A DNA stretch of 37,594 nucleotides, from positions 1 through 37,594 of the IMG/VR virus record IMGVR_UViG_3300016474_000413. One strand, 5' to 3'. The translations under genes were made by a program, and so were the position numbers. The stretch is from a virus. Its lineage: Duplodnaviria > Caudoviricetes. Below, piece after piece: positions 1 to 37,594 of this stretch. The notes under the pieces were generated by a model. That model was not told where the DNA came from, made no database searches, and saw nothing but the letters and a program-made list of their open reading frames with translations. Positions within the stretch are counted from its first letter, which is position 1. The number at the start of each line of letters is the position of its first letter.

Positions 1-22
1 GTGGGACGACGGCGCGGCGACG
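1..22 (+). repeat. Terminal overlap, copy 1 (circularity signature)
   Basis: GTGGGACGACGGCGCGGCGACG at 1-22 is identical to 37573-37594. Confidence 0.97.
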
Positions 23-415
23 ATCATCGGCGTCGGCCTGGTGAAGGTGCAGGGCGCGGCTGCGGACACGCAGGCCGAGGTCGATGACCTGAACACGGTG
101 AACGACCTGCTCGTCGTCGCCGGGTGCACCGAGTGCGACTTCACGAACTACGCCCGGAAGAACCTGTCGCGCACCAACTGGGCGGAGGACGACACGAACA
201 ACCGCGCCCAGGCGGTCGCTGCGGCGCTCACGTGGACCGCTGCGGGTGGTGCGACGAACAACACGATCCTCGGTGCGTTCTTCTACGACAAGACGACCGA
301 CACCAACGACACGACCCGGCTGCTGCTGTCGGTCGACTGGTTCGCCACCGGTGTCACCACCAACGGCGGCGACTACATCTACGACCCGTCCGCCGGCCTC
401 TACAGGATCAGCTGA
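1..415 (+). CDS. 3' part of a 156-aa probable virion/tail-associated protein that starts at 37517 and spans the junction
   Basis: ATG at 37517 (MATGHMMTNKGRWLHAQGLWDDGAAT) continues in frame at 23 (IIGVGLVKVQ...) into ORF 41..415. Ala/Thr/Gly-rich, beta-prone; function inferred from context only. Confidence 0.75.
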   Translation, partial: WDDGAATIIGVGLVKVQGAAADTQAEVDDLNTVNDLLVVAGCTECDFTNYARKNLSRTNWAEDDTNNRAQAVAAALTWTAAGGATNNTILGAFFYDKTTDTNDTTRLLLSVDWFATGVTTNGGDYIYDPSAGLYRIS

Positions 416-416
416 C

Positions 417-1232
417 ATGGCGATCTCGACCCAGGACGGGCTGCTCGCAGGGTTCAACACGGGGCAGCGGCCGCCGCTGGTGAAGGCGAACGTGACGTCG
501 GTCGCGGGTCGTCTGCTGTCGTTGTGGTCCGCGGCCGGTCAGCCGGGTGTCGGGTCGACCACGCTCGGGCAGGCGGCCGCGGGTGCGGTGCCGACGTCGG
601 CGTCGACCGGCGCAGTGGTGTTCACGAACCCGACCGGTGGTGCGTCGTCCTATGTGGGTCGCATCGCGGGCATCGGTGCCGCTGCGGGGCTGCTCGTCGG
701 GTACGACATCCTGTGGGTGTGGGGGTCGGGTGGTTCGGGCTGGTCGGTCACGACCACTGGCGCCCAGTCGACCACGTCACCGGCGGCGTTGACCCGCCCG
801 GACGCGAACGGTGTCGGCACCGAGCTGTGGATGGAGACGTTGGCGGTGGGTGGTGCGGCGTCGGGTACGTCGACGATCACCTACACCAACTCGGCCGGTA
901 CTCCGTCGCGGTCGGCGTCGTTGCTGGCCACGAAGATCTCGGCCCCGCCGGTGGGCACGATCGAGAAGTACGCCCTCGCGGCCGGTGATGCCGGGGTGCA
1001 GTCGGTGCAGTCGATGAACAACTCGGCAACGTGGACGTCGGGCACGTTCCGTCTGATGATCGTGCGCCGCCTGTTCGAGGTGCCGATCGCTGCGAACACC
1101 CCGTTCCTGTACGACGCCTACGACCTGGGTCTGCCCCAGGTGTACGACAGCGCGTGCATCGGTCTCGCGTTCGAGGCCAACGGCACGTCGACCGGCCCGA
1201 TTTCGGCGTCGATGCACATCGCGCAGGGCTGA
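417..1232 (+). CDS. Probable virion structural / minor tail protein (271 aa)
   Basis: ATG at 417 directly after the upstream stop (MAISTQDGLL...). Gly/Ser/Thr-rich, phage-typical codon usage. Confidence 0.65.
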   Translation: MAISTQDGLLAGFNTGQRPPLVKANVTSVAGRLLSLWSAAGQPGVGSTTLGQAAAGAVPTSASTGAVVFTNPTGGASSYVGRIAGIGAAAGLLVGYDILWVWGSGGSGWSVTTTGAQSTTSPAALTRPDANGVGTELWMETLAVGGAASGTSTITYTNSAGTPSRSASLLATKISAPPVGTIEKYALAAGDAGVQSVQSMNNSATWTSGTFRLMIVRRLFEVPIAANTPFLYDAYDLGLPQVYDSACIGLAFEANGTSTGPISASMHIAQG

Positions 1233-1235
1233 CCG

Positions 1236-2291
1236 ATGGCAGTGCGAGGTCGCTGGCCGGGGAATGGCAGGTTCTCGCGGCAGATCAGCGCGCGTCACCC
1301 GTTGCGGGTGGCGCAGCCGACCTCGGAGACGTCGCACGTCGCGTCACCGAACGCGACGCTCGGCGCGGCGTTGCTGCTCGACTACTTCTTCACCGATCCG
1401 TCAGCGGGCCCGTCGACGCAGACCACCACCGCGCAGCCGGCGTCGATGACGCTGGCCGGTGTCGCGGGTGTGTCGTCGTTCGGGTCGGTGACGACGGTCG
1501 CTCAGGTGGCCGACATGACGCTCTCGGGCGTCGCTGGCACGTCGTCGCTGTCGGGCACCACACAGACCACCACGGCGCAGCCTGCGGCCCTCACGTTGAC
1601 CGCCGTGCCCGGCGTGTCGTCGGTCGGTGCGGTGACGAAGGCGGCACAGGTCGCCACACTGACGCTCACGGCCGTTCCGGGTGTGTCGTCGACGGGTGCG
1701 GTCACGAAGGCGGCGCAGGTCGCCACGCTCACCGTGACGGGCGTGCCGGGTGTGTCGTCGTTCGGGTCGGTGACCACGACGGCGCAGCCTGCGGTGCTCA
1801 CCCTGTCCGGGGTGGCGGGCTCGTCGAGCGTCGGTGCGGTGACCACGGTCGCCCAGGTGGCCACGATCACGTTGACCGGCGTGCCCGGTGTGTCGTCGCA
1901 GACGGGTTCGACGCAGTCGACCACGGCGCAGGTCGGGTCGATGGTCGTCACCGGTGTGCCCGGTGTGTCGTCGTTCGGTGCGGTCGTCACCGTCGCCCAG
2001 GTGGCGTCGATGACGCTGACCCCGTTGGCCGGTGTGTCGTCCGTGGGTGCGGTCACGACGACCGCACAGGCGGCGGAAATGACGCTCACGGCGGTGGCGG
2101 GGGTGACGTACGTCCCGGTCCCCAGCTACGCCGACCCGCGCTACACGGTCGCTGCGCGCACGTCGCGGCCGGTGTCGTCGACCGGGCCGGTCGCGGTCGG
2201 GTCGCGTGCGCCTCGCACCCTGGTCGCTGCGTCGTCGTCTGCGGCGGTCACCTCGACCGCTGCCCCTGCTGTCCCCATCGGAGGAACCTGA
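1236..2291 (+). CDS. Ser/Thr-rich repeat protein, probable tail fibre or virion appendage (351 aa)
   Basis: Ten tandem 23-25 aa repeats of the form TTxAQ(P/V)AxxTL(T/S)GV(P/A)GVSSxG(A/S)V; stop overlaps the next start. Confidence 0.7.
   Translation: MAVRGRWPGNGRFSRQISARHPLRVAQPTSETSHVASPNATLGAALLLDYFFTDPSAGPSTQTTTAQPASMTLAGVAGVSSFGSVTTVAQVADMTLSGVAGTSSLSGTTQTTTAQPAALTLTAVPGVSSVGAVTKAAQVATLTLTAVPGVSSTGAVTKAAQVATLTVTGVPGVSSFGSVTTTAQPAVLTLSGVAGSSSVGAVTTVAQVATITLTGVPGVSSQTGSTQSTTAQVGSMVVTGVPGVSSFGAVVTVAQVASMTLTPLAGVSSVGAVTTTAQAAEMTLTAVAGVTYVPVPSYADPRYTVAARTSRPVSSTGPVAVGSRAPRTLVAASSSAAVTSTAAPAVPIGGT
1422..2114 (+). repeat. Ten degenerate tandem coding repeats of about 69-75 nt
   Basis: Recurring gg(t/c)gtgtcgtcg...ggtgacg and gcgcag blocks; visible in the translation. 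Confidence 0.85.
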
Positions 2292-3913
2292 TGCCTGCAC
2301 GCGCTGACTTCACCTACTACAACGACCAGGAGCTGCCGGTCGCCACGTTCGACCTGTCGGAACTCGGTGAGGACTTCTCGACCGGGTGGACGTTCTCGGT
2401 GCGGCTGTGTCGTGCGAACGCGCCGACGACGACGGTGCTGCTGAAGACGACGGGGATCACGGCGACGGCGACGGTCGTGACGGTCGCCTGGTCGACGACC
2501 GACTGGTCCGGCCTGGTCGCTGCGGTGCCGCCGAACGGGACCGACTATGTCGGCTACCTGTACTGCCGGCGCACCGCCGACTCGAAGGACCTCGAGCGGC
2601 AGGCGGGGCGGCCGTTCACGTTGAAGCTGTGCGCCGCAGCGGGGACCTCGGCGGTGTCGCCGGGAGCGACGACGGTGACGGTGCTCGCGTCGACCGTGGC
2701 GGTGTCCGACGTGGCCGGGAACTTCGTCGGTGATGACGTCGAGGAAGTGCTGGCGGAGCAGGCCACGAAGTTCGCATTTCGCAAGTCAGCACTTCTCATG
2801 CCTGGCGCGCCATTTCAGCGGGTCATTGCGTCGTCCCCGCCAACCGTCGCAGTCAACGCGTCGTCCACGATCACGTCGGGTCGCAGCTTCACCGCCACCC
2901 CAACGTCCAAGTACATGACACTGTGCGCTGGCGGCAACTTCTTGACAGACGGTCCGCGCTACAGCGCAAGCCACGTCTACCCCCGCACATTCCCTGGCCG
3001 TAAATACTTCTCGACGCTGGTCGGGTTTGACGGCACCGACATTGAGTTTCAACTGGACTCAGCCCCTGGGCACTACTACCGGTTCAGTTATCGTGAAGCA
3101 GGCCAGAACGAATGGCGTTACGTTGCGGAGTCGGAGGTGGCTGGCCCTGGCGGTGGGGCGATCCGATACTTCAAACTGACGTTCAGCGCGGCGGCTACTC
3201 GCGTAATCCGCATGGAGAACACGGCGGCGGACATTCGGTCGCTCACGATTGGTCAGTACGACACCTGCTGGGCGGTACCTCCTCGCGGCCCGCGTTGCAT
3301 CGTTGTCGGCGACTCCTACGTGCAGTCTGCAAGCGCACCGCCCACCGGCTACTCGTCCATTGGCTCTTGGGTCACGTCGTTCGCTGACACGCTCGGGTGG
3401 GACGACGTGTGGAACAGTGGACTTGGCGGCACCGGCTACATCGCAGACGGTTCGTACGTTGACTTCAACGCGCGCGCCGCCGACGACATCATTGCGTTTG
3501 CTCCGGAAGTGGTCGTTGTGTATGGCGGGCGCAACGACTTTGCCTCCGGTGCGGCGGCTATCGGCACGGCCGCTGGCAGCCTCTTCACCGCACTTCGAGC
3601 TGGGTTGCCGACTGCGATTCTCGTTGTTGTTGGCCCCAACGGCTCAGGGTCGCCCACGGATGGTTCGCGCGACACGTCCACCTGGGGACCGATTGAAGAT
3701 GCGATCTTTTCCGCAACGGCTTCGACCGCCGACATTCAGTTGGAGATGATGTCGTCGGGCATCTTCACGGGGACAGGCAACGTAAGTTCACCGGCGACCG
3801 GGAACCAGACGAACTACATCCAGTCCGATGGCGTCCACCCGTCCACCGCCGGAGCGCGATATCTCGGTCAGCGCATCGCGTACAAGTTGCTGGCAGCTTT
3901 GCCCAACATCTAG
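2291..3913 (+). CDS. Tailspike-like protein with C-terminal SGNH/GDSL hydrolase (540 aa)
   Basis: True start ATG 2291 after GGAGG. SGNH blocks: VVGDSY, GLGGTG, GGRND, DGVHP. N-terminal adaptor-like region and a DVAGNFVGDDVEEVLAE linker. Confidence 0.8.
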   Translation: MPARADFTYYNDQELPVATFDLSELGEDFSTGWTFSVRLCRANAPTTTVLLKTTGITATATVVTVAWSTTDWSGLVAAVPPNGTDYVGYLYCRRTADSKDLERQAGRPFTLKLCAAAGTSAVSPGATTVTVLASTVAVSDVAGNFVGDDVEEVLAEQATKFAFRKSALLMPGAPFQRVIASSPPTVAVNASSTITSGRSFTATPTSKYMTLCAGGNFLTDGPRYSASHVYPRTFPGRKYFSTLVGFDGTDIEFQLDSAPGHYYRFSYREAGQNEWRYVAESEVAGPGGGAIRYFKLTFSAAATRVIRMENTAADIRSLTIGQYDTCWAVPPRGPRCIVVGDSYVQSASAPPTGYSSIGSWVTSFADTLGWDDVWNSGLGGTGYIADGSYVDFNARAADDIIAFAPEVVVVYGGRNDFASGAAAIGTAAGSLFTALRAGLPTAILVVVGPNGSGSPTDGSRDTSTWGPIEDAIFSATASTADIQLEMMSSGIFTGTGNVSSPATGNQTNYIQSDGVHPSTAGARYLGQRIAYKLLAALPNI

Positions 3914-3983
3914 CGCGACCACCACCCGAGCACCCCGTCCGTGCCACCATTCGACCCCGCGCCCCCATCCTGAAAGGCACCCC

Positions 3984-4211
3984 ATGTTCACCAAGCGATT
4001 CATCTACGACGCGCTCGAGCGCGCAGCCCGGGCGTTCTTTGCTGCACTCGGTGGCACCCTCACCGCCACCGCACTGACCGACCTCGCCGCCACATGGAGC
4101 CAAGCACTCCTCGGTGCAGGCGTGGCTGCGCTTGTCTCGTTCTGCTTCTCGATGGGAGCCAGCAAGCAGAGCGATTCCATCTCCCCGGCGAGTCTCGTAC
4201 CACCGACCTGA
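3984..4211 (+). CDS. Holin (r1t-like, 75 aa)
   Basis: GAAAGG SD; MFTKRFIYDALERAARAFFAALGG...; two hydrophobic helices and a C-terminal SPASLV typical of actinophage r1t-type holins. Confidence 0.8.
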   Translation: MFTKRFIYDALERAARAFFAALGGTLTATALTDLAATWSQALLGAGVAALVSFCFSMGASKQSDSISPASLVPPT

Positions 4212-4232
4212 CCCTCGCCCCGCCACCAGTTC

Positions 4233-4283
4233 GACCCCTGGCCGCGCCCCCATCCTCCGGGGTGCCGGCCAGGGGTCTCTTTC
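4233..4283 (+). terminator. Intrinsic terminator ending the late operon
   Basis: GACCCCTGGCC (4233-4243) pairs with GGCCAGGGGTC (4267-4277), followed by TCTTTC; sits between convergent genes. Confidence 0.75.
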
Positions 4284-4407
4284 GCGTCCCAGGGACCAAC
4301 GTCCCTACCCGCCCGCCGACACCCGGCGCGACGATCACCGTCGCAGGCCCCGCACCCGCCGTCGGGGCCGACGCCGTGGCCGCCCCCGTCAGGCGGCCAC
4401 GACCGCG

Positions 4408-4716
4408 TCAGGACTCGTTCGATGCCGGTTGTGCAGCTCGGATCGCGTCGGTGATCGCCTGGCCGACGACGCCGATCGCAAAGCACAGGATCCCTACCAG
4501 CGCGAACGCCAGGAACACGCCCCAGTTGAACACGCCATCGAGGTCAGTGATCGCGAACCAGGTCGTCACCTCCGCGAACCCGCTCTCGTCGTGCACCGCC
4601 TCCAGCGCGAGCCCAGCGAACGCGCCGAGCGCCAGGCACCCGACCAGCAACCACACGCCAGCCGAGAACGCCGCCCGGTTCCGCGCCTGCTCCAACTTGC
4701 TCATCCCGTTGCTCAT
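4408..4716 (-). CDS. Two-TM membrane protein next to attP (102 aa)
   Basis: Two long hydrophobic segments; a -10-like TACGGT lies 7 nt upstream of ATG 4716, suggesting a leaderless transcript. Confidence 0.7.
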   Translation of the reverse strand: MSNGMSKLEQARNRAAFSAGVWLLVGCLALGAFAGLALEAVHDESGFAEVTTWFAITDLDGVFNWGVFLAFALVGILCFAIGVVGQAITDAIRAAQPASNES

Positions 4717-4741
4717 GGCCGCCACCGTAGCGCGCACATCA

Positions 4742-4936
4742 CGCCCTCAATTTCGACCAGGGACAACGCGAAACACCACCCCAGGTGCCCCCACGACCGA
4801 CACGAAACCCCAGCGTGCGAACGGGGCCAGCGCTCTTACAAGGCAATGGTCGGGGGTTCGAGTCCCTCTGCGCCCACTCTCTGACCTGGGGTAATGCGGA
4901 ATCCGCATTCCGCAAGATCACGTGTCGCCCTCAATT
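4742..4936 (+). repeat. Direct repeat CGCCCTCAATT flanking the att core, candidate integrase arm-type sites
   Basis: Exact 11-mers at 4742-4752 and 4926-4936; also an ATGCGGAATCCGCAT inverted repeat at 4894-4908. Confidence 0.6.
4835..4877 (+). other. attP: attP core: 3' half of tRNA-Val(TAC)
   Basis: CTTACAA anticodon loop, GGCAA stem, TGGTC, GGGGG-TTCGAGT-CCCTC T arm, TGCGCCCAC acceptor strand; the 5' tRNA half is absent; just upstream of the integrase. Confidence 0.9.
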
Positions 4937-4953
4937 GTGCATAATCTCGCGAC

Positions 4954-6051
4954 GTGACAGCACGACGAGAGTACGGCTCGGGCAGCCTCGCCGAGGTGCG
5001 GCCCGGCACCTATCGGCTCCGGTGGCACACGGGCATCGACCCGTTCACCGGGAAGCGCACGCAGCGCCAGGAGACGTTCCACGGCACCCGCAAGGCGGCC
5101 ACGAAGCGGCTCGCCGAATGCATCGCTGCGGCCGATGTGTCCTCCTCGATGACGCTCGGCGCGCTGCTCGACATGCACGCAGCGCAGGCGCAGCTCGGGG
5201 CCGACACGAAGGCCCGGTACGACTACGCGCTGCGCCACCTCCCGGCAGGGGTGCGCGCCTGGCGGCTCGACGAGATCTCGTCGCCGATGATCGCCGAGCT
5301 GTACCGCCGCCTCGAGGCCGACGGTGTCGGCGCGCAGACGATCCACAAGGTGCGCACCGCACTCTCGTCGGCGTTCCGGTACGGCATCGAGTGGGGCGTC
5401 GTCGACCGCAACCCGTGCCGCGGCGTGCGGCCGCCGGCCATCGAGCGGCGCACCTACGTCATCCCCACCGTCGACCACCTGCGTGCGATGCTCGACCAGG
5501 CCGACACCAAGCCGGGTGCGTTCCCGATCTGGCTGCGGCTCGCGCTCGGCACCGGTGGCAGGCGCATCGAAGTGCTGCGCCTGCGCTGGGCCGACGTCAC
5601 GTTCGTCGACGGGCTCGCGAAGCTGCGCGTCGTGACGGCCAAGACTCGCGGGCAGCGTGCGCGTACGGTCGTACTCGATGCGAACACCTCGGCGGCGCTG
5701 CTCGCATGGCGCGCGCTTGCAGCTGAACGAGCCATCGCGGTGGGCGCCGAGCTCGAGGGCGACTGCTACGTCGTGAGCGACGATCCGGCCTCACGGGTGC
5801 CGTGGCGACCGGAGCTGGCCACGAAGCGGCTGCAGCGCCTCTCGACGGCCGTCGGCTGTCCGGGTGCACGGCTGCACGACCTGCGCCACGCGCACGCCAC
5901 CATGCTCATCGAGGCAGGCGTCAGCATGCGCACGGTGGCCGACCGGCTCGGGCACACGAGGGTCTCGACGACACAGGACATCTATGGCCACCTGCTGCCC
6001 GGCGCCGACGAGGGCGCCGCGGCCACATTCGGTCAGCTGATGGGCGGGTAG
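4954..6051 (+). CDS. int: Tyrosine integrase (365 aa)
   Basis: Catalytic motifs TGGRRIE, HDLRH, LGH and TQDIYGH; N-terminal GSGSL...YRLRW arm-binding region; adjacent to attP. Confidence 0.95.
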   Translation: MTARREYGSGSLAEVRPGTYRLRWHTGIDPFTGKRTQRQETFHGTRKAATKRLAECIAAADVSSSMTLGALLDMHAAQAQLGADTKARYDYALRHLPAGVRAWRLDEISSPMIAELYRRLEADGVGAQTIHKVRTALSSAFRYGIEWGVVDRNPCRGVRPPAIERRTYVIPTVDHLRAMLDQADTKPGAFPIWLRLALGTGGRRIEVLRLRWADVTFVDGLAKLRVVTAKTRGQRARTVVLDANTSAALLAWRALAAERAIAVGAELEGDCYVVSDDPASRVPWRPELATKRLQRLSTAVGCPGARLHDLRHAHATMLIEAGVSMRTVADRLGHTRVSTTQDIYGHLLPGADEGAAATFGQLMGG

Positions 6052-6100
6052 GACGACTCCGAAACCCGGTTCAGAATCGGTCCCATGACCGTCACTCGTT

Positions 6101-6129
6101 GTCACACCCCGCGCGTAGGTTCTCGTGCA
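6101..6129 (+). promoter_or_regulatory. Putative leaderless promoter for ORF 6129
   Basis: GTCACAC-N8-TAGGTT (6116-6121)-N7-ATG; an operator-like TCGTGCAT overlaps the start codon. Confidence 0.5.
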
Positions 6130-6338
6130 TGGCGATCGGACGAGACACTCAGCAGGACATCGAGGCGCTGGCGGCGGTGCTCAGCGAGATGCGGGAGCTG
6201 CGGACTTCCGTGGGCCGGCTGGCCGACCGCCTCGAGGCGCTGGCGGCGCAGCGAGCTGCTCGACCGCATCGGCAAGTCGTTGTACCTCGCTGCGCAGGTG
6301 GCCGATCTCCTCGGCCATCGCGACGACGAGCTGCGTGA
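6129..6338 (+). CDS. Small coiled-coil protein homologous to the repressor C-terminal coil; candidate antirepressor (69 aa)
   Basis: MAIGRDTQQDIEALAAVLSEMRELRTSVGRLADRLEALAA...; 12/21 aa identical to the repressor coil; overlaps the repressor 3' end convergently. Confidence 0.6.
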   Translation: MAIGRDTQQDIEALAAVLSEMRELRTSVGRLADRLEALAAQRAARPHRQVVVPRCAGGRSPRPSRRRAA

Positions 6339-6627
6339 CGCTCGCCTCGGCCTGGCTGCCCTGCCACGTCTGTGGGACCGGCTCGGCCTCGGCCAGGAAC
6401 GGCGCCGGGTCGTAGTCGACGAGCTCGAAGATCGCTCGTAGGTCGCCGCCGACGGCGATCACCGCCTTGGCCAGCTTCTCGGGCCGAGCGGGGCGGATAC
6501 CCTTCTCGGCCTCGAGCCACCACTGTCGGGAGTTGCCTGATCGCCGCGCCGCCTCGGTCATGTCGAGGGTGCCGCGCGCGGCGCGGAGCGCACGGCCAAC
6601 CTCCTGCCACCTGGTCACTGCTGTCAC
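6181..6627 (-). CDS. Immunity repressor, XRE-family HTH with C-terminal coiled coil (148 aa)
   Basis: GTG 6627 with GGAGG SD; VGRALRAARGTLDMTEAARRSGNSRQWWLEAEKG HTH; divergent from the cro-like gene. Confidence 0.85.
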   Translation of the reverse strand: MTAVTRWQEVGRALRAARGTLDMTEAARRSGNSRQWWLEAEKGIRPARPEKLAKAVIAVGGDLRAIFELVDYDPAPFLAEAEPVPQTWQGSQAEASVTQLVVAMAEEIGHLRSEVQRLADAVEQLAAPPAPRGGRPAGPRKSAAPASR

Positions 6628-6645
6628 GGGGTCATCCTCCGCCCG

Positions 6646-6794
6646 AATTATGCACGGCACAGGGATGCACAGTCGTGCATGTCCGTGCAATTGCATGCAT
6701 GTAATTTGGCGAAGCCCCTGCTAGCGGTACATCTTTGGCGGAGTTGTGCACGATCTATTGACGTCGTGCACAATCGTGCACTACTGTTCGGTTC
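6646..6794. promoter_or_regulatory. Genetic switch: divergent promoters and phased TGCA-core operators
   Basis: Rightward TTGACG (6758)-N18-TACTGT (6782)-N7-GTG; leftward CATAAT; TGCA cores at 6651, 6666, 6676, 6686, 6696, 6747, 6767 and 6777, best copies T(C/T)GTGCAC(A/G)A. Confidence 0.85.
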
Positions 6795-7010
6795 GTGACA
6801 GCAATCGACCCCGAAGCCTTCTCGAAGGCGATGGACCTCACCGGGTACACCCCGCGGCTGCTCGCCAACGAAGTGGGCATCTCGCCCGACTACGTGGTGA
6901 ACATCCGCAACGGCCACCGCCGCCTGAAGCGGAACCCCGTGCTGCGCCGTCGTCTCGCCGATGCGCTGGGCGTGCCTGTCCGTTGGATCGAAGCCAAGGA
7001 GGCAGCATGA
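6795..7010 (+). CDS. cro: Cro-like HTH regulator (71 aa)
   Basis: TPRLLANEVGISPDYVVNIRNGHRR HTH and LADALGV tail; first gene of the rightward operon. Confidence 0.85.
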   Translation: MTAIDPEAFSKAMDLTGYTPRLLANEVGISPDYVVNIRNGHRRLKRNPVLRRRLADALGVPVRWIEAKEAA

Positions 7011-7285
7011 CCACCAACGTCCGGCTCTACCCGGCCCACCTGCGTGACCAGTTCGCTCACGTCGCCACCGACGGGTACACCGTCATCGGCTACCAGCTGC
7101 GCAACCTGCGCAAGGTCTACCGGGCGATGCGTCGCTCAACCGGCTCGGCCACGATGGCGCGCGTCGCCGTGCTCGGTGTGATGGGCGCCGGCCGCAACTG
7201 CCCGCTCGACAAGAGTGGCACCGAGCGGTGGCTCGACGCCCGCATCGCCGAGCAGCTCGACATCGTCAGGGCGGTGGCGGCCTGA
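7007..7285 (+). CDS. Hypothetical early protein (92 aa)
   Basis: ATGA overlap with cro, AGGAGG SD, stop coupled to the next start. Confidence 0.75.
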   Translation: MTTNVRLYPAHLRDQFAHVATDGYTVIGYQLRNLRKVYRAMRRSTGSATMARVAVLGVMGAGRNCPLDKSGTERWLDARIAEQLDIVRAVAA

Positions 7286-7458
7286 TGGAGAAGCTCGCAC
7301 TCACCGCCCACGAAGCGGCCGACTCGCTCGGCGTCAGCTACGACACGATCAAGCGCCTCGTGGCCGAGGGCAAGCTCGCCCGAGTGCCGCACCTCGGCGT
7401 CATCCGCATCCCGGTGGCGTCGCTGCGGGCCTTCGCCGAGGGCGAGGTGGCAGCGTGA
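7285..7458 (+). CDS. xis: Excisionase-like winged HTH (57 aa)
   Basis: LTAHEAADSLGVSYDTIKRLVAEGKL...IRIPVASL is the classic MerR-like/Xis pattern. Confidence 0.85.
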   Translation: MEKLALTAHEAADSLGVSYDTIKRLVAEGKLARVPHLGVIRIPVASLRAFAEGEVAA

Positions 7459-7736
7459 ACGCCTACACCGTCGCTCAGCACCTCACCGCTGCGGACATCC
7501 GCAACGCCGAGGCCATCGTCGACACCGACGGCACGACGTGGTGCCAGGTGTCGCCCGGCTTCGGGTTCCGCCGCCTCGGCGGTCACTGGCACTTCGGCAC
7601 CATCGGCCGGCCCGAGTCGCTCATGGCCGTGACGGTGCCCGCCACCCGCACCACGCTCGACCGGTGGGCTCAGCGCCACACCGACCTCACCCCGCCGCAC
7701 GGGCTCGCCCGCCGGCTGATGGTGGTGGCCCGATGA
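7455..7736 (+). CDS. Hypothetical protein (93 aa)
   Basis: GTGA/ATGA-coupled at both ends. Confidence 0.65.
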   Translation: MNAYTVAQHLTAADIRNAEAIVDTDGTTWCQVSPGFGFRRLGGHWHFGTIGRPESLMAVTVPATRTTLDRWAQRHTDLTPPHGLARRLMVVAR

Positions 7737-7954
7737 ACGTCTGGGACGACATCGACATCGCGGTCGCCCGAGACGACGAGCGCGCCGACATCATCGCCGC
7801 CCGCGAAGCCCTGCGCTGCGCGATGTGCGGCTACTGGGACGCCCAGACGTCGTGGGGTCTGTGCGACCCGTGCGACAAGGCCGCCGAGCAGTACCAGCTC
7901 GAGGCCGAGGCGGCGTTCGCCGAGCAGTGCGACACGATGCAGGCGGTGGCGTGA
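7733..7954 (+). CDS. Small zinc-binding protein (73 aa)
   Basis: CAMC...CDPC motifs; coupled overlaps. Confidence 0.65.
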   Translation: MNVWDDIDIAVARDDERADIIAAREALRCAMCGYWDAQTSWGLCDPCDKAAEQYQLEAEAAFAEQCDTMQAVA

Positions 7955-9510
7955 TGGCCAAGGCAGCAGTCGAGGCCGGACCCACCGGCATCCAGCGCGG
8001 CCGCGGTGGCTTCATGCGCAACGCCGCCGACGTCCCCTACGTCACTGACCCGAGCGGTGCCCTCGTCAAGAGCGGGCCGCGCAAGGGCGAGCCGAAGCGT
8101 CTCGCCTACGGCTCGCCGTCGAACCGGGGCAAGCAGATCGAGAACACGACGAACCTCGTGAAGTGGGGCGAGCGGCGCGTGGTGCTCGGCATCGGCGCCG
8201 ACCCCGAGCTCGTGGCCATGTGCGCGCAGCTCACCGGCCTCGACGTCGACAGCGACGAGTACAAGACGCTCGCCGACTCGATCATCATGCGGGCCAAGGA
8301 GGCGGCCGAGGCGAACCTTGCCGCCGACCGGGGCACTCATGGGCACGCTCTCACCGAGGACTCCGACGATGGCCGCGACTGGCTCACCCGTGCAGCCGAT
8401 GGCGAGGATCTCGGGTTCGACAAGGACGTGCAGGCAGCCATCGTGGCCGCCTGGGAGCAGATGCTCGAGCGCACCGGCCTCGAGATCCTCGCCGTCGAAG
8501 CCTCGTGCGTCGACGACACCTGGCGACTGGCCGGCACCCTCGACCGCATCGCCCGCACCACCAAGCCGCTGCGGTTCAGTCTGCCGACCGGTGAGGTGCG
8601 CGAGGTCCCGGCCGACACGGTGCTCGTGCTCGACATCAAGACGGGCCGACGCAAGATCGACGAGCGCAGTGGGGCGACGATGTTCTGGCACGGGTACGCC
8701 ATCCAGATCGCCTCGTACGCCCAGTCGGTGCCGTACGACACCGAGGCCGAGACGCGCGGCGAGTGGCCGTGGTCGATCAGCCAGGAGCATGCGGTGATCG
8801 CCCACCTCGACGTGCTCGCCGCCATCGAGGGCGATGCAACCTGCGAGCTCGTGTACGTCGACCTGGTCGCCGGCCGCGAGCACGGCGGTGAGTGCGTCGT
8901 GATGGCAAAGGAGTGGGAGAAGCGCACCGACGTGTTCTCGGTGGCGCAGCTCGACGAGATCTCGGTGGCTCCCGTCGCCACCGAGGAAGCGGCACCGCCC
9001 CCCACGGTCGCCGTCCCGCTGCCGGAGCCGGCTCCCGTCCCGGCTCCGGCAGCGTCCCGCACCCCCCAGCAGGAGCAGGAGGCGGTGCGCTCGCGCCCGA
9101 AGCCCGACGACGGCGACAACGTCGTCGACCCGACCTTCGACGTACTGCAGCGCCACTACCTGGCGCTCCAGCCCGAGGGTCGCGCGTGGATCACTTCGCT
9201 CACCGAGCAGGCGATGCACGCCGGCGTCTCGTTCCACTCCAAGGGCCACCGCACGCAGCGCCGATACGAGATCATCCGTGCGCTCGTGCACCTGGCTGCC
9301 GAGGGCGTCGACGAAACGCTCGACGCCACGGTGCGCACGTTCCTCGAGGCCGTCATCGGCGACTGCGCACAGTTCCCCAGCGTGCCCACCGGGCAGCTGA
9401 TCGGGTCGCTCGACGTGCACGAGGCCAAGCGCTTCGCCGGGCTCGTCGACGGCACCTTCTCCCTGGCGTTCACCGACGCCGGGAAACCCACGCTGCGCAC
9501 TGCGGCGTGA
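7954..9510 (+). CDS. PD-(D/E)XK exonuclease, RecB/Cas4-like recombination nuclease (518 aa)
   Basis: RGTHGH, LAVE, AGTLDRI, VLDIKTG and IQIASYA motifs; Pro-rich linker to an extra C-terminal domain. Confidence 0.85.
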   Translation: MAKAAVEAGPTGIQRGRGGFMRNAADVPYVTDPSGALVKSGPRKGEPKRLAYGSPSNRGKQIENTTNLVKWGERRVVLGIGADPELVAMCAQLTGLDVDSDEYKTLADSIIMRAKEAAEANLAADRGTHGHALTEDSDDGRDWLTRAADGEDLGFDKDVQAAIVAAWEQMLERTGLEILAVEASCVDDTWRLAGTLDRIARTTKPLRFSLPTGEVREVPADTVLVLDIKTGRRKIDERSGATMFWHGYAIQIASYAQSVPYDTEAETRGEWPWSISQEHAVIAHLDVLAAIEGDATCELVYVDLVAGREHGGECVVMAKEWEKRTDVFSVAQLDEISVAPVATEEAAPPPTVAVPLPEPAPVPAPAASRTPQQEQEAVRSRPKPDDGDNVVDPTFDVLQRHYLALQPEGRAWITSLTEQAMHAGVSFHSKGHRTQRRYEIIRALVHLAAEGVDETLDATVRTFLEAVIGDCAQFPSVPTGQLIGSLDVHEAKRFAGLVDGTFSLAFTDAGKPTLRTAA

Positions 9511-9553
9511 CCACCGAAGGCCCGAGGGCCACGATCAAGAAAGTGAGGCCGAC

Positions 9554-10246
9554 ATGGCCAGAGCAGCAGACACCGCCGGCGAAGGTTCGCCGTTCGTGAA
9601 GTTCGTCGACCTGGGCGACACCCTCGTGGGTGCGTTCGGTTCGGCGCCCCGTGAGTGCAAGCGCCAGATGCGCAACTACGACACCGGCAACCCGGCCTTG
9701 AAGGACGACGGCAGCCCCCGCTGGGAGGAGGTCATGTACTTCGTGGCCATGCCCGGCACCACCGCCAAGGTCGGCAACGCCGACTCCGGCTTCGAGGTGA
9801 TCGAGGAGGGCACCGAGGTGCGCTACTCGGTCTCGGGCTTCAAGTGGGGCCAGGTGATCGAGGCCCGCCGCGGCCTGCCGCCGTACTCGGGCTTCAAGGC
9901 CGGGCAGGCGTGCAGCGGCGACGTCTACACGATCACCCTCATCGGGTGGTCGGCCGAGACGAAGAACCCGGCCGGCGCCGAGAAGGCGGGCTTCACCGTC
10001 GAGGACGGTCGGATCATCCTGCGCACCGAGGAGGACCGCGAGAAGTACATCCTCCACCAGGCCCGCACCTCGGGCGGCAACACGAACCCGGCCAAGGACT
10101 TCTCGGTGACGATCCGCCGCCCGAACGGCGACGAGAAGCGCTGGGAGCAGGCGGCCGACGACCTGTTCGACCGCAAGCCCTGGAACCGAGTGCCGGCCAC
10201 GGTCGGCGGCGGCCACGACGAGCTCGGCGACGACGAGCCGTTCTGA
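9554..10246 (+). CDS. Probable phage ssDNA-binding protein (230 aa)
   Basis: Follows the exonuclease; PFVKF..GD..VG and G.P.W..V pattern of actinophage SSB-like proteins; acidic tail GDDEPF. Confidence 0.6.
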   Translation: MARAADTAGEGSPFVKFVDLGDTLVGAFGSAPRECKRQMRNYDTGNPALKDDGSPRWEEVMYFVAMPGTTAKVGNADSGFEVIEEGTEVRYSVSGFKWGQVIEARRGLPPYSGFKAGQACSGDVYTITLIGWSAETKNPAGAEKAGFTVEDGRIILRTEEDREKYILHQARTSGGNTNPAKDFSVTIRRPNGDEKRWEQAADDLFDRKPWNRVPATVGGGHDELGDDEPF

Positions 10247-10286
10247 TCCCTCCCTTCAGGGATGACGGCTCGGAAAGACGAGCGGC

Positions 10287-10355
10287 CCCCACGGCGTCGG
10301 GTGACGCAGGGCGCACGGCAAGCGTGCTCAACCGGTTCGACTCCGGTCGTGGGGA
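10287..10355 (+). ncRNA. Non-canonical tRNA-like cloverleaf RNA
   Basis: 7-bp CCCCACG/CGTGGGG acceptor, GCGTC-GGGT-GACGC arm, GCACG-GCAAG-CGTGC arm and canonical ACCGG-TTCGACT-CCGGT T arm; no U8, no U33, no CCA. Confidence 0.6.
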
Positions 10356-10380
10356 CTCGATCAACCGAAAGGGGATGAAG

Positions 10381-10905
10381 ATGGCCGACCTGGCGACCAT
10401 CGTCGAACAGTTGAACGTCGCTCGGGTGGAGAACGAGCGACAGCGCCACGAGCTGCTGCTCGAAGCGCAGAGCATCGAGGCTGCGCTCGCCGCCCTCGGC
10501 ACCCATCCGACACCCGCACCGGCCGAGGCTCCCGTCGAGACGCGACCCGCCGTGCCCGAAACCCGCCCCAAGCAGGGCGAGACTCGACCGAAGAAGCCGG
10601 CGGCGACGACGAAGAAGCAGACGTACGTGCCGTGCCCGAAGTGCGGATTCCAGTGCACGCCGCAGAACATGTGGCGCCACGACCGCAGTGCGCACGGCGA
10701 GGTCGCAGCCAAGCCCGCCCCGGTGGTCGCCGCGGTCCCGACCGCGAAGGCGGTCCCCTCGAAGTCGGGCAAGGTGCTGGCCTGCACCGAGTGCGACTTC
10801 ACGACCGAGGTGCACAACGCGAAGGCGATGTCGCAGCACACGATCACCTCGCACCGCCGCGGCCCGCTGCTCGCCGAGCGCACCCCCACGGAGGTGGCCG
10901 CGTGA
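10381..10905 (+). CDS. Coiled-coil protein with two C2H2-type zinc fingers (174 aa)
   Basis: CPKC-x11-HDRSAH and CTEC-x14-HTITSH; GAAAGGGG SD. Confidence 0.75.
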   Translation: MADLATIVEQLNVARVENERQRHELLLEAQSIEAALAALGTHPTPAPAEAPVETRPAVPETRPKQGETRPKKPAATTKKQTYVPCPKCGFQCTPQNMWRHDRSAHGEVAAKPAPVVAAVPTAKAVPSKSGKVLACTECDFTTEVHNAKAMSQHTITSHRRGPLLAERTPTEVAA

Positions 10906-11207
10906 GCATCGAGCAGATCGACCTGCACTTCCAGCGCGAGCCCTGGATCGCCGAGGCGGCGTGCGCCGGCCTGTCGGGTCCGGTGGCGAGCGACCTGTTC
11001 TTCCCGAGCCGCGGCGAGCCCACTGCGGGCGCACGAGTCGTGTGCGGCGGCTGCCCGGTGCGAGAGGAGTGCCTCGACTACGCACTGCGCAACGGCATCC
11101 AGTACGGCATCTGGGGCGGCACGAGCGAACGAGAGCGTCGCTCGATGCGCCGAGAGCGGCGTGTCGCCATCGGCGCCAGGCCGACCGGCCCGCTGCCTGC
11201 TGCGTGA
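10902..11207 (+). CDS. whiB: WhiB-family Fe-S transcription factor 1 (101 aa)
   Basis: W..EAAC...FFP...CGGCPVREECLDYA...GIWGGTSERER. Confidence 0.95.
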   Translation: MSIEQIDLHFQREPWIAEAACAGLSGPVASDLFFPSRGEPTAGARVVCGGCPVREECLDYALRNGIQYGIWGGTSERERRSMRRERRVAIGARPTGPLPAA

Positions 11208-11449
11208 GCCGCATCATCCGCATCGAGCGGCCCGACTGGTTCGTCGATGCCGCGTGCCGAGGGGACGGGCCGAGCGCCTGGTTCCCCGCACGCGGTGCGA
11301 CCACTCAGCCTGCGCGCCTGCGATGCGCCGACTGCCCCGTCGTGCGGGCGTGCCTCGAGTACGCCCTCGACGACGACACCCTGCTCGGCATCTGGGGCGG
11401 CACGAGCGAACAGCAACGAGATCAGATCAGACGACGGAGGAACACGTGA
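11204..11449 (+). CDS. whiB: WhiB-family Fe-S transcription factor 2 (81 aa)
   Basis: W..DAAC...WFP...CADCPVVRACLEYA...GIWGGTSEQQR. Confidence 0.93.
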   Translation: MSRIIRIERPDWFVDAACRGDGPSAWFPARGATTQPARLRCADCPVVRACLEYALDDDTLLGIWGGTSEQQRDQIRRRRNT

Positions 11450-11934
11450 CCATCATCCTCGGGGTGGACCCCGGCAAGAGCGGGGCGATCGCCGGCCTCA
11501 GCCTGAACGGCCGGCTGATCGGCGTCGACGACATGCCCGTCGTCGGCCCGATCATCTCGCCCGTGCTGCTCGACCAGCTGGTGCACAACTACGTCGACCC
11601 GCTCGTCGACCGGCCCGGCACGGCCGTGATCGAGGACGTGCACGCCATGCCGAAACAGGGCGTGTCGAGCGTGTTCTCGTTCGGCCGTGCGCTCGGCGTC
11701 GTCGAGGGGGTCGTGGCCGGCAACGGGTTCGCCGTGCAGTACGTGTCGCCGGCGAAGTGGAAGCGACAGCTCGGGCTCACCAACGACAAGGGCACCAGCC
11801 GCCGCCGAGCGATCGAGCTGTGGCCCGAGCGTGCCGACTGGTTCAAGCGGGTGAAGGACGACGGGCGCGCCGAGGCGGCCCTGATCGCGTACCACTGGCT
11901 CCATTACGGCGAAGGGCGCGGGGTGGCCGCATGA
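11446..11934 (+). CDS. ruvC: RuvC-like Holliday junction resolvase (162 aa)
   Basis: ILGVDPG, VIEDV, VSPAKWK and DDGRAEAALIA motifs. Confidence 0.88.
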   Translation: MTIILGVDPGKSGAIAGLSLNGRLIGVDDMPVVGPIISPVLLDQLVHNYVDPLVDRPGTAVIEDVHAMPKQGVSSVFSFGRALGVVEGVVAGNGFAVQYVSPAKWKRQLGLTNDKGTSRRRAIELWPERADWFKRVKDDGRAEAALIAYHWLHYGEGRGVAA

Positions 11935-12023
11935 GCTGCTTCCGCTGCCACTCCCGTGAGCGGAAGTTCTTGCCGACCCTGCGCTGCTGGGTGTGCGCTC
12001 GCTGCGGGTGGTTCCTCGGGTGA
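11931..12023 (+). CDS. Tiny zinc-ribbon peptide (30 aa)
   Basis: MSCFRC...CARC; 4-nt overlaps with both neighbours. Confidence 0.5.
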   Translation: MSCFRCHSRERKFLPTLRCWVCARCGWFLG

Positions 12024-14458
12024 CCCCGCTCGACCACGCTCTGTTCTACGCCGCCCGCGGGTGGCGGGTGCACCCGATCCCTCCTGGCTTCAAGTATCCA
12101 CACGGACACGCTCGGTGGCAGGAGAACGCCACCACTGACGCCGGGCGCATCGGCCGCTACTACACGCAGAACCCCGACCACGGTGTGTGCATCGCCACCG
12201 GCCGCGAGTCGGGCGTGTTCGCCATCGACATCGACCCCGACCACGGCGGCGACGACTCGCTGCGCGCCCTCGAAGCCCAGTACGGGCCACTGCCGGACAC
12301 GGTGGAGTCGCTGACCGGTGGCGGTGGCCGGCATCTGCTGTTCGCCTGGCCCGACGAGTTCGTGATCGTGAACAACCAGTCGGGCCGACTCGGCCTCGGC
12401 ATCGACGTGCGCGGCGAAGGCGGGCAGATCGTGGTCGCCCCGACACTGCACCCGACGAGCGGCGTCGCGTACGCCTGGGAGATCGAGCACGACCCGTTCG
12501 ACGGCGTCGCCCCGAGCCCTGCGCCCGAGTGGCTGCTGCAGCTGCTCACCACCACCGTCGACGCCGAGCCTCGTCGACCCGAGCGCAAGCGCCTCAAGAG
12601 CGACCCGCTGCCCGGCGACTGGTGGGAGGCGCAGACCGATTGGCCGACCGAGCTCGGCCGACGTGGGTGGTCGCTGCACTCACAGCACACCGACGCCCAG
12701 GGTGGGCACTACGAGCTGTGGACCCGGCCGGGGAAGCGGCCCGACGACGGTGCGAGCGCCTCGCTGTACTGGCAGGGGAGCGACGTGCTCAAGGTGTTCT
12801 CGACGAACGCCGCCCCGCTCGTGGCCGAGAAGACGTACACGCTCTGGGGGTTCCACGTCGCCAACGAGTTCGGCGGCGATTTCGAGGAGGCCGCTCGCGC
12901 CGTGCGCCGGGCGATGCCCAAGGTCGAGGCAGTCGGTGGTGCTGATCTCTACCAGCATCGCTCGGCCGACGCAGGGGTTCCGCCCTCGGCGTCGGCCGCC
13001 TCATCGCTCGACCCCGACCGCGAGCCCGAGCAGCCGTACACGGTGCTCGGCAACGCCCGCCGACTCGTGGCCGAGCACGGGGACGATCTGCACCACGTGC
13101 CCCAGTGGGGCGCGTGGCTGACCTGGGACGGGTGCCGGTGGGTCGAGGACCACACGGGCGAAGTGCACCGGCGAGCGAAGTCGATCGTCGACAGCTTTCC
13201 CGGCCGGCTGGCCGGGCTGCTCGACTCCGACGAGCGCAAGAAGCTGTTCGGGTGGTGGATGCGCTCACAGACGCCGGCCGTGCTCTCTGGCATGGTCAAT
13301 CTGGCGGCCACCGAGCCGGGCATGCCGGTGCTCGTCGACGCCCTCGATGCCGACCCGTGGGTACTGAACACCCGCTCGGGCGCGCTCGACCTGCGCACTG
13401 GCGCCCTGTCGACGAGCTCGCGCCACCAGCTGTGCACGAAGCTCGCCCCGGTCGACGTCGACCCCGGCGCCGGCTGCCCGCAGTGGCAGGCGTTCATCGA
13501 GTGGGCGATGCAGGGCGACACCGAGCTGATCGAGTTCGTGCGCCGTGCCGTCGGCTACACCCTCACCGGCAACGTCGGCGAACAGGTGCTGTTCTTCCTG
13601 CACGGCATGGGGTCCAACGGCAAGAGCACGTTCCTCACCGTGCTACAGCGCATCCTCGGCGACTACGCCTTCTCGGCCGAGGCCGACCTGCTGCTGGCTG
13701 TCGGCCACGAACGGCACTCGACGGGCGTGGCCGACCTTCACGGCCGGCGCATGGTCATCGTGCAGGAGATCGACGAGGGCCGCCGCCTCGACGAGGCGCT
13801 GGTGAAGCGGCTCACCGGTGGCGATGCGATCACCGCCCGGCGGATGCGTCAGGACAACTTCATGTTCGAGCCGTCGCACAAGCTCTGGATGGCCGCGAAC
13901 CACAAGCCGGTCGTGCGCGGCACCGACCACGCGATCTGGCGCCGCATCCGGCTGATTCCGTTCCTGGCCACCGTGGCGGACGCCGACAAGGACCCGAACC
14001 TGGTCACGTCGCTGATGGCCGAGTCGGCCGGGATCATCAACTGGGCGCTCGCAGGTTGTGCCGAGTGGCGCTCCGGTGGCCTCAGGGCGCCCGCTGTGGT
14101 CGCCGACGCCACCGCCGGCTACCGCAACGAGCAGGACCACGTCGGCCGCTTCCTCGAGGCGTGCTGCACGCTGGCGCCGGGGCTACGCATCGCCACCAAG
14201 GACCTGCGCGCCGCCTACGAGAAGTGGTGCTTCGAGGAGGGCGAGAAGCCCTGGTCGGCCCCGGCGATGGCCGCACAGTTGCTCGACCGCGGGTGCACCC
14301 AGGGGCGGTCGAGCGGCGGCAACCGCGAGCGCATGTGGGAGGGCTTGGCGCTCGAGGGCGACGCTGCCGAGGGGTTGTCTCGGCGTTTGCAGTACGGCGA
14401 CTGGCAGGGACGCGCTTCGGGCGAACAGATGGCACTCGCCGCCGAGGAACCGTTCTGA
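12020..14458 (+). CDS. Bifunctional primase-polymerase fused to a P4/D5-type SF3 helicase (812 aa)
   Basis: N-terminal GVCIATG, AIDIDP, TGGGGRH, IDVRGEGGQIVVAP; Walker A GMGSNGKST; VKRLTGGD and AIWRRI motifs. Confidence 0.93.
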   Translation: MTPLDHALFYAARGWRVHPIPPGFKYPHGHARWQENATTDAGRIGRYYTQNPDHGVCIATGRESGVFAIDIDPDHGGDDSLRALEAQYGPLPDTVESLTGGGGRHLLFAWPDEFVIVNNQSGRLGLGIDVRGEGGQIVVAPTLHPTSGVAYAWEIEHDPFDGVAPSPAPEWLLQLLTTTVDAEPRRPERKRLKSDPLPGDWWEAQTDWPTELGRRGWSLHSQHTDAQGGHYELWTRPGKRPDDGASASLYWQGSDVLKVFSTNAAPLVAEKTYTLWGFHVANEFGGDFEEAARAVRRAMPKVEAVGGADLYQHRSADAGVPPSASAASSLDPDREPEQPYTVLGNARRLVAEHGDDLHHVPQWGAWLTWDGCRWVEDHTGEVHRRAKSIVDSFPGRLAGLLDSDERKKLFGWWMRSQTPAVLSGMVNLAATEPGMPVLVDALDADPWVLNTRSGALDLRTGALSTSSRHQLCTKLAPVDVDPGAGCPQWQAFIEWAMQGDTELIEFVRRAVGYTLTGNVGEQVLFFLHGMGSNGKSTFLTVLQRILGDYAFSAEADLLLAVGHERHSTGVADLHGRRMVIVQEIDEGRRLDEALVKRLTGGDAITARRMRQDNFMFEPSHKLWMAANHKPVVRGTDHAIWRRIRLIPFLATVADADKDPNLVTSLMAESAGIINWALAGCAEWRSGGLRAPAVVADATAGYRNEQDHVGRFLEACCTLAPGLRIATKDLRAAYEKWCFEEGEKPWSAPAMAAQLLDRGCTQGRSSGGNRERMWEGLALEGDAAEGLSRRLQYGDWQGRASGEQMALAAEEPF

Positions 14459-14657
14459 TGCTCGGACAACGCGTCCCACGCGTCCCCCCTGTGGATAAAC
14501 CCGTCCCTCCCCGAATGGCCTCTGAGCAGGGGTTCGGCAAAACCGGGACGCGTAGGGACGCGATTCGACATTACCCGCATACGCGCACGCGCCCGATAGG
14601 TGGAACCGGAATACTCGTCCCTCTTGTCCCTACTCGTCCCTTAAGCGTGCTTAACAC
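14459..14657. promoter_or_regulatory. Putative replication origin: (C)GTCCC iterons plus a DnaA box
   Basis: CGTCCC at 14472, 14481, 14502, 14616, 14635 (GTCCC at 14626); inverted GGGACG at 14545 and 14555; TGTGGATAA at 14490-14498; TTAAGC-GT-GCTTAA at 14641-14654. Confidence 0.65.
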
Positions 14658-14867
14658 ATGAGCGCCGAGCGATTCGATCCCGGCCGACTCATCGACGCGA
14701 TGGAGCCGATGAGCCTGCGCGCCGTCGCTCGACGGTTGCAGGTCGACCCGGCCGTACTGTGTCGGCCACTCTCGGCCACCCAGGCCGACCATTACGCCAC
14801 CCGGCTGGGGCTGCATCCCGGCGAGGTCTGGGGCGCGGACTGGCTGCGACCGGGGCGGCGGACGTGA
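14658..14867 (+). CDS. Small HTH-like protein (69 aa)
   Basis: SLRAVARRLQVDPAVL...ADHYATRLGLHPGEVWG, XRE-like. Confidence 0.65.
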   Translation: MSAERFDPGRLIDAMEPMSLRAVARRLQVDPAVLCRPLSATQADHYATRLGLHPGEVWGADWLRPGRRT

Positions 14868-14878
14868 CCGGCGAGCGC

Positions 14879-14899
14879 TCAACACGTTGCAACGATCAT
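14879..14899 (+). promoter_or_regulatory. Late-promoter motif upstream of terS
   Basis: TCAACAC-N8-GATCAT, 9 nt before the ATG. Confidence 0.6.
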
Positions 14900-14908
14900 G
14901 CAAGAGCT

Positions 14909-15433
14909 ATGCAACGAACGACCTACACGGCAGAGCAGAAGGCGGAGGCGCTGGCCATCGTGGCCGCTGAGGGCATCACGGCGGCCTCTCGCACGCTCAA
15001 CATCCCGCCAGGCACCGTGGCCGCCTGGGCGCACCGCAACGGCGTGCAGTCGCCCACGATCGAGGAGATGGTGAAGGTCACCGAGGCCAGTCGCCAGACG
15101 GTCGCCCAGCGCAAGGCCGCACTCGCCGAGACACTGCTCGACCACGCCGTGCGGATCGCCGGCCAGCTCGAGCAGCCGGCCGTCGAGAAGGTCGTCAAGG
15201 TGGTCGGCTTCGGCAGCGGCGTCAGTGGCACCGAGGTCGTCGAGGTGAGCTACGAGCGCCCACCGACCGCCGACCAGAAGCGCATCGCCGAGACCGTGGG
15301 CGTGCTCGTGGCCCAGGTGCAGCTGCTCACCGGTGAAGCCACCAGCCGGGTCGAGTCGTCGCTCACCGTCGAGGGCGCCAAGCAGCAGGCGCTCGGCGTG
15401 GTCGACGAGCTCGCCGCCCGCCGCGCATCATGA
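14909..15433 (+). CDS. terS: Terminase small subunit (174 aa)
   Basis: N-terminal HTH (YTAEQKAEALAI...ITAASRTLNIPPGTVAAW); directly upstream of terL. Confidence 0.75.
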   Translation: MQRTTYTAEQKAEALAIVAAEGITAASRTLNIPPGTVAAWAHRNGVQSPTIEEMVKVTEASRQTVAQRKAALAETLLDHAVRIAGQLEQPAVEKVVKVVGFGSGVSGTEVVEVSYERPPTADQKRIAETVGVLVAQVQLLTGEATSRVESSLTVEGAKQQALGVVDELAARRAS

Positions 15434-16764
15434 GCCTGCTCGACCTCGACCCCGAGGTGCTGCGCCAGGCGATCATCGACGCCACCGACGAGCAGGCGGC
15501 GATCATCCTGGCCGGCCTGCGCGCCGAGCTCGCCGCACAGGACGACCGATACTTCCCCGGCGCCCGCACCAGCCAGCACCCACCCGACGGCGACTGGCGC
15601 ACGTGGCTCATCATGGCCGGCCGCGGCTTCGGCAAGACACGCATCGGTGCCGAGTGGGTCGTCGAGCAGGCGCTCACTGATCCCGGCCGCTACGCCGTGG
15701 CCGCCCCGACGTTCGGCGATGGGCGCGACATCTGCATCGAGGGCGAGTCGGGCGTGCTCGCCGTGCTGCGCCGGCGGCGGCCCGACTGGAACCTCGACCG
15801 CATGTGGAACCGCTCGCTCGGCGAGATGACCCTGCCCAACGGCGCCAAGCTCAAGGTCGGTTCAGCCGACGAGCCCGAGCGCTTCCGTGGGTGGAACTTC
15901 CGCGGGGCTTGGTGCGACGAGCTGGGCTCGTGGCGCCGACCCGACGCATGGACGCAGCTCCGCCTGGCCAACCGCCTCGGACGGGCGCTGACCGTGGTCA
16001 CCGGCACGCCCCGCCCGGTGAAGCTCATCAAGGACCTGAGCGCCAAAGAGGGCCGCGGCGTGGTCATCACCAGGGGCGGCACGTTCGAGAACGAGCGCAA
16101 CCTCTCGCCCGAGTTCCTCGAGGAGATGCGCGACACCTACGAGGGCACCCGCATCGGTCGCCAGGAGCTGTACGGCGAGCTGCTCACCGACACGCCGGGC
16201 GCACTGTGGACGCAGGCGCTCATCGACCCGCACCGGGCCACCCAGGTGCCGCCGCTGCGGCGCGTGGTGGTGGCGATCGACCCGGCGGTGACGGCGGGCG
16301 AGGAGAGCGACTCGACCGGCATCATCGCTGCCGGCGTCGGCCTCGACGGTCACCTGTACGTCCTGGCCGACCGCACCTGCCGCACTTCGCCCGAACGCTG
16401 GGCCCGCACCGCCGTCGACCTGTACGACGAGGTGGCGGCCGACCGGATCGTCGCCGAGGTCAACAACGGCGGCGACCTCGTCGAGTCGGTGCTGCGGACT
16501 GTCGACCCGGCGGTGCCGGTGCGCAAGGTGCACGCCAGCCGTGGCAAGCGCCTGCGCGCCGAGCCGGTGGCGGCGATGTACGAGCAGGGCAGGGTGCACC
16601 ACGTCGGCGACCTGTCGGCGCTCGAGGACCAGCTGACGACGTGGACCCCCGACAGCGACGGCTCACCCGACCGCCTCGACGCGCTCGTGTGGGCGCTGAC
16701 CGACCTGGCCATCGAGCCGAGCCACCGCCGCCGGCGCTCGATCGTGGACGTGACCGCGGCATGA
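15430..16764 (+). CDS. terL: Terminase large subunit (444 aa)
   Basis: Walker A GRGFGKT, Walker B AWCDE, motif III TGTP, nuclease residues IDPA and DRLDA. Confidence 0.96.
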   Translation: MSLLDLDPEVLRQAIIDATDEQAAIILAGLRAELAAQDDRYFPGARTSQHPPDGDWRTWLIMAGRGFGKTRIGAEWVVEQALTDPGRYAVAAPTFGDGRDICIEGESGVLAVLRRRRPDWNLDRMWNRSLGEMTLPNGAKLKVGSADEPERFRGWNFRGAWCDELGSWRRPDAWTQLRLANRLGRALTVVTGTPRPVKLIKDLSAKEGRGVVITRGGTFENERNLSPEFLEEMRDTYEGTRIGRQELYGELLTDTPGALWTQALIDPHRATQVPPLRRVVVAIDPAVTAGEESDSTGIIAAGVGLDGHLYVLADRTCRTSPERWARTAVDLYDEVAADRIVAEVNNGGDLVESVLRTVDPAVPVRKVHASRGKRLRAEPVAAMYEQGRVHHVGDLSALEDQLTTWTPDSDGSPDRLDALVWALTDLAIEPSHRRRRSIVDVTAA

Positions 16765-16765
16765 C

Positions 16766-16786
16766 TCAACACCGCACGGCCACGAT
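16766..16786 (+). promoter_or_regulatory. Late-promoter motif upstream of portal
   Basis: TCAACAC-N8-CACGAT in the short intergenic gap. Confidence 0.65.
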
Positions 16787-16795
16787 GGCACCACG

Positions 16796-19219
16796 ATGAG
16801 CGGCACCGAGATCATCCTCAGCGACGGCCAGCGAGTGCCGGTCAGGGACCGGCGCAGTGCCACGGTGCTCGACGTGCGTGACCCGCGCGGCGCCACCCAG
16901 CGGCTCGGCTTCCAGTCGCCGACGATGCCCCAGGTCGACGAGTGGAACGCTGAGCAGGCGTTCCGGCTCGGCTACGCCGCCAACGTCGTCGCGTACCGCT
17001 GCGTGCAGCTGCGTGCCCGTGCCGGTGCCCGAGTGCCGCTCGTGGCCGGTCGGCGCATGGGTGACGCCTCGACGATCAACGAGAACGCAGCGATCACCCG
17101 CCTGCTCGGCCCTGCCCCCGGTGGCCCAGCTCCCGGCCTCAGTGCCTACAAGCTGCTCAAGTGGACGTTCGCCCAGAAGATCGTCACCGGTCGCCGAGCG
17201 TGGGAGATCGAGACCGACGACAACGGCGTGCCGGTGGCGTTCTGGCCGCTCGCCGCGGCGCACCTGCGCGTGCACCCGTCGAAGGAAGGCAATGAGTGGT
17301 TCCGCCTGTTCGAGTACGGGTCGAACCACGACCCGGTGAAGTTCGCCCCCAAGGACGTGTTCTACGGGTGGGAGCCGTCGGGCGTGAACTTCCGCCAGGC
17401 CGAGAGCGAGCTGCAGGCCGCCCGCTACGACCTCTCGCTCGTCACGATGTGCGACCGGTACTCGCTCGGGTTCCTGCGCAACAACGCCGTGCCCGCCGCG
17501 GTCATCACGACGACCGCGTTCCCGAACGAAGCGGCGCGCCGCAAGTTCCTGCAGAACTGGTCGGCCGACTTCGCCGGGCCCGACAACGCCGGCCGGGTGG
17601 CGCTCAACGAGGTGGCCGACGACGGCGACGGCCCGGTGGGCGACTCGATCGACGTGAAGGTGCTCGGCCTCTCGGCCAAGGATGCACGCCTGGTCGAGCA
17701 GCGCCGCGACGTGATGACCGAGATCGCCATGGCGCTCGGCACCCCGTGGTCAAAGCTCGACGCCTCGGGCCGCACCTACGACAACGCCGAGGTCGAGGAC
17801 TACGACTGGTGGGAGAACACGATCCTGCCCGACCTGATCGACCTGCAGGACGACATCAACATGCAGCTCGCCCCGCGCCTGGGCGACGAGGTCGTGTGGT
17901 TCGACCTGCGCCAGGTGCGTGCCTTGCAGCGGCGCATCAAGCCGATCACGCAGGCCGTCGGTGCTCCGTCGCTGGTGCAGGCGCAGCTCATGAAGATCAA
18001 CGAGGCGCGCGCCGACTACGGCCTCGAACCCGTCGAGGACGGCGATCGGTTCATGTCGGCCGAGGAGATCGCCGCGCTGTCGGGCCAGCCCGACGCCACC
18101 GCCGCCCGCGCTGCCCTGGTCGAGATCGAGCAGCGCATGGCGGCGCTCGAGCAGCGCTCGACCGAGCCGACCGACGAGCGCACGAAGGCGTGCACGTGTG
18201 ACGCCCCGACCGGCACCGAGCGCAACCTTGACGGCGAGAAGGTGTGCGAGACGTGCGGCGGCCTGGCACGCACGACGCCCACCACCGAGCACCGAGCGAT
18301 CGACCCCGAGACGATGGAGGTGCGCAGGACGAAGATCTGGCGCGCCGCCGACGCCGTGGTGACCGGCCTCGAGACCCGCTGGCAGCGGTCGTGGCGCAAG
18401 ATGTTCGCCCGCCAGGAGCAGGCCGTGATCGACCGCCTGACCGGCAAGCGTGGCCGGCAGATGCTGGCCGAGGTGCGCGAGCCCGCCGACCCGATCGACG
18501 TCGAGCAGATCTTCACCCGCCAGTTCTGGGTCGAGGAGGCCAACGGCCTCGCCCTCGACCTGTACGAGGAGACCGCACAGGCCGGGCTCGCTCGCCTGTC
18601 GATGTCGTTCGGTGTGTCGTTCGACATCGAGGCGGCCTGGGTGCAGGACTTCATCGAGGCGCGGGCGAACCAGCTCGCCGGCCAGGTGACGCAGACGACG
18701 TACGACGCCATCCAGGCCGAGCTCGTCGCGGGTGTCGCGAACGGCGAGACGATCGAGGACCTCGCCGCCCGCATCCGCAAGGTGTTCACCCAGGCGTCGC
18801 AGACGCGTTCGGTCGTCATCGCTCGCACTGAGGTCATCTCGGCCTACAACGGCTCGGCCACCCTCGGCGCAGCCACGCTGCCCGCCGATGTCGTGGCCGC
18901 TCAGGAGTGGATCGCTACCCGTGACGGCCGCACGCGTTCGGCGCACGCCTCAGCCGACGGGCAGATCGTCGCCGTGGGCGCAGCGTTCGATGTTGGCGGC
19001 GACGCCTTGGCCTACCCCGGCGACCCTGCCGGGCGGGCCAAGAACACGGTGCAGTGCCGCTGCACGGTGGCGTTCCTGACCCCCGACGACCTGGCCGAGA
19101 TGGAGCGGTCGAAGCCGTCGACCGTCGACCACCGTGCCGCCAAGCTCGCCGTGCGCCTCGTGAGTGAGGGCGAGTTCGACGAGCTGCGGTTCCGCCGAGC
19201 ATTGGAGAGTGCAGCATGA
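16796..19219 (+). CDS. Portal protein fused to a MuF (gpF-like) minor head domain (807 aa)
   Basis: HK97-type portal features (FLRNNAVPAAVI, IAMALGTP, MKINEARADYGLEPVEDGD) followed by MuF motifs (IARTE, WIATRDGRTRSAH..DGQ, PGDP, QCRC). Confidence 0.88.
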   Translation: MSGTEIILSDGQRVPVRDRRSATVLDVRDPRGATQRLGFQSPTMPQVDEWNAEQAFRLGYAANVVAYRCVQLRARAGARVPLVAGRRMGDASTINENAAITRLLGPAPGGPAPGLSAYKLLKWTFAQKIVTGRRAWEIETDDNGVPVAFWPLAAAHLRVHPSKEGNEWFRLFEYGSNHDPVKFAPKDVFYGWEPSGVNFRQAESELQAARYDLSLVTMCDRYSLGFLRNNAVPAAVITTTAFPNEAARRKFLQNWSADFAGPDNAGRVALNEVADDGDGPVGDSIDVKVLGLSAKDARLVEQRRDVMTEIAMALGTPWSKLDASGRTYDNAEVEDYDWWENTILPDLIDLQDDINMQLAPRLGDEVVWFDLRQVRALQRRIKPITQAVGAPSLVQAQLMKINEARADYGLEPVEDGDRFMSAEEIAALSGQPDATAARAALVEIEQRMAALEQRSTEPTDERTKACTCDAPTGTERNLDGEKVCETCGGLARTTPTTEHRAIDPETMEVRRTKIWRAADAVVTGLETRWQRSWRKMFARQEQAVIDRLTGKRGRQMLAEVREPADPIDVEQIFTRQFWVEEANGLALDLYEETAQAGLARLSMSFGVSFDIEAAWVQDFIEARANQLAGQVTQTTYDAIQAELVAGVANGETIEDLAARIRKVFTQASQTRSVVIARTEVISAYNGSATLGAATLPADVVAAQEWIATRDGRTRSAHASADGQIVAVGAAFDVGGDALAYPGDPAGRAKNTVQCRCTVAFLTPDDLAEMERSKPSTVDHRAAKLAVRLVSEGEFDELRFRRALESAA

Positions 19220-19962
19220 TCGAGCGCCGAATCTTCCGCGGTGAGTTCCGCGACGTGCCAGGCAGCAAGGGCCGCCAGAAGTGGGCCACTGCCGTCACGT
19301 ACAACACCGTCGACAGCTACGGCACGACCTGGGTGCCGGGCGTGTTCGACGAGGCGCTCGCCGAGCGCATGCCGACGATCCTCTACGGCCACGACTGGTA
19401 CAACCTCGAGCACGTGCTCGGCTCCGGCATCGACTACCGCCAGACGCCCGATGACGTCGGCCCCCCTGGTGTCGATGTGCTGATGGAGTTCGCCGAGGAC
19501 GTCCCGGCCGCCGACCTGGCGGTGCGTCTGCTCGCCCCGAACGCCACCAGCAAGGGGCCAGTGCTGCGCGACGTGTCGGTCGGCTTCGACCGCTACGAGT
19601 GGGTCACCCGTGAGGGGCTGACGCCCGAGCAGCTGCAAGCCGGCGCCACCGAGGCGATGGTGCGGGCGGGCATGGACGAGTTGAGCCTTGTCGTGCGCGG
19701 TGCTGTCCCTGGCGCGCAGGTGCGTGGTCGCCGTGGTGCCCTCGACCTCGAGGCCGTCGTGGAGATCGCCAAGCGGCGCGCGGCAGGGGAGCTCAGCGAT
19801 GCCGAAGCACAGGCGGCGCTCGACCTCCTGGCCGGCGCCGAGCCGCCTGCGGGCGATCCCCCGGCGGGTGACCCTCCCGCCGACGAGCCCCACGTCGACG
19901 AGCTACTCGACGCCGAGCTCGACGCCGCTCTCGACGTGGCGTTGGGGCGCAGCCGTCACTGA
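19216..19962 (+). CDS. Prohead maturation protease, HK97 type (248 aa)
   Basis: YNTVDSYG, LYGHDW (catalytic His), VSVGF (catalytic Ser), ELSLV. Confidence 0.85.
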   Translation: MIERRIFRGEFRDVPGSKGRQKWATAVTYNTVDSYGTTWVPGVFDEALAERMPTILYGHDWYNLEHVLGSGIDYRQTPDDVGPPGVDVLMEFAEDVPAADLAVRLLAPNATSKGPVLRDVSVGFDRYEWVTREGLTPEQLQAGATEAMVRAGMDELSLVVRGAVPGAQVRGRRGALDLEAVVEIAKRRAAGELSDAEAQAALDLLAGAEPPAGDPPAGDPPADEPHVDELLDAELDAALDVALGRSRH

Positions 19963-19967
19963 GGGCC

Positions 19968-20005
19968 ATTGACGTCGTGCACGGTTGTGCAGTATCGTGC
20001 ACAAC
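19968..20005 (+). promoter_or_regulatory. Second copy of the Cro-type promoter/operator
   Basis: TTGACG (19969)-N18-TATCGT (19993)-N7-GTG; ATTGACGTCGTGCAC is identical to 6757-6771; TGCA cores at 19978, 19988 and 19998. Confidence 0.88.
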
Positions 20006-20407
20006 GTGACAGCAACAGCAATGCCCGACGCCATTGGCGAGGGCCGCTTCACCTTCGACGGTGAAGGGAACATCATCGCAGTGTTCGCCGGGTGGCGCCC
20101 GTTCACCCACTACCGCATCTCGGGCGACGACATGCTCGAGGCGGCCCGCCGGTTCTGGGCGATGCACGCCAAGTGCGCACGGCTGACCGAGCTCGCCGCC
20201 CGCTTCGACGAGGAGGCCGACGACACGGCCCGCATTGCCGTCGAGCGGTGGGAGGAGCTGCGCGAGTGGCGCGACGTGGCCGCCGGGCTGGTCTCCATGA
20301 TCGACGAGCTGTGCGACGAGTGGCCCGAGGACTGCGACCGACCCAACACTCGTGACGCCCTCTGGGCGTACAACGACCTGGTGGCCAAGACGGCGGTGGC
20401 GTCGTGA
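20006..20407 (+). CDS. Hypothetical helical protein (133 aa), probably leaderless
   Basis: GTG 7 nt after the -10 element; typical codon usage. Confidence 0.75.
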   Translation: MTATAMPDAIGEGRFTFDGEGNIIAVFAGWRPFTHYRISGDDMLEAARRFWAMHAKCARLTELAARFDEEADDTARIAVERWEELREWRDVAAGLVSMIDELCDEWPEDCDRPNTRDALWAYNDLVAKTAVAS

Positions 20408-20529
20408 ACGCCCCGATCGACCGCACCCACGAGGAGTCGGTGCAGGCCGTGGCGGCGATCCGTCGCTGGGTGCTCACCGCCCGCGCTCGTGTCGCCCGCT
20501 GGGAACCGCGCCCGGCGCCGCAGCGATGA
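20404..20529 (+). CDS. Small hypothetical protein (41 aa)
   Basis: VNAPIDRTHEESVQAVAAIRRW...; 4-nt overlaps at both ends. Confidence 0.55.
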   Translation: MNAPIDRTHEESVQAVAAIRRWVLTARARVARWEPRPAPQR

Positions 20530-20663
20530 ACCGCCACCACCTCCGCCGCACCGCGCTGGTGCTGCTCACCTTGTTCCTGGCCGGCTGCGCCGCCGCGTTC
20601 GCAGCTGCCAACACATCGACCGGGCCGACACCGGCCACCACCTCGATCGGGGTGACGCCGTGA
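20526..20663 (+). CDS. Small secreted or lipoprotein-like peptide (45 aa)
   Basis: Basic N-terminus, hydrophobic core and LAGC lipobox-like motif. Confidence 0.55.
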   Translation: MNRHHLRRTALVLLTLFLAGCAAAFAAANTSTGPTPATTSIGVTP

Positions 20664-20761
20664 ACCTGCGACGCCTTTTCGTCCGCTGCCTCGCGTGCTC
20701 GATCTACGAGGCCGCCATGTTCGCACTGCTCCCCGTACCCGCCCTCGGGTGGATCCGATGA
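20660..20761 (+). CDS. Small hydrophobic peptide (33 aa)
   Basis: 4-nt overlaps at both ends. Confidence 0.45.
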   Translation: MNLRRLFVRCLACSIYEAAMFALLPVPALGWIR

Positions 20762-20877
20762 GCGCACTGCGTGACCTCTCCGACGAGGTGGTGCACCTCG
20801 CGCTCGCCGGTGGGCTCATCGTGCTCGCCGTCGCGTTCTTCCTGCACGTCGCGTTCCACGAACGAGGCCCCCGATGA
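20758..20877 (+). CDS. Single-TM peptide (39 aa)
   Basis: VVHLALAGGLIVLAVAFFLHVAF; ATGA overlaps. Confidence 0.55.
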   Translation: MSALRDLSDEVVHLALAGGLIVLAVAFFLHVAFHERGPR

Positions 20878-21959
20878 GCGCCCCGCTCATCAAGGTGTAC
20901 CCGGCCGACCTCGGCGGCTGCGGGCACTACCGAACGATCTGGCCCGGCGACGAGCTCGAGCGTCAGGGTGCATCGGTACAGGTGGTCATGCCCACCGCTC
21001 CCGACGCCGAGCAGATCCAGGCGTTGTGGCAGGGTGCCGACACCGACGACCGCCGGCTGATCGACGTCGCCCACCCCGAGGCCGACGTCGTCGTACTGCA
21101 GCGCCCGCTCACCGACACGCTCGCCGGGGCCGTCCCGATCCTGCAGGCCAAGGGCGTGCGGGTGGTGGTCGAGATCGACGACGACTTCGAGGCCATCTCG
21201 CCGCGCAACGTGTCGTGGGCGAGTGTCGACCCCGCCAAGCACCCGCGGCGCAACCGCGACCACCTGCGCCGAGCGTGCGAGGCCGCCGACATGGTCGTGT
21301 GCTCGACGCCTGCCCTGGCGGCGCGCTACGGCAAGCACGGCCGTGTGCGCATCGTGCGCAACCGCGTGCCGCGCTGGTACCTGGCGGTCGAGCGCGACGA
21401 GCACGAGGGCGTGTTCGTCGGCTGGTCGGGCTCGCTCGAGACGCACCCCGATGACCTGCAGGTGACCGGTGGGGGAGTGGCCCGTGCCGTGACGATGACC
21501 GGCGCCACGTTCGCCGTGATCGGCACCGGCCGCGGCGTGCAGCGTGCGCTCGGCCTGTCGTCGCCGCCACCGGCGTGCGGGTGGGTGCCGCTGGGCAAGT
21601 ACCCGTACGCCCTGGCGCAGCTCGACGTCGGCATCGTGCCGCTCGAACTGACCCCGTTCAACCAGGCCAAGAGCGCGCTGAAGATGATGGAGATGGCCGC
21701 GCTCGGCGTCGTGCCGGTCGTGTCGCCCACCGACGAGAACGCCCGCATGACCAAGCTCGGCGTCGGGATGACAGCCGGCAACCCGCGGGTGTGGTCGGGC
21801 CTCATCAAGGGCCTGGTGAACGACCCCGACCTGCGCGCCGGTTTCGCCGCCCGCAGCCGGGAGGCGATGCGGGCGCACACCATCGAAGGTCACGCCGAGG
21901 AGTGGTTCGACGCCTGGGCCTCGGCAGTCAACACCCGAGCGAAAGGCTCCTCATCGTGA
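20874..21959 (+). CDS. Glycosyltransferase, GT-B fold (361 aa)
   Basis: GCGHYR, VVVEIDDDF, VCSTPALA, VGWSGS..H..DL, DVGIVPL...FNQAKSALKMME.AALG.P.V.SP motifs. Confidence 0.9.
   Translation: MSAPLIKVYPADLGGCGHYRTIWPGDELERQGASVQVVMPTAPDAEQIQALWQGADTDDRRLIDVAHPEADVVVLQRPLTDTLAGAVPILQAKGVRVVVEIDDDFEAISPRNVSWASVDPAKHPRRNRDHLRRACEAADMVVCSTPALAARYGKHGRVRIVRNRVPRWYLAVERDEHEGVFVGWSGSLETHPDDLQVTGGGVARAVTMTGATFAVIGTGRGVQRALGLSSPPPACGWVPLGKYPYALAQLDVGIVPLELTPFNQAKSALKMMEMAALGVVPVVSPTDENARMTKLGVGMTAGNPRVWSGLIKGLVNDPDLRAGFAARSREAMRAHTIEGHAEEWFDAWASAVNTRAKGSSS
21928..21948 (+). promoter_or_regulatory. Late-promoter motif before the endonuclease VII gene and downstream glycan genes
   Basis: TCAACAC-N8-AAGGCT-N7-GTG. 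Confidence 0.5.
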
Positions 21960-22438
21960 CAGCAGCCAAGCCGTGCACTCGGTGTCGTCAGGTGCGACCC
22001 CTCGCAGACTTCAGCCTCGACCGGAGGCGGAAGGACGGACGCAATCGTTACTGCCGCGACTGCGTGAACGCCGAACACCGCACCCCTGAGTTTCGTGCTC
22101 GGCAGCGCGCACGCCATGCCGCGAAGCTGGCGGCCGACCCGGACTATCGGCGACGTCGAGATCTCCGGGTTCGATACGGCATCACGCTGGAGACCTATCA
22201 GGCGATGCTCGCAGCGCAGGGTGGCGGGTGTGCGATCTGCGGTGCGACCGACGATGGTCGAGGCAAGGCACTCCACGTCGACCACGACCACGCCTGCTGT
22301 TCGGGTCGAACCAGCTGCGGCGCATGCGTTCGTGCGCTGCTCTGCTCGCCATGCAACACCGCCGTCGGCTGGTTCGAGGCCCGCGGCGTCGACTGGTGGC
22401 GATCCGTCGCTGCGTTCACCGAAGGAGTGAGGACATGA
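21956..22438 (+). CDS. Endonuclease VII-like (His-Me finger) nuclease (160 aa)
   Basis: CTRC/CRDC; RYGITLETY..M...QGG.CAIC; LHVDHDH; VRALLCSPCN. Confidence 0.9.
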   Translation: MTAAKPCTRCRQVRPLADFSLDRRRKDGRNRYCRDCVNAEHRTPEFRARQRARHAAKLAADPDYRRRRDLRVRYGITLETYQAMLAAQGGGCAICGATDDGRGKALHVDHDHACCSGRTSCGACVRALLCSPCNTAVGWFEARGVDWWRSVAAFTEGVRT

Positions 22439-23145
22439 GGAAGATCGTGGTCGGCACGACGTTGCCGACGATGGCGATGGGGGACGTCGATGCGTGGTCG
22501 TCCTGGTTGAAGCACGCTGAGCGGCAACGCCTGATGGCCGCCGAGCTCGGCTACCAGCTGCGTCATTTCGCGGCGATCCAGACCGATGCCCGCGGCATGG
22601 AGCCGTTTTGGCCGCTGCTGGACCGTCTAGCCGAGCTCGGCGGCGAGCACTGGACCTACACGCTCGACGACGGCCGAACGTCGATCACCATGACTGGACG
22701 CTGGCGGCACATCACGTTCGGTCAGAACGTCGTCACCGAGTTCTGCCAGAGCGACCCCGACGTCGAGTGGCTGCTCTTCCTGGCCGCCGACTGCGCCGCC
22801 CCGAGCGACATCGTGCCGCGGATGCTGGAGATGAACCACCCGCTCGTCGCCCCGTACATCTCGACCTATGGCCTGCGTGGCCCGGCCGTGGCCGGCTACG
22901 ACTTCCCGGTCGAGGAGTGCATGGCGTCGGCGGCGGCGATGTTCATCCACCGCTCGGTGTTCCGCTCGATCCGGTGGCGCTGGGACCTCGACACCGGCAT
23001 GAGCGACGACCCGTGCTACCACCACGACGCACGCACGCTGCTCGGCATCGAGACGCGCGTGCGCATGGACGTGCTCGCCCGGCACTACCCCGAGGCCGTG
23101 GGCGACTACGAGAGCCGCGGCTACGACACGGCGGTCGTGCGATGA
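22435..23145 (+). CDS. Glycosyltransferase, GT-A/GT2-like (236 aa)
   Basis: GQN..., WLLFLAADC (degenerate DxD), AMFIHRSVF, SDDPCY, late His motif. Confidence 0.65.
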   Translation: MRKIVVGTTLPTMAMGDVDAWSSWLKHAERQRLMAAELGYQLRHFAAIQTDARGMEPFWPLLDRLAELGGEHWTYTLDDGRTSITMTGRWRHITFGQNVVTEFCQSDPDVEWLLFLAADCAAPSDIVPRMLEMNHPLVAPYISTYGLRGPAVAGYDFPVEECMASAAAMFIHRSVFRSIRWRWDLDTGMSDDPCYHHDARTLLGIETRVRMDVLARHYPEAVGDYESRGYDTAVVR

Positions 23146-23492
23146 GCTGCGAGATCGTCTACGTCGTGGCACACCCGTACGCCGCCGATGCAATCGAGGG
23201 CGTGTTCTTCGTGTCGCGACAGTTAGCCGACGACGCTGCGGCCGAGGTGAACGGAACCGTCATCACGCTCACGCGACACCGGTTCGACCGCGACGAGCAG
23301 CTCGTCGAGTCACTTCCTGAGCTCAAGCCACTTCCCGAGCTCGAGCCGTTCGGCGAGCTCGTGGCCGTGGACGAGCCGCGAGTCACCTTGCACGTCGACG
23401 CCGCCGAGGTGTTGCAGCAGTGCGCCAGTCGCGACAACGCCGTCGACTTCATCGGGAAGGTGCTCGGCCTGGCCAAGAGGAGCGAACCGTGA
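23142..23492 (+). CDS. Hypothetical protein (116 aa)
   Basis: ATGA/GTGA-coupled; contains an LPELKPLPELEP duplication. Confidence 0.6.
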   Translation: MSCEIVYVVAHPYAADAIEGVFFVSRQLADDAAAEVNGTVITLTRHRFDRDEQLVESLPELKPLPELEPFGELVAVDEPRVTLHVDAAEVLQQCASRDNAVDFIGKVLGLAKRSEP

Positions 23493-24055
23493 CCGTCAAG
23501 CGTCTGCGCCCCATGCCCACGGCCGAGGAGATGGCCGCGATGTACCCCGCGCCGCACGACCACCGCATCTATGGCCGCGGGCACCACGAGCGCGTCGAGG
23601 CCACCGTGGCGCTCGCCGTGCAGCAGATCGCCGACGCCGAGCGGCAGATCGTGGCCGACCTGTCGTGTGGCAACGGCGACATCGCCCGCCGCATCGCCAC
23701 CTCGCCCGCCGTGCACCTGGGCGACTTCGCCGCCGGCTGGGAGTACCACGGCCCGCTCGAGGAGACGCTCGACCTGATCCCGCTCGTCGACGTGTACGTG
23801 TGCAGCGAGACGATCGAGCACCTCGACGACCCGTTCGACGTGCTGCTCAAGATCCGCCACCAGGCCGAGCGCCTCGTGTTGTCCACCCCGATCGGATGCT
23901 GGGATGACGCCAACGGCGAGCACCTCTGGGCGTGGGACCGAGAGGGCGTCGAGCAGCTGCTCGACTCGGCCGGCTGGTCGCCGTGGGCGTTCACGAACGT
24001 CGACTCGACGGCCTACGGCGAGCCCTACAACTACGGCATCTGGGTGGCAGTGTGA
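23489..24055 (+). CDS. Class I SAM-dependent methyltransferase (188 aa)
   Basis: VADLSCGNG motif I, CSETIEHLDDP, LVLSTP; no DNA-MTase NPPY/DPPY/PC motif. Confidence 0.88.
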   Translation: MTVKRLRPMPTAEEMAAMYPAPHDHRIYGRGHHERVEATVALAVQQIADAERQIVADLSCGNGDIARRIATSPAVHLGDFAAGWEYHGPLEETLDLIPLVDVYVCSETIEHLDDPFDVLLKIRHQAERLVLSTPIGCWDDANGEHLWAWDREGVEQLLDSAGWSPWAFTNVDSTAYGEPYNYGIWVAV

Positions 24056-24957
24056 AGACGGCACTCGTCACCGGGCACCAGGGGTTCGTCGGTCGTCACA
24101 TGGTGCGCGCGCTGGAGACCGACGGCTACACCGTCACCGGCCTGGACATCCTCGACCGGCCGAACCCGCACGACTGCCGCGACTACTTCCGCACGTTCGA
24201 CCATCGGTTCGACCTGGTCGTGCACTGCGCCGCCGTCGTGGGTGGCCGCACGCTGATCGACGGCGAGCCACTGCGCCTCGCGGCCGAGGACCTGTCGATC
24301 GACGCCGAGATGTTCCGCTGGGCGCTGCGCACCCGGCCAGGCCGCATCGTCTACTTCTCGTCGAGCGCGGCGTACCCGGTCGAGCTGCAGCAACCCGGCC
24401 TGCGCCACCCGCTGCGAGAGACCGACATCGGTGGGTGGCACATCGGCATGCCCGATGCGACGTACGGGTGGGTGAAGCTGACCGGCGAGCGCCTGGCCGA
24501 GGAGGCCAACGCCGAGGGCATCCGCACCCACGTGTTCCGCCCGTTCAGCGGCTACGGCGCCGACCAGGCGCTCGACTACCCGTTCCCGGCGATCGTGCAG
24601 CGTGCCGTCGAGCACAGTGCCGGGCCGTTCCGTGTCTGGGGCAGCGCCAACTCGACGCGCGACTGGGTGCACATCGACGACGTGGTGGGCTGCGTCATGG
24701 CGCACATCGACGCCGACGTGGTCGGTCCGGTGAACATCTGCACCGGCGTGGCGACCACGTTCCGCGACCTGGCTCGTCGGGCGCTGGCACGGGCTGGTCG
24801 GCACGACGTGGAGATCGTCGGCGACACCGCTAAGCCGATGGGCGTGATGCACCGCGTCGGCCACCCCGGTCAGATGCTCGAGGTGTACCAGCCCCGCATC
24901 GACATCGCCGACGGCATCGATCGCGCCGTGGCGGCACTGATGGGGGGGGCGGCATGA
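24052..24957 (+). CDS. NAD-dependent nucleotide-sugar epimerase/dehydratase, extended SDR (301 aa)
   Basis: LVTGHQGFVG, HCAA, FSSSAAY, YGWVK (YxxxK), RPFSGYG, RDWVHIDD. Confidence 0.93.
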   Translation: MKTALVTGHQGFVGRHMVRALETDGYTVTGLDILDRPNPHDCRDYFRTFDHRFDLVVHCAAVVGGRTLIDGEPLRLAAEDLSIDAEMFRWALRTRPGRIVYFSSSAAYPVELQQPGLRHPLRETDIGGWHIGMPDATYGWVKLTGERLAEEANAEGIRTHVFRPFSGYGADQALDYPFPAIVQRAVEHSAGPFRVWGSANSTRDWVHIDDVVGCVMAHIDADVVGPVNICTGVATTFRDLARRALARAGRHDVEIVGDTAKPMGVMHRVGHPGQMLEVYQPRIDIADGIDRAVAALMGGAA

Positions 24958-25235
24958 GCAAGATGAACACACCCGAGGGCCGGATGGGCGTCGAGGCGTA
25001 CACGCCCCAGGAGCTGCACCGTTTCCTCGTGGCCGACGCCGTGAACCGCCACGCGACGCACCTGCCGTGGGCCGTGGCGGCGTACGACCGCATCGGCAAG
25101 AAAACGGGCAAGGGCGCTGAGGCCGCGTTCCAGGCGGTGCTCGACGAGGTCGAGGCGCTGACCGGCCTGCGCGCCATGCCGGTTGCGCGGACCAGCGCCA
25201 CCGAGCTCGAGCGACTCAAGGAACGTCCGACATGA
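24954..25235 (+). CDS. Hypothetical protein (93 aa)
   Basis: ATGA-coupled ORF. Confidence 0.7.
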   Translation: MSKMNTPEGRMGVEAYTPQELHRFLVADAVNRHATHLPWAVAAYDRIGKKTGKGAEAAFQAVLDEVEALTGLRAMPVARTSATELERLKERPT

Positions 25236-25489
25236 CGTGGGCGATCGTGCTCACGGTCGTGCTGGCTGTGCTCGTGGCGGTCGGGCTCGCCGTATCGCTT
25301 GCCGAGCTGCGCCGTGCCGAGCAGCAGATGTCGGGCGACTGGTGCAGGGTGTGCATGTGTGATCTGCCACGCGGCAAGGTGTACGAGCTGCGCACCGGCC
25401 ACGAGGCCGCTGACGACGGCATGGGCGGCACGTACCTGTCGCAGACGTTCTGCCGCAAGCACGCGCCCGCGGGCGCCATCCAGCACTGA
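25232..25489 (+). CDS. Membrane-anchored zinc-binding protein (85 aa)
   Basis: N-terminal TM helix; CRVC...CRKH. Confidence 0.65.
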   Translation: MTWAIVLTVVLAVLVAVGLAVSLAELRRAEQQMSGDWCRVCMCDLPRGKVYELRTGHEAADDGMGGTYLSQTFCRKHAPAGAIQH

Positions 25490-25516
25490 TTCGGCACGTC
25501 GGCGTACCCTGCGAGG

Positions 25517-25621
25517 GTGTCGAGGGCCGACGTGTTGCGCAGAGCGTGGACCGAGTACCACGCAGGGCGAATCACCTTCGCCGAGCTGGTGCGCATCCTC
25601 GCCGACTGGCGTCCCCGGTAG
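25517..25621 (+). CDS. Possible small protein (34 aa)
   Basis: VSRADVLRRAWTEYHAGRITFAELVRILADWRPR; -10-like TACCCT 6 nt upstream. Confidence 0.4.
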   Translation: MSRADVLRRAWTEYHAGRITFAELVRILADWRPR

Positions 25622-25624
25622 CGG

Positions 25625-25645
25625 TCAACACCCCGCGGCCACGCT
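25625..25645 (+). promoter_or_regulatory. Late-promoter motif upstream of major capsid
   Basis: TCAACAC-N8-CACGCT, followed by a leader with AAGGAGA SD. Confidence 0.65.
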
Positions 25646-25719
25646 GATCCTCGACCGCCGGCGCTGGGCCGATTGCTCCAGGCAGGTGGGAACCACAGTT
25701 CTCACAAGGAGAGACCCCC

Positions 25720-26985
25720 ATGCCCGCACTTCCCGTGCTGACCAAGGACTCAACCCTGGCCGATGTCCGCACCGCCCAGGTCGATGCCGCCCGCACCCTG
25801 ATCGAGCTGCGCTCGATCGCTCCCGACAAGCGTGGTGACAGCCACGACGCCGACCTGCGTCAGGTCGCCGACTTCATCAACCAGAACGACCTGCTCGAGA
25901 AGGCTCTCGCCGCCGGCGAGCGCGCGGAGCGCCAGGCCGACGAGGACAAGCGCAACAAGGGTCAGGGTGGTCGCGGCCAGCGCGGCGACGCCGACCCGAT
26001 GTTCGAGGGTCGCTCGATGGGCCGCCAGGTCACCGAAGGCGAGTCCTACGAGGAGTGGGCACGCGGCGGCCGCCGTGGCGGCGCCCACATCGCCGAGGTC
26101 CGCAACTTGATCGGCGGCTTCACGGCCGGCGCCTACGACTCCGGCTCCGACGGCTGGCTGCCCGTGGGTTCGCCGCAGCTGCACACCGGCTCGATCCAGC
26201 GCCGCCGCATCTACCTGCGCGACATCATGAGCGTGCAGGGGACCGGCCTCAAGGTGGTGCCGTACGTCCGCGAGGCGAACCAGGTCACCAACGAGACCGG
26301 CGCAGCGATGACGTCGGAAGGCTCGGCCAAGGCCGAGGTGACCGCGACGTTCGAGAACTACTCGGCGATCATCGAGAAGATCACCGCGTGGATCCCGGCG
26401 ACCGACGAGATCCTCACCGACGCCCCGACCCTGCGCGGGTACATCGACACCCGCCTCGCGTACATGCTCGACATCCGCGAGGAGTCGCAGGTGCTCACCG
26501 GCAACGGCACGAGCCCGAACCTGCCCGGCCTCGACAACGTCTCGGGCATCCAGACGCAGTCGGCCGTGGCCGGCGACCTGCCCGCCACCGTCGGCCAGGC
26601 CATCGGCAAGGTCGAGAACGTGGACGGCACCGCCACCGGCGTCGTGCTCAACCCGCTCGACTACTGGGTGGCCACCACCAAGCGGTACACGAGCCAGTTC
26701 GACAACGGCTTCGGCGGCGGCGGCGCTCCCGGCGTGGCCGACGGCAACATCACGTGGGGCCTGCCCTGCGTGCGCACCCGTGGCGTGTCCTCGGGCACCG
26801 GCTACGTGGCCGACTGGCAGATGGGTGCGACCATCTTCGACCGCCAGGAGACCACGATCAAGGTCGGCGACCAGCACTCGGACTACTTCATCCGCAACCT
26901 GCTGGTGATCCTGGCCGAGAAGCGCGTCGGCGTCGCCTGGCACCGCCCGAACCTGTTCGTGAAGGCCACCGTCCCCACGAGCTGA
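25720..26985 (+). CDS. Major capsid protein, HK97 fold with N-terminal delta-like domain (421 aa)
   Basis: TSEGSAKAE, KITAWIPATDEILTDAP, VLTGNG, VVLNPLDY, FIRNLLVILAEKRVG...RP..FV; ends in PTS. Confidence 0.96.
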   Translation: MPALPVLTKDSTLADVRTAQVDAARTLIELRSIAPDKRGDSHDADLRQVADFINQNDLLEKALAAGERAERQADEDKRNKGQGGRGQRGDADPMFEGRSMGRQVTEGESYEEWARGGRRGGAHIAEVRNLIGGFTAGAYDSGSDGWLPVGSPQLHTGSIQRRRIYLRDIMSVQGTGLKVVPYVREANQVTNETGAAMTSEGSAKAEVTATFENYSAIIEKITAWIPATDEILTDAPTLRGYIDTRLAYMLDIREESQVLTGNGTSPNLPGLDNVSGIQTQSAVAGDLPATVGQAIGKVENVDGTATGVVLNPLDYWVATTKRYTSQFDNGFGGGGAPGVADGNITWGLPCVRTRGVSSGTGYVADWQMGATIFDRQETTIKVGDQHSDYFIRNLLVILAEKRVGVAWHRPNLFVKATVPTS

Positions 26986-27015
26986 CCCCGGTCCACTTCG
27001 TTACCAACGAGGGGC

Positions 27016-27055
27016 ACGGCCCGCACTGCTTCGGCGGTGCGGGCCGTTGCGTTCT
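27016..27055 (+). terminator. Terminator after capsid gene
   Basis: 14-bp stem ACGGCCCGCACTGC / GCGGTGCGGGCCGT with a TTCG loop and weak T tail. Confidence 0.8.
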
Positions 27056-27065
27056 ACCTGGTCAC

Positions 27066-27086
27066 TCAACACCGCCCGTGCACGAT
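27066..27086 (+). promoter_or_regulatory. Late-promoter motif after the capsid terminator
   Basis: TCAACAC-N8-CACGAT-N6-GTG. Confidence 0.65.
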
Positions 27087-27092
27087 GCGCCT

Positions 27093-27299
27093 GTGTCCAC
27101 CACGAGTACGCACCCGCATCTTGCTGTCACGAGCGGTGCGTGCGTGCTCTGTGGTGGGCCGTGCCGAGAGCCGCGAACGCAGGCCCCGGTGCATTCGAAC
27201 TACCCGTTCATGCATCCCGACGACATCGAGCTGACGCAGCCGATGCACGGCCCGGAGCAGACGACGAACACCACCCGCCGGCGCACCTGGAAGGGCTGA
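27093..27299 (+). CDS. Small hypothetical protein (68 aa)
   Basis: GTG 6 nt after the -10 element; CVLCGGPC; stops 3 nt before the adaptor gene. Confidence 0.5.
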   Translation: MSTTSTHPHLAVTSGACVLCGGPCREPRTQAPVHSNYPFMHPDDIELTQPMHGPEQTTNTTRRRTWKG

Positions 27300-27302
27300 C
27301 CG

Positions 27303-27860
27303 ATGAGCCTCGTCACCGAAGACCGCTACCGTGCCATCACCGGCGATCAGGCGTCCGACAGCGTCTCGGTCACGGCCGCCATCGAGAGCGCCGAGGACCT
27401 GCTCGCCGACGAGCTCGGCCGCGAGCTCGCATCGGCCGAGCGCACCGAGACGCTGTGGCCGACCCGCGACGGCTACGTGTGGCCGTCCTGCGTTCCGATC
27501 ACGGTGGCCACCGGCTACGAGATCGACGGCGACGGTCTCACCGGCGTGCTCGGGCCGGGCTGGCCCGACTCCACCGGTTCGGTCGAGGTCACCTACACGG
27601 GCGGGTGGGTCGAGCGCACGGCGAACCCGACCGCCGCCCACCGCCTGCCGTCCTACATCGAACGAGACCTCGCCTTCGCGGCCCAGTCGCTGCTCGATCC
27701 GTCGCCGTCGGCGTACCCGGTCGGGGCGACGTCCGTGCGCCTCGGCGATGCGGCGGTGACCTTCGGGTCCGATGGTGCGCCGCGCCGTGGCGGCGACGTG
27801 CACTGGTCCCGAGCAACCCTGCGCCACCGCTACCGCACGACGAGGGGGACCGGGTGCTGA
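27303..27860 (+). CDS. Head-to-tail adaptor (185 aa)
   Basis: Position after capsid; VEVTYTGGW and L.RYR-like C-terminus. Confidence 0.75.
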   Translation: MSLVTEDRYRAITGDQASDSVSVTAAIESAEDLLADELGRELASAERTETLWPTRDGYVWPSCVPITVATGYEIDGDGLTGVLGPGWPDSTGSVEVTYTGGWVERTANPTAAHRLPSYIERDLAFAAQSLLDPSPSAYPVGATSVRLGDAAVTFGSDGAPRRGGDVHWSRATLRHRYRTTRGTGC

Positions 27861-28183
27861 TCGCCACCACGACCCTGGTCGTCACCCGCCCCGTCGCCAC
27901 AGGTGACCCGTACGAGGCTGCCTACTGGTCCGACATCGCGGACAACATCCCGGCGCACATCTCGACGCCGCCCGGCACCGCCGACACGACCGGCGGCGAC
28001 AAGGAGGTGCTCACGGCCGCCGCATACGTGCCGGTCGGCACCGACATCGAGCGGTCGGACCTCGTCATCGACGACGGCACCGGACTGACCTACGAAGTGC
28101 TCAGCGTGAGCCCCCGCCGCGGCCTCGGCATGGATCACCTGCACCTGCTGCTACGACTCGTGAAGGGTGGCGCGAATGGCTGA
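27854..28183 (+). CDS. Head-to-tail stopper (109 aa)
   Basis: Synteny; VPVGTDIERSD.V...G.TYEV..V pattern. Confidence 0.7.
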   Translation: MLIATTTLVVTRPVATGDPYEAAYWSDIADNIPAHISTPPGTADTTGGDKEVLTAAAYVPVGTDIERSDLVIDDGTGLTYEVLSVSPRRGLGMDHLHLLLRLVKGGANG

Positions 28184-28547
28184 CCGGATCGTGTTCGACG
28201 AGGCCGCACTGCAACGGCTGTTCGCCTCACCCGACGGCCCGACGGGCAAGATGCTCGCCAAGCGCGCTGTGCGAGTGGTGGCGCACGCGAAGAAGAACAT
28301 GAGCGCCGGCGGTGGCCGCACCTACGCCCGCGGCCGCACCTCGCACACCGCTTCGGCGCCGGGCCAACCGCCCGCCGTCGACACCGGCCGCCTGCGTGCG
28401 TCGATCGACTCCGACCTCGGTGCGGACTCTCGCGGCCTGGTGGCGCGCATCGGCACGAACGTGGCCTACGCCCGACACCTCGAGCTCGGCACCGTGCGCA
28501 TGGCGGCCCGTCCGTTCCTGCGTCCCGCGCTCAAGGCGGCGAAGTGA
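28176..28547 (+). CDS. HK97 gp10-like tail completion protein (123 aa)
   Basis: PAVDTGRLRASI, YARHLELGT.RMAARPFLRPA. Confidence 0.88.
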   Translation: MADRIVFDEAALQRLFASPDGPTGKMLAKRAVRVVAHAKKNMSAGGGRTYARGRTSHTASAPGQPPAVDTGRLRASIDSDLGADSRGLVARIGTNVAYARHLELGTVRMAARPFLRPALKAAK

Positions 28548-28978
28548 GCGACACCCTGCCCGACATCGAGGGCGCGCTGCGCACCTGGCTGCGCGCGCAG
28601 TCGCCCATCACGGCCCTCGTCGGGCAACGAGTGTTCTTCGGGGTGCCCAAGGGTGCGACCGAGGTGACGTTCCCGCTCATCACCGTGCAGCTCGTCGATG
28701 CCAGCGACGACGCCAGTGAGGCCCCACTGACGCAGGCGCTCGTGCAGTTCGACGTGTGGGGTTCGATCGACGAGTCGGGCAACGGCAAGAAGGCCGAGAC
28801 CACGGTCGTCGTCAACACCCTGCGGTCAGTGTTGCGCACTGTGAGAGGACGCACCGCCCTGACCGCCAGTGTCGCCGCCTTCGGCATCGACGCCGTCGGC
28901 ATCGGATGGTCGCCCGATCCCGACAACGACCGCCCTCGCTACGTCGTGACCGCAGAGGTCACGGCAGTAAGTACCTGA
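28544..28978 (+). CDS. Tail terminator (144 aa)
   Basis: Synteny; RVFF..P, FPLITV, VQFDVWG. Confidence 0.78.
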   Translation: MSDTLPDIEGALRTWLRAQSPITALVGQRVFFGVPKGATEVTFPLITVQLVDASDDASEAPLTQALVQFDVWGSIDESGNGKKAETTVVVNTLRSVLRTVRGRTALTASVAAFGIDAVGIGWSPDPDNDRPRYVVTAEVTAVST

Positions 28979-28991
28979 AGAAAGGGACACC

Positions 28992-29552
28992 ATGGCAGCA
29001 GGAGGCACCCCCGGCAATGTGGATCTCGGCCCCGGCCGGCTCTACTACGCACCACTCGGCACCGCCGAACCCACGAGCTGCTCGGCCGCTCTCCCCTCGG
29101 CGTGGATCGCCGTCGGGTACACCGAGGACGGCACGAGCGTCGACACCGAGATCACCAGCGAGGCCATCGAGGTGGCCGAAGAGCTGGACCCGATCGGCTT
29201 CGAGCAGACGCGGCGCATGACCAAGCTCAGCCTGGCCATGGCCGAGTCGACCAAGAAGCGCCTCGCCCTGGCGCTCGGCGCAGGCGCGGCCGAGGTCGAC
29301 AACGCAGCGAGCTTCGAGTTCCCCGACGCCGGTTCGGTCGTCGGCGTGATGTTCGTGTGGGACTCCGAGGAGACTCCCTCGGCCACGAACCGCCGCTGGG
29401 TGTTCCGCAAGTGCACCCCGTCGGGCACCATCTCGATCGCCCGCAAGAAGGCACCGGCGAAGGCGCTGATCCCCGTCACCTTCGACTGCGCGAAGCCGTC
29501 GTCGGCGACCAAGTCGATCATCGTGTTCCCGAACAGCTCCGGCCAGATCTGA
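28992..29552 (+). CDS. Major tail tube protein (186 aa)
   Basis: GPGRLYYAPLGT, W..VGYTEDG; GAAAGGGA SD; precedes the chaperones. Confidence 0.88.
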   Translation: MAAGGTPGNVDLGPGRLYYAPLGTAEPTSCSAALPSAWIAVGYTEDGTSVDTEITSEAIEVAEELDPIGFEQTRRMTKLSLAMAESTKKRLALALGAGAAEVDNAASFEFPDAGSVVGVMFVWDSEETPSATNRRWVFRKCTPSGTISIARKKAPAKALIPVTFDCAKPSSATKSIIVFPNSSGQI

Positions 29553-29553
29553 C

Positions 29554-29970
29554 ATGGCGCACCGCACGTTCGGTGCGGTGCGGCTGTCGCCGGAGCGAGA
29601 GCCGATCACGTTCGACTTCGGGCTCTACGGCGAGGAACAATTCACCGTGGTGCCCGAGCCGACGCTCGGCGATTGCTTCGACCTCTACGACGCACCGGAG
29701 CCGACTCCGACCACCGAGCTCGAAGCTGCGCGGGCGTGCGCCAGGTTCATCGAGCGGATGCTGCGGCCAGAGGACCGGCCGCGCTTCCGTCTCGCCCTGC
29801 ACCGCATTCCGTCAACCGAGGCGCACGTCATCATCGAGTGCGCCGAGTTCATCGCTCAGGCGGTGTCGGGTTTCCCTACTTCGCCGCCCGATGCCTCGTC
29901 ATCTGGGCGGCCGAGCACTGGCAAGCACTCCAAGTCGAAGCCGGCTACTCGACGCCCATCGAGGACGTGA
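29554..29970 (+). CDS. Tail assembly chaperone G (138 aa)
   Basis: Between tail tube and tape measure; contains an in-frame slippery site. Confidence 0.8.
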   Translation: MAHRTFGAVRLSPEREPITFDFGLYGEEQFTVVPEPTLGDCFDLYDAPEPTPTTELEAARACARFIERMLRPEDRPRFRLALHRIPSTEAHVIIECAEFIAQAVSGFPTSPPDASSSGRPSTGKHSKSKPATRRPSRT

Positions 29971-30134
29971 GGGCCGCCATGGGCTTCGCCATGATCTATG
30001 AGCGGATGCACCGCCACCGCGACGACGACGAGCGCCTCAAGATCGACGCCATGCTGCGCATGCCGGGCGCCGAGGCGCGCTACGCCGCGGCGCGCCGCGA
30101 GGCGGTCGGCGCGTTCGACGTGGAGGTGGGCTGA
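29554..30134 (+). CDS. Tail assembly chaperone G-T, -1 frameshift product
   Basis: G GGT TTC at 29868-29874 shifts into the -1 frame ORF ending at 30134, 3 nt before the tape measure ATG. Confidence 0.8.
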
Positions 30135-30137
30135 GCC

Positions 30138-32501
30138 ATGAAGATCGCTGAGGCGTTCGTCGAGCTGCGAGTCGACGGCAAGAAGGCAGAGCAGGAGACC
30201 AAGTCGCAGGGCCGCAAGCTCGGCGAGACCTTCGCCCAGGTGTTCGGCGCGGCTGCGTTCGGCCTCGGCCTGAAGAAGGCGATCGACGCTGGCTCACGGC
30301 TCGAGCAGTCGGTCGGCGCCATCGAGGCCGTGTTCGGCGGAGCGACGAAGGCGATCGACGCATGGGCGAAGGCGTCGGCCAAGAGCATGGGGCTCAGCGA
30401 GGCGGCGTCGCGCGAAGCGCTGTCGCTCATCGGTGCGCAGCTGAAGAACTTCGGGTTCTCGGTCGACCAGGCGGCCGACAAGGGCATGGAGCTCGTCGAG
30501 TTGGGGGCCGACCTCGCGGCCACCTTCGGAGGTACCACCACCGAGGCGGTGCAGGCGCTCACGGCCGCCCTGCGCGGCGAGATGGACCCGATCGAGCGCT
30601 ACGGCGTCTCGCTCAACGAGGCGCGCCTCAAGGCCAAGGCGTTCGAGCTGGGGCTCTACGACGGCAAGGGCGCGCTCGACGCCAACGCCAAGGCGCAGGC
30701 GTCGCTCGCACTCATCACCGATCAGACGGCCGCAGCGTCGGGCCAGTTCGCTCGCGAGCTCGACACGGTGGCCGGCAAGCAGGCCGTCGCCACCGCCGAG
30801 AGCGAGAACGCCGCCGCATCACTGGGGCAGGCACTGGCGCCGATCTATGAGCGTCTCGTCGACACCGTCACGTTCCTGGCCGAGGGGTTCGCCGCACTGC
30901 CCGCCCCGCTGCAGTATTTCACCGTCGGTCTACTCGGCTTCGTGGCCCTCGCCGGGCCGATCGGCAAGGTGAGCGAGATGTTCGGCAAGGTCGCCGACTC
31001 GGTGCGCAATATGTCGACCTCTGGGCAGCTCGCCCTCGGCGCGTTCGGTGCGGCGCTCGGGATCATCTCGCTCGTCACGATGGCATATTCCAGTCAGGCC
31101 AGGGAAAAGGCCCGGCTGCGCGCCGTCACCGACGGCTATGTGCAGGCGCTCGAAGCCGAGCGGAACGGCCAGCGCGACGCAGCACTGCAGCAGGTGGCCG
31201 CGGCGCTGGCGAACGATCGGCTCAATGTGGCCGCGAACAAGATGTTCCTGACCACCCAGGATCTCGCCGACTTCGTGATGGGCAAGTCGGTGCCCGCGCT
31301 CGACGTCCTGCGCGACACCTACAAGGTGGGCACCGGCGAGATCGAGGACAATGTCGTGCCGGCGTTGATGTACCTCAAGGAGACGTACGGCCTCAACCAG
31401 GAGGAGGCGACGGCGTTGGTCGGCATCCTCAATGAGCAGGCCACCCAGTTCGGCATCGCGGCCGAGGAGGTCGCACGCGAGGACGAAGCCCTGCGCGCGC
31501 TTGGCGTAGCGACGGACCAGGTGGCCGACAAGACCGAGGCGGCGGCCGCGGCGAACGCCGGCCTGAAGAAGTCCGTCGAGGGCACCTTCAAGGCGTTCGA
31601 GGATGCCGCCGACGCCGCCGACGCCCTGCGCACCGCCATCGACGCCGTGTTCGCCCCGACCGACAACTTCGCCCAGGCGCAGGAGGACCTGCAGGCCGCG
31701 ATCGACAACGTGGCCCAGTCGTTCAAGGACAACGGCAAGACGCTCGACATCAACACCGACAAGGGCCGAGCGAACCGCCAGGCGATCCGCGAGCAGGCCG
31801 ACGCCATCAAGGCCACCGGTGTGGCGCTCGTCGGCCTCGGCTACTCGAACCAGGCCGCCGGGGCGAACATGCGGCAGATGACCGACCAGCTGCGCGACCA
31901 GCTGGTGAACCTCGACCTCACCGAGGAAGCAGCGAACGCGTACATCACCGAGCTCGGCCTGACGCCCGAGAACATCGAGACCTCGATCACCCTGGCGCGC
32001 GAGGCCGAAGCGAAGGCGAAGCTCGGCGAGATGATCGACCAGCTCGGCGACATCGACGAGGGCGCGGCGGCCGAGATCGAGGCGCTGATCGACGAGGGCA
32101 AGTACGGCGAGGCCGAGCAGCGCCTCAAGGACATCGCCCGCACGCGCGGCGTGAAGCTCAACGTCTCGCTCGCAGGTGGCGGCCAGGTGTCGATCTCGGG
32201 CGTGACCGGCGGGCAGATGTACCGGGTCGTGGCTTCCGCCGAGGGCAACGTGTTCGACCGGCCGACGATGTCGCTGTTCGGCGAGGCGGGCGCCGAGGCC
32301 ATTCTGCCGCTCGAGCGGCCGCGAGCGCTGTCCCGCATCCTGTCCGACCCGCGCGTCGCCGGGCCCGTCGCTGCGGCGATGGGCGGGGAGAGCGTCAGTG
32401 GCGGCGGCGTGCAGATCGGCACCGTGAACGTGGGCAGCCGCTCCGATTACGACGCACTCGCCGACCGCCTCGACCGCCTCGCATGGAGGATCGCAACGTG
32501 A
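30138..32501 (+). CDS. Tape measure protein (787 aa)
   Basis: Long Ala-rich helical protein; ALRGEMDPIERYGV, central hydrophobic stretch, C-terminal GEAGAEAILPL. Confidence 0.95.
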   Translation: MKIAEAFVELRVDGKKAEQETKSQGRKLGETFAQVFGAAAFGLGLKKAIDAGSRLEQSVGAIEAVFGGATKAIDAWAKASAKSMGLSEAASREALSLIGAQLKNFGFSVDQAADKGMELVELGADLAATFGGTTTEAVQALTAALRGEMDPIERYGVSLNEARLKAKAFELGLYDGKGALDANAKAQASLALITDQTAAASGQFARELDTVAGKQAVATAESENAAASLGQALAPIYERLVDTVTFLAEGFAALPAPLQYFTVGLLGFVALAGPIGKVSEMFGKVADSVRNMSTSGQLALGAFGAALGIISLVTMAYSSQAREKARLRAVTDGYVQALEAERNGQRDAALQQVAAALANDRLNVAANKMFLTTQDLADFVMGKSVPALDVLRDTYKVGTGEIEDNVVPALMYLKETYGLNQEEATALVGILNEQATQFGIAAEEVAREDEALRALGVATDQVADKTEAAAAANAGLKKSVEGTFKAFEDAADAADALRTAIDAVFAPTDNFAQAQEDLQAAIDNVAQSFKDNGKTLDINTDKGRANRQAIREQADAIKATGVALVGLGYSNQAAGANMRQMTDQLRDQLVNLDLTEEAANAYITELGLTPENIETSITLAREAEAKAKLGEMIDQLGDIDEGAAAEIEALIDEGKYGEAEQRLKDIARTRGVKLNVSLAGGGQVSISGVTGGQMYRVVASAEGNVFDRPTMSLFGEAGAEAILPLERPRALSRILSDPRVAGPVAAAMGGESVSGGGVQIGTVNVGSRSDYDALADRLDRLAWRIAT

Positions 32502-33343
32502 TCGACGCCACCGCCACCATCAGGGGTCTCACCATCGGGGCCGGCACCGACTACCGCTGGCGAGAGTGGCCGCGAGGGCTGCTCGGCACGCCGCGCATCC
32601 GCTCGGCCGACATCGAGCGCGCCCAGGCGCACGGCATGATCGCCGGCCGCGACTGGATGGGATCACGCGCGGTCGTGTTCGACATCACCGTGCTCGGTTC
32701 CGGCCAGGCTGATGGTGAGACGAAGCTGAACGAGCTGCTCGAAGCGTTCGCCCCATCCGAAACCGACATCGCCCTCGACGTGCGGATCTCGGGCAACCCG
32801 GCCGAGTACCGCATGTACGGCCGACCGCGCGGCGTCGACGACAACCTCGGGCGCATGACGCTGACGGGCAAGATGCGGGCCCGTTGCGAGTTCGTGGCCA
32901 CCGACCCGCTGCGCTACTCGACGACCGAGCAGTCGACGTCGACCGGCCTGGCCACCTCGTCGGGCGGTCTCACGTTCGCTGCATCGGCGCCGTTCGTGTT
33001 CGGCACCGGCGGCTCAGGGTCGACGATGTCGTGCCCGAACGACGGCACGTTCGCAGCGCCCTGGGTGGCGACGTTCACCGGCCCACTCGTCGCGCCGACG
33101 CTGACGCAGGTCGGCACCGGCAAGGCGCTGATCCTCTCGGGCGCGAGCCTGGCGGCGGGCGAGACGCTCGTCGTCGACTCGAAGCGGCACACGGTGCTGC
33201 TCAACGGCACTGCGTCACGGTACTCGTGGCTCGCGGCCGCCTCGCAGTGGTTCGACCTGCTGCCCGGCGCCAACTCCATCAATCTCACCGGGGCGTCAGG
33301 TTCCGGCACCGTCTCGATCGCTTGGCGCTCAGCCTGGGTCTAG
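32498..33343 (+). CDS. Distal tail protein, Dit-like (281 aa)
   Basis: Follows tape measure; FVATDP.RY, NDGT...P, WF.L.PG.N.I, WRSAW motifs. Confidence 0.85.
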   Translation: MIDATATIRGLTIGAGTDYRWREWPRGLLGTPRIRSADIERAQAHGMIAGRDWMGSRAVVFDITVLGSGQADGETKLNELLEAFAPSETDIALDVRISGNPAEYRMYGRPRGVDDNLGRMTLTGKMRARCEFVATDPLRYSTTEQSTSTGLATSSGGLTFAASAPFVFGTGGSGSTMSCPNDGTFAAPWVATFTGPLVAPTLTQVGTGKALILSGASLAAGETLVVDSKRHTVLLNGTASRYSWLAAASQWFDLLPGANSINLTGASGSGTVSIAWRSAWV

Positions 33344-33359
33344 GAAAGGAACACTCGCC

Positions 33360-34607
33360 ATGACCGTGCAGTCACTCCCGTGGTCGATTCAGGGCCAGTC
33401 ACACTCGGCCGAGATCGCGCGCAATCAGACGGCGGCCATCTTCGGCGCGCCGGTCGCTGCGTTCACGAACGCAGTGTCGCCGACCACCCACGGCGGCTCA
33501 CACGGCGTCGTCGGTGCGGGTGACCTCGCCGTCACCCAGAACGGCACGCCGAACATGTCGGTGAACGTGGCCGCCGGCCGTGCGCTCGTGCGTGCGGGCA
33601 ACGCCTCGAGCATCGCTGCGGGCACCTGGGCCGTGATGAACGACGCCACCGTGAACGTGGCGATCTCGGCCGCCGACCCGACGAACCCGCGCATCGACCT
33701 CGTCGTGATCCAGGTGCGCGACACGAACTACGGCGAGGCCGCCAGCGACGCGCGGATCACGGTCGTGACCGGCACCCCGGCGGCGTCGCCCGTCGCGCCC
33801 GCCCTGACCTCGCACCCGAACGCTGTGGTGCTCGCCCAGGTCGCCGTCGCGGCCGCGACCACCACGATCGTGACCGGCAACATCACCGACCGTCGGCCGT
33901 TCGTGGCTGCGGTCGGTGGCGTGCAGTGGTGCACCTCGACGACCCGGCCGACCGGCGTGGCGTTGCGTGACGGCCTTCGGATCTACGAACTCGACACCCG
34001 CCGCAGCTACATCTATCAGTCGACGACGGCCACGTGGGTGACGGCGAACGAGGTGATCGTGTGCACGTCGGGCACCCGGCCGACGTCGCCACTGTTCGAG
34101 GGTCTGGAGATCCACGAGACCGACACCGACCGGCGCCTGGTCTACAACGGCAGCGCGTGGGTGATCCTGCTGCAGCCGGCGACGACGTACACACCGACCC
34201 TGGGTGGCATCACCATCGGCACGGGTGGCTCGTCGAACGTCGCCGAGTACTCGTACTCGCAGGGGCTGCTCACCCTCACCGGGAGCATCGTGCTCGGCAC
34301 GTCGGGCGCCTCGGTTGCGTCGATCGGCTCGAACACGATCGACCTGCCGGCAAACTTCACGCCGTTGCCGAGCGTGACCCCGAACTATCTGCGCGTCGGC
34401 TGGGCGACGATGCGTGCCGGTGCGGTGTCCGCTGAGGGCATCGCCGTGCTGCTGAGCGCGACACAGCTCCGGATCTACGTGCTCGGCGCCGCTTCGACGT
34501 ACGTCGCTGGCGCGTCGCTCTCCTCCACGGTCCCCGGCACGTGGTCGGGCGCCGCGAACGACTTCATCCGCTACCAGGCCGTCATTCCCGGCACCCTCGC
34601 GCCCTAG
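33360..34607 (+). CDS. Minor tail / baseplate or receptor-binding protein (415 aa)
   Basis: NMSVNVAAG, ADPTNPRIDLVV; two CTS.TRP...G..I.E.DT.R...Y....W repeats. Confidence 0.8.
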   Translation: MTVQSLPWSIQGQSHSAEIARNQTAAIFGAPVAAFTNAVSPTTHGGSHGVVGAGDLAVTQNGTPNMSVNVAAGRALVRAGNASSIAAGTWAVMNDATVNVAISAADPTNPRIDLVVIQVRDTNYGEAASDARITVVTGTPAASPVAPALTSHPNAVVLAQVAVAAATTTIVTGNITDRRPFVAAVGGVQWCTSTTRPTGVALRDGLRIYELDTRRSYIYQSTTATWVTANEVIVCTSGTRPTSPLFEGLEIHETDTDRRLVYNGSAWVILLQPATTYTPTLGGITIGTGGSSNVAEYSYSQGLLTLTGSIVLGTSGASVASIGSNTIDLPANFTPLPSVTPNYLRVGWATMRAGAVSAEGIAVLLSATQLRIYVLGAASTYVAGASLSSTVPGTWSGAANDFIRYQAVIPGTLAP

Positions 34608-34610
34608 CCG

Positions 34611-35696
34611 ATGGCCGACTACCGTTTCCTCTCGTACGACCTGCGCAGCAACGTCGCGCTCGAGGAGCTGCCGCTCAGCATCAAGGAGTTCGGTGGCAGG
34701 CTCAACGGAGCGGGGCCGTTCCGCGCCACGATGCCGGTCGAGGCCGCTTCGTCGCGGCTGCTCATGGCGGCCACGATCCCCGAACGTACCGTCGTGTACG
34801 TCGAGCGCGACGGCGTGCTCGTCGACGGGTTCATCATCTGGCAGCGCCGTCGCCGGGCCGGTGTGCCGGTCGAGGTCAGCGGCGCCTCGTTGCCGTCGTA
34901 CTGGCGGCGCAACAACATCAGGGCGAACCTCACCTACGCCGGGGCCGACCAGTTCGCGATCGCCCGCGGGATCGTCGACCACCTGCAGACGCAGGCCGGC
35001 GCGAACATCGGGATCGTCACGGGCTCGGCGACGTGCGGCGTGACGCGCGACCGCACGTACTACGGGTACGAGCGCAAGAACGTCGGGGATGCCATCGCCG
35101 AGCTGGGTGCCGTCGACAACGGGTTCGACTGGTCCGTCGACGTGGCCTGGGTGGCGGGCGTGCCGACGAAGACGCTCAATCTGTCCCACCCGCGTCGCGG
35201 CCGCCTGGCGGGCACCACGGGCGTCGTGTTCGAGACCGGCAAGAACGTCATCGACTACGACTACCTCGAGGACGGCACCCGCTCAGCTCGCACCGTCGAC
35301 GCCCTCGGAGCAGGCGATGGCAACGACATGCTCATCTCGACGTCGACCGACACCGCCCTGATCGACGCCGGCTACCCGCTCACGGCTGAGACGATCTCGC
35401 ACAAGGATGTCTCGATTCAGGCCACGCTCGACGCCCACGCGCTCGCAGCTCGGCGAGCTCGGGCGACAACGCCCACGTTCCTGCAGGTCGAGATCGACCC
35501 GGCCGACGTCGATGCAGGTCTCGGCACATGGATCGTCGGCGACGACGTGCTCGTGAAGCTGACCGACGAGAACTTCCCACTGCAGGATGACGGGTCGCCT
35601 GGCCTGCTGTCGTACTGGCGGGTCCTGGCCTACGACGTGAACCTGCCCGACAACGGACCCGAGACGGTGAAAGTCGTGCTCGGCTCGATCAACTAG
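34611..35696 (+). CDS. Tail hub / Tal-like minor tail protein (361 aa)
   Basis: Synteny; ELPL, VYVERDG, GFDW.VD, GDDV.V motifs typical of actinophage hub proteins. Confidence 0.75.
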   Translation: MADYRFLSYDLRSNVALEELPLSIKEFGGRLNGAGPFRATMPVEAASSRLLMAATIPERTVVYVERDGVLVDGFIIWQRRRRAGVPVEVSGASLPSYWRRNNIRANLTYAGADQFAIARGIVDHLQTQAGANIGIVTGSATCGVTRDRTYYGYERKNVGDAIAELGAVDNGFDWSVDVAWVAGVPTKTLNLSHPRRGRLAGTTGVVFETGKNVIDYDYLEDGTRSARTVDALGAGDGNDMLISTSTDTALIDAGYPLTAETISHKDVSIQATLDAHALAARRARATTPTFLQVEIDPADVDAGLGTWIVGDDVLVKLTDENFPLQDDGSPGLLSYWRVLAYDVNLPDNGPETVKVVLGSIN

Positions 35697-35706
35697 GAGG
35701 CCAGCC

Positions 35707-36252
35707 GTGCCCGACCAGCTGATGCCCGATGGAATGGCGGCCACGATCGCCGACCTGAACCGCCGGCTGCAGATTCTCGAGACGGCTCAGCGCGTCGGGC
35801 TCAACCAGCTGCGCTACGTCCGATCGACCGCGGCGGCGTCGCCCACGACCTACGACGCCGCCGAGTACGGCGCGGCGGGCAACACGTGGCTCGACGACCA
35901 AGGCAACACCGGCACCGGCTACCCGACGATCAACATGACGACACCGAGCCGAGCCCTCCTCATGATCGGCTATCGGCCGGTCGACGTCGGCAACGCCGCC
36001 GGTTTCAAGAGCCACACGGTGCAAGTGTTCGTTTCGATCGACAGCGCGGGTGCGTACATCAACCGGCAGTATTACCAGGCCAACATCGACCGCAACTACG
36101 TGCCCGTGTTCTCGGCGGGCGTGATCGAGCTGACGCCGGGCGACCACACGTTCCAGATCGGGGCGAACTGGCTGCTCGTGAACCCGGCGGGCGGCACTGC
36201 GCCGTTGCTGTCCGACGCGTACATGGTTGTTCTGCCGCTCTCGGCCGCCTGA
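35707..36252 (+). CDS. Minor tail protein (181 aa)
   Basis: AGGAGG SD; N-terminal IADLNRRLQILET coil and ELTPGDHTF. Confidence 0.7.
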   Translation: MPDQLMPDGMAATIADLNRRLQILETAQRVGLNQLRYVRSTAAASPTTYDAAEYGAAGNTWLDDQGNTGTGYPTINMTTPSRALLMIGYRPVDVGNAAGFKSHTVQVFVSIDSAGAYINRQYYQANIDRNYVPVFSAGVIELTPGDHTFQIGANWLLVNPAGGTAPLLSDAYMVVLPLSAA

Positions 36253-36270
36253 CCCCTCCCACCTGGGGCG

Positions 36271-36291
36271 TCAACAGCAAACGACCACCAT
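36271..36291 (+). promoter_or_regulatory. Late-promoter motif upstream of endolysin
   Basis: TCAACAG-N8-CACCAT-N6-ATG, with no SD. Confidence 0.6.
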
Positions 36292-36297
36292 GCGGCC

Positions 36298-36966
36298 ATG
36301 ATCGCTTACGTCCCGGTCGTGATGCCGGCCGACCTGAAGACCCAGTCGAACGGGAAGCTCGGCCCCTGTTCGATCGAGTCGGTGTTCTTCCCAGGCGTCG
36401 GGCACCTCTCGTTGCACCCGCACGCCGCCCGGTCGTGGAACCTGATGGCGGCCCTGATGCACGCGCAGATCGGGGTGACGATGTCGACGACCGGCACGTA
36501 TCGCACCTACGACCAGCAGCTGCGCCTGTTCCTGGCCCGCTACACCGACAGCTACCTGCCGTTGCGCAACGTCACCACCTCACAGCGCACGTGGAACGGC
36601 AAGACCTGGTACCTGCGCCGCGGCAACGCCCCGTGCGCGGTGCCGGGCACCTCGAACCACGGGTGGGCACTGGCGATCGACACCGCCATCGCGAAGTCGA
36701 CGTTCGACTCGGCGGCCGGGAAGTACGTCACGAAGATCGTCGGCATCACCTCGGATCTCAGGGCCTGGAAGTGGCTGGTCGAGAACGCCGTGTCGTTCGG
36801 CTGGTCATGGGAGGGCACCAAGGTCGCCCCGACGTGGATGCCCGGTCAGCCGGCCGCCGCCGGGTGGGAGCCATGGCACCTGCGCTACACCGCCGGTGAC
36901 GTGACGCCGCAGCGCATCCTCGACCTCGAGGCGTGGTTCGCGGCCGCCGCCGAGGCGGCGAAGTGA
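36298..36966 (+). CDS. Endolysin, M15-family zinc peptidase (222 aa)
   Basis: YRTYDQQ, PGTSNHGWALAID (SxHxxxxAxD) and EPWH. Confidence 0.9.
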   Translation: MIAYVPVVMPADLKTQSNGKLGPCSIESVFFPGVGHLSLHPHAARSWNLMAALMHAQIGVTMSTTGTYRTYDQQLRLFLARYTDSYLPLRNVTTSQRTWNGKTWYLRRGNAPCAVPGTSNHGWALAIDTAIAKSTFDSAAGKYVTKIVGITSDLRAWKWLVENAVSFGWSWEGTKVAPTWMPGQPAAAGWEPWHLRYTAGDVTPQRILDLEAWFAAAAEAAK

Positions 36967-37286
36967 TCGCCTGGCTGCTCTCCGACACGGTGATCGACGT
37001 GCCTGCGTGGGTGGCGGTGATCGGGTTCGTGCTCGGCACGGTCGGCACGATCGCTGCGTCGGTCGCTGTCGCTCGTCAGCAGGCGATCAAGGCGTCGTTG
37101 GCGACGATCATCCAGGCGAACGAGGAACTCCGCAAGGCGAACCAGGACCTGAAGAACGAGTTGCAGACCGAACGCGAGGAACGGGTGAAGCTCGAATCCC
37201 GTCTCGAGCTCGTGACCGGGTCGCTCGCGAACCAGATCGTGACCGCAGTCGCGAACGCACTGCACGAGAGGAAGGAAGTCCGATGA
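36963..37286 (+). CDS. Membrane-anchored coiled-coil lysis-cassette protein (107 aa)
   Basis: One TM helix followed by a heptad coil; coupled to the endolysin. Confidence 0.7.
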   Translation: MIAWLLSDTVIDVPAWVAVIGFVLGTVGTIAASVAVARQQAIKASLATIIQANEELRKANQDLKNELQTEREERVKLESRLELVTGSLANQIVTAVANALHERKEVR

Positions 37287-37513
37287 CCGACACTCCCACC
37301 CCCGATGGCCCGCCGATCGTGGCCGATCTGATCCCGCGCCGGTTCCGCCGTGCCGTGTACGCGGTGCTGTCCGCGGCGTACGGCCTGGAGATCATCTTCG
37401 ACTTCCTGCCCGCCGGGCTGGAGTCGAAGCTCGTCGCGGCTGCGACGTTCCTCGGGTTCGGCATGGCGTTCGTCCACGCCGGGCCCGCACGCACCACCAC
37501 GAAGGAGGGCTGA
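37283..37513 (+). CDS. Holin-like two-TM protein (76 aa)
   Basis: IPRRFRRAVYAVL followed by two hydrophobic helices; in the lysis cassette. Confidence 0.7.
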   Translation: MTDTPTPDGPPIVADLIPRRFRRAVYAVLSAAYGLEIIFDFLPAGLESKLVAAATFLGFGMAFVHAGPARTTTKEG

Positions 37514-37516
37514 TCG

Positions 37517-37594
37517 ATGGCGACCGGACACATGATGACGAACAAGGGCCGGTGGCTGCACGCGCAGGGTCTGTGGGACGACGGCGCGGCGACG
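37517..37594 (+). CDS. 5' part of the junction-spanning gene (continues at 23..415)
   Basis: AAGGAGG SD, ATG 37517, open to the window end and in frame across the overlap. Confidence 0.8.
   Translation, partial: MATGHMMTNKGRWLHAQGLWDDGAAT
37573..37594 (+). repeat. Terminal overlap, copy 2
   Basis: Identical to 1-22. Confidence 0.97.

Follow-up and report, generated by a model that had tools for sequence, protein, structure and literature searches.

The closest described counterparts of the locus analysed here come from Bacillus. For the extended arbitrium systems AimX/AimC/AimL of the Bacillus phages phi106, W23, Wbeta and BMBtp14, the available text of the preprint describes AimX as a helical protein of 29-80 aa that binds the C-terminal domain of AimC and prevents its oligomerisation, and reports the AimX antisense RNA to be unimportant (bioRxiv 10.1101/2025.11.23.689978). 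In the same text, SinI of Bacillus subtilis, which has no HTH, is presented as a mimic of the oligomerisation domain of the XRE repressor SinR, and LexA-controlled phage antirepressors are presented as separate antirepressors under the control of a host damage regulator (bioRxiv 10.1101/2025.11.23.689978). The consulted sections of the mycobacterial literature give a PafBC motif, tGTCgg(N10)tA(N3)T, made of a -26 element and a -10 in a 22-nt layout (PMC8635444; RecA-NDp form in PMC5656591), call its GTC triplet strictly conserved (PMC8635444), and describe this motif class as switched on by PafBC in mycobacteria (PMC8635444, PMC5656591, PMC8223512, PMC6789036).

We analysed a 37.6-kb virus record bounded by direct terminal repeats (37,594 nt in all, here called the window). 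It carries terminase, portal, capsid, tail, primase, holin and tyrosine integrase genes and a repressor/cro/excisionase block, and is a temperate phage of Acidimicrobiia. Convergent with its repressor gene lies a small ORF that, judged from sequence and structure prediction, probably encodes a decoy antirepressor that is induced by DNA damage and acts in the manner of Bacillus AimX or SinI. The elements of the locus are as follows.

4835..4877, plus strand: attP core, the 3' part of a tRNA-Val(TAC) of Acidimicrobiia
4954..6051, plus strand: tyrosine integrase, ending 48 nt 5' of the promoter
6100..6121, plus strand: recA-type (RecA-NDp/PafBC-type) promoter, TGTCAC, 10 nt, TAGGTT, 7 nt from the ATG
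6129..6338, plus strand: small ORF, candidate antirepressor, 69 aa, ending RRRAA, modelled with AF2 and with counterparts at 5 loci
6186..6248, plus strand: mirror segment of the small ORF, residues 20-40, EMRELRTSVGRLADRLEALAA
6247..6309, minus strand: mirror segment of the repressor, residues 107-127, the end of its single long C-terminal helix, EIGHLRSEVQRLADAVEQLAA
6181..6627, minus strand: XRE-type phage repressor, 148 aa, start at 6627, overlapping the small ORF by 158 nt
6744..6783, no strand: three operator-like palindromes, T[CT]GTGCAC[AG]A, in the repressor-cro interval, kept in relatives L001, L002 and L025
6795..7010, plus strand: cro-like HTH gene, divergent from the repressor
19965-20410, plus strand: 133-aa ORF behind a copy of the cro promoter, start GTG ACA GCA at 20006, no PHROG match

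Acidimicrobiia were taken as the host because the attP core matches tRNA-Val there: a 43-base stretch 5' of the integrase has an exact match in 17 genomes, whose titles name Acidimicrobiia taxa in 8 cases and higher actinobacterial ranks in the rest, and the match was a tRNA-Val in 4/4 loci checked. At one locus (L022), an integrase piece with 77% identity adjoins the attP match; a scan with the integrase gave 4 distant matches.

The AF2 model of the repressor comprises an HTH domain (residues 3-81), one long helix (92-126) and a disordered P/A/R/G tail (127-148). The HTH is its only domain, with a Pfam match to HTH_31 below the cut-off (E 0.0018), and the nearest folds of the model are XRE regulators (best E 0.004), with the SinI/SinR structure PDB 1b0n at rank 50 (E 0.15) among the fold matches. 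The small ORF is predicted to form a single helix (residues 2-44, pLDDT 97-98 across residues 11-40) followed by a disordered tail. On the DNA, the tail of either protein lies antisense to the helix of its counterpart, and the two helices meet at the axis.

The first-pass annotation, made from the sequence of the locus, had described the small ORF as a mirror image of the repressor helix, and all of its numbers were reproduced: EMRELRTSVGRLADRLEALAA and EIGHLRSEVQRLADAVEQLAA share 12/21 residues and 37/63 bases, lie symmetrically about 6247.5, and use different codons at 7/12 of the residues common to both. Base identity by codon position is 14, 16 and 7 of 21 at positions 1, 2 and 3, respectively. 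The mirror region is not a hairpin, because its RNA folds no better than shuffled sequences (z -1.20 and -0.68). A hairpin or assembly artefact was also rejected on the evidence of a close variant, X3, which spans 5902-6900 in one contig with 81 differences. Among the 820,193 mirror pairings in the window, this one outscores every other; the four pairings that reach 11/21 comprise three off-frame, low-complexity pairings and one shifted copy of the same mirror. When the repressor helix was compared with 45,324 21-mers from 147 host-like proteins, a set that contains few true coiled coils, the maximum was 8/21, which holds for the three repressor helices tested, and the maximum among 1,259 amphipathic segments was 6/21. 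By this measure the mirror is above chance. The identities appear, as far as a heptad assignment from sequence allows, to be spread over core, flank and outer positions without distinction, and common descent, though unproven, would therefore fit better than convergence.

As had been noted earlier, the small ORF has no HTH and ends in RAA; it has no Pfam or PHROG match. Protein searches with the peptide gave no match, and the ORF is absent from the called proteins of the protein collection. Against PDB sequences, the peptide profile matched a designed helical bundle best (E 0.004), which is a generic heptad match, and the profile-profile match between peptide and repressor is weak (probability 36%). 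The first 35 codons have a gene-like GC content of 0.77/0.46/0.89 by codon position; antisense frames of at least 55 codons arise by chance in 159/1,217 cases. Inside the ORF, a 17-nt direct repeat occurs as two exact copies at a distance of 72 nt (6160-6176 and 6232-6248, encoding EALAA twice); in L001 the repeat is inexact.

The promoter connects the small ORF to the host damage response. An earlier claim of a bare -10 (TAGGTT, 6116-6121, 7 nt from the ATG) was right as to its presence and incomplete as to its nature: the hexamer is half of a host recA-type (RecA-NDp/PafBC) promoter. The 22 bases at 6100-6121 match a site 5' of recA in 5/5 host genomes and fit the published PafBC layout (TGTCAC-N10-TAGGTT), and with the -10 only 7 nt from the ATG, the transcript is likely leaderless. 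A matrix built from the 5 host recA promoters alone placed the window site at rank 1 of 75,146 positions. The matching site also ranked first in the relatives L001, L025, L028 and L054, the last of these ranks being circular because that locus was found by the motif; in L002, the rank was 25 and the motif is absent. At 5 loci the start codon stands 6-8 nt 3' of the -10. A site scoring 5 or more together with a leaderless overlapping ORF occurred in 0/33 distinct control XRE loci (35 rows, with L312 left out).

The exact motif has 15 matches in 3 host genomes, mostly 6-8 nt from a start, versus 0 for the reversed control. The genes behind them are recA (two), RadA-like (two), ComM-like (two), DUF222-like (six), an exonuclease, a small ORF and L054; the names RadA and ComM are a reading of Pfam domains, and 1/6 of the DUF222-like genes passed Pfam. 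The GTC triplet is present in the window and missing from L001, L025, L028 and, among the host recA sites, one (L033). Tandem WYL genes with HTH_PafC were found in 5/5 candidate hosts, where they do not adjoin Pup ligase genes. By analogy with mycobacteria, we infer that PafBC would activate this motif in Acidimicrobiia as well. A clear host LexA box, CGAAC-N4-GTTCG, stands at lexA and in 4/5 recA regions, and LexA-box-like sequences with 9/10 matches lie over the -10 in L025, L054 and the close variant X9. A LexA box alone was rejected as the trigger in the window, where the match is 7/10 and sites with two mismatches are common.

The motif was also seen elsewhere. In L039 and L042, the gene divergent from host lexA also carries a TGTCACACCCC element. 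In L067, L068, L073, L090, L096, L132 and others, in actinobacterial-looking phages, a recA-type promoter stands in leaderless arrangement before proteins of 265-309 aa that by eye resemble PD-(D/E)XK exonucleases, as if borrowing the host damage response. Helical ORFs of 65-68 aa lie directly behind a recA-type promoter in L290 (minus strand), L085 and L059, with no convergent repressor in the DNA examined. Three promoter-motif scans of viral contigs yielded 125 loci (21/64 parts), 121 loci (58/64) and 0 loci, and no further mirror system was found among these loci, about a third of which had short flanks only.

A search of relatives, as suggested earlier, showed that the arrangement itself recurs. 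A convergent, overlapping, helix-mirroring small ORF is present at 6/6 related repressor loci: the window, L001 and L002 (DNA reached through the repressor family), L025 and L028 (through genome searches) and L054 (through the promoter motif). An integrase is present at both L002 and L028, and cro- and xis-like ORFs at L025; L054 is a contig end. All six repressors are of the HTH type with a C-terminal helix and a P/A/R/G tail, L001 being 83% and L002 41% identical. The six small ORFs encode 56-71 aa in one frame relation and overlap the repressor by 152-182 nt, according to the starts used; the close variants X3 (whole) and X9 (from 6128) have no indels in the small ORF. The best 21-residue identity of each peptide to its own repressor is 12 in the window, 6 in L001, 8 in L002, 7 in L025, 12 in L028 and 10 in L054, which places the 12/21 of the window at the top of a range of 6-12. 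The own repressor is the best-scoring one for 3/6 peptides. In L028 a perfect 15-bp inverted repeat lies at the axis, and the mirror identity there is therefore partly DNA symmetry.

Terminal AA is a protease signal. The peptide ends in AA in the window and L001, L002 and L025, and in VA in L028 and GH in L054, so the AA end is not required. By chance, AA ends occur in 10/1,217 segments, and two of the three groups of loci with this end share the underlying repressor motif. The repressor family is small: one protein search gave 4 matches and another 20, and among 401 genomes of the class 6 matched, 2 with this repressor type and 4 with other XRE types. Family-level repeat searches with the repressor gave one unrelated match, and the L054 repressor gave 0/201. 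No repressor relatives were found in the viral-contig scans, the genome-contig scan or the phage records, and tblastn of the repressor against 50,697 phage records gave no match at E 1.

We then compared selection on the two strands. Between the window and L001, a single pair with small counts, pN/pS was 0.04/0.20 for the HTH, 0.22/0.15 for the repressor helix, 0.05/0.28 for the repressor tail, 0.11/0.24 for the non-overlapping peptide codons 2-17 (7 changes) and 0.19/0.0 for the peptide helix. Seven of the nine differences in the overlap of repressor tail and peptide helix are synonymous in the repressor but alter a residue of the peptide, indicating that the purifying signal belongs to the repressor tail, which is conserved in 19/21 residues, and not to the peptide. 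In the non-overlapping part of the small ORF, 4/5 variant changes alter residues. The dN/dS check proposed in the first-pass annotation thus gave no purifying signal on the peptide helix in this pair. The fast change of both helices could reflect relaxed selection or diversifying specificity. The hydrophobic heptad residues L18, M21, L24, V28, L31 and L35 of the peptide are kept (6/7), and L38 is not. Codons ending in A make up 6/21 in the repressor tail versus 20/365 in the integrase, which would be expected were hydrophobic residues needed on the other strand; this codon bias suggests that the other strand shapes the repressor-tail codons.

No other route to induction was found in the phage. 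In agreement with the earlier statement that the repressor has no LexA-like protease domain, S24 (PF00717) and IrrE/ImmA (PF06114) had 0 matches in the phage record, and the AF2 repressor model contains no such domain; the ANT and Bro-N families likewise had no match in the record with terminal repeats. The damage-type promoter of the small ORF is therefore the only induction link found. An operator on the start codon of the small ORF, proposed earlier, was rejected: the sequence there, TCGTGCAT, has 2 mismatches to the phage operator-like palindrome, 89 such sites occur in the window, and it is lost in L001.

Further features of the record were observed. An operator-like palindrome with 1 mismatch lies over the integrase -10 (4935-4944) and is absent from L001. 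The repressor (6627), cro (6795), the integrase (4954) and the ORF at 20006 share the start GTG ACA GCA. Within the head gene block there is a second copy of the cro promoter, with TTGACG and two or three operator-like palindromes, and from these sequence features the 133-aa ORF at 20006 is likely a further repressor-controlled gene. Glycosyltransferase-like and nucleotide-sugar epimerase-like genes (20874-24957) are also situated amid the head genes. In the neighbourhood of the repressor or attP there are small membrane/lipoprotein-like genes that belong to no known family (4408-4737, minus strand; L002 561-857; L025 49-321; L028 1918-2136), in three relatives directly 3' of the repressor across the small-ORF promoter; they are possible superinfection-exclusion candidates. 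PADLOC and Rfam gave no matches.

What the DNA itself shows is a promoter motif placed 7 nt from the ATG, the mirror, and a layout conserved among the loci, and the following course of events can be proposed. DNA damage would activate PafBC, which would drive a leaderless small-ORF transcript; in some relatives a LexA box is added to the PafBC-type input. The repressor presumably oligomerises through helix 92-126 and would be unable to cleave itself. The HTH-less peptide would replace a repressor partner on the C-terminal helix, so that oligomers break up and the operators at 6744-6783 become unoccupied, which may allow expression of cro, xis and the replication genes. The C-terminal AA would keep the peptide short-lived, so that transient leakage would not cause induction, and convergent transcription is a possible extra effect, likely secondary, as for AimX. 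The small ORF thus likely encodes a decoy peptide that would wake the phage after DNA damage, since it combines a recA-type promoter with a helix copying the predicted pairing helix of the repressor.

Other explanations of the locus have to be weighed against a damage-induced decoy. The promoter could itself be the functional part, acting through antisense RNA, transcriptional collision or read-through into cro, with the peptide mattering little. It is the best-supported element, it points across the whole repressor gene to cro, the one obstacle being a weak terminator-like site of 5 pairs (6684-6697), and the peptide helix has no purifying signal in the closest pair. This explanation nevertheless leaves unaccounted for the placing, at 5 loci, of a start codon 6-8 nt 3' of the -10, a codon pattern like that of genes, the terminal AA and a resemblance to the repressor helix that greatly exceeds the null, and in the available text on AimX, recoding and start-to-stop tests revealed little RNA effect (bioRxiv 10.1101/2025.11.23.689978); we regard it as unlikely, though the strongest of the competitors.

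Less probable again is a peptide that binds the repressor helix and merely tunes it, by altering operator preference, capping higher oligomers or using its AA end to hand the repressor over to a protease. All the conservation evidence for a decoy applies to it equally, and AA ends are found in more than one overlap context (L002 versus the window); however, L028 ends in VA and L054 in GH, and the known analogues, as far as the available text describes them, block oligomers (bioRxiv 10.1101/2025.11.23.689978). At the bottom of the scale, and quite improbable, we place a mirror that arose as a by-product, either from a DNA palindrome or ancient inverted repeat or as the antisense image of a P/A/R/G repressor tail under selection, and that yields no functional peptide. 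The inverted repeat of L028, the conserved repressor tail and the lack of any called protein matching the ORF speak for such a by-product; yet the window identity resides at codon positions 1-2 and not 3, no stable hairpin exists in the window, the tail codons are A-ending far above the integrase proportion, and a correctly spaced recA-type promoter is not expected of a by-product.

Beyond the damage-induced decoy itself, we tentatively put forward a wider picture, which is possible but on balance doubtful: a one-locus switch in Acidimicrobiia prophages, in which repressor and antirepressor are encoded on opposite strands in a fixed frame, the antirepressor being an inverted image of the repressor helix, sometimes re-copied, fired by host PafBC rather than RecA/LexA, with each repressor variant having its own matching off-switch. 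The perfect palindrome of L028 suggests such an inverted-image origin or re-copying. A damage-induced decoy would give actinobacterial prophages with short, non-cleavable repressors a concrete route for sensing DNA damage, from PafBC to decoy peptide; it would extend the AimX design beyond arbitrium and Bacillus, provide a compact case of two-strand coding, and define the recA-type promoter of Acidimicrobiia. No account of PafBC-driven prophage induction or of a mirror-coded antirepressor was found in the literature searched, which mostly excludes subscription papers.

Compared with the known systems, the locus stands nearest to AimX/AimC as the available text presents them. Both have a small helical ORF convergent with the 3' end of a short HTH repressor (AimX sometimes overlapping it), a divergent cro-like gene on the far side of the repressor, a repressor not itself responsive to RecA, and a DNA-damage input (a LexA site in phi106). 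Here, however, the upstream gene is an integrase and aimR/aimP are absent, so the locus is not a member of the extended arbitrium systems. It also differs in its actinobacterial host, in the activator-type (PafBC) promoter as apparent trigger, in an overlap of 152-182 nt versus 30 bp in phi106, and in an oligomer part consisting of one long helix. The main text of the preprint contains no statement that we could find of AimX copying AimC sequence (bioRxiv 10.1101/2025.11.23.689978).

Bacillus SinI had been offered earlier as the precedent for a decoy. A close published precedent does exist; on the text available, it is AimX/AimC, a closer match than SinI. Like SinI, the small ORF encodes a small HTH-less helical protein similar to the C-terminal part of an XRE repressor (6-12/21 at 6 loci), whereas SinI/SinR is a chromosomal biofilm switch and this is a phage locus. 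The sinI and sinR genes are co-directional and non-overlapping, and the system has a helical-hook domain. The SinI family Pfam match was 0/6 peptides at E 1, no SinI chain was among the PDB sequence matches, and by sequence the small ORF is no member of the SinI family.

In its promoter, the locus resembles the mycobacterial RecA-NDp/PafBC promoters, as excerpted, in the 22-nt layout tGTC..-N10-tA-N3-T that is also found at host recA; it differs in that the Acidimicrobiia version reads TGT[CAG]ACACCC and not TGTCgg, and in that the window copy stands on a phage gene. LexA-controlled antirepressors reportedly occur in Gifsy phages and in small-ORF modules, and we know of none that is a mirror copy of the repressor tail. 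As far as they are described, they share with the small ORF a separate antirepressor for a non-cleavable repressor under a host damage regulator, but unlike it they are switched on by relief of LexA repression. As a mechanism, the decoy is already known; this locus differs in its host class, its PafBC-type trigger, an overlap that is long and fixed in frame, and the mirroring of sequence.
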